A stretch of DNA of 64,000 bases. Origin: Candidatus Bathyarchaeota archaeon. GTDB taxonomy: Archaea > Thermoproteota > Bathyarchaeia > Bathyarchaeales > Bathycorpusculaceae. The notes under the pieces were generated by a model. It had not been told where the DNA came from and searched no databases. It worked only from the letters and a program-made list of their open reading frames with translations. Where the stretch lies: contig OY970280.1 of the NCBI GenBank assembly GCA_963715865.1, forward strand, positions 2,240,001 through 2,304,000, in the 5' to 3' direction. Numbering within the stretch: position 1 is the first letter of the stretch; the number at the start of each line of letters is the position of its first letter. The position numbers were made by a program, and so were the translations under genes. This document shows, piece after piece, positions 1 to 64,000 of this stretch.

Positions 1-116
1 TTTCTGGACTCAAGTTTAGCTACCACGGTGGCATTTGTGCCTTGGGTTAACCGGTTTAGTTTTATTAACGGTGTTTTTCCTATGGTTTCTAAAACGTTGC
101 TGTAAATTTTTGTCAT
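1..116 (-). CDS. cysK: Cysteine synthase, 5' part only (runs off window)
   Basis: Manual translation from ATG at 116: MTKIYSNVLETIGKTPLIKLNRLTQGTNATVVAKLESR, the typical CysK N-terminus (IGxTPL..L....AKLE). Confidence 0.8.
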   Translation of the reverse strand, partial: MTKIYSNVLETIGKTPLIKLNRLTQGTNATVVAKLESR

Positions 117-290
117 ATTAATCACCTATTTTTCAGGGAAATAAACCTTATTGCTCACTCCAAAGGTATTCAGAAACTTCATAGTTATAAACAAATCTAA
201 CACTGAATGTGCCATCCTGTAAAGTAAAGCCTTTAAATGTCATGACTAATTCTATATTTCGCGCCAGCCTCAAACAACAAAAGCATGCTC

Positions 291-375
291 GCGGAGGTCG
301 CCCAGCATGGCCAAAGGCGTAGGACTGAGGCTCCTATCCCGCAGGGGTTCGTGGGTTCAAATCCCACCCTCCGCA
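291..375 (+). tRNA. tRNA-Leu(GAG), long variable arm, CCA not encoded
   Basis: GCGGAGG/CCTCCGC acceptor stem, TAGGA-CTGAGGC-TCCTA anticodon arm, GTGGG-TTCAAAT-CCCAC T arm. Confidence 0.95.
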
Positions 376-552
376 CTTTGCCCCTTTTGCCAAATAAAGC
401 CTAATTATCGGCTATTTGTGTGAATACTGGCAAAAAAAGCTTTTAATTAACAGGATTCGTCGCCTAATCGTACAAAATCGCTCACTATCTAAAGGCACGC
501 AAGAGGTATTGGAGGAGTCTTACATTAAAGTTCGAAGATTTTTCTATATTCA

Positions 553-574
553 GGGTTCAAATCCTACCAGACCA
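553..574 (+). repeat. Degenerate tRNA T-arm/3'-end remnant (att-like)
   Basis: GGGTTCAAATCCTACC matches GGGTTCAAATCCCACC of tRNA-Leu at 15/16 and is followed by AGACCA. Confidence 0.5.
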
Positions 575-617
575 TTTACGAGTTTAAAGCGCGTGCGCTA
601 TGGTACATTGTCATGAT

Positions 618-770
618 ATGAAATTAGGTCAGGTTTATGTTTGCGAAGAATGCGGACTCGAGCTAAAGGTTGCGAAGAGCTGTACTGAAAAGGGTAATCA
701 CCCCAAAGGAGTATCTTGCACTCGTTGCGTTCACGTGTGCTGCAATAGAGATATGAAATTGAGAGAGTAG
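618..770 (+). CDS. 50-aa Cys-rich desulforedoxin-like metal-binding protein (below ORF-track cut-off)
   Basis: MKLGQVYVCEECGLELKVAKSCTEKGNHPKGVSCTRCVHVCCNRDMKLRE; YxCxxCG...CC..M spacing resembles desulforedoxin. Confidence 0.65.
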   Translation: MKLGQVYVCEECGLELKVAKSCTEKGNHPKGVSCTRCVHVCCNRDMKLRE

Positions 771-895
771 ACGTAAATGCTCTCTAAACAGTAAACGCTC
801 TGTAGAGCCCGCGCTTAGACTAGAAATCAATGTTACTTAATGTTAACAGGAAAGTATTATAGATGGAAAACGAAGAATTACGTAAGGAATAAAGA

Positions 896-1483
896 ATGAC
901 AGTTGTAGACAGACTCGCGCCTGATTTTGAGGGAACAGCGTATTTCAACGGCAAGGTGACAAAGGTTAAGCTCTCGGATTACAAGGGAAAGTGGGTTTTG
1001 GTGTGCTTCTATCCAGGAGACTTTACTTATGTGTGTGCAACTGAAGTCGCTGGCATAATAAGGAACTACGAGAACCTCCAGCAGTTTGGTGGCGTAGGCA
1101 TCGCTATAAGCGCAGATTCAGTTCACTCTCACAAGGTTTGGGCAGAGACAAGTCCAGCGATAACATCTGCTTTGAAGGAAACGGGAAGAAAATTCCCTCC
1201 TATGCCTATGGTAGCCGACCCAACTTTTGAAATCGGTAGGAAGTACGGGGTAGTTGATGAAAAAGAGGGTGTCGAAACGAGAGGAAGATTCATTGTTGAC
1301 CCTGATGGAATTGTGCGAGGATATGAAGTGTTGAACGCCACGGTGGGGAGAAACCTAGAAGAGACATTCAGGCAACTCCAAGCATTCAAATTCGTAAGGG
1401 ACACCGGAAAAGTCACACCAGCAGGATGGAAACCCGGCGAGGAAGGAATTGAACCAAAAATAGAAAACGCTGGAAGAATATAG
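896..1483 (+). CDS. ahpC: Peroxiredoxin, AhpC/Prx1 family
   Basis: FYPGDFTYVCATE peroxidatic motif; RGRFIVDPDG; GRNLEETFR; TPAGWKPG. Confidence 0.9.
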   Translation: MTVVDRLAPDFEGTAYFNGKVTKVKLSDYKGKWVLVCFYPGDFTYVCATEVAGIIRNYENLQQFGGVGIAISADSVHSHKVWAETSPAITSALKETGRKFPPMPMVADPTFEIGRKYGVVDEKEGVETRGRFIVDPDGIVRGYEVLNATVGRNLEETFRQLQAFKFVRDTGKVTPAGWKPGEEGIEPKIENAGRI

Positions 1484-1697
1484 CCACTATAATCGAAAAA
1501 TTAATTTTTCCTTTTTCTATATTCGAGAGTCAAAAATGGGTACGGAAAGTTGAAGAACTCTTCCTATGAAAGGACAGCGACTGGTTTAAAAACGACAAAT
1601 AGAAAATCAAGAAAATCAGTACCATGGGAGTTACCATTCCTAGACTGTAATTTCTACCAAGAATTACGTTTTTTATAACAAAAAGGCTTTAGAGCCT

Positions 1698-1715
1698 TAT
1701 GTTCAGCTGAACATA
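1698..1715. other. Perfect 18-bp palindrome TATGTTCAGCTGAACATA between convergent ahpC and katG
   Basis: Sequence read directly; function unknown. Confidence 0.5.
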
Positions 1716-1852
1716 CCTTAGCTGGCGATATCCCCCGTGCACCCCCACTTTTTCTTTGTTTTTTGAAGGCTTCGCGCGTGTCACCGACTTCAACACATAA
1801 TATTGGGAAAGGTAGCGCGGCTTATCATATTGTCATCGCTAGCTACCTCTTG

Positions 1853-4141
<2,289 letters not shown>

Positions 4142-4155
4142 TTATTATCTAATAA
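4142..4155. promoter_or_regulatory. AT-rich inverted repeat TTATTA-TC-TAATAA between the TATA-like box and start of the Fur/PerR gene; candidate operator
   Basis: Lies in the katG/perR divergent intergenic region, 6 bp before the ATG at 4161. Confidence 0.35.
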
Positions 4156-4160
4156 TTTAT

Positions 4161-4598
4161 ATGACGGCTTCTCTTAAATCAGACGCCTCTGCAATTGAAG
4201 CTCTGCGAAGCAAAGGATACAAGGCAACCCCGCAGAGAATAGCCATCTGCCGAATCGCGCTCAACAGCAGAGCCCACCCTTCAGCTCAACAAGTGTACGA
4301 TGAGGTTAAGAAAATTTATCCGACTGTTAGTCTAGCAACGGTCTACAAGACTTTGGAAGTACTTAGGAATTTAGAGTTGGTACAGGAGATTAATTTTCCC
4401 AAGGGGCAGGCGAGGTTTGATTCTTACATGAGTCCTCACATAAACCTGATTTGCTTGAAATGCGGTAAAATCATAGACTTAGACGATACGGCTGTAAAAG
4501 AAATAACAAGGAAAGTTGCAGCAGCGACAAAATTCAAGCCAACCGGGCAACGCATGGATGTATACGGGATTTGTCAAAAATGCAGTGACACCAAATAG
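4161..4598 (+). CDS. perR: Fur-family regulator, PerR-like
   Basis: TPQRIAI, HPSA, ATVYKTL, RFD...HINLICLKCG and C-terminal CQKC; divergent from katG. Confidence 0.8.
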   Translation: MTASLKSDASAIEALRSKGYKATPQRIAICRIALNSRAHPSAQQVYDEVKKIYPTVSLATVYKTLEVLRNLELVQEINFPKGQARFDSYMSPHINLICLKCGKIIDLDDTAVKEITRKVAAATKFKPTGQRMDVYGICQKCSDTK

Positions 4599-4617
4599 CA
4601 AGGGCGCACGCATTTGA

Positions 4618-5045
4618 CAGATAAAAGGAATCAGCCTCTTGGTTCTTTTCATGTATTGAAGGTACTCGGATCCAAACTTTTCGACTAGGATTTTTTCTTC
4701 AATTCCTATCCTGTAAAGGAAAAGCGGAATAATCCCCAGCATTACAAGAAAACCGCAAACGCTTCAAAACACCAGCGGAATAGCTGGCGTGTAGATCAGA
4801 GCAGTCAGCGTAATGGGGTGCCGAATATGCTTGTAGACTCCTTATTGTATGAGCTTCCGGTCCTTCAGCGTTCTCAAACCGTACGAATAGTTCTTCCCAA
4901 ATGCGCGCTTTCTTACTTGCCGAAGAATGGTTCCGCCAATAAACATCGCCAACCCCACAGTATTGAGCAATCCTAAACTCCAAACAGCTTTCTGCAGCCG
5001 TACAAAATCCCATACTGCCACAAGCGTTCCAATAACAAAAACAAA
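4618..5045 (-). pseudogene. ICMT/PEMT-family membrane methyltransferase pseudogene
   Basis: One frame reads ...KLIQ*GVYKHIRHP...PLVF*...EEKILVEKFGSEYLQYMKRTKRLIPF, with in-frame TAA (4842-4844) and TGA (4764-4766) and no start. Confidence 0.75.
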
Positions 5046-5112
5046 CTAAACTCACACAAAACTTATCTCGTCTTGAACCATTATGTAAACCACTATCTGT
5101 GGTGAACCAAGA

Positions 5113-5418
5113 ATGGGATTTGTTAAGGTTGCTCCAAAAGAAGAAGTACCCGCAGGCAAAATGAAGCTGGTCGAAGCAAACGGAACGCAAGTTTTGCTCG
5201 CAAACATCGCAGGGGAATACTATGCTATCGGCAACAAGTGTACTCACAGGGGCTGCAAGCTTTCCAGTGGGACATTAGATGGGGAAATCGTGGAGTGTCC
5301 CTGCCACGGCTCGAAGTTTAGTGTGAAGACTGGCGAAGCGGTACATGGACCTGCAACCAAGCCGGAACCCAAATATGCCGTGAAGGTGGAAGAAGACCAG
5401 ATTTTAATCAACGCCTAA
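5113..5418 (+). CDS. Rieske [2Fe-2S] ferredoxin
   Basis: CTHRGC...CPCHGSKF motifs. Confidence 0.92.
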   Translation: MGFVKVAPKEEVPAGKMKLVEANGTQVLLANIAGEYYAIGNKCTHRGCKLSSGTLDGEIVECPCHGSKFSVKTGEAVHGPATKPEPKYAVKVEEDQILINA

Positions 5419-5512
5419 TACCACCATAATCCTCGTTTTTTTCTATAGGTAGTGCAATTATGAGCGAAATGAATCAAGTGCAAAAGTCAATTTCCTGCCC
5501 TTTTGCGCGCGC

Positions 5513-6621
5513 CAGTGCGTTGCTAAATTGTTTGGATTGACATTTTCATGCTAAACGGACTTGTATTTGATCAATTCGTAAGTCTGGTATGGAGAAAAAT
5601 GGAAGTTCCTGCTCCATTTTGCGCAGTTTAAACATGGACGACATAGAAGAGGTTCTATCCGAAGCCTACCACAAAGAAGGCGCAGGCAGGCCTCCGAGAA
5701 AGCCGATAGGCATATTCAAAGCGTTAATAATTAAACGGGTCAAGCAAATTCCAAGCGACAGAGAACTGTACCGCCGATTATGGCAAGACGAAGACATGAG
5801 ACGAGTCTGCGACATAGAAGAACAGGAAAAACCATACCGTCCCTCACAGGTGACGCGTTTCAGGCATCGCGTCGGCGTTGAAAGGCTCGAGAAAATCCTG
5901 AATACCCTGCTTGATGAGCTACGCAAGCGCAAAGTCATAGTCGGCAAGAAGGTGGTCATGGATGCCACGTTTGTCAAGGCTTACAGCAGGCGAGATCCAC
6001 ATGACAACAGCCGTGGAAAGTCGGATCCACAAGCCAGAGTGGGTAGAGACGGCAAAACCTACGAGCTTGGCTACAAGCTGCATTTAGCGGTGGACGCGAA
6101 GTCTGAGCTGCCTCTGGCTGTCGTTGTGGCTCCGGCTAACGATAACGAGAAGAAGCATGCTCCAGCCCTGTTCAAGAAAGCTTGGAAGGCTGCGGGTGGA
6201 AGGACGAGGTTTATGATCGGTGACTCGCAGTTTTCAAGCAAGCGTTTTCGCGAGAAAGTGTCTGATCTGGGTGTTAGGGCGGTGATTCCTTATCCCACGA
6301 ATCAGGTGCGAGGCAAGAAGGGAGTGCTCAGGGTTGATCATTTCTTTAGGGTTCATGGGCCTACGGGGGAGAAAAGGCTTTACAGGTCAAGGTACTCGAT
6401 TGAGCGGGTCAATTCTAGACTCAAAGAGCAGGTGTGTCTGGAGAATCATCGGGTTAGGGGTTTGGAGAGAATGACGTTTCATGCCTTGTTCTGTTTGATT
6501 GCGATGCTTCTGAACGCGGTTGCTGCTGTCCGATTGGGCAAACGGGAAAAGGTTCGGTCCATGTCTTTTCTGGCAGAATGAGCAGAAATTAACATGAAAA
6601 ATTCAATTTAGCAACGAACTG
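5513..6621 (+). mobile_element. Complete IS element, DDE type (IS5/IS1182-like)
   Basis: 18-bp TIRs CAGTGCGTTGCTAAATTG and (reverse complement) CAGTTCGTTGCTAAATTG; GCGCGC on both flanks (5507-5512, 6622-6627), read as a 6-bp TSD. Confidence 0.85.
5589..6581 (+). CDS. DDE transposase
   Basis: N-terminal GRPP...SDREL domain; MDATFVKA, GYKLHLAVD, IGDSQF, RYSIERVNSRLK. Confidence 0.9.
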   Translation: MEKNGSSCSILRSLNMDDIEEVLSEAYHKEGAGRPPRKPIGIFKALIIKRVKQIPSDRELYRRLWQDEDMRRVCDIEEQEKPYRPSQVTRFRHRVGVERLEKILNTLLDELRKRKVIVGKKVVMDATFVKAYSRRDPHDNSRGKSDPQARVGRDGKTYELGYKLHLAVDAKSELPLAVVVAPANDNEKKHAPALFKKAWKAAGGRTRFMIGDSQFSSKRFREKVSDLGVRAVIPYPTNQVRGKKGVLRVDHFFRVHGPTGEKRLYRSRYSIERVNSRLKEQVCLENHRVRGLERMTFHALFCLIAMLLNAVAAVRLGKREKVRSMSFLAE

Positions 6622-6837
6622 GCGCGCTCATAAAATGGCATGAGCGCCCACCACGTTTAACACTTCTCATACCATCGCGCTACTTACGCGTGGTGATGAA
6701 TTATCTGTTTCGCATTTTTTGTTGTGAGAATTCGTTTGGTAGATTGTTGAAACGACCTTTGAGGTCACCTATGAAGTTACCAGAACCATAAGAAAAAGTT
6801 TATAGCGAGGAAACTATTCAAAATATCTGGTTGTCAC

Positions 6838-7239
6838 ATGGCAACTATTCCTAAAGAGATTGTTGATATTCTTAATGCGCAAGATTCAATTAAAATCTTA
6901 GCTTCAGCTGATGAAAACGGAATGCCTAATGCGGTACCTGTCTACAGTATAACACCTATTAGTAATGACACATTAGCTTTTGCGGAAATGATGATTATAC
7001 ATACAAAGCATAACCTAGAAAAAACCAAGAAAGCTTCTGTAACAGTTTTTAAGCTTCCTGCCACTGCTTATCAACTAAAGGGCACATTTCTCGGTTTCCA
7101 AACGTCAGGTCAACTGTTTGATAATTTTGCAAAAAGGATGGCTGAACATAAATTGCCTCCTATCAAAAGTGTTGGCATCATAAAAGTCGAGGAAGTTTAT
7201 GCTGCTTCTCCTGGGGCAGGTAGCAAAAAGTTAGCGTAA
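6838..7239 (+). CDS. Pyridoxamine 5'-phosphate oxidase-like FMN-binding protein
   Basis: ILASADENGMPNAVP...T.HNL....KASV...YQLKG pattern. Confidence 0.75.
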   Translation: MATIPKEIVDILNAQDSIKILASADENGMPNAVPVYSITPISNDTLAFAEMMIIHTKHNLEKTKKASVTVFKLPATAYQLKGTFLGFQTSGQLFDNFAKRMAEHKLPPIKSVGIIKVEEVYAASPGAGSKKLA

Positions 7240-7324
7240 AAACTTCAAGTTTTTGACTCAGTTTTTGTCTTTTTCTTATTGTTTCCAAATGCATGCGTGA
7301 AATTTAAACGTGAATGTAAACCTA

Positions 7325-7338
7325 ACCCTCCGCACCAA
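7325..7338 (+). repeat. Short copy of the tRNA-Leu 3' end, ACCCTCCGCACCAA (internal att remnant)
   Basis: Identical to 8064-8077; includes CCA. Confidence 0.65.
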
Positions 7339-7414
7339 TGTTAAAGGCTTGTTTCTTTACGGGTTATAATAATCTTAAAATCTTTCTTTGCCATATATGT
7401 TTATGGTGATGTTT

Positions 7415-7609
7415 ATGTCTAAGAAAACAACGGTAATCTTGCGTGACGATGTTTACCAAACGCTAAAAGAGAAAGCAGGCGCCCGAAACATTTCCAACGA
7501 AATAAACAAAATCCTCATTGAGCACTTTGCAAAAACAGAAAGCATGTTTGGCACCATGAAAAAAACTGACACTGCTGACCTAAGAGACCACAAGGACCGC
7601 TGCTTATGA
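7415..7609 (+). CDS. Putative VapB-type antitoxin
   Basis: Small protein (KTTVILRDDVYQTL) overlapping the vapC start by ATGA; ATG at 7415 preceded by GGTGA. Confidence 0.75.
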   Translation: MSKKTTVILRDDVYQTLKEKAGARNISNEINKILIEHFAKTESMFGTMKKTDTADLRDHKDRCL

Positions 7610-7995
7610 GATATGTTATCGACTCCTATGCTTGGATTGAATATTTCATGAGGACAAAAGCAGGTGAGAACGCCAAGGCTATAATTGAAAATTCTGAAGA
7701 AAAAATAACCCCTACCATTTGTTTAGCGGAAGTTTATGCCAAGACCCTCAAGGTTGAAAGTCAAGAACTTGCCGAAAAGCAAAAGACTTTCGTGAAAGAA
7801 AAAAGTGCGCTTGTATATCTGGACGAGTCAATCGCCGTAGAATCCGCTAAAGTGCAAGTCCGTATGAAAAAAGAAATTGATGGATGGGGACTAGCTGACT
7901 CAATAGTTTACGCAACTGCAATCGTTAAGAAAGCAGAAGTAGTAACAGGAGACGAACACTTTAAAAAACTCAAAAATGTGCTGTTTATAAAATAA
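7606..7995 (+). CDS. vapC: PIN-domain toxin
   Basis: YVIDSYAWIE, LAEVY, LADSIVYA, VTGDEHF acidic PIN motifs. Confidence 0.9.
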   Translation: MRYVIDSYAWIEYFMRTKAGENAKAIIENSEEKITPTICLAEVYAKTLKVESQELAEKQKTFVKEKSALVYLDESIAVESAKVQVRMKKEIDGWGLADSIVYATAIVKKAEVVTGDEHFKKLKNVLFIK

Positions 7996-8014
7996 CCAAC
8001 CTTGGTTTAATTAA

Positions 8015-8076
8015 GCGTAGGACTGAGGCTCCTATCCCGCAGGGGTTCGTGGGTTCAAATCTCACCCTCCGCACCA
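8015..8076 (+). repeat. attR: 59-bp copy of tRNA-Leu 317-375 plus CCA
   Basis: One mismatch (ATCTCACC vs ATCCCACC); starts at the anticodon stem. Confidence 0.92.
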
Positions 8077-8168
8077 AATTGCAAAGAAACTTTTCCATCA
8101 AAAAACCATTTTTCATAAGTAACGGTTAAAAGCCAATGATGCACACAAATATTTAGCATCCAAAAGGT

Positions 8169-8798
8169 TTGGTTACAAAAATGCAATCCGCTAAAACCGA
8201 ACAAAGAAAATTCGTATTTGTTGACCCAGGCAAGTGTACTGGTTGCGGAATCTGCGAGTACGCTTGCACACTAGAAAAAGGCGAAGCCATCTGGAACCCA
8301 ATCAGGTCCAGAATCCGCGTTATCCGCATGACACCACTCTTCAACTTCGCCCTTGCCTGTCGCGCATGCAAAGACGCCAAATGCGTAAAAGCATGCCCAG
8401 AAAAAGCTCTTTCACAAGCAGAAAACACAGGCTTACTGATAATCGATGAGAAGAAATGTAAAGGCTGCGATTGGTGCGTTCAAGCCTGCGAATACGGCGG
8501 AATCACCATACACTCCGACACAGGAAAAGCCATCGCCTGTGACCTTTGCCAAGGTGAACCCAAATGCATCGAAGCATGCCCAGAAGAAGCCTTAGAACTT
8601 GTTGATTCTGACGAAGCAGCAGAAAAACGTTTCAACGACGCGCTAGAAAAGTTGCCTGCAGAAACCGAGCAGTTAACCACCGCAGTCAAGAACAAGGATT
8701 GGAAACCACTGCTAGCCATTGCAGAGAAGCGATCCGAAAAAGTCACAGAGAAGCTTGAAGCGTTAAACAAGAAGGCAGTTGCACAAAAACAAAAGTAA
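8169..8798 (+). CDS. 4Fe-4S dicluster electron-transfer protein with helical C-terminal tail
   Basis: CTGCGICEYAC, CRACKDAKCVKACP, CKGCDWCVQAC, CDLC...CIEACP. Confidence 0.85.
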   Translation: MVTKMQSAKTEQRKFVFVDPGKCTGCGICEYACTLEKGEAIWNPIRSRIRVIRMTPLFNFALACRACKDAKCVKACPEKALSQAENTGLLIIDEKKCKGCDWCVQACEYGGITIHSDTGKAIACDLCQGEPKCIEACPEEALELVDSDEAAEKRFNDALEKLPAETEQLTTAVKNKDWKPLLAIAEKRSEKVTEKLEALNKKAVAQKQK

Positions 8799-8811
8799 CT
8801 CTTTTTCTGAA

Positions 8812-9672
8812 TTATGGGTTTTCTTCATAACCCCTCAATAAATTGTCAATATCCAAACCAACCTGTTCACCCACATAACCACCTTCCAAAACAAAAAACA
8901 CAGACTTTTTCAATAAAGCAACTCTTTTGCCAATCTCCCAATAATCCTTTTCAATCAAGTCTAAAGACACTAAATCACCAAGATGAGTATCAAAACCACA
9001 AGAAACAGCAACCGCCTCAACCCAGCCTAAATCAACCATGCGTAACGCTTTATCAAGCGTCTCCAAATACCGTTGTCCACCGCAATCCGCTGGCAAAGCA
9101 AAATTAATACAGTTCCCTTCGGTGAAATCACCGGTTCCCGGATAATTTGGCGATTGATGTAGCGAAACATAAATCACCTTATCATCGCCTTGAAAAATCT
9201 CCTGAGTACCATTCCCATGGTGCCCATCAATATCCAAAATCAACGTTCTTTTACCTAACTCCTTAACAGCTATCGCAATGTTGTTGAGGTAGCAAAATCC
9301 ACGCGTAGAAACGCCTAAAGCAGCGCCGTTTCTGCCAACATGGTGTCCTGGTGGACGCATAAGCGAAAACCCTTTAATTTTACTAGCTAAAAGTGCACCA
9401 CCAACTGAAAGCCTTGCGTACTCGTAGATGTTATCGTATGCAGGCGTATCCGGATCTTCAACCAAACCTTTCTTGAGTTTCCAAATGTAATCGGCATCAT
9501 GAACAGTTAACAGTTCCTCTTCACTTGCAGGTGTGGGCTCCAAAAACTCGTAACCTTTCGCTCTCAAAATTTCAGATGCAATTTTTACTCGTTGTGGCCC
9601 CTCAATGTGCCAAGCGCCATAGCCTAAACATTTTTCTGAATAAACTACCTTTGTTTTCATCGTTATCTGCAT
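8812..9672 (-). CDS. Histone-deacetylase-family (AcuC/acetylpolyamine amidohydrolase-like) protein
   Basis: RPPGHH, GFCYLNN, DIDGHHGNGTQ, GFD, LEGGY. Confidence 0.92.
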   Translation of the reverse strand: MQITMKTKVVYSEKCLGYGAWHIEGPQRVKIASEILRAKGYEFLEPTPASEEELLTVHDADYIWKLKKGLVEDPDTPAYDNIYEYARLSVGGALLASKIKGFSLMRPPGHHVGRNGAALGVSTRGFCYLNNIAIAVKELGKRTLILDIDGHHGNGTQEIFQGDDKVIYVSLHQSPNYPGTGDFTEGNCINFALPADCGGQRYLETLDKALRMVDLGWVEAVAVSCGFDTHLGDLVSLDLIEKDYWEIGKRVALLKKSVFFVLEGGYVGEQVGLDIDNLLRGYEENP

Positions 9673-9759
9673 CCATTAGACAGATAAGAGACGCTTTCAC
9701 TTTAAAATATAACTTAACCTAAATTTAGCGTCCCAAAGCAATCGGGGAAAAAGCATAAA

Positions 9760-11709
9760 ATGATTTCAGAAAATCCATTCGATCAATTCCGCCAAGAGTG
9801 CCAAACCGCACTGGCAAACGCTTTGAAGAAGGCTTTGCCAGAAATAAAAACACCAATCATAACGCTAAGTAAAACACCAAACATTGAGTTAGGGCAATTA
9901 GCTTCATCACTATGTTTTGAATTGGCAAAGAAACTAAACCAGAAACCACTAAGCCTTGCAGAGCACCTTGTTGGCGCAATCGACAAATCCAGCTTTAAAC
10001 TGATTGAGAAGGTTTCATGCGCAGGTGCAGGATACATAAACTTCCACGTAAACTTCGCCAAGTTTTCAGCCTTAACCCTCGAGTCGGTTAAGCAGTTAAA
10101 GTTTGATTATGGCTTCGTCAAAACTGCTAAGCCAAACAAAATTATCGTTGAGCACACAAGCGTTAATCCGCTTCATCCAATCCACATTGGACAAGCCAGA
10201 AATCCCCTGCTGGGTGATGCTTTAGCACGGATTCTAGAATGCAGGGGATATAAGGTTTCACGCCATTACTACATTGATGATGTTGGTAGACAATCATCCG
10301 TTGTCGCTTACGGGTACGATAAGCTTGGCAGACCTAAACCCACTGAAAAAGCCGACCACTTCGTTGGTAAAATTTACACTGTTACCAGCTGCCTTGTAGA
10401 AATTAATCGTCTAAAGAAAGCGCGCGAACTCGCTATTGCTGTCAATTCAGCTGACGATTTGGTTAAGGTGAATAAGGAAATTGATGAGTGGATGTCAATT
10501 GCTGCTGAACTCAAAGAAAAATACCCAGTGCTTTTTGAATCGTTGATGGCTAAAATCGGTGAAGACGAAAATCCAGAGGAAGAAATAAACCGACTGAACC
10601 GTGCTTACGAGGATGGAGAACCTAAGGCTAAACAGCTTATTCGTGAAGTCAGCGACTTATGCCTTGAAGGTTTCAGAGAAACCATGAAGCGCGTTGAAGT
10701 CACTTATGACTCGTGGGATTGGGAAAGCGATTTCGTGTGGAGCATCCAAGTTAGTGAGGTTTTGCAGAAGCTGAAGACTTCACCGTTTGTTTACAGTGAA
10801 AAAGGGGTTTTGGAGTTTGATGCTGAAAAAGTTGTCCAAGTCCTGAACTTGAAGGGCACGTTGGGTTTGGGTGAGAATTATGAGGTTTCACCGTTGACGC
10901 TTGTGCGTGCTGACGGCACCACATTGTACACTACTCGTGACATAGCTTATACACTGTGGAAGTTCAAGCATGCACAAAAAGTCATCAACGTTATTGGTAT
11001 GGAGCAGTCGCTGGCTCAGTTGCAGTTGAAACTTGCACTTTACGCACTGGGTTACGGCGAATACGCGGAGAATTTTGTGCATTTCGCTTACAATCTGGTA
11101 ACTTTGCCAGGTTACAAGATGAGCAGTCGCAGGGGGCACTACATCACTTTTGACGAAGTACTCGGCGAAGCGGTTGAACGAGCATACGAAGAAGTTTCGA
11201 AGCGTTCACCACAACTTTCCGAGGAAGAAAAACGCAAAATCGCCAACTTTGTCGGTTTAGGTGCAGTGCGCTACGCTCTTGTCGATGTTGATTCGTCAAA
11301 GCCAGTCATCTTCACTTGGGAGCGCGTGCTGAACTTCGAAACCAACAGTGCACCATACGTGCAGTACACTCATGCAAGAGCATGCAGTATCTTGCGCAAG
11401 GCTGCAAGAGAACCAGAAAAACCGGCATTTGAGCTCCTATCCGAAAAACTTGAGCGCGAGCTTATCTTAAACCTTGCAAGTTTCCCTGACACCTTCATTG
11501 AAGCCACAGAATACCTAAAACCCAACCTAATCGCTGATTACGCAAACGCGTTAGCAGACAAATTCAACACCTTCTACAATGCACTACCAGTCATAAAAGC
11601 AGAATCACAGGCACTCAGCGATGCACGCATAACCCTGACGCAAGCCATACAAATCGTAATGCATAACGCTTTAACTCTAATTGGTGTTGTGGCACCAGAA
11701 AAAATGTAA
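9760..11709 (+). CDS. argS: Arginyl-tRNA synthetase
   Basis: VEHTSVNP..HIGQARN, DGTTLYTTRDIAY, KMSSRRG, PYVQYTHARACSIL. Confidence 0.96.
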   Translation: MISENPFDQFRQECQTALANALKKALPEIKTPIITLSKTPNIELGQLASSLCFELAKKLNQKPLSLAEHLVGAIDKSSFKLIEKVSCAGAGYINFHVNFAKFSALTLESVKQLKFDYGFVKTAKPNKIIVEHTSVNPLHPIHIGQARNPLLGDALARILECRGYKVSRHYYIDDVGRQSSVVAYGYDKLGRPKPTEKADHFVGKIYTVTSCLVEINRLKKARELAIAVNSADDLVKVNKEIDEWMSIAAELKEKYPVLFESLMAKIGEDENPEEEINRLNRAYEDGEPKAKQLIREVSDLCLEGFRETMKRVEVTYDSWDWESDFVWSIQVSEVLQKLKTSPFVYSEKGVLEFDAEKVVQVLNLKGTLGLGENYEVSPLTLVRADGTTLYTTRDIAYTLWKFKHAQKVINVIGMEQSLAQLQLKLALYALGYGEYAENFVHFAYNLVTLPGYKMSSRRGHYITFDEVLGEAVERAYEEVSKRSPQLSEEEKRKIANFVGLGAVRYALVDVDSSKPVIFTWERVLNFETNSAPYVQYTHARACSILRKAAREPEKPAFELLSEKLERELILNLASFPDTFIEATEYLKPNLIADYANALADKFNTFYNALPVIKAESQALSDARITLTQAIQIVMHNALTLIGVVAPEKM

Positions 11710-11953
11710 TTACGCAAATGGGGATGCGTTAGAACTCAAGTGCTCGGAAAATTTTATAGCCTCCTGATATAAATCCGTACATGCTGCTGCTCTCTTTGAC
11801 CTATCCCTCCCTTTTACACAGCTTATTTCTCGTGAAATTTTTAGTTAAATTGATTGTGTATTTTATTTAGGGTTGTCCTTTATGTGGTAGGTTTGTTTTG
11901 TTATGACAAATTTCATATACAAGCCTATTAATTTTACAACGAGGTGCACACTA

Positions 11954-13018
11954 ATGAGCGATTCATACTTCAAAAAGAAACTTGAACCAATCAAAGTTAA
12001 ACGAAAGAGCATTTCGCAACTTTTAGCTGAAATGAGCAGAACCGCTTATCAGGGAAGAAAGCTTGGTGAAGCCGTTGATGTTTGGGAAAACATGCTCAAA
12101 GAAAAAGACCTCACTATTGCTATGGGCTTTGCAGGTTCCATGAGCACAGCTGGGCAATGGACTATTATTAATTGGCTTATAGAAAACCGCTTCATCGATG
12201 TACTGGTCTCCACTGGCGCTAACGTTTCAGAGGACATAGTGGATGCTATGGGCTTGGGCTACTGGCAAGGAAGCCACATGGTTGATGACGAAGCACTCTT
12301 GAAAGCGGACGTTAACAGGTACTATGATGTGTTCGGTAAAGAGACTGATTACCGCAAAATGGAAGAAGTAGTAACAGACTTTGTCATGACTCTAAAAACC
12401 GATTACAATTACACATCCGCAGAATTCCTCTACTTACTCGGCAAGTACCTAGGCAAGAAAAAGATTCCCGCAATATCTGCAGTTGCGGCGGCGAATGGTG
12501 TTCCAATCTTTAGCCCAGCCATGGTTGACAGTGCTTATGGCGAAACTTTCCTTATGGCTAAAAACCAAGGCCACAACGTCACCATCGATTCTGTTAAGGA
12601 ATTTGACCAGTTCGTGAGCATAGGTACAAAAACCAAGGATGTCGGCGTAGTCTACATCGGCGGCGGAGTCCCCAAAGACCTAACACAACTCATCGCCATA
12701 TCCGTCTCACCACTAACCTGCGACCAAGGCGTAAAAGGAAGAAAAGGCGGCTTACGCAAAAGCTTACAAGAATACTATTACCCCCACAAATACGCCATAC
12801 AAATAACCACAGACTCACCCCAATGGGGCGGCTTATCTGGCTGCACACTGGAAGAGGCAATAAGCTGGGGCAAAATCAACAGCCAAGCAGGAACACGAGC
12901 AGTATGCTACTGCGACGCCACAATCGCACTGCCACTAATAGCCCACGCATTATGCGAGCGCATGCCAGAAAAACGCAAAGGGCCAGACATGAGCTGGCTA
13001 TTCAAAGGCGTCCAATAA
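11954..13018 (+). CDS. Deoxyhypusine synthase family protein, paralogue 1 (atypical)
   Basis: STGAN, SPAMVDS, YIGGGVPKD, QITTDSPQWGGLSGCTLEEAISWGK; GAGGTG before ATG 11954 (ORF track starts at 11903). Confidence 0.85.
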   Translation: MSDSYFKKKLEPIKVKRKSISQLLAEMSRTAYQGRKLGEAVDVWENMLKEKDLTIAMGFAGSMSTAGQWTIINWLIENRFIDVLVSTGANVSEDIVDAMGLGYWQGSHMVDDEALLKADVNRYYDVFGKETDYRKMEEVVTDFVMTLKTDYNYTSAEFLYLLGKYLGKKKIPAISAVAAANGVPIFSPAMVDSAYGETFLMAKNQGHNVTIDSVKEFDQFVSIGTKTKDVGVVYIGGGVPKDLTQLIAISVSPLTCDQGVKGRKGGLRKSLQEYYYPHKYAIQITTDSPQWGGLSGCTLEEAISWGKINSQAGTRAVCYCDATIALPLIAHALCERMPEKRKGPDMSWLFKGVQ

Positions 13019-13119
13019 ACGCCATTTTACTTTTACTTTTTTGTTTTGGCTGATTTTTTTAGTAAATTAAAACGGCAATTAAAGAAGAGTTTAATGTACC
13101 CTGAATCGTAGAAAACAAA

Positions 13120-13156
13120 GCTCAAGCTTTGGAACATTCTGTTCCATGAGTAGAAC
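13120..13156. promoter_or_regulatory. Tandem-palindrome operator, copy A
   Basis: GCTCA-agcttt-GGAAC-attct-GTTCC-atgagt-AGAAC, then TAAAAGT and a TATA-like TTATTATA. Confidence 0.7.
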
Positions 13157-13201
13157 TAAAAGTGAGTTATTATACATATTAGCCTATGATGGGGGCAGGG
13201 A

Positions 13202-14083
13202 ATGGTAAGCTGTGGTAAAACTCTTATTCTAATGCTTGTTGCCCTCTTCTTAACATTGGCACTCTTAGTCCCGTCAATGACTAACGGACAAATTACAAGC
13301 TCCTATAGTAACAACACCTACATCAACACTACCGCCTTTACTCTAACAATCTACAGCCCAGACAACCAAACATACAAGAGCACAATGCCTCTTAACTTCA
13401 CCATAGAATGGACGGAATATCCCGACTTTGCCCCGCTTCCCTCACCTCCAGCACCAATAATGAACGGAGTCTACTCTTACACTATAGACAACAACCCAGC
13501 CGTGACTGTTACTTCAAATCAATCCTCAAGTGACGTCCTTGACCCCAGGGGTTTTAAAGTTAACCCAACATTCTCATACTTAGTGAACGTTTCCAACTTA
13601 GCAAACGGTTACCATAAAATTGTGATAACAGCGAGTCTGTCCGGTCTGTCAGGTGGGAGCTTTTCTTTCACTGCGTCCTCTTCTCCTGTTCTATTCTTAG
13701 TTCAGCACCCGCCAAACATTACCATCTTCTCGCCTCAAAACAAAAGCTACGCGGTAGCTAACGTATCTTCAAGTTCTATACCTTTAAACTTCACCGTTGA
13801 TAAGCCAACCTCATGGATAGGCTACAGCTTAGACAACCAAAATAATATGACAGTAGCTGGAAACTCTACATTAACAGGATTAACATATGGTTTGCACACT
13901 TTAGCTATCTACGCTAATGATACATACGGTAATACAGGCAGTCAAACAATCAATTTCACCGTTGAAAAGCCACAAATTGAAATCTTTGGAAGCACAATGA
14001 CGGTTGCAATTATAGTTATTCCAATAGCTATAGTTTGCATAGCTGTAGGTCTACTGGTATATCGCAAAAAGCATAAGCACTAG
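13202..14083 (+). CDS. Secreted/surface protein with Ig-like segments and C-terminal membrane anchor
   Basis: Signal peptide; two I.SP.N.TY...PLNFT repeats; N-x-S/T sequons; C-terminal TM plus RKKHKH. Confidence 0.75.
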   Translation: MVSCGKTLILMLVALFLTLALLVPSMTNGQITSSYSNNTYINTTAFTLTIYSPDNQTYKSTMPLNFTIEWTEYPDFAPLPSPPAPIMNGVYSYTIDNNPAVTVTSNQSSSDVLDPRGFKVNPTFSYLVNVSNLANGYHKIVITASLSGLSGGSFSFTASSSPVLFLVQHPPNITIFSPQNKSYAVANVSSSSIPLNFTVDKPTSWIGYSLDNQNNMTVAGNSTLTGLTYGLHTLAIYANDTYGNTGSQTINFTVEKPQIEIFGSTMTVAIIVIPIAIVCIAVGLLVYRKKHKH

Positions 14084-14138
14084 ATTGAAACCTTTCCCCA
14101 AGAAAATGTGTTTTTGCCATTAGCTAAGTCAAGAAATA

Positions 14139-14669
14139 TTGAATAACCTCAAACTTAAAAAAGAGTTTTTTGAAGTGTTTATGACTTGCCTTTTTAAGGC
14201 AGACCACGCTAGATGGTTCAAGGGTGTTGCTAGCTTGGAGCCAAGCGAAGAACTTAACGCATCAACTTTCCAAACTTATATGTATCTTGTTAAGGTTGGA
14301 AAGCCTGTTGGCCCCAGAGACGTTATGCGTGGAGCCAACCTGAGCAGCCCAAGCGTCGCGTACAGGAACCTTCAGAAACTTATGGATTTAGGCTTGGTTG
14401 TTAAAGATGAGTATAACAATTACGTGGTCAAGGAAAAAGTGAGCAAGAGGGGTTACGTTTGGGTTGGAAAGACGCTAATGCCCAGCTTTATCCTTGTCGG
14501 CTTTATTTTCGTAGGCATGTTAATCGCTGAAATTGGTTTCCTGATTCCTCATTTGATTGTAGGAGCTCCGATTGAGGAGGCGTTTTGGTTCTGGATCGTT
14601 ACCACTATTGTTGCTGCCTCGCTTTTCCTAGTTGAAGCAATTCGGTTCAGGATGAAACCTAAGGATTAG
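14139..14669 (+). CDS. Winged-HTH transcription regulator with two C-terminal TM helices
   Basis: GPRDVMRGANLSSPSVAYRNLQKLMDLGLV followed by two hydrophobic helices; true start uncertain. Confidence 0.7.
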   Translation: MNNLKLKKEFFEVFMTCLFKADHARWFKGVASLEPSEELNASTFQTYMYLVKVGKPVGPRDVMRGANLSSPSVAYRNLQKLMDLGLVVKDEYNNYVVKEKVSKRGYVWVGKTLMPSFILVGFIFVGMLIAEIGFLIPHLIVGAPIEEAFWFWIVTTIVAASLFLVEAIRFRMKPKD

Positions 14670-14802
14670 CTATAGATGGAAGTTTTCCGGCCTCTGCAAA
14701 CATTCTGTTGGTTAGTAGAGACTATAGCTGCAAAACGCAAAGTGTTAAAAATGAAATTTCAATATAGTTGGTGAATGTTTACTTTGTAAAGGGAAAGAAA
14801 CC

Positions 14803-16032
14803 TTGAAGGGCTCATTAGCGATTATGTTTATTGCCATCTTGTTCTTATCCATTTTTTCAGCAGTCCCTTCCATGTCGACAACTCAACAAGCTTCTGCAGA
14901 TTGGCCAATGTTCCGCACTGACCCATCTCACAGCGGCGTAGGCACAGGAAGTCCCGTGTTAACTGCCAAGCTGCTCTGGAACCATACTATCGGCGGCCAA
15001 ATTTACTCGTCTCCGGCTGTGGTGAACGATGTGGTTTACATAGGCTCCTTAAACGGCAACATTTATGCGTTGAAGGCTAATAGTGGAGAAGAGCTGTGGA
15101 ATTACGCTACCAGCGGTCAGGTTTATTCGTGTCCTGCTGTTGCTAGCGGGGTCGTTTATGTGGGCTCAGCTGACGGCAAAGTGTACGCTTTAAACGCTAC
15201 CAGCGGTAGCAAGCTGTGGAGTTTCACCACTGGCGACCAGGTTGATTGTTCTCCAGCCGTTGTAAACGGCGTTGTCTACGTAGGATCATACGACAACAAC
15301 GTTTATGCCTTAAATGCCACTGACGGCGCAAGGCTATGGACTTACGGCACCTCTGCCCCGATTTGGTCCTCTCCCGCTGTCGTTGCAGGTGTTGTCTACA
15401 TAGGCTCTACTGACGGCAATACTTATGCGTTGAATGCATCTAGCGGCACCAAACTCTGGAATTACACTAACGGCTACCCAACCGAGTCGTCGCCTACAAT
15501 CATAGGCGGATTCGTTTACACCGGCTACGATAACGGTAGCGTTTATGCTTTAGATGCAACTAACGGCTCACAAGTCTGGGGCTTCGCCACTCGTAACATT
15601 ATTAAATCCTCTCCCGCCGTTGCGGGTGGCGTTGTCTACATAGGCTCCTTGGACCGCAACATTTACGCGTTGAACGCTACTAGTGGGGCGAAACTTTGGA
15701 ATTATACCACTGGCGGTACAGTTTATTCGTCTGCTGCAGTCGTCGATGGCGCAGTTTATGTGGGTTCTGAGGATGGAAACATTTACGCGTTAAACGCCAC
15801 TAGTGGCGCTAAACTTTGGAGCTACGGCACTAACGGCTTTGTTGAGTCGTCTCCTGCAGTTGTCGGCGGCGTAGTCTACCTGGGCTCCCTAGACGGCAAC
15901 ATTTACGCGTTGACTAACCCAGTCAAGTCGTCTAATTCATCATTCGTTATTATTTTAATAGTGGGCATTATCGTTATTGTCGCCTCGGTAGCAACAGTTG
16001 TGATTCTCAAAACAAGGCAGAGAACCAACTGA
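14803..16032 (+). CDS. PQQ-like (BamB-type) 8-blade beta-propeller surface protein, C-terminally anchored
   Basis: DWPMFR...HSG, then eight 40-aa LW..T...V.SSPAV..GVVY.GS.DG..YALNA repeats; C-terminal TM. Confidence 0.88.
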   Translation: MKGSLAIMFIAILFLSIFSAVPSMSTTQQASADWPMFRTDPSHSGVGTGSPVLTAKLLWNHTIGGQIYSSPAVVNDVVYIGSLNGNIYALKANSGEELWNYATSGQVYSCPAVASGVVYVGSADGKVYALNATSGSKLWSFTTGDQVDCSPAVVNGVVYVGSYDNNVYALNATDGARLWTYGTSAPIWSSPAVVAGVVYIGSTDGNTYALNASSGTKLWNYTNGYPTESSPTIIGGFVYTGYDNGSVYALDATNGSQVWGFATRNIIKSSPAVAGGVVYIGSLDRNIYALNATSGAKLWNYTTGGTVYSSAAVVDGAVYVGSEDGNIYALNATSGAKLWSYGTNGFVESSPAVVGGVVYLGSLDGNIYALTNPVKSSNSSFVIILIVGIIVIVASVATVVILKTRQRTN

Positions 16033-16062
16033 AAAATTCCAGCTTCTATTTCGCAATCAAGT

Positions 16063-16099
16063 GTTCCAGCTATGGAACATAGTGTTCCATGTGTAGAAC
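16063..16099. promoter_or_regulatory. Tandem-palindrome operator, copy B
   Basis: GTTCC-agctat-GGAAC-atagt-GTTCC-atgtgt-AGAAC, then TAAAAGT. Confidence 0.75.
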
Positions 16100-16142
16100 T
16101 AAAAGTTGCCTGTTGACATTTATTATTGGTAAGGTGTCATGG

Positions 16143-16877
16143 GTGCAAAAGGGACAATTATCCGAGCAAACAAAGGGCAAAATTAAGGTTGCTTTGCTAG
16201 TTGCCGTAGTTACCGTGGTTATCGGGTTTTTCATGTACTACTTCACTTTTACCTCGGTTGGCTATAACAATTGGCAATTCGTTATCATGAATATTGTGCT
16301 CTTCAGCGTTTTCTTTTTGCTCTCGTCCTTCCGAAAGAAACTCAACCGCCTGCCCAATAGTGTCTACGTAGCTTTCATCGTTGCCCTTTTCGCAGAAATG
16401 TATGGCATACCGTTGACAATGTACTTTTTCATGGGCTTCTTCGGCTACAATAAAATCTTCAGCATTGAATTCCTTCTCACCCAGGTGACGGGGCAACAGC
16501 CGTTCTACATCGTATACCACTATTGGGTCTTTCCCGCCTCAAAAGTAATAATCGGCGCAGGCATGCTCTTGGTTATCTTCGGCTGGTACCAAATCTTCCA
16601 AGCCAAAGGCAAACTGGTGACCACAGGACTCTACAAGTACACTCGCAACCCGCAATACCTCGGATTTCTAATGATAACCGGCGGCTTAAACGTCCAATGG
16701 TTGACAATTATTACAACGGCGATTTGGCCCGTTCTAGCCATCTTGTATTATCGGCTGTCAAAGATTGAGGAAAAAGAAGCCGAGGCAAAATACGGCGCAG
16801 AATTCAGCCAATACAAGCGCACGACACCCAGGTTTATTCCTCGTCTAAGAAGGAAGCAGCAAAAGAAAGAGGGGTAA
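16143..16877 (+). CDS. ICMT/PEMT-family membrane methyltransferase
   Basis: AFIVALFAEMYG.PLT, LVTTGLYKYTRNPQYLG, EEKEAEAKYG..F.QY...TPRFIP; GTG at 16143 preferred because the ORF-track ATG lies inside operator B. Confidence 0.8.
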   Translation: MQKGQLSEQTKGKIKVALLVAVVTVVIGFFMYYFTFTSVGYNNWQFVIMNIVLFSVFFLLSSFRKKLNRLPNSVYVAFIVALFAEMYGIPLTMYFFMGFFGYNKIFSIEFLLTQVTGQQPFYIVYHYWVFPASKVIIGAGMLLVIFGWYQIFQAKGKLVTTGLYKYTRNPQYLGFLMITGGLNVQWLTIITTAIWPVLAILYYRLSKIEEKEAEAKYGAEFSQYKRTTPRFIPRLRRKQQKKEG

Positions 16878-16928
16878 ATTCTGACTCAATCTTCAAAAAA
16901 ACAAAGGGATATCATAATTGCCTACATA

Positions 16929-18188
16929 GTGATATCAGTGCTTTTGGCTTCTTCAATTGTCGCATTAGCTATCTCTTACCAAGCACCAGCAGCCAAGCCG
17001 ACGCCTACACAACTTACCAATGCGGTCCATGCCCTAGGAGTAATTGACAGAATAACTTTGGAAACTCCGGGAGGCTATTATGGCGCTGCTTATGATTCGG
17101 ATAAAGGAGAGATATTTGTAACTAATGCGGATTACGGTTCGGTTTCCGTGATATCGGATAGTAATAACACTGTGGTTGCAAACATACCCGTAGGAAGCCT
17201 ACCCCTTGGTGTAGTTTATGATTCTTGTAAAGGAGAGGTATTCGTGGCCAACTATGCTTCCGATTCGGTCTCGGTGATACCGGATAGAACTAATGCTGTA
17301 GTTGCAAACATAACCGTAGGAGGCCAACCCTCTGGCTTGGCTTATGATTCTGGAAAAGGGGAAATTTTTGTAGCCAATATACTTGACAATACGGTTTCGG
17401 TGATATCTGACAGTACTGACAGTGTCATTGCAACTGTAAGTGTGGGAAATAGTCCCTATAATCTAGTGTATGATTTTGCTAAGAGCGAGATCTTTGTTAT
17501 TAATTATGGCGATAATACGGTTTCAATTATTTCGGATAGCACAAACAGCGTCGTTGCAACCGTGACTGTGGGAAATAACCCATATTGTGCAGCTTATGAT
17601 TCGGGCATGGGTGAAATTTTCGTAACTAATTATAATTCCAGTTCAGTCTCCGTGATATCGGATGGCAACAACACTGTAGTTGCTAACATAACTTCATTAG
17701 ACCAACCCTTTGGCTGTGTATATGATTCTGGTAAGGGAGAGATATTCGTAGTCAACTATGATTCGGTCTCAGTGATATCGGATAGCACCAACACTATAGT
17801 TGCAAACATACCCTCAAAAATCCAATCCCAAAGCATAGCTTATGATTATGGCAAAGGAGAGATATTCGTACCCAATTCTGAACACGGCATTGTATCGGTG
17901 ATTTCAGATACGGACATGGCATCAACGTCTTTGACGCCGAGTGCCTTGCAAACCCCTGCCCTTACTGTTACGCCCTTGCAATCTCCGCAATCAATGCCTT
18001 CGCCGACTTCAACGTCCGCCTTATCCGTTCAACCCAAAAACGGCAAAACAGGCAGTCTTACAACCGATTACTTGATTTTGGTTGTTGCCATAGCTGTTCT
18101 TGTACTAGTTGTGGCTGTCATAATCACGACGCTTAGACGCCCCAATGTTTGGGGCTCCACCGCTTTAATGAGGAAAGGCGGACGATGA
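16929..18188 (+). CDS. YncE/YVTN-type 7-blade beta-propeller surface protein
   Basis: Seven YD(S)xKGEIFV...SVISD repeats, S/T/P linker, C-terminal TM. Confidence 0.88.
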   Translation: MISVLLASSIVALAISYQAPAAKPTPTQLTNAVHALGVIDRITLETPGGYYGAAYDSDKGEIFVTNADYGSVSVISDSNNTVVANIPVGSLPLGVVYDSCKGEVFVANYASDSVSVIPDRTNAVVANITVGGQPSGLAYDSGKGEIFVANILDNTVSVISDSTDSVIATVSVGNSPYNLVYDFAKSEIFVINYGDNTVSIISDSTNSVVATVTVGNNPYCAAYDSGMGEIFVTNYNSSSVSVISDGNNTVVANITSLDQPFGCVYDSGKGEIFVVNYDSVSVISDSTNTIVANIPSKIQSQSIAYDYGKGEIFVPNSEHGIVSVISDTDMASTSLTPSALQTPALTVTPLQSPQSMPSPTSTSALSVQPKNGKTGSLTTDYLILVVAIAVLVLVVAVIITTLRRPNVWGSTALMRKGGR

Positions 18189-18796
18189 GAAGTGTGATTA
18201 AATTCTTAACGGTGCTGGGTGTGCTGGCTGTACTTTTCGCAAGCGTAATTGCGGGAACGATAGTGTACTATAACGGTGTAGTGAAGGACAGAGACGCCAA
18301 AATAAGTTCGTTGAATTCCCAAATAGTCGATCTAAACAATGAATTAACGAATTTAAGTGGCAAAATAGGGGTCTTTGGTCAAGCAAATCTGACTTCCCCA
18401 AATCTTGTGACTGCATTAGGGGTAACTGAAATAGCAAGTAGTTCTTCAGCTACCATGCAAGGTACTATTGAGTATAATCGCCTTTGGATTTCTGGATCAG
18501 TAAACAACACAGGAGAAGGCACAGCGTTTAACGCAGGGTTGCATGTTGTTGCTTACGCTGCGAATGGCACAGCAGAAGTAGACTTGACTGTTCCTTTGAA
18601 CAATAATGACGTCGTAACTTACGCAACTGATGCTGCAACGGCTGCTTGGGCTTATGGTGCCAACGGTGATAATAATCCGTCTTATTTCCTTCCATCTTTA
18701 GGCGGCGGTGGGACTGCGATAGTTGGCATAAATATCTTTCATGAAGGCACTGTTATCAATTGGACTGTAACTCCAGTGTGGACAAATACCCCATAG
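18185..18796 (+). CDS. Membrane-anchored protein: N-terminal TM, coiled coil, beta-rich domain
   Basis: ATGA overlap with the upstream gene; function unknown. Confidence 0.65.
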   Translation: MRSVIKFLTVLGVLAVLFASVIAGTIVYYNGVVKDRDAKISSLNSQIVDLNNELTNLSGKIGVFGQANLTSPNLVTALGVTEIASSSSATMQGTIEYNRLWISGSVNNTGEGTAFNAGLHVVAYAANGTAEVDLTVPLNNNDVVTYATDAATAAWAYGANGDNNPSYFLPSLGGGGTAIVGINIFHEGTVINWTVTPVWTNTP

Positions 18797-18875
18797 TCAG
18801 TAGTCCAAACAATCACTGGATTGCTTCTATGTACCTCTTGATTAACACTAGGGTAAAAATACTCCGATTATTAGT

Positions 18876-18912
18876 GTTCCAAGATAGGAACGCTTTGTTC
18901 CATGAATAGAAC
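18876..18912. promoter_or_regulatory. Tandem-palindrome operator, copy C
   Basis: GTTCC-aagata-GGAAC-gcttt-GTTCC-atgaat-AGAAC, then TAAATGT. Confidence 0.75.
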
Positions 18913-18951
18913 TAAATGTACTTATTGTCTAGGTATTTAGGGGCAATTGGA

Positions 18952-21120
18952 ATGAAGAGACCAGTAAGATTAGGGAAGGCTAAACTACTTGTATCGAAGA
19001 TTCCGAAGAAAGCCTTTCTTGTCTCAGTTTTAATCGCTATAATTCTTGCTTTGTCAGTTGCCAGTGCAGTCCACGCCATTGGATTAATTGGCTCAATAAC
19101 GTCGGTTGGCTCTCCTTCGAGCATAGCTTATGATTCTGGTAGAAGCGAACTTTTTGTTGTTGATAGCAACAGTCATAACACAATCGACGTCATATCAGAT
19201 AGCAGCAACAGTTTAGTTGCCAGTATCCCTGTGGACGGGCCAACGGCTATAGCTTACGATTCTGGTAAAGGCGAAGTCTTCGTGGTTAACGCGTCCTTCG
19301 GAAGTTCTGCCACTGTTTCAGTCATATCAGACAGCAGCAATACAGTAGTCGCCACTATTCCTATTGGAGGCAACCCTGGCGGCCTCATTCACGGAATGAT
19401 TTATGATGCTGGCAAAGGCGAAATTTTCCTCCTCAACAACGGAGTCCAGGTAATATCCGACGAAACCAACACCATCATAGCGACCATACCCTCTTCAGCC
19501 AACTTCGAACCCTCTTGTCTTGCTTACGATTCTGGGAAGGGCGAGATTTTCGCGGTAAACAGCGGCAGTTCTGGCATGATCTCAATTATTTCAGATGCCA
19601 GCAACTCGGTAGTTAAGACTTTTTCGGTAGGGGGCTTTCCAAGCGATTTAGTCTATGACTCAGGCAAAGGAGAAATCTTTGTCCTAAACGAAGATGTAAT
19701 TCAAGTAGTATCGGACAAAAATAACGCTGTAATCGCAACCTTGAATCTTAGTAGCCAAGGATTAGTTTATGACTCTGGCAGAGGCGAAATCTTTACCATG
19801 GGCGCACACAACGGAATACTCTACGCCATATCCGACATCAACAATAATGTGGTTGAGTCCTTGACTGTGGGGGCCTACCTTCCCTTTGGCTTAACTTATG
19901 ATTCTGGTAAAGGTGAAATTTTGCTGGTTGGCTTCGGCACCATAACCGTCATATCTGATGCGCCCAGCTCCAATACCGCTTCTGTTCCAACCTCTGCTCT
20001 GCCCACAAGCACGACTCCGTCTGCCTCTCCAATCCCAACAACAACCGTTAAGGTAACCGCAACTATACCTGTTGGAACCAATCCTGAAGGGGTAGCTTAT
20101 GATTCAGGCAAGGGTGAAATGTTCATAGCCAACTATGGCTCCAACACAGTCTCTGTTATATCGGACCACAGCAACACCGTTGTGGCAACTGTGCCAGTGG
20201 GAGTCCAACCTGCAGGAGTTGCCTATGATTCCGGTAAGAGTGAAGTTTTTGTAACCAACGATGGCTCGGGCACTGTATCTGTCATATCGGACCAGACAAA
20301 CGCCGTTGTCGCGACCGTAACGGTGGGAACCAATCCTAACGGCATTGCTTACGACTCCGCCAAAAGCGAAATGTTTGTGGCAAATTGGGGATCCAACACT
20401 GTTTCGGTCATATCAGATGACAGTAATACCGTAGTGGCAACTGTACCCATGGGAACCAATGTCATGAGCGCAGCCCATCCCATAGGCGTAACGTATGATT
20501 CCGCTAAAGGCGAAATCTATGTAGTAAATTCCTACCCAAATACTAGCGGCTATGGCACGGTCTCTGTCATATCCGACAGCAACAACACCGTCCTTGAAAG
20601 CATAACCGTAGGAGGCTACCCCATCTACGCGGCTTATGATTCTGCAAAAGGCGAAATATTCGTAACTAACAGCCAGGACAATTTTATCTCGGTAATCTCA
20701 GACAGCACCCACGCCGTTGTTGCCAGCGTGACTTTTCCTTTTAACGAAGCCTACGCCTCTTGGGGCATAGCATATGATTCTGCCGATGGTCAGATATTTG
20801 TAGCTAATCAGCGAGGAACAGTCTACGTCTTATCAGACAGCTCAAACGCTTTAGTTGAGACTGCACCGTTGGGAAGCAATTTTAATTCCCACTGCATAGC
20901 CTATGATGTTGCCAAAAAAGAAATGTTTGTAACCAATAATGGTAACGGCGCGGTCTCAGTCCTATCTGTGTCCCCGATCACATCCCATCCAACCGCGCTG
21001 GGGCTCAGCAGTTTAGGTCTCATTTTAGTGGTGGTGGCAGTGGTGGCTGTAATCTTGTGTGCGGCTGCATTAGCAATAAGAAAATCAACCCGATCTCGCT
21101 CCGCTTCCAAGCAAATATAG
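18952..21120 (+). CDS. Double YncE/YVTN beta-propeller (7+7 blades) surface protein
   Basis: Fourteen YD repeats in two groups separated by an S/T/P linker; signal peptide; C-terminal TM. Confidence 0.88.
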   Translation: MKRPVRLGKAKLLVSKIPKKAFLVSVLIAIILALSVASAVHAIGLIGSITSVGSPSSIAYDSGRSELFVVDSNSHNTIDVISDSSNSLVASIPVDGPTAIAYDSGKGEVFVVNASFGSSATVSVISDSSNTVVATIPIGGNPGGLIHGMIYDAGKGEIFLLNNGVQVISDETNTIIATIPSSANFEPSCLAYDSGKGEIFAVNSGSSGMISIISDASNSVVKTFSVGGFPSDLVYDSGKGEIFVLNEDVIQVVSDKNNAVIATLNLSSQGLVYDSGRGEIFTMGAHNGILYAISDINNNVVESLTVGAYLPFGLTYDSGKGEILLVGFGTITVISDAPSSNTASVPTSALPTSTTPSASPIPTTTVKVTATIPVGTNPEGVAYDSGKGEMFIANYGSNTVSVISDHSNTVVATVPVGVQPAGVAYDSGKSEVFVTNDGSGTVSVISDQTNAVVATVTVGTNPNGIAYDSAKSEMFVANWGSNTVSVISDDSNTVVATVPMGTNVMSAAHPIGVTYDSAKGEIYVVNSYPNTSGYGTVSVISDSNNTVLESITVGGYPIYAAYDSAKGEIFVTNSQDNFISVISDSTHAVVASVTFPFNEAYASWGIAYDSADGQIFVANQRGTVYVLSDSSNALVETAPLGSNFNSHCIAYDVAKKEMFVTNNGNGAVSVLSVSPITSHPTALGLSSLGLILVVVAVVAVILCAAALAIRKSTRSRSASKQI

Positions 21121-21153
21121 AGCTTTGGCTTGAAGCATAATTGCGATGGATGA

Positions 21154-22113
21154 TTATTTTCTTTTTCCAAGCCTATCGAGCAGTGCGCTTGTCATTATGG
21201 GCATGATTACGGTGGCGTCGCCTTCTATCATGATGCGTTTGGCTTTTTCGTTGATTTTTCCCCAGGAAACGGCTTCTCGGGGTCTTGCGCCGCTGAGGCT
21301 TCCGTCCCACTCATCTGCGGTGCTTATGTAAACCACGTAATCTAAGCCATCCTTGAACTGATTCCACCAGATGGTGTGGTGTTTTGAGATTCCTCCGCCA
21401 ACAATTAAGGCGCCGCTTTTCTTAGCGTCAAAAATGATATTGTTAAGTTCGCCTGAGTCTTTAAGCAAGTTAAGCTTGAAATCATGGTCCTGACTGAAGA
21501 ACCATGTTTGATATCCTACTGCGCCATCGGTTATGCCTGGCACAAAGACTGGAATGTTGTTTTTGGCTGCCCAATAAAGAATTGAGCTGTCATTACAGCA
21601 GCGTAAGCCGATTTCGCGGACTAATTCGCTGGCTGAAACCTCACGTTTGCCTTCTTTGTATAAATCCTGTAGCAATGCTTGAATTTTCTGCTCTATAATT
21701 ATGCCATAACTGTCATTGGGGACAAGCACGTTTCCCAAACGGTTTACGCCTTCCTGATGGAGTTTAGAATCGTTCATTATGAAGCTGCCACGATAGTAGT
21801 CTCTCCAACAGCGTGCCATGTCATGGTCAAGTGTCCCGCAAGTGGTGATGACGACATCAACGAGTTTGCGTTTCACAAGCTCCCTCATCACGCCGCGTGT
21901 GCCTGTAGCGACGAGGTTGCCTGTAAAAGAGAGAAACTTTACGCAGCCTTTTGTGTTAATCATGCTTTCAAGGATGTTTACGCCTGTGGCAAGTTTGCCA
22001 GCGGTAAAACCCCAAGCTTTCTCCATCTGGTTAACAAGTTCATTTACGCTCATTTTATCATTGAATTCGTAGTCTTTGACTGCTTCTTTCAAGGACTTTC
22101 CCTTCCGTTTCAA
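21154..22113 (-). CDS. dys: Deoxyhypusine synthase, canonical archaeal type
   Basis: FTGNLVATG, NRLGNVLVP, PGITDGAVG, GGGISKHH, DGSLSGARPREAVSWGK. Confidence 0.93.
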   Translation of the reverse strand: MKRKGKSLKEAVKDYEFNDKMSVNELVNQMEKAWGFTAGKLATGVNILESMINTKGCVKFLSFTGNLVATGTRGVMRELVKRKLVDVVITTCGTLDHDMARCWRDYYRGSFIMNDSKLHQEGVNRLGNVLVPNDSYGIIIEQKIQALLQDLYKEGKREVSASELVREIGLRCCNDSSILYWAAKNNIPVFVPGITDGAVGYQTWFFSQDHDFKLNLLKDSGELNNIIFDAKKSGALIVGGGISKHHTIWWNQFKDGLDYVVYISTADEWDGSLSGARPREAVSWGKINEKAKRIMIEGDATVIMPIMTSALLDRLGKRK

Positions 22114-22198
22114 TATTCCAACAACCTAAGCGAAATAAATATGTTCGTCTCCTACCGTAGCAGTCGAAAGATTTTTCCTAAACAAACTCTAAGGTATA

Positions 22199-22699
22199 GT
22201 GAAGTTGACCGCGGTGGAAAGAAAGAAAACTTCTATAATTCGTCGGGCAAACGCTCACGACATCGGAGTTATCTCTGAAATTGAAAAGAAATGCTTCCCA
22301 GGATTAACTGCTTATTCTAAGCGACAGCTGGCATATTTAATCCTGAAAGCTAACAGTACAGTTCTTGTCGAAACTGAAAACTGCATATTACGAGGGTTCA
22401 TAATCGTAACCTACCGTAAGGGAAGTCGAATCGGCAGCATCGAAACGTTCGATGTCGACCCACGTTTTCGAAACCTAAGTGTGGGCATCAGCCTTCTGGC
22501 AGCAGCAGAAGAGGACATGAAGCAGCGGGGGATGAAATTCGCGCAACTCGAAGTTTCTGAAAGAAATGAACCTGCAATCAACCTCTATCAAAAAGCAGGT
22601 TACACAATCAAGCAGAGACTTGTAGGCTTTTACCGATTTGAACACAACGGAACACGCGATGCCATCCGCATGGTCAAACCTCTCTTTAAGGCTCCGTAG
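22199..22699 (+). CDS. RimI-like GNAT N-acetyltransferase
   Basis: DVDPRFRNLSVG, LEVSERNEPAINLYQKAGY. Confidence 0.85.
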   Translation: MKLTAVERKKTSIIRRANAHDIGVISEIEKKCFPGLTAYSKRQLAYLILKANSTVLVETENCILRGFIIVTYRKGSRIGSIETFDVDPRFRNLSVGISLLAAAEEDMKQRGMKFAQLEVSERNEPAINLYQKAGYTIKQRLVGFYRFEHNGTRDAIRMVKPLFKAP

Positions 22700-24125
22700 T
22701 TGGAACCCAAACGTCGTTATACAATTTTGTAAAGCCGTTCGTATATTCTGTTATTATCTTAAGCAGAGGAGCACGATAACGCTTTGGCACCAACTGCATG
22801 TCACCCGTGCTTTTGTGAAGATGAATAGTTTCAACATGAGCATGTTCTGTTCCCTTTATTGAAGAGTCATATTTGTTGGCGAGAAAAGCGGCGTGCTCCC
22901 GTTCATCTTCATCCAGTCTGAGACCCCCCTTGGCTAGTCGAGCAGGAAATGCGGCGATTTCCTTTTTGCCATAGCCCATAATGGCGGGATTAACGTTGTT
23001 GGCGCGAAGGAACAACTGAATTCCGAGACACTTGCTGCAGTCGCCGCACGGCACCATGTCTCTGCCTTGGAAGTGGCAACTGTGGCAGGAGCGTTGAAAC
23101 TTAGCAAGTTCTGGATATCGTCGGGTTAATATCCTCTCCACAATGAGTCCTGACACTGGTCTAACGGCACTCCATTGGCGCATTCCAGGCATCCTCTTTT
23201 CGTACCATTTCTCCATTCTTAAGTCAAAGTCTTGCGTCTGGTCGTAGACGCCATAATAATGCTTTATTCCTTTGTAGAACGGAGAAATGCGGGGGTCGTC
23301 AAATTCGCTTCCGATTAATAAGTTGCCGATTTTTTGGGAAAAGAATATCGGTAGTAAATAGAAAACGTAGACTGGGAATATGCATAGCCTTATTGGGTAA
23401 GTGTCTGACCATACTTGCCTGTGATCAGGCCTAATGATTCTCATATGATCCAGCATGAAAGTGTAAAACCTGTCCACATTAATCCAAACTCTCCCCGTAT
23501 TGGGCTCGCTGGTTACGTGGTGACGGTAAGCTGGAAGTGCGGTTCGCCAGTGTCCACCGCTCTCGTTGACATACAAGGGATAAACCTTTGCCCCAACCTC
23601 CTTCAACATGGCATAAGTCAAAAGGCTCTCTTTTCCACCACTTGAAAGTACACCACACGAGTTTTCATCAAGTCCAGAGCAAAGCTGGGAATCTTCTACG
23701 ACAGAGGCAGGGACTAAGCTTGCTATTGGCTTAGCGTTCGCTTCAGTTGCGTCTTCATCTGATAATCTAAATTCAGGTAAAACATAGGGGTTTTTTCTAC
23801 GTATCAACTTGTTGATGAAAATGTCTCTGCTGAAAATATCCAAAAAATCCTTCAGCAGCGAAAAATCAGATTCGCTTATTGAATAGTTGAGTTTGATTTC
23901 CTTGGTGAAGAGGCCGTAGTTAAGAATAGGCATAGCTGACGCCAGCCTCAAAAAAGCCAAGTGCTCTGCTGATAGAGATTTCTCGTATTTGGAGAGAAGA
24001 ACGAAGCTGTGCCGTTCTCCATCAATACTCTCACACGTTATGCGTGTTCTTACAGTTTTTTCCTTAATTTCTGGGTCGTAGATTTCGATAGAATTGAAAC
24101 ACTGAATATTCGTTACATTAACCAT
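22686..24125 (-). CDS. PP-loop adenine-nucleotide alpha-hydrolase with C-terminal Cys cluster (QueC/MurL-like)
   Basis: LSSGGKESLL PP-loop; RSCHSCH...CGDCSKC. Confidence 0.6.
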   Translation of the reverse strand: MVNVTNIQCFNSIEIYDPEIKEKTVRTRITCESIDGERHSFVLLSKYEKSLSAEHLAFLRLASAMPILNYGLFTKEIKLNYSISESDFSLLKDFLDIFSRDIFINKLIRRKNPYVLPEFRLSDEDATEANAKPIASLVPASVVEDSQLCSGLDENSCGVLSSGGKESLLTYAMLKEVGAKVYPLYVNESGGHWRTALPAYRHHVTSEPNTGRVWINVDRFYTFMLDHMRIIRPDHRQVWSDTYPIRLCIFPVYVFYLLPIFFSQKIGNLLIGSEFDDPRISPFYKGIKHYYGVYDQTQDFDLRMEKWYEKRMPGMRQWSAVRPVSGLIVERILTRRYPELAKFQRSCHSCHFQGRDMVPCGDCSKCLGIQLFLRANNVNPAIMGYGKKEIAAFPARLAKGGLRLDEDEREHAAFLANKYDSSIKGTEHAHVETIHLHKSTGDMQLVPKRYRAPLLKIITEYTNGFTKLYNDVWVPTTEP

Positions 24126-25167
24126 CCCTAAGTTTCTCGATGGCGTCAGCTATCTGTGTAACGCCGTCAATGACGGGATCTTCTACAGGCACCTTGAATC
24201 TTTTATGCAGCTTAGATTTGGCTTTTACAGCATCCTCGTTCGATAGGTGCTCATGATTGATGCTTATTCCGATGAGGGGACGTTGTGAAAGGAGCTTGGC
24301 TATCTTAACAACGCGGAGAGGATCAGGCATAGGGTAGCCGGGGAATCCATCAAGATATGGACGGCCAGGGGCATCTTGCAATGTGAAGCCGTGAACTTGT
24401 CCTGCAGCCAATATCTCAAATCCGCCTGGGAAAAATGGGTGCACCAAACTTCCTTGTCCTTCGATTATGATGAATTCGGGTTTTTCATCTCTCCAAGAGT
24501 CAAGTATTGCTCCTTCAATTCCACCTGAAACAAAGTCGTTTATCAATGCGTCAATGACTGCTCCATGTGGCCAACCTTGCATCCATCCAGTTTGTCCAGT
24601 GTAAATCATGTCAGCTTTGCGTTTGCGTTTCCTCAGTTCGTTGACTATCATGACTGCCGTGGTTCTCTTGCCAATAGCTGAATCTGTGCCTAAGGTGGCA
24701 ATTCTGGTTGAGCCTACTTTGCCAATTTCACCTGTGTAAAACCGTTTGTGGTCTCTGAACATCTTGCGGACGTCTGTGATTTTGCAACCGTTTTTGTTAG
24801 CTATTGAAGTAAACCGCTCCTCGTCTGAGATGAATTGATGAAGCCCTGAAACAACATTTAGGCCTTGCTGCAAAGCATAAATGACCGCTTTGTCGTAACC
24901 TTGCGGCAAAATGCCTCCTTCGGAAACTGCTCCGATTATAAATGTGTCTGGTTTAGTTTTTTCGCGGGCTTCTTCTAAGTCGTGGAATAGTGGGATTCCT
25001 CTTTTTTTTCCGTCTAATATTTCCCCTGCGTCCCCCAGAGGAGCAGTTGAATCTACGACACCCACAATTTTGTATCTGGTTGTGTAACGTACAAGTCCGT
25101 GAGCTGTTTTGCCGTTTGCATTCAGGTATTCTCTTTCGCAGTAGACTAATGCTTTTTCTTCTGACAT
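24118..25167 (-). CDS. DUF1611 family protein (DgcN-like)
   Basis: KTAHGLVRY, LNVVSGLH, GTDSAIGKRTT, TGQTGWMQG, IIEGQGSL.HP. Confidence 0.85.
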   Translation of the reverse strand: MSEEKALVYCEREYLNANGKTAHGLVRYTTRYKIVGVVDSTAPLGDAGEILDGKKRGIPLFHDLEEAREKTKPDTFIIGAVSEGGILPQGYDKAVIYALQQGLNVVSGLHQFISDEERFTSIANKNGCKITDVRKMFRDHKRFYTGEIGKVGSTRIATLGTDSAIGKRTTAVMIVNELRKRKRKADMIYTGQTGWMQGWPHGAVIDALINDFVSGGIEGAILDSWRDEKPEFIIIEGQGSLVHPFFPGGFEILAAGQVHGFTLQDAPGRPYLDGFPGYPMPDPLRVVKIAKLLSQRPLIGISINHEHLSNEDAVKAKSKLHKRFKVPVEDPVIDGVTQIADAIEKLRDG

Positions 25168-25174
25168 ATGTTGC

Positions 25175-26311
25175 TCACGCTTTGCGCCCAGTAAGAATTA
25201 CCACATATCGGTCGCCAGGGTAAGGTTCCTTTTTATGCCTGTCCAGAAGCGCTATTAGCCCGGCTGTGGACGCTGGAAGGACACTTAAACCTTCCTTTTC
25301 TCTTATTAAGCGCGCGTAATCCATCATGCTCTTGTCCGTTGCGTATGCAGCCCATCCATGGGTTTGTCTGATGGCGGATAGTGCGTAGTCGCCGTCGATT
25401 GAACGCCAGTTGATTAAAGGCTCGTTGATCGTGGTGTTTCTGATTTTTTCTGGTTTTAAGTCGCAACAGTGGGGCATGTTTTTGATGAATGCGTTTATTA
25501 TGGGATTCATGCCGTAGGATGAGCCTGCGATGAAGCGGGGTATGCGGGATGTTTTTCCTCGGTTGTATAGACTTAGGAAGCCTCTGTATATTCCTGCTAT
25601 TGTGGAGCCATTTGAGGCTGGTACGGCCACGGCGGCAGGTGCGTCTCTGAGTTCGTCGTAGATTTCGTAGGCTATTTCGCCGTATGCTTTGAATTGGAGG
25701 TTGGTGTTGCTTCCGCCTGGATTTGCATCGTAGTATCCGTTTTCTTCAGCTTGTTCTCGGGAAATTGTCACTGACTCTTCATAATCTCCGGGAGTTTTGA
25801 TTATTTCCGCGCCCCATTGTTTGATTTCTTTGATTCTGTTAGCGTGGTACTCTTCAGGGATGTAGATTAGGCAACGTAATCCAGCTAGGGATGCGGCTAG
25901 CGCGATTGCTGCGCCGTAGTTGCCGCATGAGGCGACTGTTATCTCGTTGTATCCTCTGCGGAGTGCGTCGAGGGCTTGTGCGAAGGCGATGCGGTCTTTT
26001 TGTGTTCCGGTTGGGTTTCCGCCTTCGAATTTTAAGTATATTTGTCGGAGTCCCACTTCTCTTTCGATGTTTCTTGCGCGGGTTAGGTTTGTGTCGCCCA
26101 CTTCTGAGTCAAGTATTATTTCGAAGCATTCGAGCCGTTCTTCTAGCGATTTGCTTCGATCTCGGGCTGTTTTGCTTTCAAAATACAGTTCGGGTGTTAT
26201 TGACGGAACTTGGGCGGTTGCGCCGTCCAAAAGTGAGAAGGGGCTGCGACTTTTTAGATCCTCGTCGTTTTCATGGTTATGTTGAGGAGGTTCTTCTTTG
26301 GTCTCTTCCAT
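25175..26311 (-). CDS. Fold-type II PLP-dependent enzyme (threonine synthase-like)
   Basis: LKFEGGNPTGTQKDR (PLP Lys), ASCGNYGAA, PASNG, ASTAGL, ILTG; motif deviates from canonical GSFKDR. Confidence 0.8.
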   Translation of the reverse strand: MEETKEEPPQHNHENDEDLKSRSPFSLLDGATAQVPSITPELYFESKTARDRSKSLEERLECFEIILDSEVGDTNLTRARNIEREVGLRQIYLKFEGGNPTGTQKDRIAFAQALDALRRGYNEITVASCGNYGAAIALAASLAGLRCLIYIPEEYHANRIKEIKQWGAEIIKTPGDYEESVTISREQAEENGYYDANPGGSNTNLQFKAYGEIAYEIYDELRDAPAAVAVPASNGSTIAGIYRGFLSLYNRGKTSRIPRFIAGSSYGMNPIINAFIKNMPHCCDLKPEKIRNTTINEPLINWRSIDGDYALSAIRQTHGWAAYATDKSMMDYARLIREKEGLSVLPASTAGLIALLDRHKKEPYPGDRYVVILTGRKA

Positions 26312-26803
26312 AATTATTTCTCTTCCATGATTATTCCTTGTTTAGGATTGCTTTGTGTTTTGAGATAGTACTTATTTCTAACTATACAATTCTTGGATAA
26401 CGCCAAGTGAAGCTTCGATTCGATTGATGAATCTAGAAACGTTGAAGGCTTTAACAGATACGAATCAGTTGCTAGGTCGATGTTTGAGACGACCAACACT
26501 CATTAGACACCAGTAATTAAAAGGCGATATTAGTGCAGTTATATTTAAAATTAACTATAATTAATTCGTTGATTATGTCCACATCCAAAATTAACGCTAA
26601 ATAAAAAGAAGCATAATCACCTTTACAATTTGAAGAGACAAAGACAATGCAAAACGCCGTCTCAACGCTAAACCAAATCGTAAAGGAAACATGGTGGCCT
26701 GCTTCTTGGAACAGGAAATGCGTCCTCTTCTGGCACAGACATTCAAAATTGGCGAGGACGACTTGCCTTTAGAAGTTGTTCGAAAGCTTGGCTTAAAATA
26801 ATC

Positions 26804-27169
26804 TTATAGAAAGCCTGCGTCCTTTAATTTTAACGCCAAGCTAAGGTTGCCTTTGAAATGGATTTTTCCTGTGAAAAAAGCTTTCTCAGTGCTTAACTTT
26901 CCGTTTACTATGTTCATAAAATCGCTTACAGCGATCTTCAGTGTCAATGCTGGTGATGGCTGGGTTCCCTTTGTTACCTGCAATTTTTGATCTTTTATAA
27001 TGACCACCCAGTCACCTCCGTCTGAACCGGTTAAGTTTAATTGAGCTATAACGTCAATGCCTGCCGCTTTATCAGGTTTGAATCTGGCGGGTAACGCTTT
27101 TTCGAAAAACTCGTTTGGCGTTTTAGCTTCCATCATTTTCAACTCATAGTTTCCTCCTATTGTACACAA
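26804..27169 (-). CDS. SCP2 sterol/lipid-binding domain protein
   Basis: GGDWVVII..Q...G....P.LTL...DF...VNGKL....AFFTGKI..KGNL.LALKL. Confidence 0.85.
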   Translation of the reverse strand: MCTIGGNYELKMMEAKTPNEFFEKALPARFKPDKAAGIDVIAQLNLTGSDGGDWVVIIKDQKLQVTKGTQPSPALTLKIAVSDFMNIVNGKLSTEKAFFTGKIHFKGNLSLALKLKDAGFL

Positions 27170-27196
27170 TTAGGTTATTGAACTTTATTGAATGGT

Positions 27197-27955
27197 TTAT
27201 CTGAAAAGGTCTTTTTCTTTTGGTCTAGTGAGTTCTGTTGCTGAGGCATTTTCGGCAGTTTGGTAATTGTACCCTCGGATGATAGCGGCTGGTATTCCCT
27301 CATTCGCTTGACCAATGACAAGTTCCGCTGCCGAAGATAATTCGTCCGCGATGGCGGTTTGTTTTATTCTCAGAACATATCCGAATAGGTCTTTTTCGCC
27401 TCGTCTGTCTCTTATAGGCTTGATTCCTGCTACGCCTACTGCAACGTTTATTTCGCCCATGCGGAAGGGTCTTCCATGCGTGTCAGAAACGATTACTGCA
27501 ACGTTAGCCCCTGTTAACCGTTTTATTTCTTGCCTTATGTTTTGTGCAGAAGCATTAGGGTTTTTTGGCAGTGGCACAACATTTCTGTCGCCTGAAACGT
27601 TGGATCGGTCTACTCCAGCGTTGGCACAAATCACGCCACTCTTGGTTTCTGTAATGATGCTGTTTTGACCAATTCGAATAATGTCTTTGGTTTCTTGAAG
27701 AATAACTTCAACCATAGCAGGGTCTTTGTTTGTTTTTTGCGCTATTTCCTTTGCCCTTTTCGAAGGCGGTACTTCGTCAAGGTTAATGACGTTTCCTTCA
27801 GCTTTCGAAACAGCAACATGCGTAACCACAATGACGTCTTTTTCTTGGATTGGTGTGTTCTGTTTTTTTGTCGCTTCAACGATAAGCTGACCCAAGTTGT
27901 CTCCTTTCTTTATTAACGGTAAATTTTCAACAGCGATTACTTGAACAGTGTTCAC
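27197..27955 (-). CDS. cofE: Coenzyme F420-0:L-glutamate ligase
   Basis: LPLIKKGDNL, VSKAEG, ANAGVDRSN, SDTHGRPFR, ADELSSAAELVIGQ. Confidence 0.93.
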   Translation of the reverse strand: MNTVQVIAVENLPLIKKGDNLGQLIVEATKKQNTPIQEKDVIVVTHVAVSKAEGNVINLDEVPPSKRAKEIAQKTNKDPAMVEVILQETKDIIRIGQNSIITETKSGVICANAGVDRSNVSGDRNVVPLPKNPNASAQNIRQEIKRLTGANVAVIVSDTHGRPFRMGEINVAVGVAGIKPIRDRRGEKDLFGYVLRIKQTAIADELSSAAELVIGQANEGIPAAIIRGYNYQTAENASATELTRPKEKDLFR

Positions 27956-28104
27956 ACAACATACCTCTACTGAATCATTAATTGCTAATTATTCAATAGA
28001 AACTTAAGGTTATCTCGATAAGAAAATTGAAAAAAAGTTGATTCGAAACCTGGAATAAGGGGGCAGATAAAGTGTCTCTTTTTTTGCGAGGCAAACTTGA
28101 CTCG

Positions 28105-28400
28105 CTGAGCTTAAGCAAGGTGGCAGGCAAATAATCGGCGCTATCAGGGTGATCGCTGAACCTGATGGAAAAAGTAGCGGGTTCGCTGTCTTGGTTGCCG
28201 ATCAATGGCAACTTAAAGGTCTTGGATTAATGCTAATGGATTACATAATAGCGGTTGCAAGAAACATGAGACTGGAGAGAATCTTTGCTACTGTTCTTCC
28301 AGATAACATTAAAATGATAAGGTTATGCGAGAAAAAGGGATTTAAGATAGAAACGTTGGATGAAGAGACTGTTAAAGCGTCTCTAGTCCTATCCTATTAG
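28105..28400 (+). pseudogene. Truncated GNAT domain remnant
   Basis: In-frame AELKQGGRQIIGAIRVIAEPDGKSSGFAVLVADQWQLKGLG...DNIKMIRLCEKKGF, preceded by TGA; N-terminal part missing. Confidence 0.55.
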
Positions 28401-28409
28401 GGTCTTCTG

Positions 28410-29135
28410 TCACTTTCTGAACTTTTGCAGTTTTCTTAGCATCTCTTTGTCGCCTTCAGCGTCTCCAGCGCATGTGGCGATTATGCCGTCTACCAAGCCA
28501 TCCAGCTTTGCTGCCTTTTCTTCAACTGTATCCATGGTTGCGGCGACTGGCCACCCAATCATTTTCACTGTTTCTACATTTTTAGGTGTTCCCACTAGGA
28601 AGTATGAGTAGATGGGCTTGTTTAGGCGTTTGCACTCTTTAGCCACCTGCTCCAGTATTGGGAAGGATTTGTCTTCAAGCCTCATGAAGTAAATGAAGTC
28701 CCATGGCTCTCTCACTCGGGCAAGGGTTTCCTCTACAGATCGTCTTGCCGTTAGTAAGCAGCCAAGCTTGAGGTTTTTGGTCTTTACTGTGTTGCGTATG
28801 AAGTCTCGGGCTTCCTCGGAGGACGCCAACATTTTTATGGGCTCTCCGTACTTGGGGTCGTCGCCCATGGTAACTGCCAAGCCGTCGAGACCAACGATGT
28901 CTGCGGCTAAAGCTAAGCCTCCTACTTCGACTGGGCCTTTGTATTTTAGGATAAATATTGGTACGATTATTTTTTCAGGGTATTTAGTTTTGAGGATGCA
29001 ACTTACAACTGTGCCGCTGGCGGCTGGAAAACCGGCAGCGCTGTCAGTGACGTTCCATCCATCAACTAGATCTTTGATTTCGTCTGCAAGTTTTAGAAAT
29101 TTGCGTGTTGGAACAAACTCGTTTAGTATTTTCAT
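28410..29135 (-). CDS. Methylenetetrahydrofolate reductase-like flavoprotein (short archaeal type)
   Basis: MKILNEFVP...VTDSAAG...VPIF...AVTMGDDPKYG mirrors MetF EFFPP/VT..AGG/LRGD.P; start at ATG 29135 preferred (ORF track 29198). Confidence 0.65.
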   Translation of the reverse strand: MKILNEFVPTRKFLKLADEIKDLVDGWNVTDSAAGFPAASGTVVSCILKTKYPEKIIVPIFILKYKGPVEVGGLALAADIVGLDGLAVTMGDDPKYGEPIKMLASSEEARDFIRNTVKTKNLKLGCLLTARRSVEETLARVREPWDFIYFMRLEDKSFPILEQVAKECKRLNKPIYSYFLVGTPKNVETVKMIGWPVAATMDTVEEKAAKLDGLVDGIIATCAGDAEGDKEMLRKLQKFRK

Positions 29136-29286
29136 AGAGAGTTCATCTCGGCTTAAGGCTAGATGTGTTTTCATTAAAAAATCTTTTGCATGTGGCAAAG
29201 CAGGCTTTAAAGCGGATGCCTAATTGAGAAGCAATTTATCATTGCCAAACATTCTCAGGGAAAAAAACAAGAAGTATAAAAAACAC

Positions 29287-30204
29287 TTAGCGCTGTCGGT
29301 TTCGTTTTCGGTTTTTAGGTTGTTGATGAGCGGCGAAGCTTTTTTCTGCTCGTTGTTTTTTGAATCTGGAAAGCTTTATGGTTTCTTCTTTATCTGTTTC
29401 TTCTTTGGCGATGTCTAGGTTTTTTAGCATTTTTTTCCCAGCCTCTGACCTTACAATGACTGTTGAGTATCCATTTTGGCTGCCTGCAGCGCCGACTGAG
29501 ATATCCGCAAGGCGGGCTGAGAAGTCATCGCAGTAATGGCATCCTTTTTCGACAGCTTTACCGAGGTCTCTTACTTTGCAACTGTATTCTTTTCCTTTAA
29601 GATGTAATATGAATTTTCCCTTTCGAATCTGGGTTTTTTCGACTTTGTCTATGTCGACGCCTAAACGTGTTTTTATTTCTTCTTTCAATTTGCCGTAGTT
29701 GAAGGCTTCGGAACAGAACAATCCTAAAATTGTGAGTTCTTGATTTGAAGAATTACGTTTGAGGGTTTGTTGTATTTTTCTTGCCGCCCTAACCTCGCAT
29801 GGTGTGCAAACGATTGCTATCTTCTTTTTCCCCTGGTCTGCTATTTCTCGTAGTTTGGGCGTAACTCTTACTCTGAGATATTTTGTTCCCCTTGCCGCCA
29901 TTACATCATTAACGTTATCTGCTACGACCGCTTCCGCGTTATATCCTTCTTTGCGTTGGACCACGATGGCTGAGTCGACCAATCCCTCCTTAATTCCTGA
30001 AACCAACAGTGCTGTAACTATTCCGCCGTCTTGCCCGTCGATACCGCTTTTTGCAGAAAATATGTCGCAGTAAACGCCAAGGTTTTCGTTCTTTGTTCCT
30101 TTCAGAAATTCTTGCTCTATTTTTGCTTCGTCTTGTGCTTTATAGTTTCGATATTTCTCTATGGTTTTTTCTGTGCGGCCATCAGCCATTAAAAGCGCAA
30201 CCAA
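29287..30204 (-). CDS. F420 hydrogenase/dehydrogenase beta subunit (FrhB family)
   Basis: GQDGGIVTALL, GTKY, CTPCEVRA, GLFCSEAF, GCHYCDDF..RLADISVG. Confidence 0.9.
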   Translation of the reverse strand: MVALLMADGRTEKTIEKYRNYKAQDEAKIEQEFLKGTKNENLGVYCDIFSAKSGIDGQDGGIVTALLVSGIKEGLVDSAIVVQRKEGYNAEAVVADNVNDVMAARGTKYLRVRVTPKLREIADQGKKKIAIVCTPCEVRAARKIQQTLKRNSSNQELTILGLFCSEAFNYGKLKEEIKTRLGVDIDKVEKTQIRKGKFILHLKGKEYSCKVRDLGKAVEKGCHYCDDFSARLADISVGAAGSQNGYSTVIVRSEAGKKMLKNLDIAKEETDKEETIKLSRFKKQRAEKSFAAHQQPKNRKRNRQR

Positions 30205-30302
30205 ACTGTTTTATTGAAAGTTAGTGAGCATTTTCGACCAAATAAAGCTTTAAAATCCTTGATATAGGCATAATGATATTTGCCTTAGTGTTCAGTTAAC
30301 AG

Positions 30303-30797
30303 GTGGGTTGCATGGGAGAGCATTTGGTGAATAAACCTAGACTTAAGTATGTCCATGGTGACGGAGGCATGCTTGATGAAATCAAGGTTTTATGGGAAAC
30401 CCTAAATAGACATCATCTGAGCGTGTCACCCTACTTCAAAGACTACTATCGAACTTTGACGTTTGAAGAAAGGAAGCGTGCTATTTTGCAGAGGGCTTCG
30501 GGCGGAGAAGTCAGGGTTGACCTTGCTTTGGATGCTTCAGGTGAGCTTATTGGTTATTGTGTAAGCAGCATTGACAGGTGGCTGACTGGTGAGATTGATT
30601 CCATTTTTGTCACTGCAAAATATAGAGGACAGGGCATCGGCAGAGCGTTAATGGAGAAAGCGCTGGCGTGGTTAAACGGTAAAGGGGCGAAAAAGAAGAT
30701 TGTTTCAGTGGCTGTCGGCAACGAGCAGGCTTACAGGTTCTATTCGCGGTTCGGCTTTCTTCCCAGAAGGACTTTGCTTGAACAGAAGAAACAGTAG
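30303..30797 (+). CDS. GNAT N-acetyltransferase
   Basis: IDSIFVTAKYRGQGIGRALM, GNEQAYRFYSRFGF. Confidence 0.88.
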   Translation: MGCMGEHLVNKPRLKYVHGDGGMLDEIKVLWETLNRHHLSVSPYFKDYYRTLTFEERKRAILQRASGGEVRVDLALDASGELIGYCVSSIDRWLTGEIDSIFVTAKYRGQGIGRALMEKALAWLNGKGAKKKIVSVAVGNEQAYRFYSRFGFLPRRTLLEQKKQ

Positions 30798-30873
30798 AAT
30801 GCGTGTGTTTTATCTAACTTTGCGAGGAAACGTAAATTAACCTTAGAACGGAAATGTTTTTAGCTGTGAGATT

Positions 30874-31653
30874 ATGAAGGTTGCTGTTTCTGGTAAAGGC
30901 GGCGTCGGCAAAACCCTGATTGCTGGCGGTTTAGCTCGCGGTTTTGCTGAGCGTGGATTAAAGACGATGGCGATTGATGCAGATTCTTCTCCGAATCTCG
31001 GCTTGACGTTAGGCTTATCCGTTGAGGAAACTCGCAAAATCGTTCCTATTTCAGAGAACAAGGAGCTTGTGGAATCAAAAACTAGCACGGGTTACTCAGG
31101 AGTTTACCGCTTGCAATTCACCGTTGACGACATCGTCAAAGACTATTCAGTTAGCACTCCGCTTGGCGTGAACTTGATTGTTATGGGTACAGTGCGGTCG
31201 ATGGGTGCAGGCTGCATGTGTGCTCCAAACGCTGTTATCCGTGCTTTGCTTAGGCATCTTGTTGTTGAACGAAACGAAGCAGTTGTTTTGGATTTGGAAG
31301 CTGGCGTGGAGCATATCGGCAGAGGCACCGCCAGACATGTTGATGCATTACTCATCGTTGCCGACTCCAACCTGAAATCTCTGGAAATTGCCAAGCACAT
31401 TCACGATATGGCTGCTGCCGCCGGCATGAAGCAGCTTTATCTTGTTGGCAACAGAGTAATGAACGAAGCCCAGAAAGAGGCTATTCAAAACTTCGCAGAC
31501 AAAAACGGCTTATCCCTGCTTGCTTTTGTACCCTTTGACCAGAAAGTGATTGAAGCTGACATGGTTGGTGAAACGCCGCTTAAAAACAAGGAAATCTCAG
31601 CGGTTAAGACCATAGATAATATATGCGAGCTTTTGCTTAAGAAAACCGCATAA
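30874..31653 (+). CDS. cooC: CODH/ACS nickel-insertion ATPase CooC1
   Basis: GKGGVGKT, DADSSPNL, GAGCMC, DLEAGVEHIGRG. Confidence 0.92.
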   Translation: MKVAVSGKGGVGKTLIAGGLARGFAERGLKTMAIDADSSPNLGLTLGLSVEETRKIVPISENKELVESKTSTGYSGVYRLQFTVDDIVKDYSVSTPLGVNLIVMGTVRSMGAGCMCAPNAVIRALLRHLVVERNEAVVLDLEAGVEHIGRGTARHVDALLIVADSNLKSLEIAKHIHDMAAAAGMKQLYLVGNRVMNEAQKEAIQNFADKNGLSLLAFVPFDQKVIEADMVGETPLKNKEISAVKTIDNICELLLKKTA

Positions 31654-31668
31654 CAGTTTGAGGTTTAT

Positions 31669-32445
31669 TTGAAAATGAAAACTCTGGTAACGGTGGGTCG
31701 TGGCGGAACAGGAAAATCCAGTTTCACCGCTCTAATGACAAAATGCTTCATCGAAACTGGACAAGCACCCTTATTACTGGTTGACGCAGACCCAGACCAG
31801 AACCTTGCCGAAATGCTCGGAATAGACCTCAGAGAAGCTGGAAAATCAACCATCGCCGAATTGCTTGTCAGCACATTCATCGAGAAAGGAGGCACCACAG
31901 TAGGAATTCCTCCAACGGAACGAATAGAAAGTAGAATTTGGGAAAACGGCTTATACGAGAGCAAAAATTTCGACTTCCTTGCAATCGGCACTAAATGGGT
32001 TGAAGGCTGCTACTGCATGCCCAACTCCGCTTTGAAGGCAGCGCTGGAATCTTTGACGAAGAACTACAAGTACGTGCTCATCGATTCTCCCGCGGGGCTT
32101 GAACACTTGAACAGGCGCATCGCGTCAAAGGTGAATGACGTTTTCGACATTCTTGACCACTCAAAGAAGAGCTTTGAACATGTCAAACGAGCGTACCGCA
32201 TCGCCAAAGAAGTCAACATGGAATTTAACAATTTCTACCTCATCGGCGGCTACAGGTTTCCCGCTGAACTCGGCAGTAAAGCTGAGAGCGAATTGAAGTT
32301 TAAGTATGTGGGCAAAATCGTTGCTGACGAGCAGGTAGACGATTACGTTCTTAATGGGAAATCATTGCTTGACTTGCCTTCTGACAACGCCGCGTATCTT
32401 TCTGTTAAAGCGATAATGAGGGCAACGGGTTACATACAGCAATAA
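31669..32445 (+). CDS. cooC: CooC2/AcsF-type nickel-insertion ATPase
   Basis: GRGGTGKS, DADPDQNL, EGCYC, DSPAGLEHLNRR. Confidence 0.88.
   Translation: MKMKTLVTVGRGGTGKSSFTALMTKCFIETGQAPLLLVDADPDQNLAEMLGIDLREAGKSTIAELLVSTFIEKGGTTVGIPPTERIESRIWENGLYESKNFDFLAIGTKWVEGCYCMPNSALKAALESLTKNYKYVLIDSPAGLEHLNRRIASKVNDVFDILDHSKKSFEHVKRAYRIAKEVNMEFNNFYLIGGYRFPAELGSKAESELKFKYVGKIVADEQVDDYVLNGKSLLDLPSDNAAYLSVKAIMRATGYIQQ
32293..32445 (+). repeat. 153-bp direct repeat, left copy (3' end of cooC2)
   Basis: Aligns without gaps to 35840-35992; 41/50 identical residues and a shared stop. Confidence 0.9.
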
Positions 32446-32496
32446 AATTGAAGGTCGGGCTGACTATGATTGATGTAGCCCGCGAGGCTGCATGCC

Positions 32497-33123
32497 TCAT
32501 TTTCTCCCTGCGAGGACATCGTCAACTCGAGGGAAAGGAGGACGAGGACCAAACGTGGAGCAAGTTCTGCCAGTGGGGCATACGTCACGGCAATAACTAC
32601 ATGTCGAGCAGAGACCTGCCTTTTCTGGGAAAACTGCAATGCATCGGTATACTCCTCTACCAATGAATCCTATAGCGCTTTCCCAATTTGCTTCAACACA
32701 ACGACGTACACATAGTCCGCAAAGGATGCATTTTGTTGGGGCCAATGGTACCCTTGACCTGAATCGAGATAAATCCGCGTTATATTCGCTGACCAACGCC
32801 CTCATTTTGCTACTGACATCTTCTCCCGCGGATGTGGCAGCTAATTCTAAAATGATCTTTCTTATTTTAACGATTTTGGGAGATCTGGTTTTTACCTTTA
32901 ACCCCTCCTCCGCTGGATAGCAACATGAAGCTACCACTTGAGCCCTTCCTCTTTTTTCGATTTCTACACTGCAAAATCGACAGGCACCGTAGGGTTCCAG
33001 TCCTTCATACCAGCATAGGGTTGGGATTTCCACGCCTGCATGCTGCGCCGCCTCTAAAACGGTTGTTCCTTCCTCTGCCTTAACCTCTTTATCATCAATC
33101 TGTAAAGTAATGACTTTCTTCAT
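32497..33123 (-). CDS. Small Fe-S subunit, NuoG-N/HydA-N/HoxU-like, with no catalytic domain
   Basis: IPTLC...GACRFC...SC [2Fe-2S]; CILCGLCVRRC and CSTCSYCRDVCP. Confidence 0.85.
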   Translation of the reverse strand: MKKVITLQIDDKEVKAEEGTTVLEAAQHAGVEIPTLCWYEGLEPYGACRFCSVEIEKRGRAQVVASCCYPAEEGLKVKTRSPKIVKIRKIILELAATSAGEDVSSKMRALVSEYNADLSRFRSRVPLAPTKCILCGLCVRRCVEANWESAIGFIGRGVYRCIAVFPEKAGLCSTCSYCRDVCPTGRTCSTFGPRPPFPRVDDVLAGRK

Positions 33124-33124
33124 T

Positions 33125-35053
33125 CTAGTTCTCTCCTTTCAATTTTCGAATTGGTTTCATTCCTTTTGGTGGAAGCGGAATGGGCTCTCCCGAAAGCTTT
33201 TTCACCGCATGGAAATTGCAAATTTCATAGCATGTCCCACATTTTATGCATTTTTCTTGGTCAATCCAATGAACCTGATCCTTGTCGCCTTGAATAGCTC
33301 CTGCTGGGCATTCCTTTAAGCAAAGGAGGCAAGCTTGACATTTCTCTGGATTTATGTAAAAATCTATCAGAGCTTTACAAACGTTAGCTGGGCAACGTTT
33401 CTCTATTATGTGCTGCTCCCATTCGTCTCTGAAATACTTCAGAGATGTGAGGACAGGATTTGCTGCGGTTCTGCCCAATGCGCAGAGTAAAACCTCCCTC
33501 ATTGTTTCAGCTATCTCTTCAGTTGTCTGTATGTCCTCACTTTTCCCTTTGCCAGCGCAGATATCACTTAGAATGCTGGAGAGCACTCTCAGCCCTTCAC
33601 GACAGGGGATACATTTTCCGCAGGATTCCTCGAGGAGGAAATCGACAAAATATCTAGCAACATCTACCATGCAGGTGTCTTCGTCCATGACTACCATGCC
33701 TCCAGAGCCCATCATTGAGCCAACTTTTACAAGTTCATCGTAGTCTACTGGAATATCGAGGTGCTGCTCTGGGATGAAGCCTCCAGACGGCCCTCCGATC
33801 TGAACAGCTTTAAACTTCTTGCCGTCTCTAATGCCTCCACCTATCTTAAAGATTAAATCCCGAAGAGTTATTCCCATAGGCACCTCAACTAAACCTGTGT
33901 TGTTAACTTTCCCAACGAGGGAGAAGATCATAGTTCCGCTGTTGCCTTCGGTTCCTATGCTCCTAAACCACTCAGCGCCTTTAAGGACTATTAGAGGGAT
34001 GGTAGCCCACGTCTTAACGTTGTTGAGGAGGCTAGGCTTATCCCAAAGGCCTTTAACCGCTGTGTGAACGTATTTGGGTCTGGGTTCACCAACCTTCCCC
34101 TCGATTGCTGTCATAAGAGCGCTAGATTCTCCTGAGACAAAAGCTCCTGCACCCTTGTGAACCTTAACCCTGAGGCTTAGACTCGAGCCAATAATGTCTT
34201 CGCCGAGCAACCCGTACTCTTCAGCCTGCCTTATAGCTGTGGATATGTTTTCTACAGCTATAGGATACTCTTCCCTAACGTAAACAAAGCCTTCATTGGC
34301 TCCAATCGCATACGCGCCTATTATGAGACCTTCGAGCACACTATGAGGATTACCTTCCATCAGAGATCTATCCATAAAGGCTCCTGGGTCTCCTTCATCA
34401 CAGTTAACGATGACATACTTAGGCTCGCCAGGTGCGTTCCGCGTGGTTTCCCACTTTAACCCCGTTGGAAATCCTCCTCCACCCCTTCCCCGCAGTTTTG
34501 ACTTTTTAACTTCCTCAACCACCTGTTCAGGTGTCATTTCGAAGAGGACTTTGGCAAGGGCGCTGTATCCCCCTAGAGCAATGTAATCTTCGATATTCTT
34601 TGGGTCTATTTTCGCGTTATTTTCCAGAAGCAATCTACGCTGGTATTTGTAGAAGGGTATGTCCTCAAGCTTCTGCACTTCTTTGCCGGTGGCTGGGTCT
34701 TTGTATAGCAACCGTTCCACAACTTTCTTTTCAAGAATGCTTTTAGAAACAATTTCCGGGGCATCTTCAGGCTTAACCTTAAAATAACAGATTTCTTCTG
34801 GATAGATCGTTACCCTTGGTCCCTGCTCACAGAAGCCCAAGCATCCTGTTTCCTTAATTTCCACTTGATCTTTTAGTCCTTGCTTCTCCAGTTCGGCTAT
34901 GAAAGCTTCCTTAACCTTCGAAGCGTCAAGCGCAACACAGCCTGTGCTAACACAAACCGAGACGCTGGATTTACTCGGTTTTCTCTTGGACTTGATTTCT
35001 TCGCGAAGCTTTTCGAGGTCTTTAGGTGATCGTATACACTTAACGGTTTCCAT
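33125..35053 (-). CDS. NADH/FMN subunit, NuoF/HydB-like, with extra N-terminal 2Fe-2S and C-terminal 2x4Fe-4S domains
   Basis: TGCLGFCEQGP, RGRGGGGFPTG, NCDEGDPGAFMDR, SCGKCIPCREG, CPANVC, CQACLLC...CIKCGTC. Confidence 0.93.
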   Translation of the reverse strand: METVKCIRSPKDLEKLREEIKSKRKPSKSSVSVCVSTGCVALDASKVKEAFIAELEKQGLKDQVEIKETGCLGFCEQGPRVTIYPEEICYFKVKPEDAPEIVSKSILEKKVVERLLYKDPATGKEVQKLEDIPFYKYQRRLLLENNAKIDPKNIEDYIALGGYSALAKVLFEMTPEQVVEEVKKSKLRGRGGGGFPTGLKWETTRNAPGEPKYVIVNCDEGDPGAFMDRSLMEGNPHSVLEGLIIGAYAIGANEGFVYVREEYPIAVENISTAIRQAEEYGLLGEDIIGSSLSLRVKVHKGAGAFVSGESSALMTAIEGKVGEPRPKYVHTAVKGLWDKPSLLNNVKTWATIPLIVLKGAEWFRSIGTEGNSGTMIFSLVGKVNNTGLVEVPMGITLRDLIFKIGGGIRDGKKFKAVQIGGPSGGFIPEQHLDIPVDYDELVKVGSMMGSGGMVVMDEDTCMVDVARYFVDFLLEESCGKCIPCREGLRVLSSILSDICAGKGKSEDIQTTEEIAETMREVLLCALGRTAANPVLTSLKYFRDEWEQHIIEKRCPANVCKALIDFYINPEKCQACLLCLKECPAGAIQGDKDQVHWIDQEKCIKCGTCYEICNFHAVKKLSGEPIPLPPKGMKPIRKLKGEN

Positions 35054-35066
35054 GTTTATTCACCTG

Positions 35067-35714
35067 CTACGTATATTTAGATAGAATTCTTTTCACGGCG
35101 AGCAGCTTTAAGTTTCCATAGTATTCGCCGTCAATAGTCATCATTGGGCCGAGAGCGCAACAGCCTAAACAGTTGACTGTTTCAAGACTGAATCTGCCGT
35201 CTGGGGTGACTTCACCCGTATCTATGTCGAGAAAGCTCTGCAACTTCTCAAGGATTATTGGCGCACCTCTCACTTTACAGGAAGTTCCCGTGCAAACCCT
35301 TATTAGATGTCTCCCTCGCGGACTGAGAGAGAAGGCTTTGTAAAAGGTTGCGACTTGGTATACTTGATTGATAGGTATCCCCAGCTGTTTGCTTACTTCT
35401 GATAGCATTTCCATCGGAAGCCAGCCGAAATTCTTTTGCAATCTCAAAAGGATTTGAATTAACATGCTTTTGTCGTATTGGTAGTCCTCTATTGTCTTAT
35501 TCACTATTCCAGCAATACCACGCAATTTTACATGTTGCTCTTTTAATGAGAATTTGCTTTTCAACTCCATATCCAACCCTTTTCGACGTAACATTTGAGC
35601 TTTTTCTTCAGGAATCCTAACCTTGTAACGGCATGTAGGGCAGGTGGCATAATGCTCGTTCTCGCCTTGGTAATCCCATCTATAGTCACAATGTTGACAT
35701 ATGAGCAATACCAT
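35067..35714 (-). CDS. NuoE/HydC-like [2Fe-2S] subunit with fused N-terminal Zn-ribbon
   Basis: VATFYKAF, VCTGTSCKVRG, VNCLGCCALGP; N-terminal CQHC...CPTC. Confidence 0.88.
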   Translation of the reverse strand: MVLLICQHCDYRWDYQGENEHYATCPTCRYKVRIPEEKAQMLRRKGLDMELKSKFSLKEQHVKLRGIAGIVNKTIEDYQYDKSMLIQILLRLQKNFGWLPMEMLSEVSKQLGIPINQVYQVATFYKAFSLSPRGRHLIRVCTGTSCKVRGAPIILEKLQSFLDIDTGEVTPDGRFSLETVNCLGCCALGPMMTIDGEYYGNLKLLAVKRILSKYT

Positions 35715-35839
35715 TTTACTACCTACCTACCTAGGAAGTCATGCATCTGTAAGTGCTATAAGAGCTTTTCGATTTAGAGCGCGCGCACGAGAAACGGCTG
35801 GGAACATTGACGAATGGATTTTTATTTCGGACGCGAACT

Positions 35840-35992
35840 TTGAAGTTTAAGTATTTGAGCAAGATGGCTGCTGATGAGCAACTGGACGAGTACGTTCTTA
35901 ATGGGCAGTCACTGCTTGATTTGCCTTCTGACAATGCCGCGTATCTTTCTGTTAAGGCTATCATGAAGGCGACGGGTTACATAAAGCAATAA
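35840..35992 (+). repeat. 153-bp direct repeat, right copy (orphan cooC2 3' tail)
   Basis: LKFKYLSKMAADEQLDEYVLNGQSLLDLPSDNAAYLSVKAIMKATGYIKQ*. Confidence 0.9.
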
Positions 35993-36125
35993 CCCCAGTT
36001 CTTATGTACAAGATTGCGTTTTTGAAGCTTACATTCTTCAACGTGAACCATGACTATACAACGGGAACTCTGGAAAGGTTTAAAACGGTGTAGTGTTAGG
36101 TATTCTCTAAAACCTTAACGGAGGT

Positions 36126-38482
36126 TTGACATTGACCAGCAAAAATGTACACGTAAAGATAGATGAAATGAAGACTAGTACTGGTCTTATTAAGAACCTT
36201 GAAGTTTCTATAGGAAAAATTGTTAATGACAACTGGACCGAGCCCATGGGACCCACCCCAATGCCCTCACTAACAACCTTGAGGGACTGGGACATGAAGC
36301 TCCTCACCAGATACAAGCCCTTCTATATGCCTGATTGTGACCTCTGCTGCCTCTGCACTTATGGAAAATGCGATTTGACAGCTGGTAAACGTGGAGCTTG
36401 CGGTTTAGATATCGGTGCCCAATCGTCTCGTATAGTGCTTTTGGCTTGCAGTATTGGAGCGGCAACCCACACAGGTCACGCCCGTCATGTTGTTGACCAC
36501 TTGATCGAGAAATATGGTCGAAAGCATCCTATTGATGTAGGCGGCTTAAACGTTAAGGTTGAAGCTCCAGTAACGAGACTTGTCACTGGAATAAAACCTG
36601 AAACTCTTGGCGACCTAGAGGAAGTTTTGGAATACTGCGAAATGCAGATTACTCATTTACTCTCAGTTGCGCATACAGGCCAAGAAGGAAACAATTTGGA
36701 TTTTGAATCAAAGGCTTTTCATGCTGGTAGAATTGACCAAGTAGGCATGGAAGTCGCGGATATAGCTCAAATCTCAACACTAAACTTCCCGAAAGCTGAT
36801 CCTGAAGCGCCACTCATCAAAATGGGTATTGGATCTGTCGACACATCAAAACCAGTCATCATGTGCATCGGTCATAACGTCGTGCCCTCAGTTGGAATTA
36901 TCGATTACATGAAAGAAAGCAAGCTTGACGACAAAATGGAAGTCGTGGGATTATGTTGTACTGCCTTCGACAACACAAGATATTACGACCGAGCAAAAAT
37001 CGTCGGTCCAATCTCATGGCAACTACGCTTCATACGTGGAGGATTCGCAGATGTAGTCGTCCTTGACGAGCAATGTGTCCGAACAGATGCTTTTGATGAA
37101 GCACGCAAAGTTCGCGCTCCAGTCATCGCCGCGTCAGAGAAGAACTGTATGGGCTTTAAGAACCGCACAAACGACCCGGCAGACGAAATCGTCGCTGACC
37201 TTGTAAGCGGCAAAGTACCTGGTGTACTCATTCTTGACCCTGAAAAAGTCGGCGAAGTAGCAGTCAAAGTTGCAAAGCAAATAGCACCTATACGCAAGAA
37301 AATGACTAATCTTCCCACGATCGATGAAATAAAATCTCTTGCTAAAACCTGCAGACAATGCAACCTTTGCCAGAGAAGCTGTCCACAGGACCTTAGAATC
37401 CCCGCCGCGCTGAAAGCCGCCGCTGAAGGAAACCTTGCGCCATTAACTGACTTGTATGAAGAATGTATCGGTTGCGGACGCTGTGAAGAAGCATGCCCAG
37501 TCAAACTACAAATACACAGCTTCATAGTCAAAGCTGGCGAGAAGTCAATGACGGAAGAAAAGAACTTATGCCGTGCAGGCAGAGGCGCCGTCCAAGACAT
37601 AGAAATACGCAATGTCGGCAGCCCAATCGTACTCGGAGAAATTCCCGGCATACTTGCAGTCGTGGGTTGCGCAAACTATCCACATGGCGGCAAAGATGTC
37701 TATGATATATGCAGAGAATTTGCTCTACAGACGCTTTATAGTGGTAACATCAGGTTGCTCGGCCATGTCCGCAGGAAGCTACAGAAATGAAGAAGGCAAA
37801 ACATTATACGAGGAATTCTCAGGCGGATTTGAGGCTGGAGGAGTACTTAACGTCGGTTCATGTGTTGCAAATGCGCATATTGCAGGCGCCGCCATCAAAG
37901 TCGCTAACATCTTTGCAAAGAGGAACTTGCGAGGTAACTACGAGGAAATAGCTGATTATATCCATAACCGTGTAGGCGCAGTCGGCTTAGCTTGGGGTGC
38001 ATACTCGCAGAAAGCAGCATCAATTGCTTCTGGCTTCTGGAGTTTAGGCGTTCCAGTACTCGTTGGTCCACACGGCAGCAAATACCGGCGCATGCTCCTT
38101 GGTAGAGAGGACAAGCCTGAAGATTGGGAAGTTTACGATGCACGCACAGGCAACAAAGTAAACATCGGGCCAGTCTCCCGAACACTTGTTCCAAACAGTT
38201 GAAACACCACAAGAAGCAATGGTCGCCATCGCAAAACTATGCATCAGACCAAACGACACTTGGAAAGGACGCAGCATAAAACTAAGCCACTACGTAGACT
38301 TACACAAACGCTACTATGGATGCATGCCGCAGGACTTGCACTTGTTCGTGCGAACAATGGCTGATGTGCCAATGACACTGAAAGAAGAATTCACCAAGAT
38401 ACTGGAAGAGAAAGGCTGGAAGGAAACTGTGATTCCTGACCCAACATTGCTTCCAAGAATGATTCGTAAAATGAAGGAGTGA
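36126..38482 (+). CDS. cdhA: ACDS CO dehydrogenase alpha subunit, split into three ORFs by two apparent +1 frameshifts (~37727, ~38177)
   Basis: PDCDLCCLCTYGKC, GHNV, GLCCT, DEQC, two CxxCxxC ferredoxin motifs, VGSCVANAH; homology continues across the frame changes. May be a pseudogene or an assembly error. Confidence 0.9.
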
Positions 38483-38488
38483 TAAGAC

Positions 38489-39032
38489 ATGTCTTGTGAA
38501 CCTTGGCAATGTGCAGAAATAGCTGCTACAAAGAAAGCAAACCCCATACAGAAACCTGAGATAGCAGTAGCAATGATAAAGAAAGCATCACGCCCCATCC
38601 TCATTGTAGGTAGTAATGCTACTGAACGCTGGATGGAAGGCAAGCCACTAATCGAGTACCTTATTGACTTCGCTAACGCGTCAAAAGTTCCAGTAGTCGC
38701 CACAGCGCACATGGTTGGCGAATTCCTAAAACGTGGTTATCAACCAGCAGGCTTTATGTCTGCAATGGACATCGGTAACAGGCTTGTTGATCCTGAATGG
38801 CAAGGACTCGACGGCAAAGGTCACCCTGACTTGGTTTTGTTCGTCGGTTTGCCATACTACATGGAAGCATTAATACTCTCAGGACTCAAGCACTTTGCTC
38901 CAGTTCTCAAAACCATGACCTTGGACAACCTTGTATCATCCGCATGCAAGCTGGTCTTTCCCAAACGCAACCTTGGAGGAATGGGCTGCAAATCTCAAAG
39001 TCATAACTTCAAAATTTGAAGGAGGACAATAA
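38489..39032 (+). CDS. cdhB: ACDS epsilon subunit with apparent +1 frameshift (~38931)
   Basis: EPWQCAE, MIKKASRPILIVG; conserved YHPHASWSFPN tail lies in the shifted frame, ending at TAA 39032. Confidence 0.88.
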
Positions 39033-39035
39033 AAA

Positions 39036-40445
39036 ATGTCAATGTTTAAAGATATACCTGTTGATGTTGGCGTAATCTACGAAGGAGAACGCATCAGAAG
39101 AAACGACATGCAAGTAGAATTTGGCGGTCCAACAGTTAAAGAAAAGTTTGAACTAGCAAAAGTAAAACCCATGAACGAAATCGAAGACGGCAAAATCACC
39201 ATAATCGGCCCAGACATCAAAGACCTCAAAGAAGGCGACGCATTTTCACTAGGCATCTTAGTGGAAGCTGCAGGCGCAACACTTGACCAAGGACTCGAAG
39301 GAGTAATTGAAAGACGCATCCACGGCTACCTAAACTACATCGAAGGCTTCATGCACCTAAACCAACGCTATGACATCTGGATACGCTTAAGCAAAAAATC
39401 ATTCCAAAAAGGCTTAAACAGTTTTGAATCAATCGGCAAAGTACTCTACCGCTTATTCAAAAGCGAATTACCCATAATTGAGAAAGTACAAATTACCTTC
39501 ATAACAGACCCAGCAAAAGTGGCCGAGCTCTACCCGAATGCTATGCAAGATTACGAATCACGCGACGCTAAAGCGAGAGGCCTCAAAGATGAAGACGTCG
39601 ATAAATTCTACGGTTGCACCCTATGTCAATCATTCGCTCCAACCCACGTTTGCGTAATTACCCCACAAAGATACTCTAACTGCGGAGCCATCAGCTGGTT
39701 TGACGGAAAAGCCTCAGCAAACGTCGATCCTAAAGGACCAGTATTCGCAATCGACAGAGGCGAATTAATAAACGCTGAAAAAGGCGAGTTCAGCGGCGTT
39801 AACGAAGTCGTTAAAAAACGCACTATGGGAGAAGTAACCCAAGTCTGGCTGTACACAGCGTTCGATCACCCACACACTTCATGCGGATGCTTCGAGGCAG
39901 TAGCATTCTACATTCCAGAAGTAGACGGCTTCGGCGTCGTAAACAGAAGCTTCAAAGGCGTAACAGTAAACGGCTTACCATTCTCAACACTCGCTGACTC
40001 TACTGCCGGAGGACGACAAATAGACGGCTTCCATGGAATGTCGATTGAATACATGCGTAGCAAGAAGTTCCTATCTGCAGACGGCGGATGGAACCGCATA
40101 GTCTGGCTTCCAAAGGAAGTTAAAGAACGAGTAAAAGACTTCATACCCCAAGACGTCATTGACAAAATTGCCACCGAAGAAAACGCAACTGGCGTCGACG
40201 CATTGAAAGCATTCCTGAAGGACAAGAATCACCCAGTAGTCGCAAGATGGGTAGCTGAAGAAGCTCCAGCAGCAGAAGCCGTAGAAGTTAAAGAAGAAGC
40301 AGCGGGCACAATGATGCCAGTTGCCACAGCAGCGTCACTGCCAATAATGGCTGGCGGATTCAAAATCATCCTCAAAGATGCAAAAATCTACGCTAACAAA
40401 GTCATAATAACAACCGTAAAGAGCGAAAAACAAGAGAAACGGTGA
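39036..40445 (+). CDS. cdhC: ACDS beta subunit (acetyl-CoA synthase)
   Basis: CTLCQSFAPTHVC, CGAISW, PHTSCGCFE. Confidence 0.96.
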   Translation: MSMFKDIPVDVGVIYEGERIRRNDMQVEFGGPTVKEKFELAKVKPMNEIEDGKITIIGPDIKDLKEGDAFSLGILVEAAGATLDQGLEGVIERRIHGYLNYIEGFMHLNQRYDIWIRLSKKSFQKGLNSFESIGKVLYRLFKSELPIIEKVQITFITDPAKVAELYPNAMQDYESRDAKARGLKDEDVDKFYGCTLCQSFAPTHVCVITPQRYSNCGAISWFDGKASANVDPKGPVFAIDRGELINAEKGEFSGVNEVVKKRTMGEVTQVWLYTAFDHPHTSCGCFEAVAFYIPEVDGFGVVNRSFKGVTVNGLPFSTLADSTAGGRQIDGFHGMSIEYMRSKKFLSADGGWNRIVWLPKEVKERVKDFIPQDVIDKIATEENATGVDALKAFLKDKNHPVVARWVAEEAPAAEAVEVKEEAAGTMMPVATAASLPIMAGGFKIILKDAKIYANKVIITTVKSEKQEKR

Positions 40446-41671
40446 CCCAATTGCCTCAAGACGGCGACAAGAAAAAAGAGGATGAAGGATTAAAACTCAG
40501 CAGTGACCTACTGGAAGCGCTTGCAAAATTCCAACAGATCGAGCTGCAAGACTTCGAAATGGATGTCAAAGAACTGGAAATAATCTTTGAGCCGGGAATG
40601 GCTGGGCAAATAATGCCAAAAATAAAGCTTCCAGGCATAGCAGGCGGAAAACCAACCGCCATGCTGCAGACAGCTTTCATACCTCCAGTCGAAACCTATC
40701 CAAACAAGATCACTGAAGTAAAACTTGGAGCAACCAGAAGCGAAGGCGGAACACGCGGAAAATCACTAATAATAGGCGGCGAAACATCGCCTGCATTCTA
40801 CAATTTTGAGCGACCAACCACTCACAAACCCGTAATCACTCTTGACGTTTTCGACATGGAAGTTCCATTAAGCAAAGCGGTAAAAATGCACGTCAAAGAT
40901 GTCGTCGGTGACCCAGCGGCATGGGCAAAGCTTGCGGTGGACAAGTTCGACGCAGACATGGTTACAATTCACTTAATCAGCATCGACCCGTTACTCAAGG
41001 ATGCTACACCAAAAGATGCAGTGAAAACAGTTGAAAAAGTTCTGCAAGCCGTTGACGTCCCGCTAGTTATCGGCGGTTGCGGTGACCCAGTTAAAGACGC
41101 AGATGTTTTTGAGGCAATCTGCGAAGCTTTCCCAGGCGAACGTTTCCTGATTAGTTCAATAACACGGGATATGGATGTTGAGCGCTGTGCAAAATACGTT
41201 AAAAAGAACGGGCATATCGCGTTATCATTCACTCCGATGGATTTGAATTTGGCACGGGAACTTAACAGGCGATTATACGATTTCATGGGCAGGGAAGACA
41301 TTGTCATGGACTTAACCACTGCCGCATTAGGCTACGGCTTAGACTACGCATTCACTAACATGGAACGCGCTAGGCTCGGCGGATTAATGGGCGATGTTGA
41401 ATTAGCTCACCCAATGTCTTCGGGAACAACTAATGCTTGGGCGGCACGTGAAGCTTGGCTGAAAATGTCTGCTGAATGGGAACCACGAGAGCTCCGAGGT
41501 CCACTGTGGGAAGTGACAACAGCTTTAACACTATTATTGACTGGCGTTGACTTGTTCATGATGATGCACCCGGCAGCAGTAAAAACCCTCAAGGACGTTA
41601 CAAACTACCTAACAAGCGGCAAAAAAGCAGACGCCTCCAAATTTGCTGAATGGGTCAGCGTAAAGGCTTAA
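40442..41671 (+). CDS. cdhD: ACDS delta subunit (corrinoid FeS protein, small)
   Basis: LGATRSEGGTR, ALGYGLDY..TNMERARL, AWAAREAW, MMHP. Confidence 0.95.
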   Translation: MTQLPQDGDKKKEDEGLKLSSDLLEALAKFQQIELQDFEMDVKELEIIFEPGMAGQIMPKIKLPGIAGGKPTAMLQTAFIPPVETYPNKITEVKLGATRSEGGTRGKSLIIGGETSPAFYNFERPTTHKPVITLDVFDMEVPLSKAVKMHVKDVVGDPAAWAKLAVDKFDADMVTIHLISIDPLLKDATPKDAVKTVEKVLQAVDVPLVIGGCGDPVKDADVFEAICEAFPGERFLISSITRDMDVERCAKYVKKNGHIALSFTPMDLNLARELNRRLYDFMGREDIVMDLTTAALGYGLDYAFTNMERARLGGLMGDVELAHPMSSGTTNAWAAREAWLKMSAEWEPRELRGPLWEVTTALTLLLTGVDLFMMMHPAAVKTLKDVTNYLTSGKKADASKFAEWVSVKA

Positions 41672-41677
41672 AGGAGT

Positions 41678-43111
41678 TTGAATGGCATGAGCGAAAAAAA
41701 GAAAGCTGGATTAAAAGAATTAAGCCCCATAGACGTTTACAAGCTCCTTCCAAAAACTAACTGTAAAGAATGCGGTCAAGACAACTGCATGGCTTTCGCC
41801 ACAAAAATTGTCAACCGCGAAATAAATATTGACCAGTGCCCGCCGCTGCTAAAGAAAGAAAACGAGAAAGCCTACAATCAACTGAAAGAAATGCTAAAAC
41901 CAGCAGTCAAAGAAGTCATCGTCGGCGTCGGAGACAAAGCTACGAAACTCGGCGGCAAACTAGTCATGTACCGCCATGAATTCACCTATACGAACCCTAC
42001 AGCCATCGCAATCGACGTAACCGACGAAATGACCGAGCAGGAAGTCGTAAACCGAATAAAACGCATAGAAAACTATAGCTTCGAATACATCGGCTACACG
42101 CTAAAGCTGGACATGATTGCTGTCCGCTCAACATCAGGCGACGCTGAAAAATTCAAAGTCACCGTGAAAAAGGTCGCTGAAACAACCAATTTACCAATGA
42201 TCCTGTGCGCATTGAACCCCAATGTCCTTGAAGCAGGATTGATGGCGGCGCCAAATGCACGACCACTGCTCTATGCGGCTAACGCTGAGAACTGGAAAGA
42301 CATGGCAGAACTCGCATTAATGTACAATTGCCCACTAGTGGTTTCTGCACCAAACGACCTAACCACTCTGTTTTCACTTGCTAAAACTATGATGGCTTAC
42401 GGTGTAACCGACTTAGTCTTAGACCCCGGCACATTCACGAACGAAGGGCTCCCAGATACCATTAACAACTTTACTATGCTACGCAGAGCAGCATGCAAAG
42501 GCGGCGAAGAACTAGCCGGATTCCCATTAATGGGTGTCCCAATGGTTGCTTGGGTGGACAGGGGCGAAACAGCTGAAGACCTCATAAAATGGCGCGAATC
42601 ATACTTAGCCTCAATGCTCCTTGTCCGATACGCTGATGTGCTTGTGATGCATGGCGCTGACGGCTGGTCACTGCTACCGACAACAGTGTTAAGACAAAAC
42701 ATTTACACCGACCCACGCAAACCAGTTGCAGTCGCTCCAGGACTCAAAGTGTTCGGAACTCCAGACGAAAACTCGCCAGTGTTCTTCACATCAAACTTTG
42801 CCTTAACATACTACACAGTCGCATCAGACATAGAAAGCAACAAACTCAACGCATACCTAATCGTCGTAGAAACTGAAGGCTCAGCAATCGACAGCGGAGT
42901 CGCAGGACGCAAACTAACAGCCGAACGCGTAGCAGACGCAATCAAAGCTTCAGGCATCGAAAGCAAAGTTAAACACAGAAAAATCATCATCCCAGGCAAA
43001 GCCTCAAGGATCAGCGGCGAAATCGAAGAACTAAGCGGCTGGAAGGTACAAGTTGGTCCACGCGACAGCAGCGAAATCCCCAAGTACCTGATAGAGAAAT
43101 GGCAACCCTAA
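41678..43111 (+). CDS. cdhE: ACDS gamma subunit (corrinoid FeS protein, large)
   Basis: LPKTNCKECGQDNCMAFA...CP, RQNIYTDPRKP, TSNFALTYY, GPRDSS. Confidence 0.96.
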   Translation: MNGMSEKKKAGLKELSPIDVYKLLPKTNCKECGQDNCMAFATKIVNREINIDQCPPLLKKENEKAYNQLKEMLKPAVKEVIVGVGDKATKLGGKLVMYRHEFTYTNPTAIAIDVTDEMTEQEVVNRIKRIENYSFEYIGYTLKLDMIAVRSTSGDAEKFKVTVKKVAETTNLPMILCALNPNVLEAGLMAAPNARPLLYAANAENWKDMAELALMYNCPLVVSAPNDLTTLFSLAKTMMAYGVTDLVLDPGTFTNEGLPDTINNFTMLRRAACKGGEELAGFPLMGVPMVAWVDRGETAEDLIKWRESYLASMLLVRYADVLVMHGADGWSLLPTTVLRQNIYTDPRKPVAVAPGLKVFGTPDENSPVFFTSNFALTYYTVASDIESNKLNAYLIVVETEGSAIDSGVAGRKLTAERVADAIKASGIESKVKHRKIIIPGKASRISGEIEELSGWKVQVGPRDSSEIPKYLIEKWQP

Positions 43112-43273
43112 CCTTTCCTTTCTTTATTTTCTAAGAATTTTATCTCCATCTCATTTCTTGTTTCTTTTAATCTGATTATGTTAAAATCCCCATGCTTTTT
43201 AGCTAAATATGTACTAAAAGCTGATAAACCCCTTTTTTCACTACATCCCCATTACAGTTAGAAGGGACTAAAA

Positions 43274-44755
43274 ATAGGCTGCGGCATCTTTGGTGCAATA
43301 AACTATGAAAATCAACCTGTCTTTCCGTATGTTTACTGGGGTCTCCGAGCCCAAAACCACCGAGGTCATCAATCACACGGCTTCCTCACATACAACAACA
43401 AACAATTTTTTGTATACAAAAACTTAGATTTAGTTCCAAAAATAAAAACTAACGCCATACAAGAATGGTTCGGGCGCCTTCCAGGATCTATGGGCATCGG
43501 CAACGTTCGATACACAACGTCAGGCAAATGTGATGATGCCTCACTTATCCAAGGCACTCAACCAGTCACCGCTTCAGCAAATGGCATAAAACTTGCACTC
43601 TCATTCAACGGCAACATAGTTAACACTTTGCCGCTGAAAAAAGAAATGACCGAAAACTTCTCAGACTTCCTCTACAATTGCGACTCCGACATAGTATGCC
43701 ACAAAATGCTCCTTGGACTCAAACAAGGCAAAGACTTAGCATCCGCGGTTCGCTCCGTCATGGAAAGCTTAGACGGCGCATTCTCCGTAACAGGCCTAAC
43801 CGGAGACGGAGACTTTTTCGCCTTCAAAGACCCGCATGGAATAAAACCGCTATGCGCTGGGCATGACCCTGCTGGGGCAACCTACGCTTTTTCCTCCGAA
43901 ACCGCAAGCTTAGACATGAACAGTTTAGTAAGAGACTTCGAACTAAAACCAGGCGAATTAGTCACAGTTTCACAAGACGGCTTCAAACGCACACAAATCA
44001 TTAAAAACCCTCACCACGCTTTTTGCGCTTTCGAATACGCTTATTTTGCTAGGCCCGATTCAAGGTTTGACGACAAATACGTTTACGAAATACGCGAAGA
44101 GTTCGGCAGAAATATCGTTAAAGAATATCCTGAAATAGTAAAGAATAGCGACATGATTCTCTCAGTGCCTGAAACCGGCGATGACCCAGCCATGGGGGTC
44201 CATGAAGCATCAGGCTTACGATGGGAACGGGCATCAAGGCGGCACCGTTATGTTACCGAGAGAGCCTTCATACTCCTGAACATGGAGCGCTTTTCCACGA
44301 TTGATAGGAAAATCAACATTTTAGGTCCGAAAGTTAATGGTAAACGAGTTATCGTAACCGAAGACAGCATAGTCAGAGGGGACACAACCAAGGTAATTAT
44401 AGATAAATTACGAAAATCAGGAGCCAAAAAAATTTATGTCTTCGTTACTTTTCCACGAATTATCGGACCTTGCTTTTATGGAATTGACATGTCAACTTAC
44501 GGGCAACTCGTCGGCTCAAAACACAGCGCCGAAGAAATCGCTAAAATCATAGGTGCAGACGGCGTATGCTACCAGTCCATTGAGGGATTAATACGTGCCA
44601 CTGGTCAAACACAAGACGGGCTCTGTTTAGCCTGCATTACAGGCAAGTATCCAACCCCATGTGCTCAAAAAATGGCTGATGCCATGAAACAGAGATTCCT
44701 TGATGGCTACGAAGAAAAAACGAGAATTTACGAGTCGGATGAAATTCAACCCTAA
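43274..44755 (+). CDS. purF: Amidophosphoribosyltransferase; probable non-canonical (ATA) start
   Basis: Frame is open from TAG 43259-43261 through IGCGIFG...QNHRGHQSHG to ATG 43490; later CAFEYAYFARPDS, EDSIVRGDT, CFYGIDM. Confidence 0.9.
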   Translation: MGCGIFGAINYENQPVFPYVYWGLRAQNHRGHQSHGFLTYNNKQFFVYKNLDLVPKIKTNAIQEWFGRLPGSMGIGNVRYTTSGKCDDASLIQGTQPVTASANGIKLALSFNGNIVNTLPLKKEMTENFSDFLYNCDSDIVCHKMLLGLKQGKDLASAVRSVMESLDGAFSVTGLTGDGDFFAFKDPHGIKPLCAGHDPAGATYAFSSETASLDMNSLVRDFELKPGELVTVSQDGFKRTQIIKNPHHAFCAFEYAYFARPDSRFDDKYVYEIREEFGRNIVKEYPEIVKNSDMILSVPETGDDPAMGVHEASGLRWERASRRHRYVTERAFILLNMERFSTIDRKINILGPKVNGKRVIVTEDSIVRGDTTKVIIDKLRKSGAKKIYVFVTFPRIIGPCFYGIDMSTYGQLVGSKHSAEEIAKIIGADGVCYQSIEGLIRATGQTQDGLCLACITGKYPTPCAQKMADAMKQRFLDGYEEKTRIYESDEIQP

Positions 44756-44816
44756 CTGCAGTGGCAAAGCAAATTAAGCGTTCCCTCTCCTCTCTTAGCA
44801 TAACGGTGTATCTTGA

Positions 44817-46232
44817 ATGGAAAAAATAGGTATACTGGTCGTTTCCTACGGCGCAAGAGAAGTCGCCATGGTTGACGCTCTTCTACAAAGCAGAAACTAC
44901 CAAGTGGAACTCTACATCGCCGATAAACAACGGAACCCTTTCAACGCAGAAAAAGCCGCAAAACACGTTGTCATCCCAAACCTTGACGTTGAAGAAATCT
45001 GCAAATTCGCTGAATCAAGCAAGGATAAAATCGATTTCGTTCTGGTCGGTTCAGAAAAACCCATAATTGAAGGAGTCCGCGACCTCGTTGAGAAACGCAC
45101 AGGTATACCGGTTATTTGTCCAAAGCAACAATACGCCATAGAAGTCAGCAAAATCGAGCAGCGGCTGCTTTTCCAAGAAATTGCGCCAGAAGCTAATCCG
45201 CGCTTCAAGATTTTTAATCCAGCCGATTACAATGGCAAAACGGAAGTTAAAAGTGCCGTTTACCGCTGGCTAGATGAGCTAGATAACCAAGCTGTGGTTA
45301 AGCCTGATAAGCCTGCTTTGGGAAAAGGCGTCGGCGTCTGGGGAGACCACTTTGCCACCCGAGAGCAACTTTTTGAGCATTTCATGTCCAACTTCCAATA
45401 CGGCTCAGTAATAATAGAGGAAAAGATAGATGGGGAAGAATCCAGTTTCATGGCTTTCTGTGATGGCAAACACTTTATTCCCATGCCAGATACACGTGAT
45501 TACAAGCGTGCCTTTGATGATGATAAAGGTCCGAACACTGGTGGAATGGGCTCATACAAGGACGTTGGCGACACATTGCCATTCTTGACTGCGGCTGAAC
45601 GGAAACAGGAACTTGCGTTAGCCAATAAAATTTTCAAAGGTTGGAAGGCTAAGATTAAAGATGATTCGGCGCTCAGAGGCGTGCCCCTATATCTTGCCTT
45701 CATGCACACTGGCCACGGGATTAAGGTTCTAGAGAACAACAGTCGTCCCGGCGACCCAGAAATAATCAACCTCCTTCCACTAATCAAAGATGATTTTGTT
45801 GACATATGCTTCAAAATGATTGAGGGAAACCTAACGAGTGCCAAGTTGGAAAAGGCGGCGACCGTTTTAACATATAAGGTTCCACCAGACTACGGCGGCT
45901 ACGCAGACATGTTCCCCAACCAAATAGACAAATCAGCCGTTAACACTCAAGTTGACCTCTCAAAAGCTTACGCGCTAACCAAAAAGTATGGTAATAGAAT
46001 ACGCATTTACCCTGGCTCCATGGAAACAAGAAACGGCAAAAACTACGCTTTGAAATCTCGTGCAGTCGGGGTCTTAGGCATCGGCAATAGCATCGAAGAA
46101 GCACGACAAATCAGCCTCGAAGGCACCAAAGCAATCACAGGTGGAGCATTATGGAACCGAACCGACGTCGCCTCAAAGCAGCATATTGCAAAAAGCGTTA
46201 GTCACATGGAGAACTTGAGGCGCAAAGCGTGA
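44817..46232 (+). CDS. purD: Phosphoribosylamine-glycine ligase
   Basis: GAREVAM, GKGV, IEEKIDGEE, DYKRAFDDDKGPNTGGMG, RPGDPE. Confidence 0.93.
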   Translation: MEKIGILVVSYGAREVAMVDALLQSRNYQVELYIADKQRNPFNAEKAAKHVVIPNLDVEEICKFAESSKDKIDFVLVGSEKPIIEGVRDLVEKRTGIPVICPKQQYAIEVSKIEQRLLFQEIAPEANPRFKIFNPADYNGKTEVKSAVYRWLDELDNQAVVKPDKPALGKGVGVWGDHFATREQLFEHFMSNFQYGSVIIEEKIDGEESSFMAFCDGKHFIPMPDTRDYKRAFDDDKGPNTGGMGSYKDVGDTLPFLTAAERKQELALANKIFKGWKAKIKDDSALRGVPLYLAFMHTGHGIKVLENNSRPGDPEIINLLPLIKDDFVDICFKMIEGNLTSAKLEKAATVLTYKVPPDYGGYADMFPNQIDKSAVNTQVDLSKAYALTKKYGNRIRIYPGSMETRNGKNYALKSRAVGVLGIGNSIEEARQISLEGTKAITGGALWNRTDVASKQHIAKSVSHMENLRRKA

Positions 46233-47311
46233 AGCACATCTTCATTTCTGACTGTGAAGGACCAATCTCCAAAAACGACAACGCCTTCGAGTTAACAGCC
46301 CATTTTATTCCAGAAGGAGACAAACTTTTTGCTAACATAAGCAAGTACGACGATGTACTGGCGGATGTTCTGCGAAAGCCCAGTTACTCTGCAGGCAGCA
46401 CGTTGAAACTGGTTTTGCCTTTCTTTAAAGCGTACGATGTTACGGATAAGCAGATGGAGAACTTTTCAGAGAAAAACATTTTTTTAATCGCTAACAGCCA
46501 AAATACGCTTCGCTACGTGCAAGCTATAGCCAACGCCTTCATCGTCAGCACCAGTTACGAGCATTACATAAGAGCGCTGTGCAAAGCATTAGCATTCCCA
46601 TACGAAAACACTTACTGTACCAAACTAAGCCTAGACAAATACGCCATCACCCAACAAGAAAAAAAGCGCTTAAAGGAGATAGCGAAAGAAATCTCCCAAA
46701 TGCAAATAATCACAATTCCCCCAAAAGCAAAAAAAATAGAAAACTTTTCGCGCAATGACCAGATGGCAATTCAGCGCTTGGATGAGATTTTCTGGAACGA
46801 AATCCTCAAGATGGGCTCAGGTAAACTGCTTACCGATGTCGTAACAGTTGGCGGAGAACAAAAAGCCGAAGCAATCCGTGACGCCGTAAAACGTTTAAGT
46901 TCAAAAATAGCGGATGTGATGTACGTGGGCGACAGCATAACCGACGTGGGCGCCTTCAAACTGGTACGAGCCAACGACGGCTTAACCGTATCCTTTAATG
47001 GCAATAGTTACGCAGTTAAAAATGCTGAAGTAGCGGTTCTATCCGAAAATAATGTTATCACTGCTGTGATTGCTGATTTGTTCTGCAGATTTGGGAAAGA
47101 AAAAACAATGCGTACGCTTCGGTCTTGGAGTTATGAAGCGCTCAAAAAACGAGGAGTGGACGATGCTTTGCTAAGACAGCTCTCAGACCTGTATCCTGAT
47201 GCCTTGCCTAAAGCTCAAATAGTAACAGCTGAGAATACGGAAATGCTAGTAAAAGAAAGCAGCGAATTTAGGAAGAAAGTGCGAGGAGTAGCCATCGGGA
47301 GACTCGGATAA
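46229..47311 (+). CDS. HAD-superfamily hydrolase (EhaR-like)
   Basis: FISDCEGP, VSTSY, YVGDSITD, SFNGNSYA. Confidence 0.75.
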   Translation: MKHIFISDCEGPISKNDNAFELTAHFIPEGDKLFANISKYDDVLADVLRKPSYSAGSTLKLVLPFFKAYDVTDKQMENFSEKNIFLIANSQNTLRYVQAIANAFIVSTSYEHYIRALCKALAFPYENTYCTKLSLDKYAITQQEKKRLKEIAKEISQMQIITIPPKAKKIENFSRNDQMAIQRLDEIFWNEILKMGSGKLLTDVVTVGGEQKAEAIRDAVKRLSSKIADVMYVGDSITDVGAFKLVRANDGLTVSFNGNSYAVKNAEVAVLSENNVITAVIADLFCRFGKEKTMRTLRSWSYEALKKRGVDDALLRQLSDLYPDALPKAQIVTAENTEMLVKESSEFRKKVRGVAIGRLG

Positions 47312-48223
47312 ATGCCAAATAAAGCATTAATAGAGGACACGTACGCCGAAGCCTTTACTGGAATCTTTTGCCGGGTAATTGTTACAGCCGACGACGAGGA
47401 AACCTTGCGTAGGGCTGCTGAAGATTCAACAGCAACGCCATCCGTTGTGATTGGCAGAGTGGAAGGCGGAGTCGAAAAATACCTAAGCCAAAAAGAAACT
47501 CCTGATAAGCGCAAAGGCGCGATACTGCAGTTCTGGGGAGAAATAAACCCCAAAAAAGCCTTCGCTGAATCACTAAAAAAGTTTGAAACCGAGCTTTCCT
47601 ACCGCATCCGTCAAGACATCCTAGTCAAGCCTTTCACCGCTGTCTACGACGCTTTGACAAGTGCTGAAGGCAAAATGGACATGATGGAGAGTGTTGGGCA
47701 CTGCGGTGACGGCTATGAATGGGTTGAAAAGCGCCACGGTAGAGAAGTTATCGTTGTCCCGCTGATGGTTCCTGACTTTATCATTGAGCGGTACTTAGGC
47801 TATGGCCGCGGTGTCATGGGCGGCAATTTTTGGGTGATGTGTAAAACAAAAGAAGCCTTAAGGCAAGCAGGCGAAAAAGCCTTAGCAGCAATCCATAATG
47901 TACGTGGTATAGTTGCGCCCTTTGATGTCTGCTCTGCCGGCTCCAAGCCGGAAACTCATTTTCCCAAGATTGGTCCAACAACTAACCACCTGTATTGTCC
48001 CTCTCTTAAGGAGCGGTTAGGCAAAGAATCCAAGGTTCCTGAAGGTGTAGGCTACATAGCAGAGATAGTGATAGATGGGGTTTCTTTAGATGCTGTTAAA
48101 AAAGCTACCAAAGCTGGAATCGAAGCAGTGTTAGGCATTGATGGCGTCGTGAAGGTTTCCGCTGGCAACTACGGCGGCAAACTAGGCGAACACAAAATAT
48201 TTTTGCGAGAGCTGTTTCCATGA
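47312..48223 (+). CDS. ftr: Formylmethanofuran:H4MPT formyltransferase family, divergent
   Basis: [44 protein letters not shown]. Confidence 0.8.
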
Positions 48224-49131
48224 CCAAATTTGACGTTATCGGTTTTGGTGCACTCAACGTTGATATGCTTTTCAAAGTCGATAGACTTGCGGGGGCTGAA
48301 GAGGAAAGCTTCATCGAAGAATACACTGAAGCCTGCGGTGGCTCAGCCGCGAATACCGTGGTTGGGTTGGCAAGGCTCGGGTGCAAAACAGGGTTCATAG
48401 GAAAAGTAGCCAATGACCGAGAAGGCAAACTGCAAATTGACTGTTTTAGCAATGAAGGCGTAGACACCAGTGGCATCATTCAGACAAAACAGGGAAAAAG
48501 CGGTTCAGTGCTGGGTTTCGTGGACAAGAAAGGTGCAAGGGCATTATACATTAATTCAGGCGTGAACGATTCAATTGAGCCTCGGGAATTGAAATGGGAT
48601 TATGTTTCTCAAACAAAATTTCTCCATCTATCATCCTTCGTGGGAGAAAAATCATTCCGTACACAAAAAAAGCTCTTAGGTTCACTGCCTAGCGATATTA
48701 AAATCAGCTTTGACCCAGGTTCAGTTTATGCACAGAAAGGTTTTGTAGCTATAGAACCAATAATTAGAAGTTCTTATGTTTTGATGCCTAACGCTGTTGA
48801 GCTTGAGCTTTTAACTGGAGAAGCTGATTACTGCAAAGGTGCCGATTTAATGATTGAGGTGGGCGTTAAAATTGTTGCAGTTAAACTTGGCAGCAAAGGC
48901 TGTTACGTTACTGATGGTCGAGAAAGGCTTAGGATAGAACCTTTTAAAGTTAAGGTGGTCGATACGACTGGTGCTGGGGATGCTTTTTGCGCTGGCTTTC
49001 TCTACGGCTTAATCAACAACAAAAGCTTATCCGAGTGTGGGCGTTTAGGCAATTTTGTTGCTTCAAGATGCGTAATGGAGATGGGCGCACGTGCGGGCTT
49101 GCCCTATGCTAAAGATTTAGCATCGATTTAG
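48220..49131 (+). CDS. PfkB-family carbohydrate/nucleoside kinase
   Basis: [21 protein letters not shown]. Confidence 0.9.
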
Positions 49132-49197
49132 TTAAAACTAACCTAAAAATGTGGAAACCAAAGAGCCTCAGGACAAAGTGCAAGTGAGACTTGAGGA

Positions 49198-49599
49198 TTA
49201 GCCGAAAACCAACTTTAGAAAGTCTACTTTACCAAAATGTTTTTGGTCGTTAGAATAAACTTCAGTAACTCCTAATCGCATCATCAAAGCAAGGTTTACA
49301 CCGTCATTAAAGTCTAAATTCTCAGCAATCATGTTATTTGCTCCTACCAACAGGTCATCGCCGCTGAAACCGATGACTTTTAAAGCCTTGTAGGACATCA
49401 TCTTTTCAAGACTAGGCTTGATATCCCCTTGCTTACCCATGGCTTCTAGTACCCAAGCTACCTCGCACATTACCAATGTAGAAGTTATGGCCAGTTCACC
49501 GTTTTCTATGCGTTCAAGAATATTCTTAGCGGTCTTCCCGAAAAGGGGGTGAGCCGTGAGAGCATAGATAAAGACGTTGGTGTCCACGAACCGAGTCAC
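49198..49599 (-). CDS. vapC: PIN-domain toxin
   Basis: FVDTNVF, EVAW, FNDG, YSNDQKHF. Confidence 0.88.
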   Translation of the reverse strand: MTRFVDTNVFIYALTAHPLFGKTAKNILERIENGELAITSTLVMCEVAWVLEAMGKQGDIKPSLEKMMSYKALKVIGFSGDDLLVGANNMIAENLDFNDGVNLALMMRLGVTEVYSNDQKHFGKVDFLKLVFG

Positions 49600-49862
49600 T
49601 ATAAACCCTCAACCAACTTTTTCCGAATGTGTTCTCTTGCCAGGCGCTTTGGCTCGTTTATAGGCTTCTCCAACTTCACGGCGCCATATAACGCCTCAGT
49701 AGGCTTTTCATACTTACTTACTGGAACAAGACAAATACGCCCCATATACTCAGTGATGATAAGCCGAATGCCTTCATCCATGCCATATTTTTGGCGAAGC
49801 TGTTTGGGTAGAACGATGCGTCCATACTTGCCAACTTCCACAGACATATTCGACACCAGCAA
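49599..49862 (-). CDS. AbrB/MazE/SpoVT-family antitoxin
   Basis: VGKYGRIVLPKQLRQKYGM..G. Confidence 0.85.
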   Translation of the reverse strand: MLVSNMSVEVGKYGRIVLPKQLRQKYGMDEGIRLIITEYMGRICLVPVSKYEKPTEALYGAVKLEKPINEPKRLAREHIRKKLVEGL

Positions 49863-50018
49863 ATAATGATGTTAATGGCAAATATATCTCTTTTTGCCAA
49901 TTTATTTTGATTTGCCAAAAACAATTTTTCGATTTGGCGTAGTCAAACACTTTCCCTTCCTTCGAGCCAAAAAGTGTATAAGCGCATCCGCTGAAACCTC
50001 GGACTGTTGATTGTAGCT

Positions 50019-50849
50019 TTAGCACTTCTTAGTTAAATTGTCAATTATGCTTTGGAAGATTAGTTTTCCGTCGCCGTACTGCAGCATTTGCTGTTGCCGT
50101 GTCCAGTCGGGCTGTTGCCACCAGTACATAGCTCTTTCAGGATGAGGCATCAAACCAAAAATATTCCCTTCCTTATTGCATATGCCAGCAATGTCATAGA
50201 AGGAACCATTCGGATTAGTTGGGTACTTGCCGTCAGCAGATTCGCCGTTTTTATCGCAGTATCGGAAAACAATCATGTCATCATCGATTAGTTTTGCAAG
50301 CATTTCCTGTTCTTTCTCCTTAGGGAACAGTAACCTTCCTTCTCCATGAGCAATAGGCATCCTGACCATTTTCCCAGCTGGGATTTTGTTTGTGAAAGCG
50401 CATTTTCCCTTGTTTTCGTGCTTGAGATAAACCCACTGGCACTTGAAACCTTGCGGCTCATTCGTAGTTAATGTGGCTTCAGGATAAGCGCTTACTCCCT
50501 CTAGGCCCGGAAGTAAACCGTACTCAACCAATATTTGGAAGCCGTTGCATACACCAAGAATTGGTCTGCCTTCATCAACAAACGTTTCAATCTCTTTGCC
50601 TAGCTTGGCACTAAGCCACCGCGCAAAAATCACGCCTGAACGCACATAATCGCCGAACGAGAAGCCGCCTGGAAAAACCAGCACCTGATAATCCAGCAGA
50701 TTTCGGCGTTTTATTAACTCGTTAACATGCAAGGTTTCCGCTTGCACGCCTAACTCTTGAAATGCCCGCTGGGTTTCTGAGTCGCAGTTGGTTCCGCCGA
50801 CGCGCATGACGCAGACTTTGATTTCTTCTTGGTTCATTTTAGGGCTCAC
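50019..50849 (-). CDS. purQ: FGAM synthase glutaminase subunit
   Basis: GTNCD, PGGFSFGD, GVCNGFQIL, AHGEG, MPHPER. Confidence 0.96.
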   Translation of the reverse strand: MSPKMNQEEIKVCVMRVGGTNCDSETQRAFQELGVQAETLHVNELIKRRNLLDYQVLVFPGGFSFGDYVRSGVIFARWLSAKLGKEIETFVDEGRPILGVCNGFQILVEYGLLPGLEGVSAYPEATLTTNEPQGFKCQWVYLKHENKGKCAFTNKIPAGKMVRMPIAHGEGRLLFPKEKEQEMLAKLIDDDMIVFRYCDKNGESADGKYPTNPNGSFYDIAGICNKEGNIFGLMPHPERAMYWWQQPDWTRQQQMLQYGDGKLIFQSIIDNLTKKC

Positions 50850-53220
50850 CGCTTAACGTTTTTTTCCAGCTACGCCGCAGCTCGGCAAGTGAAGCGTCAA
50901 CTACAATTTTCTGGTTTAGTCCGTGAATGAGGAGTTTCTCGTCTTTAGTTACTTTGCCAATTTTAGAGCAGGTTTTACCTTTCATTAATGCCTCAAATTC
51001 TTGCCTATCTTTTTCCGAGACTTCCAAAAGGAAGCGACTGTTTGATTCCGAAAACAACACAAAGTCACTCCGCTCTAAAGCTTTGCCAGGCGCTTTACCT
51101 AAATCCAGCTCTAAGCCGTAGCCGCCTGCAAACGCCATCTCCGCCGCCGCCACCGCCAACCCGCCTTCAGAGAGGTCATGGCATGATTTGATTAAGCCCA
51201 AATCGATGGCTTTAGTTACAGCTTTGAATGTGCGTTTGGCTTTTGCGCCTTTTACTTTGGGCACGCTTGCGCCTAAGTAGCCTTTGAGCTTGTAGTATTC
51301 TGAACCGCCAAGTTCATTGAACGTTTCCCCGACAACATAGAGCAGATTACCGGGCGCTTTCAAATCCATAGACGTGGTAAATTGAATGTTAGGAACAATG
51401 CCTATAGCAGTAATTAGCAGTGTCGGTGTGACTGGACCCAGCGGGGACTCGTTGTAGAGGCTATCTTTTCCCGAGATAAACGGCGTTCTAAACGCTTTTG
51501 CAAAGTCGTAGCAGGCTTCGCAGGCTCTTACCAGCGAACCCAAGCGCTCTGGCTTTTCAGGATTACCCCAAGTGAAGTTATCCAGAAGTGCAATTCTTCT
51601 TCCGCCGACGGCAATGTTGTTTCTCACTGCCTCGTCAATGGCTGAAGCAGCCATCCAGTAAGCATCAATCTTCCCGTAATTTGGGTTCATCCCGCATGAA
51701 ATAGCTAAGCCTTTCAATGATTCGTCGAGGGGTTTCAGAACAGCGGCGTCGTTCGGTCCAGCGTACTCTCCCTGCAAGGGTTTAAGCGTAGTGTTTCCTT
51801 TTACCTCATGGTCATAAGTGCGTATGACGCTTTCTTTGCTGGCAATGTTTGGCGCAGAAAGAAGCTGCAGCAGGGTTTCGGTTAGGTTTTCTGGTTCAGG
51901 AAATTCTGGTTCCGTGAAGCTTAAGGTTTCAATGGTTGCTGTTTTCATGCTTTTGCAAGGATTAAACAGAAATGCCATATCCATGTCGGCAACTTTCTCG
52001 CCATGAAAATTCAGGTGTAGGCGGCGCTCGGTTGTTAGTTTGCCTATTGCTGTAGCTTGGACGTCTTCTTTCTCAAAAATCGCCATAACTCGCTCCAAGT
52101 TTTCCGGTGGCACGGTTAGGAGCATTCTTTCCTGCGATTCTGAAATGTAAACTTCCCACGGAGCCAAACCCTGATACTTCAACGGTACCTTGCCAAGTTC
52201 AATGGTCGCTCCGCAGTCGAATTTTTCGGCTGTTTCGCCGACGGCTGAGGATAAGCCTCCTCCGCCAAGATCAGTAGTCGACGATGCCAATAGGAGGTCG
52301 CGGATTTCTATTAATGCCCGTTTGACTTTCTCTTCTTCAATTGGGTCGGCGATTTGTACGGCTGGTCTTGAGATTTCTTCTGATTTCTCAGTTAATTCGG
52401 CTGAGGCGAAGGTTACGCCATGGATGCCGTCGCGTCCTGTTTTTCCACCTGCCAGCACAATTGCATGTTCAGGTTTGGCGTTTTTCATGAACTTATTTAA
52501 TGGCAAAAGTCCTATGCATCCGCAGTATACGGTGACGTTGCCTGTGTAGCTGTCGTCAAAGTATATTGCTCCGTTTACAGTTGGGATGCCCATGTTATTT
52601 CCATAAGCGCTAATGCCAGCGGTAACGCCCATGTACACGTACTTTGGATGTTTTACGCCTGCAGGAAGCTTGTTGTAATCGTAATCTAGTGGTCCGAAGC
52701 CTAAAACGTCTGTGCACGCGATTGGGTCTGCCCAGACACCGAGGATGTCTCGAATTACGCCGCCGACACCAGTAGCTGCGCCGCCGAAAGGTTCAACTGC
52801 TGACGGGTGGTTGTGGGTTTCAACTTTGGCGGCTATTCCATAGCCCTTGTCAAAACGGACGATGCCAGCGTTATCTTCGAAGACGCTGAAGCACCATGGT
52901 GGGTTGATTTCTTTTGTGGCTTTTGCAATGTAAGTTTTGAAGAGGCTGTCGATTTCTTTGCCGTCCAAGCGGATTTTTCCTTTGAAGGTTTTGTGGTAGC
53001 AGTGTTCTGACCATGTTTGGCTGATGGTTTGCAGCTCCACATCCGTTGGGTTTCTGTCTTCCTTCTTGAAGTAGGCTTGGATACTCTTCATTTCTTGTAG
53101 GCTTGAGCCTAATGCTAGCTCGTTGCTTATTTCGGCGAGTTGTTGGTCGGTGGCTTTGGCTAAGGCTACCTCGTAGAGCGCATAACTGGTTTTACGGTGG
53201 ATGTAGAGGTTATCGTTCAT
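50839..53220 (-). CDS. purL: FGAM synthase synthetase subunit
   Basis: WSEHCYHK, ETHNHPS, DGIHG, SESQERM, SGKDSLYN, HDLSEGG. Confidence 0.96.
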   Translation of the reverse strand: MNDNLYIHRKTSYALYEVALAKATDQQLAEISNELALGSSLQEMKSIQAYFKKEDRNPTDVELQTISQTWSEHCYHKTFKGKIRLDGKEIDSLFKTYIAKATKEINPPWCFSVFEDNAGIVRFDKGYGIAAKVETHNHPSAVEPFGGAATGVGGVIRDILGVWADPIACTDVLGFGPLDYDYNKLPAGVKHPKYVYMGVTAGISAYGNNMGIPTVNGAIYFDDSYTGNVTVYCGCIGLLPLNKFMKNAKPEHAIVLAGGKTGRDGIHGVTFASAELTEKSEEISRPAVQIADPIEEEKVKRALIEIRDLLLASSTTDLGGGGLSSAVGETAEKFDCGATIELGKVPLKYQGLAPWEVYISESQERMLLTVPPENLERVMAIFEKEDVQATAIGKLTTERRLHLNFHGEKVADMDMAFLFNPCKSMKTATIETLSFTEPEFPEPENLTETLLQLLSAPNIASKESVIRTYDHEVKGNTTLKPLQGEYAGPNDAAVLKPLDESLKGLAISCGMNPNYGKIDAYWMAASAIDEAVRNNIAVGGRRIALLDNFTWGNPEKPERLGSLVRACEACYDFAKAFRTPFISGKDSLYNESPLGPVTPTLLITAIGIVPNIQFTTSMDLKAPGNLLYVVGETFNELGGSEYYKLKGYLGASVPKVKGAKAKRTFKAVTKAIDLGLIKSCHDLSEGGLAVAAAEMAFAGGYGLELDLGKAPGKALERSDFVLFSESNSRFLLEVSEKDRQEFEALMKGKTCSKIGKVTKDEKLLIHGLNQKIVVDASLAELRRSWKKTLSGEP

Positions 53221-53468
53221 TTCTGCTCCTCAACGGTTATTGTGTAGTTGTCTTTGGTTGGGTTTGCCAAAAGGCGTTTACTCATTTCTTCCGCCTTTGC
53301 CTTGGCTTCTTTAATTGTTGGTGCATCAAGAATGACAGTGTAAACTTTGCTCACGTCTACTGCTTCTACTTTGTAGCCGAGTTCTTTTAATAAACGGGCT
53401 GTTGTTTCCCCTTCAGGATTGCTGTGACCTGGTTTGAGGCTGACCTCTATTTTAGCGCGGTATTTCAT
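53217..53468 (-). CDS. purS: FGAM synthase PurS subunit
   Basis: LKPGHSNPEG, LLANP. Confidence 0.92.
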   Translation of the reverse strand: MKYRAKIEVSLKPGHSNPEGETTARLLKELGYKVEAVDVSKVYTVILDAPTIKEAKAKAEEMSKRLLANPTKDNYTITVEEQK

Positions 53469-53526
53469 GAGCCTTTAAATTAAGCTTACAGGATTTAAAC
53501 GCTTTTGTCATAAAAAAAGCAAAATT

Positions 53527-54606
53527 TTACGTCAATATCATCTTTTTGTTTTGGTAGTGTATTTCTACAGTTTGTTTTTCTGTTACTTTGCCGATTATTT
53601 CAGGTTTTGAGCTGTCTTGCTCTAGCGTGTTCATGGCTTTATCAATTTCTGTTTTGTCTACGATTATGCCGAAGCCCCAGCCCATGTTGAAGGTTTTGAA
53701 CATTTCCTCGTCTGTAATAGTATAGCCTAATTCAGCCGCCGTTTTTTGAATCAATCCGAAAATGGGTTGGGGTTTAAAGTTGGTAAATTCAAAGCCTATG
53801 CCTGGCGAGAAACTGACAAGGTTGTTGAATTTCATGTACGCGTCGCCCGTTATGTGTACTGCTGCTTTGACTTTTACTTCGCCCGCTAGTTTGAGTAGTG
53901 GCTTAACGTAAATTTTTGTTGGTTCAAGGGCTTCAAGGGCTATTTCCCTGTCCAAGCCTGCTGGGGTGTCGTTTGGCTGGTATTTTCCGCCCCATTGCTT
54001 AAAGAGGATTTTTCTTGCCATTGTTATGCCATTGCTGTGCAATCCGTTGCTGGCTAAGCCTATTATTGGGTCGCCAGGTTTGATGTTTTCTCCGGTGATG
54101 ATTTCTTGCCTTTCAACTTGACCTACTGAAGCGACCACCATGTCGAAGCCTGCGTTTTCTGTTAAGCCTCTTATTATTTCAGCTACGTCGCCTGTTTCTC
54201 CGCCTGTAACTGGGCATTCTGCTTCAGCGGCGCCTTGGATGATTCCTTTTAGCCATGCTTTTACAAGCTGGGGTTCGCTTGCTTGAGTATGAATGTTATC
54301 CACTATGGCGAGCGGTTTAGCTCCTGAACGGATTACGTCGTTGACTGCCATGGCTACTGCGTCTATGCCTATGGTATCATATTTCTGTGCTAATTGTGCT
54401 ATGAGGACTTTGGTGCCTACGCCTTCGATGACAAGGTCCAGAAAAGTGTTTTCTCCGATTGGAAAAATGTTACCATATGGCAGATGCATTACGCCGCCAT
54501 AGCGGCTGTGCTTGTAGGTTTCCTGCAGGCTTTTTAGGGCTTTTTTTGATTCTGCGCGTTGTTTGCGGTTTACGCCTGCATCGCTGTAAGTGTAATTTTT
54601 AGGCAA
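53527..54606 (-). CDS. purM: AIR synthase
   Basis: YSDAGV, EGVGTK, VAMAVND, GGET, SNGLHSNG, HITG, TFNMGWG. Confidence 0.94.
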   Translation of the reverse strand: MPKNYTYSDAGVNRKQRAESKKALKSLQETYKHSRYGGVMHLPYGNIFPIGENTFLDLVIEGVGTKVLIAQLAQKYDTIGIDAVAMAVNDVIRSGAKPLAIVDNIHTQASEPQLVKAWLKGIIQGAAEAECPVTGGETGDVAEIIRGLTENAGFDMVVASVGQVERQEIITGENIKPGDPIIGLASNGLHSNGITMARKILFKQWGGKYQPNDTPAGLDREIALEALEPTKIYVKPLLKLAGEVKVKAAVHITGDAYMKFNNLVSFSPGIGFEFTNFKPQPIFGLIQKTAAELGYTITDEEMFKTFNMGWGFGIIVDKTEIDKAMNTLEQDSSKPEIIGKVTEKQTVEIHYQNKKMILT

Positions 54607-54701
54607 AGCTGTTTTCTCCTTGGTATTCTTTCTGGTTAGTTAGAGATAACGATTTTGCTTGCTCGGATACTAAAAGTAAGAAACAACTTATTTTTTAACG
54701 G

Positions 54702-55073
54702 TTATAGGTTATTTTTCTTTGTTTTTTCGTCTATTATTGAAAGAAGTTCTTGGGGTTTCACAGGTTTCAAAAGGTAAGCATCTGCATGTGCGCCCTTCAT
54801 AGGTGCCATTGTTGGAAAGCCTGTAATTATTATTTTAACCATTTTGCCGCCATGATCAGCAAGCTTATCTAAAAGCTCCACGCCATTCAAGTCTGGAAGG
54901 CAAATGTCAATTAGGGCTACAGCGTAAAATTTGATGTTGGCTTTTTGTATGGCTTCTTTTCCAGTTTGGGCTGTGTCAGTGTTGTATCCTTTTTTCTGAA
55001 GGATGCGTACGAAAGTCTTTATGATGCTTTCGTCATCATCAATGATTAGTACTGTTTTGGCGTCTTTGCCCAT
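54702..55073 (-). CDS. Single-domain response regulator receiver
   Basis: IIDDD, DICLPDLNG, ITG, KP. Confidence 0.88.
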   Translation of the reverse strand: MGKDAKTVLIIDDDESIIKTFVRILQKKGYNTDTAQTGKEAIQKANIKFYAVALIDICLPDLNGVELLDKLADHGGKMVKIIITGFPTMAPMKGAHADAYLLKPVKPQELLSIIDEKTKKNNL

Positions 55074-55199
55074 TTTTCTTCCTTCAGTGCATTTGCTCGC
55101 TAAGTTGTATTCGCTTCTTGGTATCTTTTAGTAATTTTTTGATTGCTATAAAGCAGTATTACAGGATTTAGAATATTCCACAATTTGTATAGTTTACGT

Positions 55200-55559
55200 T
55201 TAATGGTTAGTCGTTTGTTTTTCTTTTAGCATTTTTTCAATTAGAAAAAGTAAGTCTTTGGGTTTTACAATTTTGGTTAAGCAGGCATCTGCTCCTTTCA
55301 GAATAGTTTCTTCAGGGAAGTCTGTGATTACTATTTTGATTGTTTTAGTTTTGGCTAGATTTTGGAGTATGCGTGTGTTGTCTGGAATTTCTGCATCTAT
55401 TATGGCTATAGCATAATGATTGGTGTGGGCTTTTTCAAGGGCTTCTTTTCCAGTTTGGGCTGTGTCGGCAGTGTACCCACTTTTCTGTAGGATACTTGCG
55501 TATGTCGTTGCCAAATCCTTATAGTTGTCAATTACTATTATTTTACTGGTTTTTTCCAA
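55200..55559 (-). CDS. Degenerate single-domain receiver
   Basis: Paralogous to the adjacent receiver (ILQK.GY..DTAQTGKEA); acidic pocket IDNY. Confidence 0.75.
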   Translation of the reverse strand: MEKTSKIIVIDNYKDLATTYASILQKSGYTADTAQTGKEALEKAHTNHYAIAIIDAEIPDNTRILQNLAKTKTIKIVITDFPEETILKGADACLTKIVKPKDLLFLIEKMLKEKQTTNH

Positions 55560-55725
55560 ATAATTTCTTCTTCTGGATTCTGGCGCTTTCTTGTCTGCTG
55601 AGTTAGCAGCTCCTTTTCCATTTATTTCTATTGATGTATTGTAATATATAACATTTATTATGGATGCTAAATATTTGTAGGCGATAGAAACCTAAATATG
55701 CAATAAGCAAACAACTTGAGAAAGC

Positions 55726-55878
55726 ATGTTAACGAAAAAGAAACAAACCACTGTAACTCTTGATGCTGAAGTGATGGATTTTTTACAAGAACAAATTAAA
55801 GTCAAGAGATTTAGCTCCATTAGTCATGGCGTTAATTACGCCGTTTATAAACTAATGAAAGAAGAAAGCAAAAAATAA
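55726..55878 (+). CDS. 50-aa ribbon-helix-helix (CopG-like) protein
   Basis: MLTKKKQTTVTLDAEVMDFLQEQIKVKRFSSISHGVNYAVYKLMKEESKK (manual translation). Confidence 0.65.
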   Translation: MLTKKKQTTVTLDAEVMDFLQEQIKVKRFSSISHGVNYAVYKLMKEESKK

Positions 55879-56018
55879 CTGATCAAGTATGTAAAATTAT
55901 TTAAATTAACCATGCTTCTTTCTTTTAAAAGTCATAAAAAATCCAGCGTTAAGCATATTGCAGAGAAGAACCAATATATCAAACTGAGTAACACAAACAA
56001 AACCAACTCAAAAAATAT

Positions 56019-56094
56019 GCGGTCGTAGTCTAGTTTGGTAGGACATCAGCTTCCCAAGCTGACGACCCGGGTTCAAATCCCGGTGACCGCACCA
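56019..56094 (+). tRNA. tRNA-Gly(CCC), CCA encoded
   Basis: GCGGTCG/TGACCGC acceptor stem, TCAGC-TTCCCAA-GCTGA anticodon arm, CCGGG-TTCAAAT-CCCGG T arm. Confidence 0.95.
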
Positions 56095-56160
56095 ATCTCC
56101 TCAAAACCGCATTTTGCACATTCAAAAAACCAATTCTCCAATTACTCCAATTCGCCCTTT

Positions 56161-56413
56161 CTACCAAGGGATTATTTGGGCGTCTGCGCAACCGCTGATT
56201 AGTTTTGTTATTTTTATTTTTAGGTGTTCGTTGGGTTTTGCGTTGCTGATGAAGATTGGGAAGCCTTTGATTTTGGCGATGCCTTCCCCGTTTGGACTCA
56301 TATCCACTATATCTACTTCGTATTCTTCCCCAATTTCAAATGGGTAATCAATGCCTCTACCGCGTCTGTTTTTTGCATTTCTTGGGGCTCGTTTTTTGGG
56401 GCTAAAAAGACAT
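56161..56413 (-). pseudogene. Single-TRAM-domain protein, frameshifted just after the ATG (or sequencing error)
   Basis: GAGGA-CG-ATG TCT TTT TAG; deleting one T gives MSFSPKKR...FEIGEEYEVDIVDMSPNGEGIAKIKGFPIFISNAKPNEHLKIKITK. Confidence 0.7.
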
Positions 56414-56584
56414 CGTCCTCGCTTTCAACATTAATTAATATTAAGTAATGTATTTCATAGGCATAAGGGTTTTGTCTTAACCCTGCTTAGAAAAAAAGTT
56501 AAAAAAACAGCAGGTATGCACTGGTACAGCAGATACGACAAAAAACATAGAAATTGAACCAACCATTCGTTAGTTGTGTGTGTG

Positions 56585-56599
56585 CGCACCAATCTCCTC
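56585..56599 (+). repeat. 15-bp direct repeat of the tRNA-Gly 3' end, CGCACCAATCTCCTC
   Basis: Identical to 56088-56102. Confidence 0.65.
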
Positions 56600-56725
56600 C
56601 TTCAAATACAAGCAACATTCTTTCTCTACGCCTGCTGAGCTGTTTTGGTGATTACGGCACAAAAGAGAAAAGAGCAGGTTGCAGCATATTCATTGTGGTG
56701 TTGAATTATACTTTCAGCTTTTATT

Positions 56726-56920
56726 ATGGTTCCTGTTCCAGCTTATTCGCAGTATTTGAAGTGCCCAAATTGTGGGTCACAAGTAGCTTCGTTCTCTAAC
56801 TACTGCAATTTCTGCGGCGTACCCCTGCGGCAACCAATTTTGCTAAAAATCTGCCCCCGATGCAAAACCCGAATCTCAGCTACAGCGCATTTTTGCCCTG
56901 AATGCGGACAAAAACAATAA
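56726..56920 (+). CDS. Double zinc-ribbon protein
   Basis: CPNCG...CNFCG...CPRC...CPECG. Confidence 0.75.
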   Translation: MVPVPAYSQYLKCPNCGSQVASFSNYCNFCGVPLRQPILLKICPRCKTRISATAHFCPECGQKQ

Positions 56921-57346
56921 TGCCGCAGCAATCGACAGAATTCTATTCCATGGGCAGGCGGCAAACAAGGCTAGCTTTGTCACGAAGTCCTTCAAGCCAA
57001 ACTTAATGCAGTGCATTTTGTTCTATTGTTGGTTGGAAAAATTAAGCAACAATGTTTTTTGCGCGAGATGAATTTGACCGAGAACTTTTTTCTTTTATTT
57101 TTCTTTCTTCATTTTTTTTGATTTGCGGATTTGGCTTTCTCTGTTCAGGAGCCAGGTCCTCTTTATCAGTTAGGTACGTCTGCAACTTTTCAATTTCTTC
57201 TCTCACGGCATGGAAAGAAAGGCATCTTGAATGCCCAGCTTTTGTACAGCGGAGCTAAAGATTGCTCCGAGCACTAGTTCTCAGGCATAGTAACAGAAAG
57301 GTTATTACTTTTCGAGATATCACTCGTAGAGCGGAGAGAAAAAAAG

Positions 57347-58108
57347 GTGCCCCTCGCGTTTATCATTGGAACAGCAGGTTCTGGCAAGTCCCTGTTAACT
57401 GCAGCCTTCAGCGAATGGTTAAAAATGTCCAAGCAAGACGTTGCCGTTGTCAATTTGGATCCTGGTGCATTGAAGCTTCCTTACTCGCCGGATGTTGATG
57501 TGCGCAATTATGTTGATGTTGGCGATTTAATGGAAAAATATGGTTTAGGACCAAACGGCGCATTGATTATGGCTGCTGACTTAATCGCTGACGAGATTGA
57601 AAATTTAACTCGCGACATAGAAGAAGCTAACGCTGACATCGTTTTGGTGGATACTCCTGGGCAGATGGAGTTGTTTGCTTTCAGAGCAAGCGGACCATAT
57701 ATCGTTGACGAATTAACAAAGGAGCCTAAAGCGTTAATTTACCTCTTCGACGCAGTATTCTCAATCAATCCACTCAATTATGTCTCAAACATGTTTCTCT
57801 CAGCCGCAGTTTACAACAGGTTCTACCAGCCACAACTGCACGTGCTCTCAAAGACTGATTTGATACCAAAAAAAGACGCTCAGGCAATCACCACTTGGTC
57901 AGCCAACACTAGAGCACTGGAAGATGCGATTGACCAGAAACTTGAAGGCACAAAACGACTCTTCAGCCGCAACATGATGCAAGCCATCAATAAGCTTGGC
58001 TTGAAATTTTTGTTGATGCCAGTTTCCGCTAAAACAAACGAAGGCATGATTAACATTAACACGATACTTGAACGAATTTTAAACGAAGGAGAAAAATACA
58101 CAACCTAA
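57347..58108 (+). CDS. GPN-loop GTPase
   Basis: GTAGSGKS, NLDPG, LGPNGA, DTPGQMELF. Confidence 0.92.
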   Translation: MPLAFIIGTAGSGKSLLTAAFSEWLKMSKQDVAVVNLDPGALKLPYSPDVDVRNYVDVGDLMEKYGLGPNGALIMAADLIADEIENLTRDIEEANADIVLVDTPGQMELFAFRASGPYIVDELTKEPKALIYLFDAVFSINPLNYVSNMFLSAAVYNRFYQPQLHVLSKTDLIPKKDAQAITTWSANTRALEDAIDQKLEGTKRLFSRNMMQAINKLGLKFLLMPVSAKTNEGMININTILERILNEGEKYTT

Positions 58109-58112
58109 AACT

Positions 58113-58739
58113 TTAAGCGCCAATCAGTGACCAGCTTGCTGCAAAGGCTCCACGCTTAGCCTTCAAAGCTGAATCAGCACCAGCGACAATAATAACATCG
58201 TTGTCCTCAGGCGCTAATTGCTTAAGAATTTGGCTTGCTGCCTTCGGATAATCCTTCTCTATACGATCACTGACTGATTCAATATGCAAGTGACCATTTT
58301 TGAAAACGATAACTAAGGCTTTGCGTGCGCCGGCAATGATGGCTGCATCCCGTTGATCAATTCCCGACCGCACCTTTTGCCCGCTGTTTTTCACTAAAAA
58401 AGCAAAATTAAATTCAGACTCGCTCAATTCACTTTTTTGAATTTCAATCCGTTTAGGAAAAACTTGTTCAAATTGCCGCCAAACCTCTAAGCCTTTATTT
58501 GCTAAACTGCAGCCTTCTTTGGAAGTTTCAATTAAACCAGCATTTCTAAGTCTGCTTATTATTGTGCGCACTGCACCATCACCAACGTTGAGTTTCTTAG
58601 CTAGTTTATTTCTGCCAAGAGGTTTCTGCGACATAATCTCTAAAGCATAGAAAATATGAAATACAGTGAAAGTGGTTGATGGTCCTGGAGCTTTTTTTCC
58701 AGCGATTCCTTGTATAAACTTTTTCAGCGATGCCGACAT
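58113..58739 (-). CDS. wHTH regulator with C-terminal DUF4443-like domain
   Basis: LGRNKLAKKLNVGDGAVRT; GIDQRDAAIIAGA. Confidence 0.7.
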   Translation of the reverse strand: MSASLKKFIQGIAGKKAPGPSTTFTVFHIFYALEIMSQKPLGRNKLAKKLNVGDGAVRTIISRLRNAGLIETSKEGCSLANKGLEVWRQFEQVFPKRIEIQKSELSESEFNFAFLVKNSGQKVRSGIDQRDAAIIAGARKALVIVFKNGHLHIESVSDRIEKDYPKAASQILKQLAPEDNDVIIVAGADSALKAKRGAFAASWSLIGA

Positions 58740-58804
58740 ATTTTGCCCTGCTCTAACTAAGCGTTGGTTAGGTTTTTATAATTTATCAAAAAGATTGATG
58801 CAGA

Positions 58805-59182
58805 TTAGTCCTTGTAAGCAACAACTGAAACCTCAATAAGCGCATTAGCCTTCAATTCTATGCCGACTGTGGCGCGAGCAGGAAATTCTCCATCAAAGTA
58901 CTTGGCATATTCGTGGTTGAACTCGTCAAATAAGGCCATAGAAGAAAGATACACAGTGGATTGAACAACATCTTTCAGGCTGTAACCTGCAGCTTCCAGT
59001 ATAGCTTTTATGTTCTCCATAACCTGTCTTGTCTGCAACGTAACATCTTTAGCAACTATTTTGCCTTCCTTTGGATCAATTGCCAGTTGCCCTGAGACGA
59101 ACAGGAATTTGCCTGCTTTTACTGCTTGATTGTATGGACCTACTGGTTTTGGCGCTTTTTCGCTAAATACTGGTGTTTTCAT
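58805..59182 (-). CDS. ridA: RidA/YjgF imine deaminase
   Basis: GPYNQAV, VSGQL, PARATV, IEVSVVA. Confidence 0.9.
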   Translation of the reverse strand: MKTPVFSEKAPKPVGPYNQAVKAGKFLFVSGQLAIDPKEGKIVAKDVTLQTRQVMENIKAILEAAGYSLKDVVQSTVYLSSMALFDEFNHEYAKYFDGEFPARATVGIELKANALIEVSVVAYKD

Positions 59183-59342
59183 GTTTTCCCTCTTCTTGTT
59201 TATGTTGTTTAGCGATTAAAATTGTTTTTGCGAGCAGGCATCCCGCTTTGCTTGTTGATTAGTTGCTTGTGTTGTAGAAAGCCTTTTAAGAAAAACGCAA
59301 AGTTATTTATGTCCTTATTACAACCAGAATGGAAAGATTCCC

Positions 59343-60521
59343 ATGAGAATAAACGGAAAATATTTGTTTACTTCTGAGTCAGTTGGAGAAGGTCACCCAG
59401 ACAAGGTTGCAGACCAAATATCCGACAGCGTTTTAGACGCAATATTCTGCAATGACCCCCAAGCAAGAGTTGACTGCGAAACGCTCGTAATGCAGGGAAC
59501 CGTAATGATTACGGGTCAAATAACCACTTGCACCTACGTTGATATCCCAAAAATTGTCCGCCAGACCTTGAAAGAAATTGGGTTCGACAATGCTAAGGAC
59601 GGCTTAGACTGGGAAACATGCGGCATCTTGGTTTCACTAACTGCGCAGTCTCCAGACATCGCTATGGGCGTAAACGAATCCAAGGGTCATGAGCAGGGCG
59701 CTGGTGACCAAGGAATGGTTTTCGGCTATGCAACCAACGAGACAAAGGAGCTTATGCCTTTGCCGATTATGCTGGCGCATAAACTTGTTAAACGCTTAGC
59801 TGAATGCAGAAAAACGAAACTTATGCCTTATCTGCGTCCTGACTGCAAATCTCAGGTTACAGTGGAATATGAGAGTGGCAAGCCTAAATGTGTGAAGACT
59901 GTGGTTATTGCTGCTCAAAACAACGGAACCGTTGACGACGCAATTTTGAAAAAAGACATTATTGAAAAGGTCATTAAGTACGTTATTCCAGCGAACATGT
60001 TAAGCGAAGACATAAAATACGTTATCAACGGAACCGGAAGATTCGTCATTGGCGGAACATTGGCGGATTCAGGGTTAACTGGCAGAAAAATCATCGTTGA
60101 CACTTACGGCGGCGTTGGAAGTCACGGCGGCGGATGCTTCAGCGGCAAAGACCCATCGAAAGTTGACAGGTCAGGATGTTACATGGCAAGATATATCGCC
60201 AAGAACATTGTTGCTGCGGGGTTGGCTGATCAATGCGAAATCCAAATTTCCTACGCTATCGGTGTAGCTCAACCAATCTCTGTTTTGGTGAATACTTACG
60301 AAACAGGGAAACTGCCAGACGAGCAACTTCTCGAGTTAGTGAAGAAATATTTCGACATGAGGCCTAAAGCAATCATTGACCAACTAAACCTGCTAAGACC
60401 AATATACAAAAAAACCGCAGTGTTCGGCCACTTCGGAAGAGAAGAACCAGAATTCACCTGGGAAAAAACCGACAAGGCAGAATTACTCAGAAAAGAACTA
60501 GAAAACGCCAAAAAATCCTAA
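59343..60521 (+). CDS. metK: S-adenosylmethionine synthetase, bacterial/eukaryotic type
   Basis: [49 protein letters not shown]. Confidence 0.96.
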
Positions 60522-60627
60522 ACTTTCATTTTAAATTTAATTTTTTTCTCGCTTTCTAGTCAAGTACTCTGTTGCTCGAAAAAGTCTTTAGCCTGTCTAT
60601 ATGAAGCAACAAATGAGGGAGGAGGCC

Positions 60628-61448
60628 TTACTGTTCAACGATGGCTTTTCCACCATTCGCCTCAACCAAAATGGCAAGCTGCCTCACGGCTTTTAGAAGC
60701 TTTTCCGCAGGCTTTTCTTTATTTTTGGCTGTAACAGTTAAGTGAATCTCGATATGAGGCTTATTTTCTACACCCAAAGGATGAGACTTTATGTAAACAC
60801 CCGCATTACCACTCATGACTTTGTCGATTAATGGAGCTAAATGCGATTCCATCATGTTATCCACAAACATGCTTCTTTCACAAAAAACCCTGTCGCCAAC
60901 GGCTTGTTTAAGCAACGACGCTATAGTTTCCGTAAAAATCGCTTCCATTTCTGAAGGTACACCTGGCAAAGCAAACAACACCGTTCCTTCCACATCGACG
61001 CGTACTCCGGGTGCAGTTCCAATTGGGTTGTTGATTGGTTCTGTTTTTTCCGGTAAGGTTGCCATTTTGACTCTGGCTGGTGTTAATTCAATTGATGTTG
61101 GGAGTTGCCTTTTTCTGGCATATTCCACGTATTTTCCCTTAACCATTGCTAACGCTTTCTGGTTGATTTCCAATTTGCGGTTTAGTGCTTTTGCTATGCC
61201 CTCTAACGTTTTATCGTCAAAAGTCGGCCCTAACCCGCCAGTTGTAATTATGAACTGCGGCTTTCGCTCTATGGCTTCGCGAATAATATTAGCTATTTCG
61301 TCAACAAGATCTTGTACTACTGTTATTCGCTTAACGTTTACTCCAAGATTTGTTGCCTGTTTAGACAGCCAATGAGCGTTTGTATTAAGTGTCTTGCCTA
61401 TTAGTAACTCGTTGCCTACACAGATTATTTCCATGGCTGTGGCCATAG
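60628..61448 (-). CDS. CinA-like molybdopterin-binding-domain protein
   Basis: IICVGNELLIG.TLNTNA, TGGLGPTFDDKT, LPGVPSEM; start near 61448 preferred (ORF track 61512). Confidence 0.85.
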
Positions 61449-61540
61449 CATTCACATCGCGGGTCAAGTAACCGAAAATTATTCTTTTGTTGTTTATAGT
61501 GTTTGCTAACAAAACGTGTATAATACTTGGCTGAGCGGTT

Positions 61541-61744
61541 TTATTTCTTGCTAAGCCACCATTTGAGGTATTCTTTTCTGCGGTTTTCTTTCTCTTCTTC
61601 CTCTGTTTCTTCGCTTGGCCTATTCTTTTCGCGTAGTTCCATGAGTTCTTGCTGTGTCACTGATAAGCCGCAGCTTTTGCAAACATAGTGTTTGGTGGAC
61701 ATAACGTACTGCATTTCTCCGCCGCATTCAGGACAATATATCAT
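61541..61744 (-). CDS. Small Zn-finger protein
   Basis: CPECGG...CKSCG; acidic tail; YLKWWL. Confidence 0.7.
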   Translation of the reverse strand: MIYCPECGGEMQYVMSTKHYVCKSCGLSVTQQELMELREKNRPSEETEEEEKENRRKEYLKWWLSKK

Positions 61745-61842
61745 TCTATAGTCTCTCAGGGAAGTTTTATAGTAAATCGCTTTTGCAAAGATATTAGTCT
61801 TCGCATAGGTTTGAGTAATTTTAGCCTAAAAACTAGTGGCTC

Positions 61843-62886
61843 TTAGACGTGAGTGTACACTCTGTCACTCGTGTATTTTCCCGTATCCATTTCCTGCTCG
61901 ATTTCACGCAAAAGCAAAATGCGCTTAAACGTCGGCGGGTGGGTAGAAAACAAACTGTTCATTTGGTGCCATGTGCTTTTGGATTCTTTCTCCATCGCTA
62001 ATTCCAACTCACGCTCGTCCAAAACCCCATCGTGGTCTAAGTCGTACTCGTCTTTATGCTCCATGATGTGCTGGATTTCCTGTTTTGCTGCTGCTGGGTC
62101 TTCAATGTAGAATGCTCTGGCTCCTTCCGGCGCTTTGGGTGAGAGGGATAAGCCATAAGTGATTTTTGCCAAGGCACTTTCCAGTTCTCTAGGTGAACCT
62201 GTCACGTAAGCGGAGTAGGCATCAGCATAGTGTTCGCGAAGTCGGCTAAGTCTCATGACAATCAGGAATGTTAAAATGTAAATTATAAAGGCGATTACGC
62301 CGATTACAATTAATGCCGCACCTGAATTATCTTTACTGTTTCTTCGTCCACCGCTAAATGCACCTGCATATAGCGTTGCCTGTGCGATGAAGTATGCGAT
62401 TAATGGCAAGGCTGAGAGCACAGTCATAACGATGTAATCTTTATGTTTAACGTGGCCTAACTCGTGAGCTATTACACCTTTAACTTCGTTTTCATTTAAC
62501 TGCTTGAGGAGCCCTTCATGCACGGCTAAGGTGGCGCTGCTTGTGCTTCTGCCAAAAGTAAACGCGTTAGGGGTATTATTTGGAACTGTGGCTAACTTGG
62601 GCATGGGTAACCCGCTTTTGTCGGCTATTTCTTTAACTGTTTTTTCAAGCCATGGGTTCTCGCCAGGTTTAAGGTAATGCAGATGTGTTGTGGCTGCAAC
62701 AATGGCTGGACCTACTGCATACTGGAATAGTATGAAGAGTGCTGAACCGCCCAAAGCAACAGCTAAACCAATAAAAACATCCAGTTGCAAGAAGAAAACA
62801 ATTGCAAAAACGAGAAGACCAAATATGAAGGCTGATAAGAAAATCGAAAGCGCCATTGCAAACTTTAATTGTGACAGACTAGCCAA
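61843..62886 (-). CDS. htpX: M48 zinc metalloprotease HtpX
   Basis: PNAFTFG, AHELGH, SRLREHYAD, FSTHPP. Confidence 0.92.
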   Translation of the reverse strand: MASLSQLKFAMALSIFLSAFIFGLLVFAIVFFLQLDVFIGLAVALGGSALFILFQYAVGPAIVAATTHLHYLKPGENPWLEKTVKEIADKSGLPMPKLATVPNNTPNAFTFGRSTSSATLAVHEGLLKQLNENEVKGVIAHELGHVKHKDYIVMTVLSALPLIAYFIAQATLYAGAFSGGRRNSKDNSGAALIVIGVIAFIIYILTFLIVMRLSRLREHYADAYSAYVTGSPRELESALAKITYGLSLSPKAPEGARAFYIEDPAAAKQEIQHIMEHKDEYDLDHDGVLDERELELAMEKESKSTWHQMNSLFSTHPPTFKRILLLREIEQEMDTGKYTSDRVYTHV

Positions 62887-62996
62887 CTTTATGCCCTCCC
62901 GTAGTTTTCACAAGTACTAAAATAAAGAATTAAGTCTTTCTCAAAAAATTCACAAGAAACTGCATGAATTTTCAAACAAAAGAATAAAAAGAAAAT

Positions 62997-63977
62997 TTAG
63001 ATTGGGTAAGCTCCGCAAATCTTGCAGAACTGAATCTTTGTTTTCACATAGCTTTTGCATTTTGGGCACTGTATTCCGCCGTTGTCTGGAAAGACGTCTT
63101 TTGGTTTGCCAAACTTCTTGCGGAAATGCTCGTAGTATAGTAGTTGTTCTTTGTCTTGGATTTCCACGTCATCTTTTTCTTTTATTGCCTTCTTTTTCTC
63201 TGCAAAATCCTTGTCAGAAATCATGTCGTTGAAGTATGTTCTGAGCGTTTCTGTTCCTGTACCCTGTTCAAGTGGCGCTTTTGATCTCCAAATAATATCT
63301 TTAGGTATCACGTCCTCGTATGCCTTGCGAAGAATCCATTTGCTGTATTTTACGCCGTTGTACATGTTTATCTTAAATTTGATGGGGAGTTTCTTTGCCC
63401 AATCCATAAACAAGGGATCCATGTAAGGTGCCTTGATAGTCACTCCAAGAGACTCTGCCATGGGTAATGAAGAGAAACCCATCTCTGCCCACATTTCCTG
63501 CTGCTTCTGTGCAAATTCTTTTTCGGTCAGGTGAAATTGCCATGGGTAACCGAAAAGCTCGTCTAAAGCGTCGCCTGTGAATACGCTTTTTATTCCTTTA
63601 TCTTTAAAGATGGTTAAACCAATGTACACTGGTAAGCTGTTTCTGATTTCCATAGGGTCGAATTTTTTGAGTGCTTCAACAACTTTTGGGTAATATTTGA
63701 GTACTTCTTCGCGGTCAAACTGGTGGGTTTCATGTTTAAGCTTTAAGAGAGCAACCATTTTCTTCACGTATTCGGTGTCTTTGGGGGTTCCATGCTTGAA
63801 AGCTAAAGTGAGGCATGGAATGTCAGGTTTGTACTTTACTGCTTCATAAGCAATTATTTGGGTGTCTGTTCCAGCTGAAAACAAGAAGCCGTCAGCCATG
63901 TTTTTTTTGACAACTTTGTTTACTAAGGTTTTTACTTCTGGTAAGAGGTTGGTGTATTCTGATGGGTTTAGGGTCAT
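62997..63977 (-). CDS. Asparagine-synthase C-terminal-domain protein with terminal Zn-ribbon, no glutaminase domain
   Basis: FSAGTDT, VFTGDALDELFGY, KWILRKA, WRSKAP, CPKC...CKICG. Confidence 0.75.
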   Translation of the reverse strand: MTLNPSEYTNLLPEVKTLVNKVVKKNMADGFLFSAGTDTQIIAYEAVKYKPDIPCLTLAFKHGTPKDTEYVKKMVALLKLKHETHQFDREEVLKYYPKVVEALKKFDPMEIRNSLPVYIGLTIFKDKGIKSVFTGDALDELFGYPWQFHLTEKEFAQKQQEMWAEMGFSSLPMAESLGVTIKAPYMDPLFMDWAKKLPIKFKINMYNGVKYSKWILRKAYEDVIPKDIIWRSKAPLEQGTGTETLRTYFNDMISDKDFAEKKKAIKEKDDVEIQDKEQLLYYEHFRKKFGKPKDVFPDNGGIQCPKCKSYVKTKIQFCKICGAYPI

Positions 63978-64000
63978 TTTTTTCCCTCGCAATACATTGT

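Follow-up and report, generated by a model that had tools for sequence, protein, structure and literature searches.

A three-gene unit on the minus strand of a 64,000-nucleotide stretch of a Bathyarchaeota genome (the window; Table 1) encodes the core of a BfuABC/HydABC-type enzyme. It lies beside the genes of a five-subunit CO dehydrogenase (CODH)/acetyl-CoA synthase complex (ACDS), comprises only bfuC-, bfuB- and bfuA-like genes, and holds no module for a third substrate, either as a further gene or within BfuA. In related genomes the same core is repeatedly linked, and in some cases fused, to cdh genes. We tentatively favor the CODH component of the adjacent ACDS (CdhA/CdhB) as the likeliest third partner. 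The gaps between the three genes are only 13 nt (bfuC/bfuB) and 1 nt (bfuB/bfuA), and we therefore treat the trio as one operon.

Table 1. Features of the window around the bfuCBA trio
Feature	Position	Strand	Evidence
frhB-like gene (29287–30204, 305 aa) and 262-aa gene (28410–29198), two-gene unit	28410–30204	-	Pfam FrhB_FdhB_N/C
cooC1 (30874–31653) and cooC2 (31669–32445), CODH nickel-insertion ATPases	30874–32445	+	Pfam CbiA/Fer4_NifH/AAA_31
minimal bfuA-like gene, 208 aa (A208)	32497–33123	-	Pfam Fer2_4 (E 1e-20) and two-cluster ferredoxin-like part
bfuB-like gene, 642 aa	33125–35053	-	Pfam, solved relatives, ligand conservation
bfuC-like gene, NuoE/HoxE-type [2Fe-2S] subunit, 215 aa	35067–35714	-	Pfam 2Fe-2S_thioredx (E 1.7e-50, residues 72–214)
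relic copy of the cooC2 3′ end (final 153 nt, stop codon included), right-hand repeat between bfuC and cdhA	35840–35992	+	~85% identical to 32293–32445
cdhA, CODH alpha subunit, broken into three frames	36126–38482	+	Pfam Prismane and Fer4 on two ORFs
cdhB, CODH epsilon subunit	38489–39019	+	Pfam CO_dh
cdhC, cdhD and cdhE, acetyl-CoA synthase and corrinoid Fe-S protein, intact	39036–43111	+	Pfam CdhC/ACS_CODH_B_C, CdhD, FeS and CdhD

BfuB contains an N-terminal 2Fe-2S_thioredx domain (residues 25–104), Complex1_51K (E 1e-43), SLBB and NADH_4Fe-4S (E 2e-29) domains and, at residues 566–613, a C-terminal ferredoxin-like domain with two [4Fe-4S] clusters, as well as a CPANVC motif (residues 554–559) at a His/Cys linker site whose metal cannot be read from sequence. 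The ligands (C478/C481/C484/C524) of the N3-type [4Fe-4S] cluster (B1) that accompanies the NuoF-type FMN/NAD(H) core are invariant, and those of the remaining sites (C34/C39/C71/C75, H548/C554/C559, C572/C575/C578/C582 and C602/C605/C608/C612) are invariant or nearly so across 33 sequences. All of the clusters that are absent from non-bifurcating homologues (the N-terminal [2Fe-2S], the linker site and the C-terminal pair) are present. The protein matches solved bifurcating BfuB chains over its full length (E 1e-197 to 1e-236), the best matches being 7t2r_B (a bifurcating NiFe-HydB, E 3e-236), 9mqx_B (WorB) and 8a6t_B; all NCBIfam matches to the three proteins, including those to the NuoF, HoxU and NuoG models, fell under the curated cut-offs. 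The enzyme is therefore a HydABC/Bfu-family core with the extended B-subunit architecture that an earlier note, made from the DNA alone, had described, and we infer that it is bifurcating.

In a tree of BfuB, proteins that accompany a short BfuA form a clade (support 99) that is sister (99) to a clade of FrhB type, in which BfuA carries an FrhB domain. The N-terminus of BfuC bears a ~70-residue zinc-ribbon-like extension (CxxC…CxxC), which together with its four cysteines is kept in the short-A clade and missing from the FrhB-type clade. Domain searches with this extension returned only sub-threshold zinc-ribbon matches, and its variant in family f12 returned only NikA-like matches, also sub-threshold.

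The BfuA subunit, A208, carries one [2Fe-2S] and two [4Fe-4S] clusters with conserved cysteine ligands. It follows the type-2 pattern, defined by clusters A1, A2 and A4 (PMC9304861), with the His-ligated A3 cluster absent. Neither an H-cluster, NiFe or molybdopterin domain nor an HxxxCxxC motif was found in A208 by Pfam, motif and alignment searches, in agreement with the earlier note's account of a catalytic-domain-free subunit of this length; the corresponding insert is present in HoxU of the same genome. The chain stops 25 residues past its last cluster ligand, in a conserved tail (…GPxPPFPxVDDVLAGRK) and not in a catalytic domain, so that the third redox partner must be a separate protein.

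The closest solved relative of A208, both in sequence (E 3e-34) and in fold (AlphaFold model, pLDDT 85.8; best Foldseek match, E 2e-17, TM 0.75), is WorA (9mqx_A), which acts as a plug recruiting a separate catalytic module (PMC12318220). The trio might accordingly plug in trans into a pair formed by a tungsten aldehyde oxidoreductase (AOR) and a polyferredoxin, as in Wor-Bfu; the genome has five AOR genes, three of them with an adjacent Fer4_11 polyferredoxin gene, and at one related locus (L090) the trio and an AOR gene are 4.6 kb apart. We nevertheless judge such a partner improbable. No AOR or polyferredoxin gene adjoins the trio in the window or at most other loci. The zinc finger of WorA is also missing: A208 has no four-Cys motif beyond its last cluster, and only a short helix (residues 200–204) is predicted in the tail of the model.

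The best solved match of BfuB and the presence of four [NiFe] large-subunit genes could instead point to a [NiFe] hydrogenase encoded elsewhere in the genome, but this appears very improbable. Three of the four genes adjoin electron-transfer genes of their own (HoxEFU for Hox, HdrBC beside the Mvh-type gene and a fused sulfhydrogenase beta/gamma gene for the sulfhydrogenase-type gene), NiFe-Bfu enzymes use the A3 cluster (PMC9304861) that A208 lacks, and no hydrogenase gene was seen beside a short-A trio at any locus. The fourth large-subunit gene is located near 906 kb, with an FrhB-family match 3 kb away. The earlier note had allowed for a hydrogenase or formate dehydrogenase encoded elsewhere as the partner; no formate dehydrogenase (PF00384) or [FeFe] hydrogenase (PF02906) was found in the genome, which is a single contig and 97.9% complete.

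The earlier note placed the trio inside the CODH/ACS operon. It sits instead on the opposite strand, between plus-strand cooC2 and cdhA, bracketed by 153-bp repeats that indicate its arrival as an inverted inserted cassette. The left-hand repeat is the 3′ end of cooC2 (32293–32445); the right-hand relic is also found in two relatives, L007 (98.7% identical) and L052 (87.5%). Comparison of both copies of the cooC2 tail with relatives did not clearly separate a native copy from one brought in by the cassette. Beyond the relic, two insertions of 1 nt each, at about 37727 and 38174, split cdhA (relative to L007; the gene is intact in L006 and L007), and a third near 38929 alters the C-terminus of CdhB (indel map against L007), which diverges from 19 homologues past residue ~147. 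The three insertions are uncompensated, while cdhC, cdhD and cdhE are 95–99% identical to those of L007. If the insertions are real, the proposed partner would be inactive in this genome. The case for coupling is thus weaker for this genome than for its relatives, because its trio is unfused, inverted and adjoins frameshifted cdhA and cdhB.

Linkage to cdh is not peculiar to this genome, a possibility that the earlier note had raised; at least five gene arrangements occur in Bathyarchaeia. In the window, G283, palsa_986 and L091 the trio is flanked by cooC2 and cdhA, which run on the other strand; in G261 the cdh genes follow it on one strand as C-B-A-cdhABCDE; and in L092 it converges as C-B-A-DUF2148 on cdhB-cdhA. 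In G038, which belongs to the genus of the window's genome, the order is C-B-A::FrhB-cooC1-cooC2-cdhABCDE (double colons denote fusions), and in five others (G229, G166, G277, L097 and L098) it is cooC1-cooC2-cdhA-[A::FrhB-C-B::CdhB]-cdhC-D-E, with gaps of 2–8 nt. The BfuB::CdhB fusions belong to the same family as the window but to the sister clade (BfuB ~67% identical), and thus lie outside the window's clade. In three fusion genomes the fused protein is the sole CdhB (PF02552), and among 5.8 billion proteins it was the only type of long CdhB-containing protein (5 clusters, 30 members). The CdhB domain is attached at the C-terminal domain of BfuB, the end on which ferredoxin docks (PMC12018979).

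Every checked genome of genus g1 with this BfuB clade has the short-A or the FrhB type, and cdhC is present in 36 of the 38 sampled genomes with the clade, versus 198 of 301 overall. At L091, genes for an acetate permease-family protein (Gpr1/Fun34/YaaH) and an acetyl-CoA synthetase lie upstream of bfuCBA on the same strand. By a rough estimate a random site has a chance of about 1.5% of lying no more than 10 kb from cdh, so five linkages among ~30 lineages appear far above chance. Homologues labeled "[Eubacterium] cellulosolvens" were rejected as a sign of bacterial origin, because their contig is syntenic with Bathyarchaeia of family f21.

About three quarters of the sampled short-A trios, however, are not near cdh, and most of those with long flanks (L042–L046, L011, L090 and L093–L096) have no cdh gene within 8–10 kb; the subfamily must therefore serve a role for which proximity to cdh is not required. 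In family f21 the trio is followed by a gene for a 388-residue ferritin-like protein, with rubrerythrin and peroxiredoxin genes nearby. A partner of that kind was rejected for the window's genome, where close homologues are missing and a single weak partial match was found (29% identity, E 8e-8).

These unlinked trios are consistent with a free-standing redox hub that would serve the whole cell by exchanging electrons between NAD(H) and ferredoxin and might also use a soluble carrier, iron-sulfur or other, at the BfuA end, its position beside cdh reflecting insertion and a shared ferredoxin pool. Such a hub is a serious if rather unlikely alternative. At most loci the 215/642/207-aa trio stands alone among unrelated or variable neighbors, conservation of the BfuA tail does not differ between members with and without cdh linkage, and the window locus bears the insertion footprint described above. 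Rnf is reported absent from Bathy-6 genomes (PMC7886697), hence a need for some link between NADH and ferredoxin. Yet all characterized Bfu enzymes require a third substrate (PMC9304861), the recurrence of cdh linkage and fusion exceeds chance expectation, and the conserved tail of BfuA and the zinc ribbon of BfuC resemble docking elements.

The earlier note also named as a partner the FrhB-like flavoprotein encoded 2.3 kb from the trio, which alone or with the adjacent 262-aa protein would make up a split version of F420-Bfu, an enzyme proposed previously (PMC9304861). A208 itself has no FrhB-type F420/FAD domain, but the FrhB domain fused to BfuA in two genomes of the same genus (G038 and G175) is 55–61% identical to the stand-alone protein, the combined lengths (208 and 305 aa) are close to those of the fusions (475–491 aa), and the source of F420H2 in Bathy-6 has been called unclear (PMC7886697). 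The distribution of the stand-alone gene makes this partnership unlikely. It always adjoins the 262-aa gene (the pair is conserved in seven other genomes and sits after hoxEFUYH in three), coexists with the fused form in G166, and was not found (E <= 1e-40) in G283, the closest trio-keeping relative, which retains a 93%-identical BfuA and the same trio-cdh arrangement, nor in any of 15 f21 genomes. Searches of Pfam, NCBIfam and PDB sequences returned no match for the 262-aa protein, and its poor AlphaFold model (pLDDT 59.5) gave only generic (beta/alpha)-barrel matches in a wide fold search; the MTHFR 3apt_A (Z 7.2) is one among many matches of this low-confidence model. The gene is at most a doubtful candidate for MetF: in BLASTP its product showed no similarity to a bona fide MTHFR from a relative.

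With CODH as the partner, BfuB would exchange electrons with NAD(H) at its FMN and, by way of the two clusters of its C-terminal domain, deliver low-potential electrons to ferredoxin; BfuC would supply a gating [2Fe-2S] cluster, and BfuA would act as a bare wire running from its [2Fe-2S] cluster through two [4Fe-4S] clusters, although the direction of electron flow is itself presumed. CO2/CO chemistry would then be coupled jointly to NAD(H) and ferredoxin. The contact could be made at the free end of BfuA; alternatively, as the fusions in relatives imply, CODH could occupy the site at which BfuB binds ferredoxin. A more specific version, possible but doubtful, is that the core docks on the CODH alpha2-epsilon2 component of ACDS, so that electrons leaving BfuB at low potential would reach CODH in place of free ferredoxin; a mid-potential donor entering via BfuA would be bifurcated to NAD+ and directly to CO2 reduction. 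In the fused type that donor would be F420H2, entering by FrhB, whereas an unnamed carrier would serve in the short type, and the window's trio would represent the unfused form of a hard-wired Bfu-CODH arrangement. Complex prediction of BfuB with CdhB (both from L007, with alignments) scored 0.00; the method gave no answer, and the result weighs neither way.

The earlier claim that the module couples to CdhA/ACDS is thus favored by recurrent linkage and fusion in relatives; the inverted orientation of the trio, its mostly unlinked relatives, the lack of the WorA zinc finger and of a neighboring CooF/WorS-like adaptor gene, and the cdhA/cdhB frameshifts count against dedicated coupling. The further claim of a new coupling arrangement does not extend to the underlying principle, because a CODH-coupled Bfu enzyme has already been proposed for bacteria (PMC9304861).

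Bathyarchaeia are among the most abundant archaea of sediments and peat, and both the source of low-potential electrons for their Wood-Ljungdahl pathway and the links among their NADH, F420 and ferredoxin pools are unresolved. An unknown bifurcating system has been called for in these organisms (PMC7886697), and acetogenesis from H2/CO2 has been doubted since no bifurcating hydrogenase was found (PMC11697101). A Bfu core that is repeatedly tied to archaeal CODH/ACS, and that in some genomes carries an FrhB domain and the CODH epsilon subunit as fused parts, offers a concrete and testable candidate. A CODH partnership would add the five-subunit ACDS of archaea to the systems served by the Bfu family, a link for which we found no description in the literature searched; direct docking, if true, would provide ferredoxin-free, hard-wired powering of the carbonyl branch in archaeal acetogenesis.

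Among known systems, the HoxEFU diaphorase of group 3d [NiFe] hydrogenases shares the NuoE/NuoF/short-NuoG layout, and HoxU is similarly short (235 aa). The genome, however, has its own hoxEFUYH at 453–458 kb, in which HoxF (51% identical to the window's BfuB) lacks the C-terminal clusters and HoxU has a His-ligated cluster, and no hoxYH or nuo genes adjoin the trio as they would for HoxEFU or complex I NuoEFG. Rub-Bfu, which combines type 4 BfuBC with rubrerythrin (PMC9304861), recalls the f21 trios near ferritin-like, rubrerythrin and peroxiredoxin genes, but has no BfuA. F420-Bfu, predicted in Methanosaetaceae (PMC9304861), shares the type-2 BfuA lineage and resembles the BfuA::FrhB sister clade found in the same genus; the window's stand-alone FrhB belongs to a separate gene pair. 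Wor-Bfu of Acetomicrobium mobile (WorABCSL, 9mqx; PMC12318220) has a similarly short WorA (247 aa, clusters A1, A2 and A4 only) and, in WorB, the second-best solved match to BfuB. The WorA zinc finger buttresses a docking/adaptor helix where A208 has only a 22-residue tail, and the WorS and WorL genes lie inside the A. mobile operon, whereas no partner gene lies in that of the window. A parallel in proposed function is Codh-Bfu (CodhABCSF), known only as a prediction from bacterial genomes (PMC9304861; PMC12318220), in which a BfuABC core is likewise genomically tied to a CO dehydrogenase and CO/CO2 is proposed to be coupled to NAD(H) and ferredoxin. There the CODH is bacterial CooS, accompanied by the polyferredoxin CooF, and in Firmicutes the two are encoded between bfuB and bfuA; BfuA ends in a zinc finger and adaptor helix that A208 lacks. 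Here no CooF-like gene adjoins the trio, and the nearest Fer4_11 gene is 24 kb off. The CODH is the archaeal CdhAB of a five-subunit ACDS, encoded on the strand opposite the trio, and in relatives the tie is made by fusion of CdhB at the ferredoxin end of BfuB and not at the BfuA end.

The three minus-strand open reading frames found here, which match the coordinates of the earlier note exactly, encode BfuC, BfuB and BfuA, with gaps of 13 nt between bfuC and bfuB and 1 nt between bfuB and bfuA. Domain and motif matches bore out the extended architecture described for the B subunit (an N-terminal [2Fe-2S] domain, an FMN/NAD site, a CPANVC motif at residues 554–559 and two C-terminal [4Fe-4S] clusters), as well as the description of the A subunit as a short protein without a catalytic domain. 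The source genome (G000) is a single contig of 2.35 Mb, 97.9% complete, and among its close relatives are MAGs from peat and palsa that bear the label Candidatus Bathyarchaeia.

Features and gene arrangements (window positions unless a genome, G, or comparison locus, L, is named)
Feature	Location	Strand	Remarks
DDE transposase gene	5589-6581		near the orphan ferredoxin gene
Orphan CooF/WorS-like ferredoxin gene	8169-8798		209 aa, four clusters; 24 kb from trio, unrelated neighbours
frhB-like and 262-aa gene pair	28410-30204		conserved in 8 genomes (also L080, L085, L086)
cooC1, cooC2	end at 32445	+	before trio
bfuA	32497-33123	-	208 aa; Fer2_4 [2Fe-2S] and two-cluster ferredoxin-like part, no further domain
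bfuB	33125-35053	-	642 aa; thioredoxin-like [2Fe-2S], NuoF FMN domain, SLBB, NuoF [4Fe-4S] region, C-terminal two-cluster ferredoxin domain
bfuC	35067-35714	-	215 aa; NuoE-like
BfuC residues 1-70	35505-35714	-	extension, zinc-ribbon-like
cooC2-tail repeat	35840-35992		last 153 nt including stop codon, ~85% identity; between bfuC and cdhA
cdhA, cdhB, cdhC, cdhD, cdhE	after trio	+	opposite strand to trio
Arrangement 1, window type	G000, G283, palsa_986, L091		L091 a more distant MAG (BfuA 81% identical)
Acetate permease-family (Gpr1/Fun34/YaaH) and AMP-forming acetyl-CoA synthetase genes	L091 2602-8624		same strand as bfuCBA and upstream of it, between trio and cdhA
Arrangement 2	G261 (f19)	one strand	bfuC-B-A directly upstream of cdhABCDE
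Arrangement 3	L092	convergent	bfuC-B-A-DUF2148 and a cdhA-cdhB pair
Arrangement 4	G038 (window's genus)	one strand	bfuC-B-A::frhB-cooC1-cooC2-cdhABCDE
Arrangement 5	G229, G166, G277 (f1), with loci L057 9569-13899, L062, L063; two independent metagenome contigs (L097, L098 6091-10442)		cooC1-cooC2-cdhA-[bfuA::frhB-bfuC-bfuB::cdhB]-cdhC-D-E, gaps 2-8 nt
Hydrogenase island (L005)	G000:C1:448000-464000		Mvh-type large and small subunits with hdrB, hdrC; hoxEFUYH (HoxF in two ORFs); sulfhydrogenase-type enzyme whose beta/gamma subunits are fused

The BfuB of the window aligned over its full length with every solved bifurcating BfuB, the top match being the A. mobile NiFe-HydB (7t2r_B, E 3e-236) and the others WorB (9mqx_B), T. 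kivui and A. woodii HydB, NfnB and T. maritima HydB; its core alone was matched by complex I NuoF and by formate dehydrogenase beta subunits. All BfuB cluster ligands were invariant in an alignment of 33 sequences. The nearest solved relative of the BfuA was WorA (9mqx_A), both by sequence (E 3e-34) and by fold (Foldseek E 2e-17, TM 0.75; model pLDDT 85.8). The window's BfuA (A208) lacks the His-ligated cluster insert present in HoxU of the same genome. Under the classification of Schut et al. 2022 (PMC9304861), the trio comprises a BfuBC core and a BfuA of type 2 (clusters A1, A2 and A4); the third-substrate module is absent.

The WorABCSL structure showed a BfuA this short acting as a plug by which a separate module is recruited (PMC12318220). 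The C-terminus of A208 is a conserved tail of 22 residues (GPxPPFPxVDDVLAGRK), for which a short helix is predicted; neither alignment nor model revealed a zinc finger in it. The nearest relatives of the A208 domain are fused to FrhB, GltD-like, HdrA-like, GcvH, polyferredoxin or receiver domains, a variety that fits the plug idea. The BfuC proteins that accompany a BfuA without a fused partner domain (the ‘short-A’ type) share a conserved CxxC...CxxC extension at the N terminus, absent from the sister subfamily; a subclade of family f12 (L060, L061, L073) has in its place a region weakly similar to ribbon-helix-helix (NikA-like) proteins. Two entries of the representative library (P0252, P0255) join an A208-like domain to a response-regulator receiver (330 aa) or a GcvH lipoyl-carrier domain (433 aa).

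The earlier note described the trio as embedded in the CODH/ACS operon, which overstates the case: the genes do adjoin cdh, between cooC2 and cdhA, but as an inserted cassette on the opposite strand. A second copy of the cooC2 tail lies beyond bfuC, and in relatives without the trio cdhA directly follows cooC2 (L083, L057); by this comparison of sequences the trio is an inverted cassette inserted at the cooC2–cdhA junction. The cooC2 relic is common to the window and its close relatives palsa_986 (L007) and SPRUCE_357, so that the insertion is older than their divergence.

A linkage to cdh peculiar to this genome had been named as an outcome against the proposal; we found instead five distinct arrangements in Bathyarchaeia (see table), one of which (G261) has metF, metV, RACo and cooC divergent from bfuCBA-cdhABCDE. 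In the fifth arrangement a conserved proline-rich tail of BfuB continues straight into CdhB, and the fusion is the sole PF02552 gene in all three genomes that carry it. Among 5.8 billion sequences, the only long CdhB-containing proteins were such fusions (5 clusters, 30 members). The one structure that shows ferredoxin bound to a BfuB places it at the C-terminal domain (PMC12018979); in the fusion, CODH is therefore tethered where low-potential electrons leave BfuB. We tentatively consider CODH (of ACDS) to be the third partner of the trio, at a probability slightly short of even.

The phylogeny that the earlier note had proposed as a check was run on BfuB (41 sequences, quick IQ-TREE search). 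The trio fell among the short-A types, which formed one clade (support 99), sister (support 99) to a clade in which BfuA is fused to an FrhB domain. This FrhB-type clade outnumbers the other in the window's family (f1) and in f5, and includes the BfuB::CdhB fusions. Short-BfuA orthologues (at least 54% identical, 205–210 aa; one or two representatives at 50% clustering) were patchy among the 301 Bathyarchaeia genomes sampled, occurring in 13 of 15 f21 genomes, in part of families f12, f19 and f20, and, within the genus of the window, otherwise in G283 alone. Genomes with this BfuB clade contain cdhC in 36 of 38 cases, versus 198 of 301 overall, a difference that weighs little, since ACDS is widespread and related genomes do not count as independent cases. 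A trio at 64–73% identity also lies on a contig labelled [Eubacterium] cellulosolvens (L009, L010; GCA_975851105.1), which is syntenic over many genes with f21 Bathyarchaeia; the label thus probably stems from a mistake in binning or naming.

Of the short-A trios with long flanks, most lie away from cdh, though their genomes carry ACDS elsewhere. The f21 trios have as neighbours a ferritin-like gene (388 aa, within ~70 nt after bfuA in L009, L044, L058 and L095), rubrerythrin and peroxiredoxin, reminiscent of the proposed Rub-Bfu peroxide-detoxifying enzyme; G000 holds no close homologues of these ferritin-like and rubrerythrin genes. Radical-SAM genes also lie near the same four loci. Trios away from cdh favour the reading of the module as a free-standing redox hub, which we rate as somewhat unlikely, below CODH as partner.

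The trio might alternatively be a split F420-Bfu, in which the stand-alone FrhB encoded nearby serves BfuA, and the FrhB domains fused to BfuA in G038 and G175 are indeed 55–61% identical to it. The stand-alone gene, however, is always adjacent to that for the 262-aa protein (in three genomes the two come immediately after hoxEFUYH), occurs alongside the fused form in G166, and was not found in G283 (at E ≤ 1e-40) or in any f21 genome. We regard the split enzyme as improbable; FrhB more probably pairs with the 262-aa protein. The latter, a candidate MetF, gave no family match and was modelled as a generic (beta/alpha) barrel only.

A hydrogenase or formate dehydrogenase encoded elsewhere had also been named as an outcome against the proposal. 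We found no formate dehydrogenase (no PF00384 match) and no [FeFe] hydrogenase in G000; [NiFe] hydrogenases are present. The one further NuoF-type gene is part of an entire hoxEFUYH cluster (453–458 kb), the Mvh-type and sulfhydrogenase-type enzymes each lie beside their own electron-transfer genes, and a fourth large-subunit gene near 906 kb has an FrhB-family match 3 kb away; a [NiFe] hydrogenase acting in trans is very unlikely. The genome also has five AOR genes, of which three adjoin a polyferredoxin gene; these keep a Wor-Bfu-like partnership in trans alive, with scarcely better prospects.

The state of the window's own cdh genes bears on CODH as partner. Relative to palsa_986, cdhA carries uncompensated 1-nt insertions at ~37727 and ~38174 that leave it in three frames, and cdhB carries one at 38929 that changes its C-terminus; the window's CdhB diverges from 19 homologues beyond residue ~147. 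CdhA is intact in both relatives compared, no other coding frameshift appeared in the remaining ~15 kb of coding sequence aligned with palsa_986 (alignment of ~18 kb), and none of the three sites has a long homopolymer. Either genuine decay or a local fault of the assembly could account for the insertions. The sole other Prismane-family gene in G000 looks, from its full-length Prismane match, like a hybrid-cluster protein and not CODH.

In the mechanism we propose, the trio would exchange electrons at three sites. NAD(H) would react at the FMN of BfuB and ferredoxin (or CODH) at its C-terminal clusters; a third partner would meet the free end of BfuA. Were CODH the partner, NAD+ and ferredoxin would be reduced together by CO or acetyl-CoA oxidation; the reverse, CO2 reduction driven by NADH and reduced ferredoxin, would be feasible solely through the very low level at which ACDS holds free CO. 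In the literature searched we met no account of a Bfu core linked to archaeal ACDS, of a BfuB::CdhB protein or of a Bfu enzyme in Bathyarchaeia, and the cooC1-cooC2-cdhA-bfuA::frhB-bfuC-bfuB::cdhB-cdhC-D-E operon is apparently undescribed. A coupling of CODH to Bfu is not new in principle, having been predicted in bacteria: the Bfu family has been published together with bacterial Codh-Bfu and F420-Bfu, the latter two as predictions (PMC9304861; PMC12318220).
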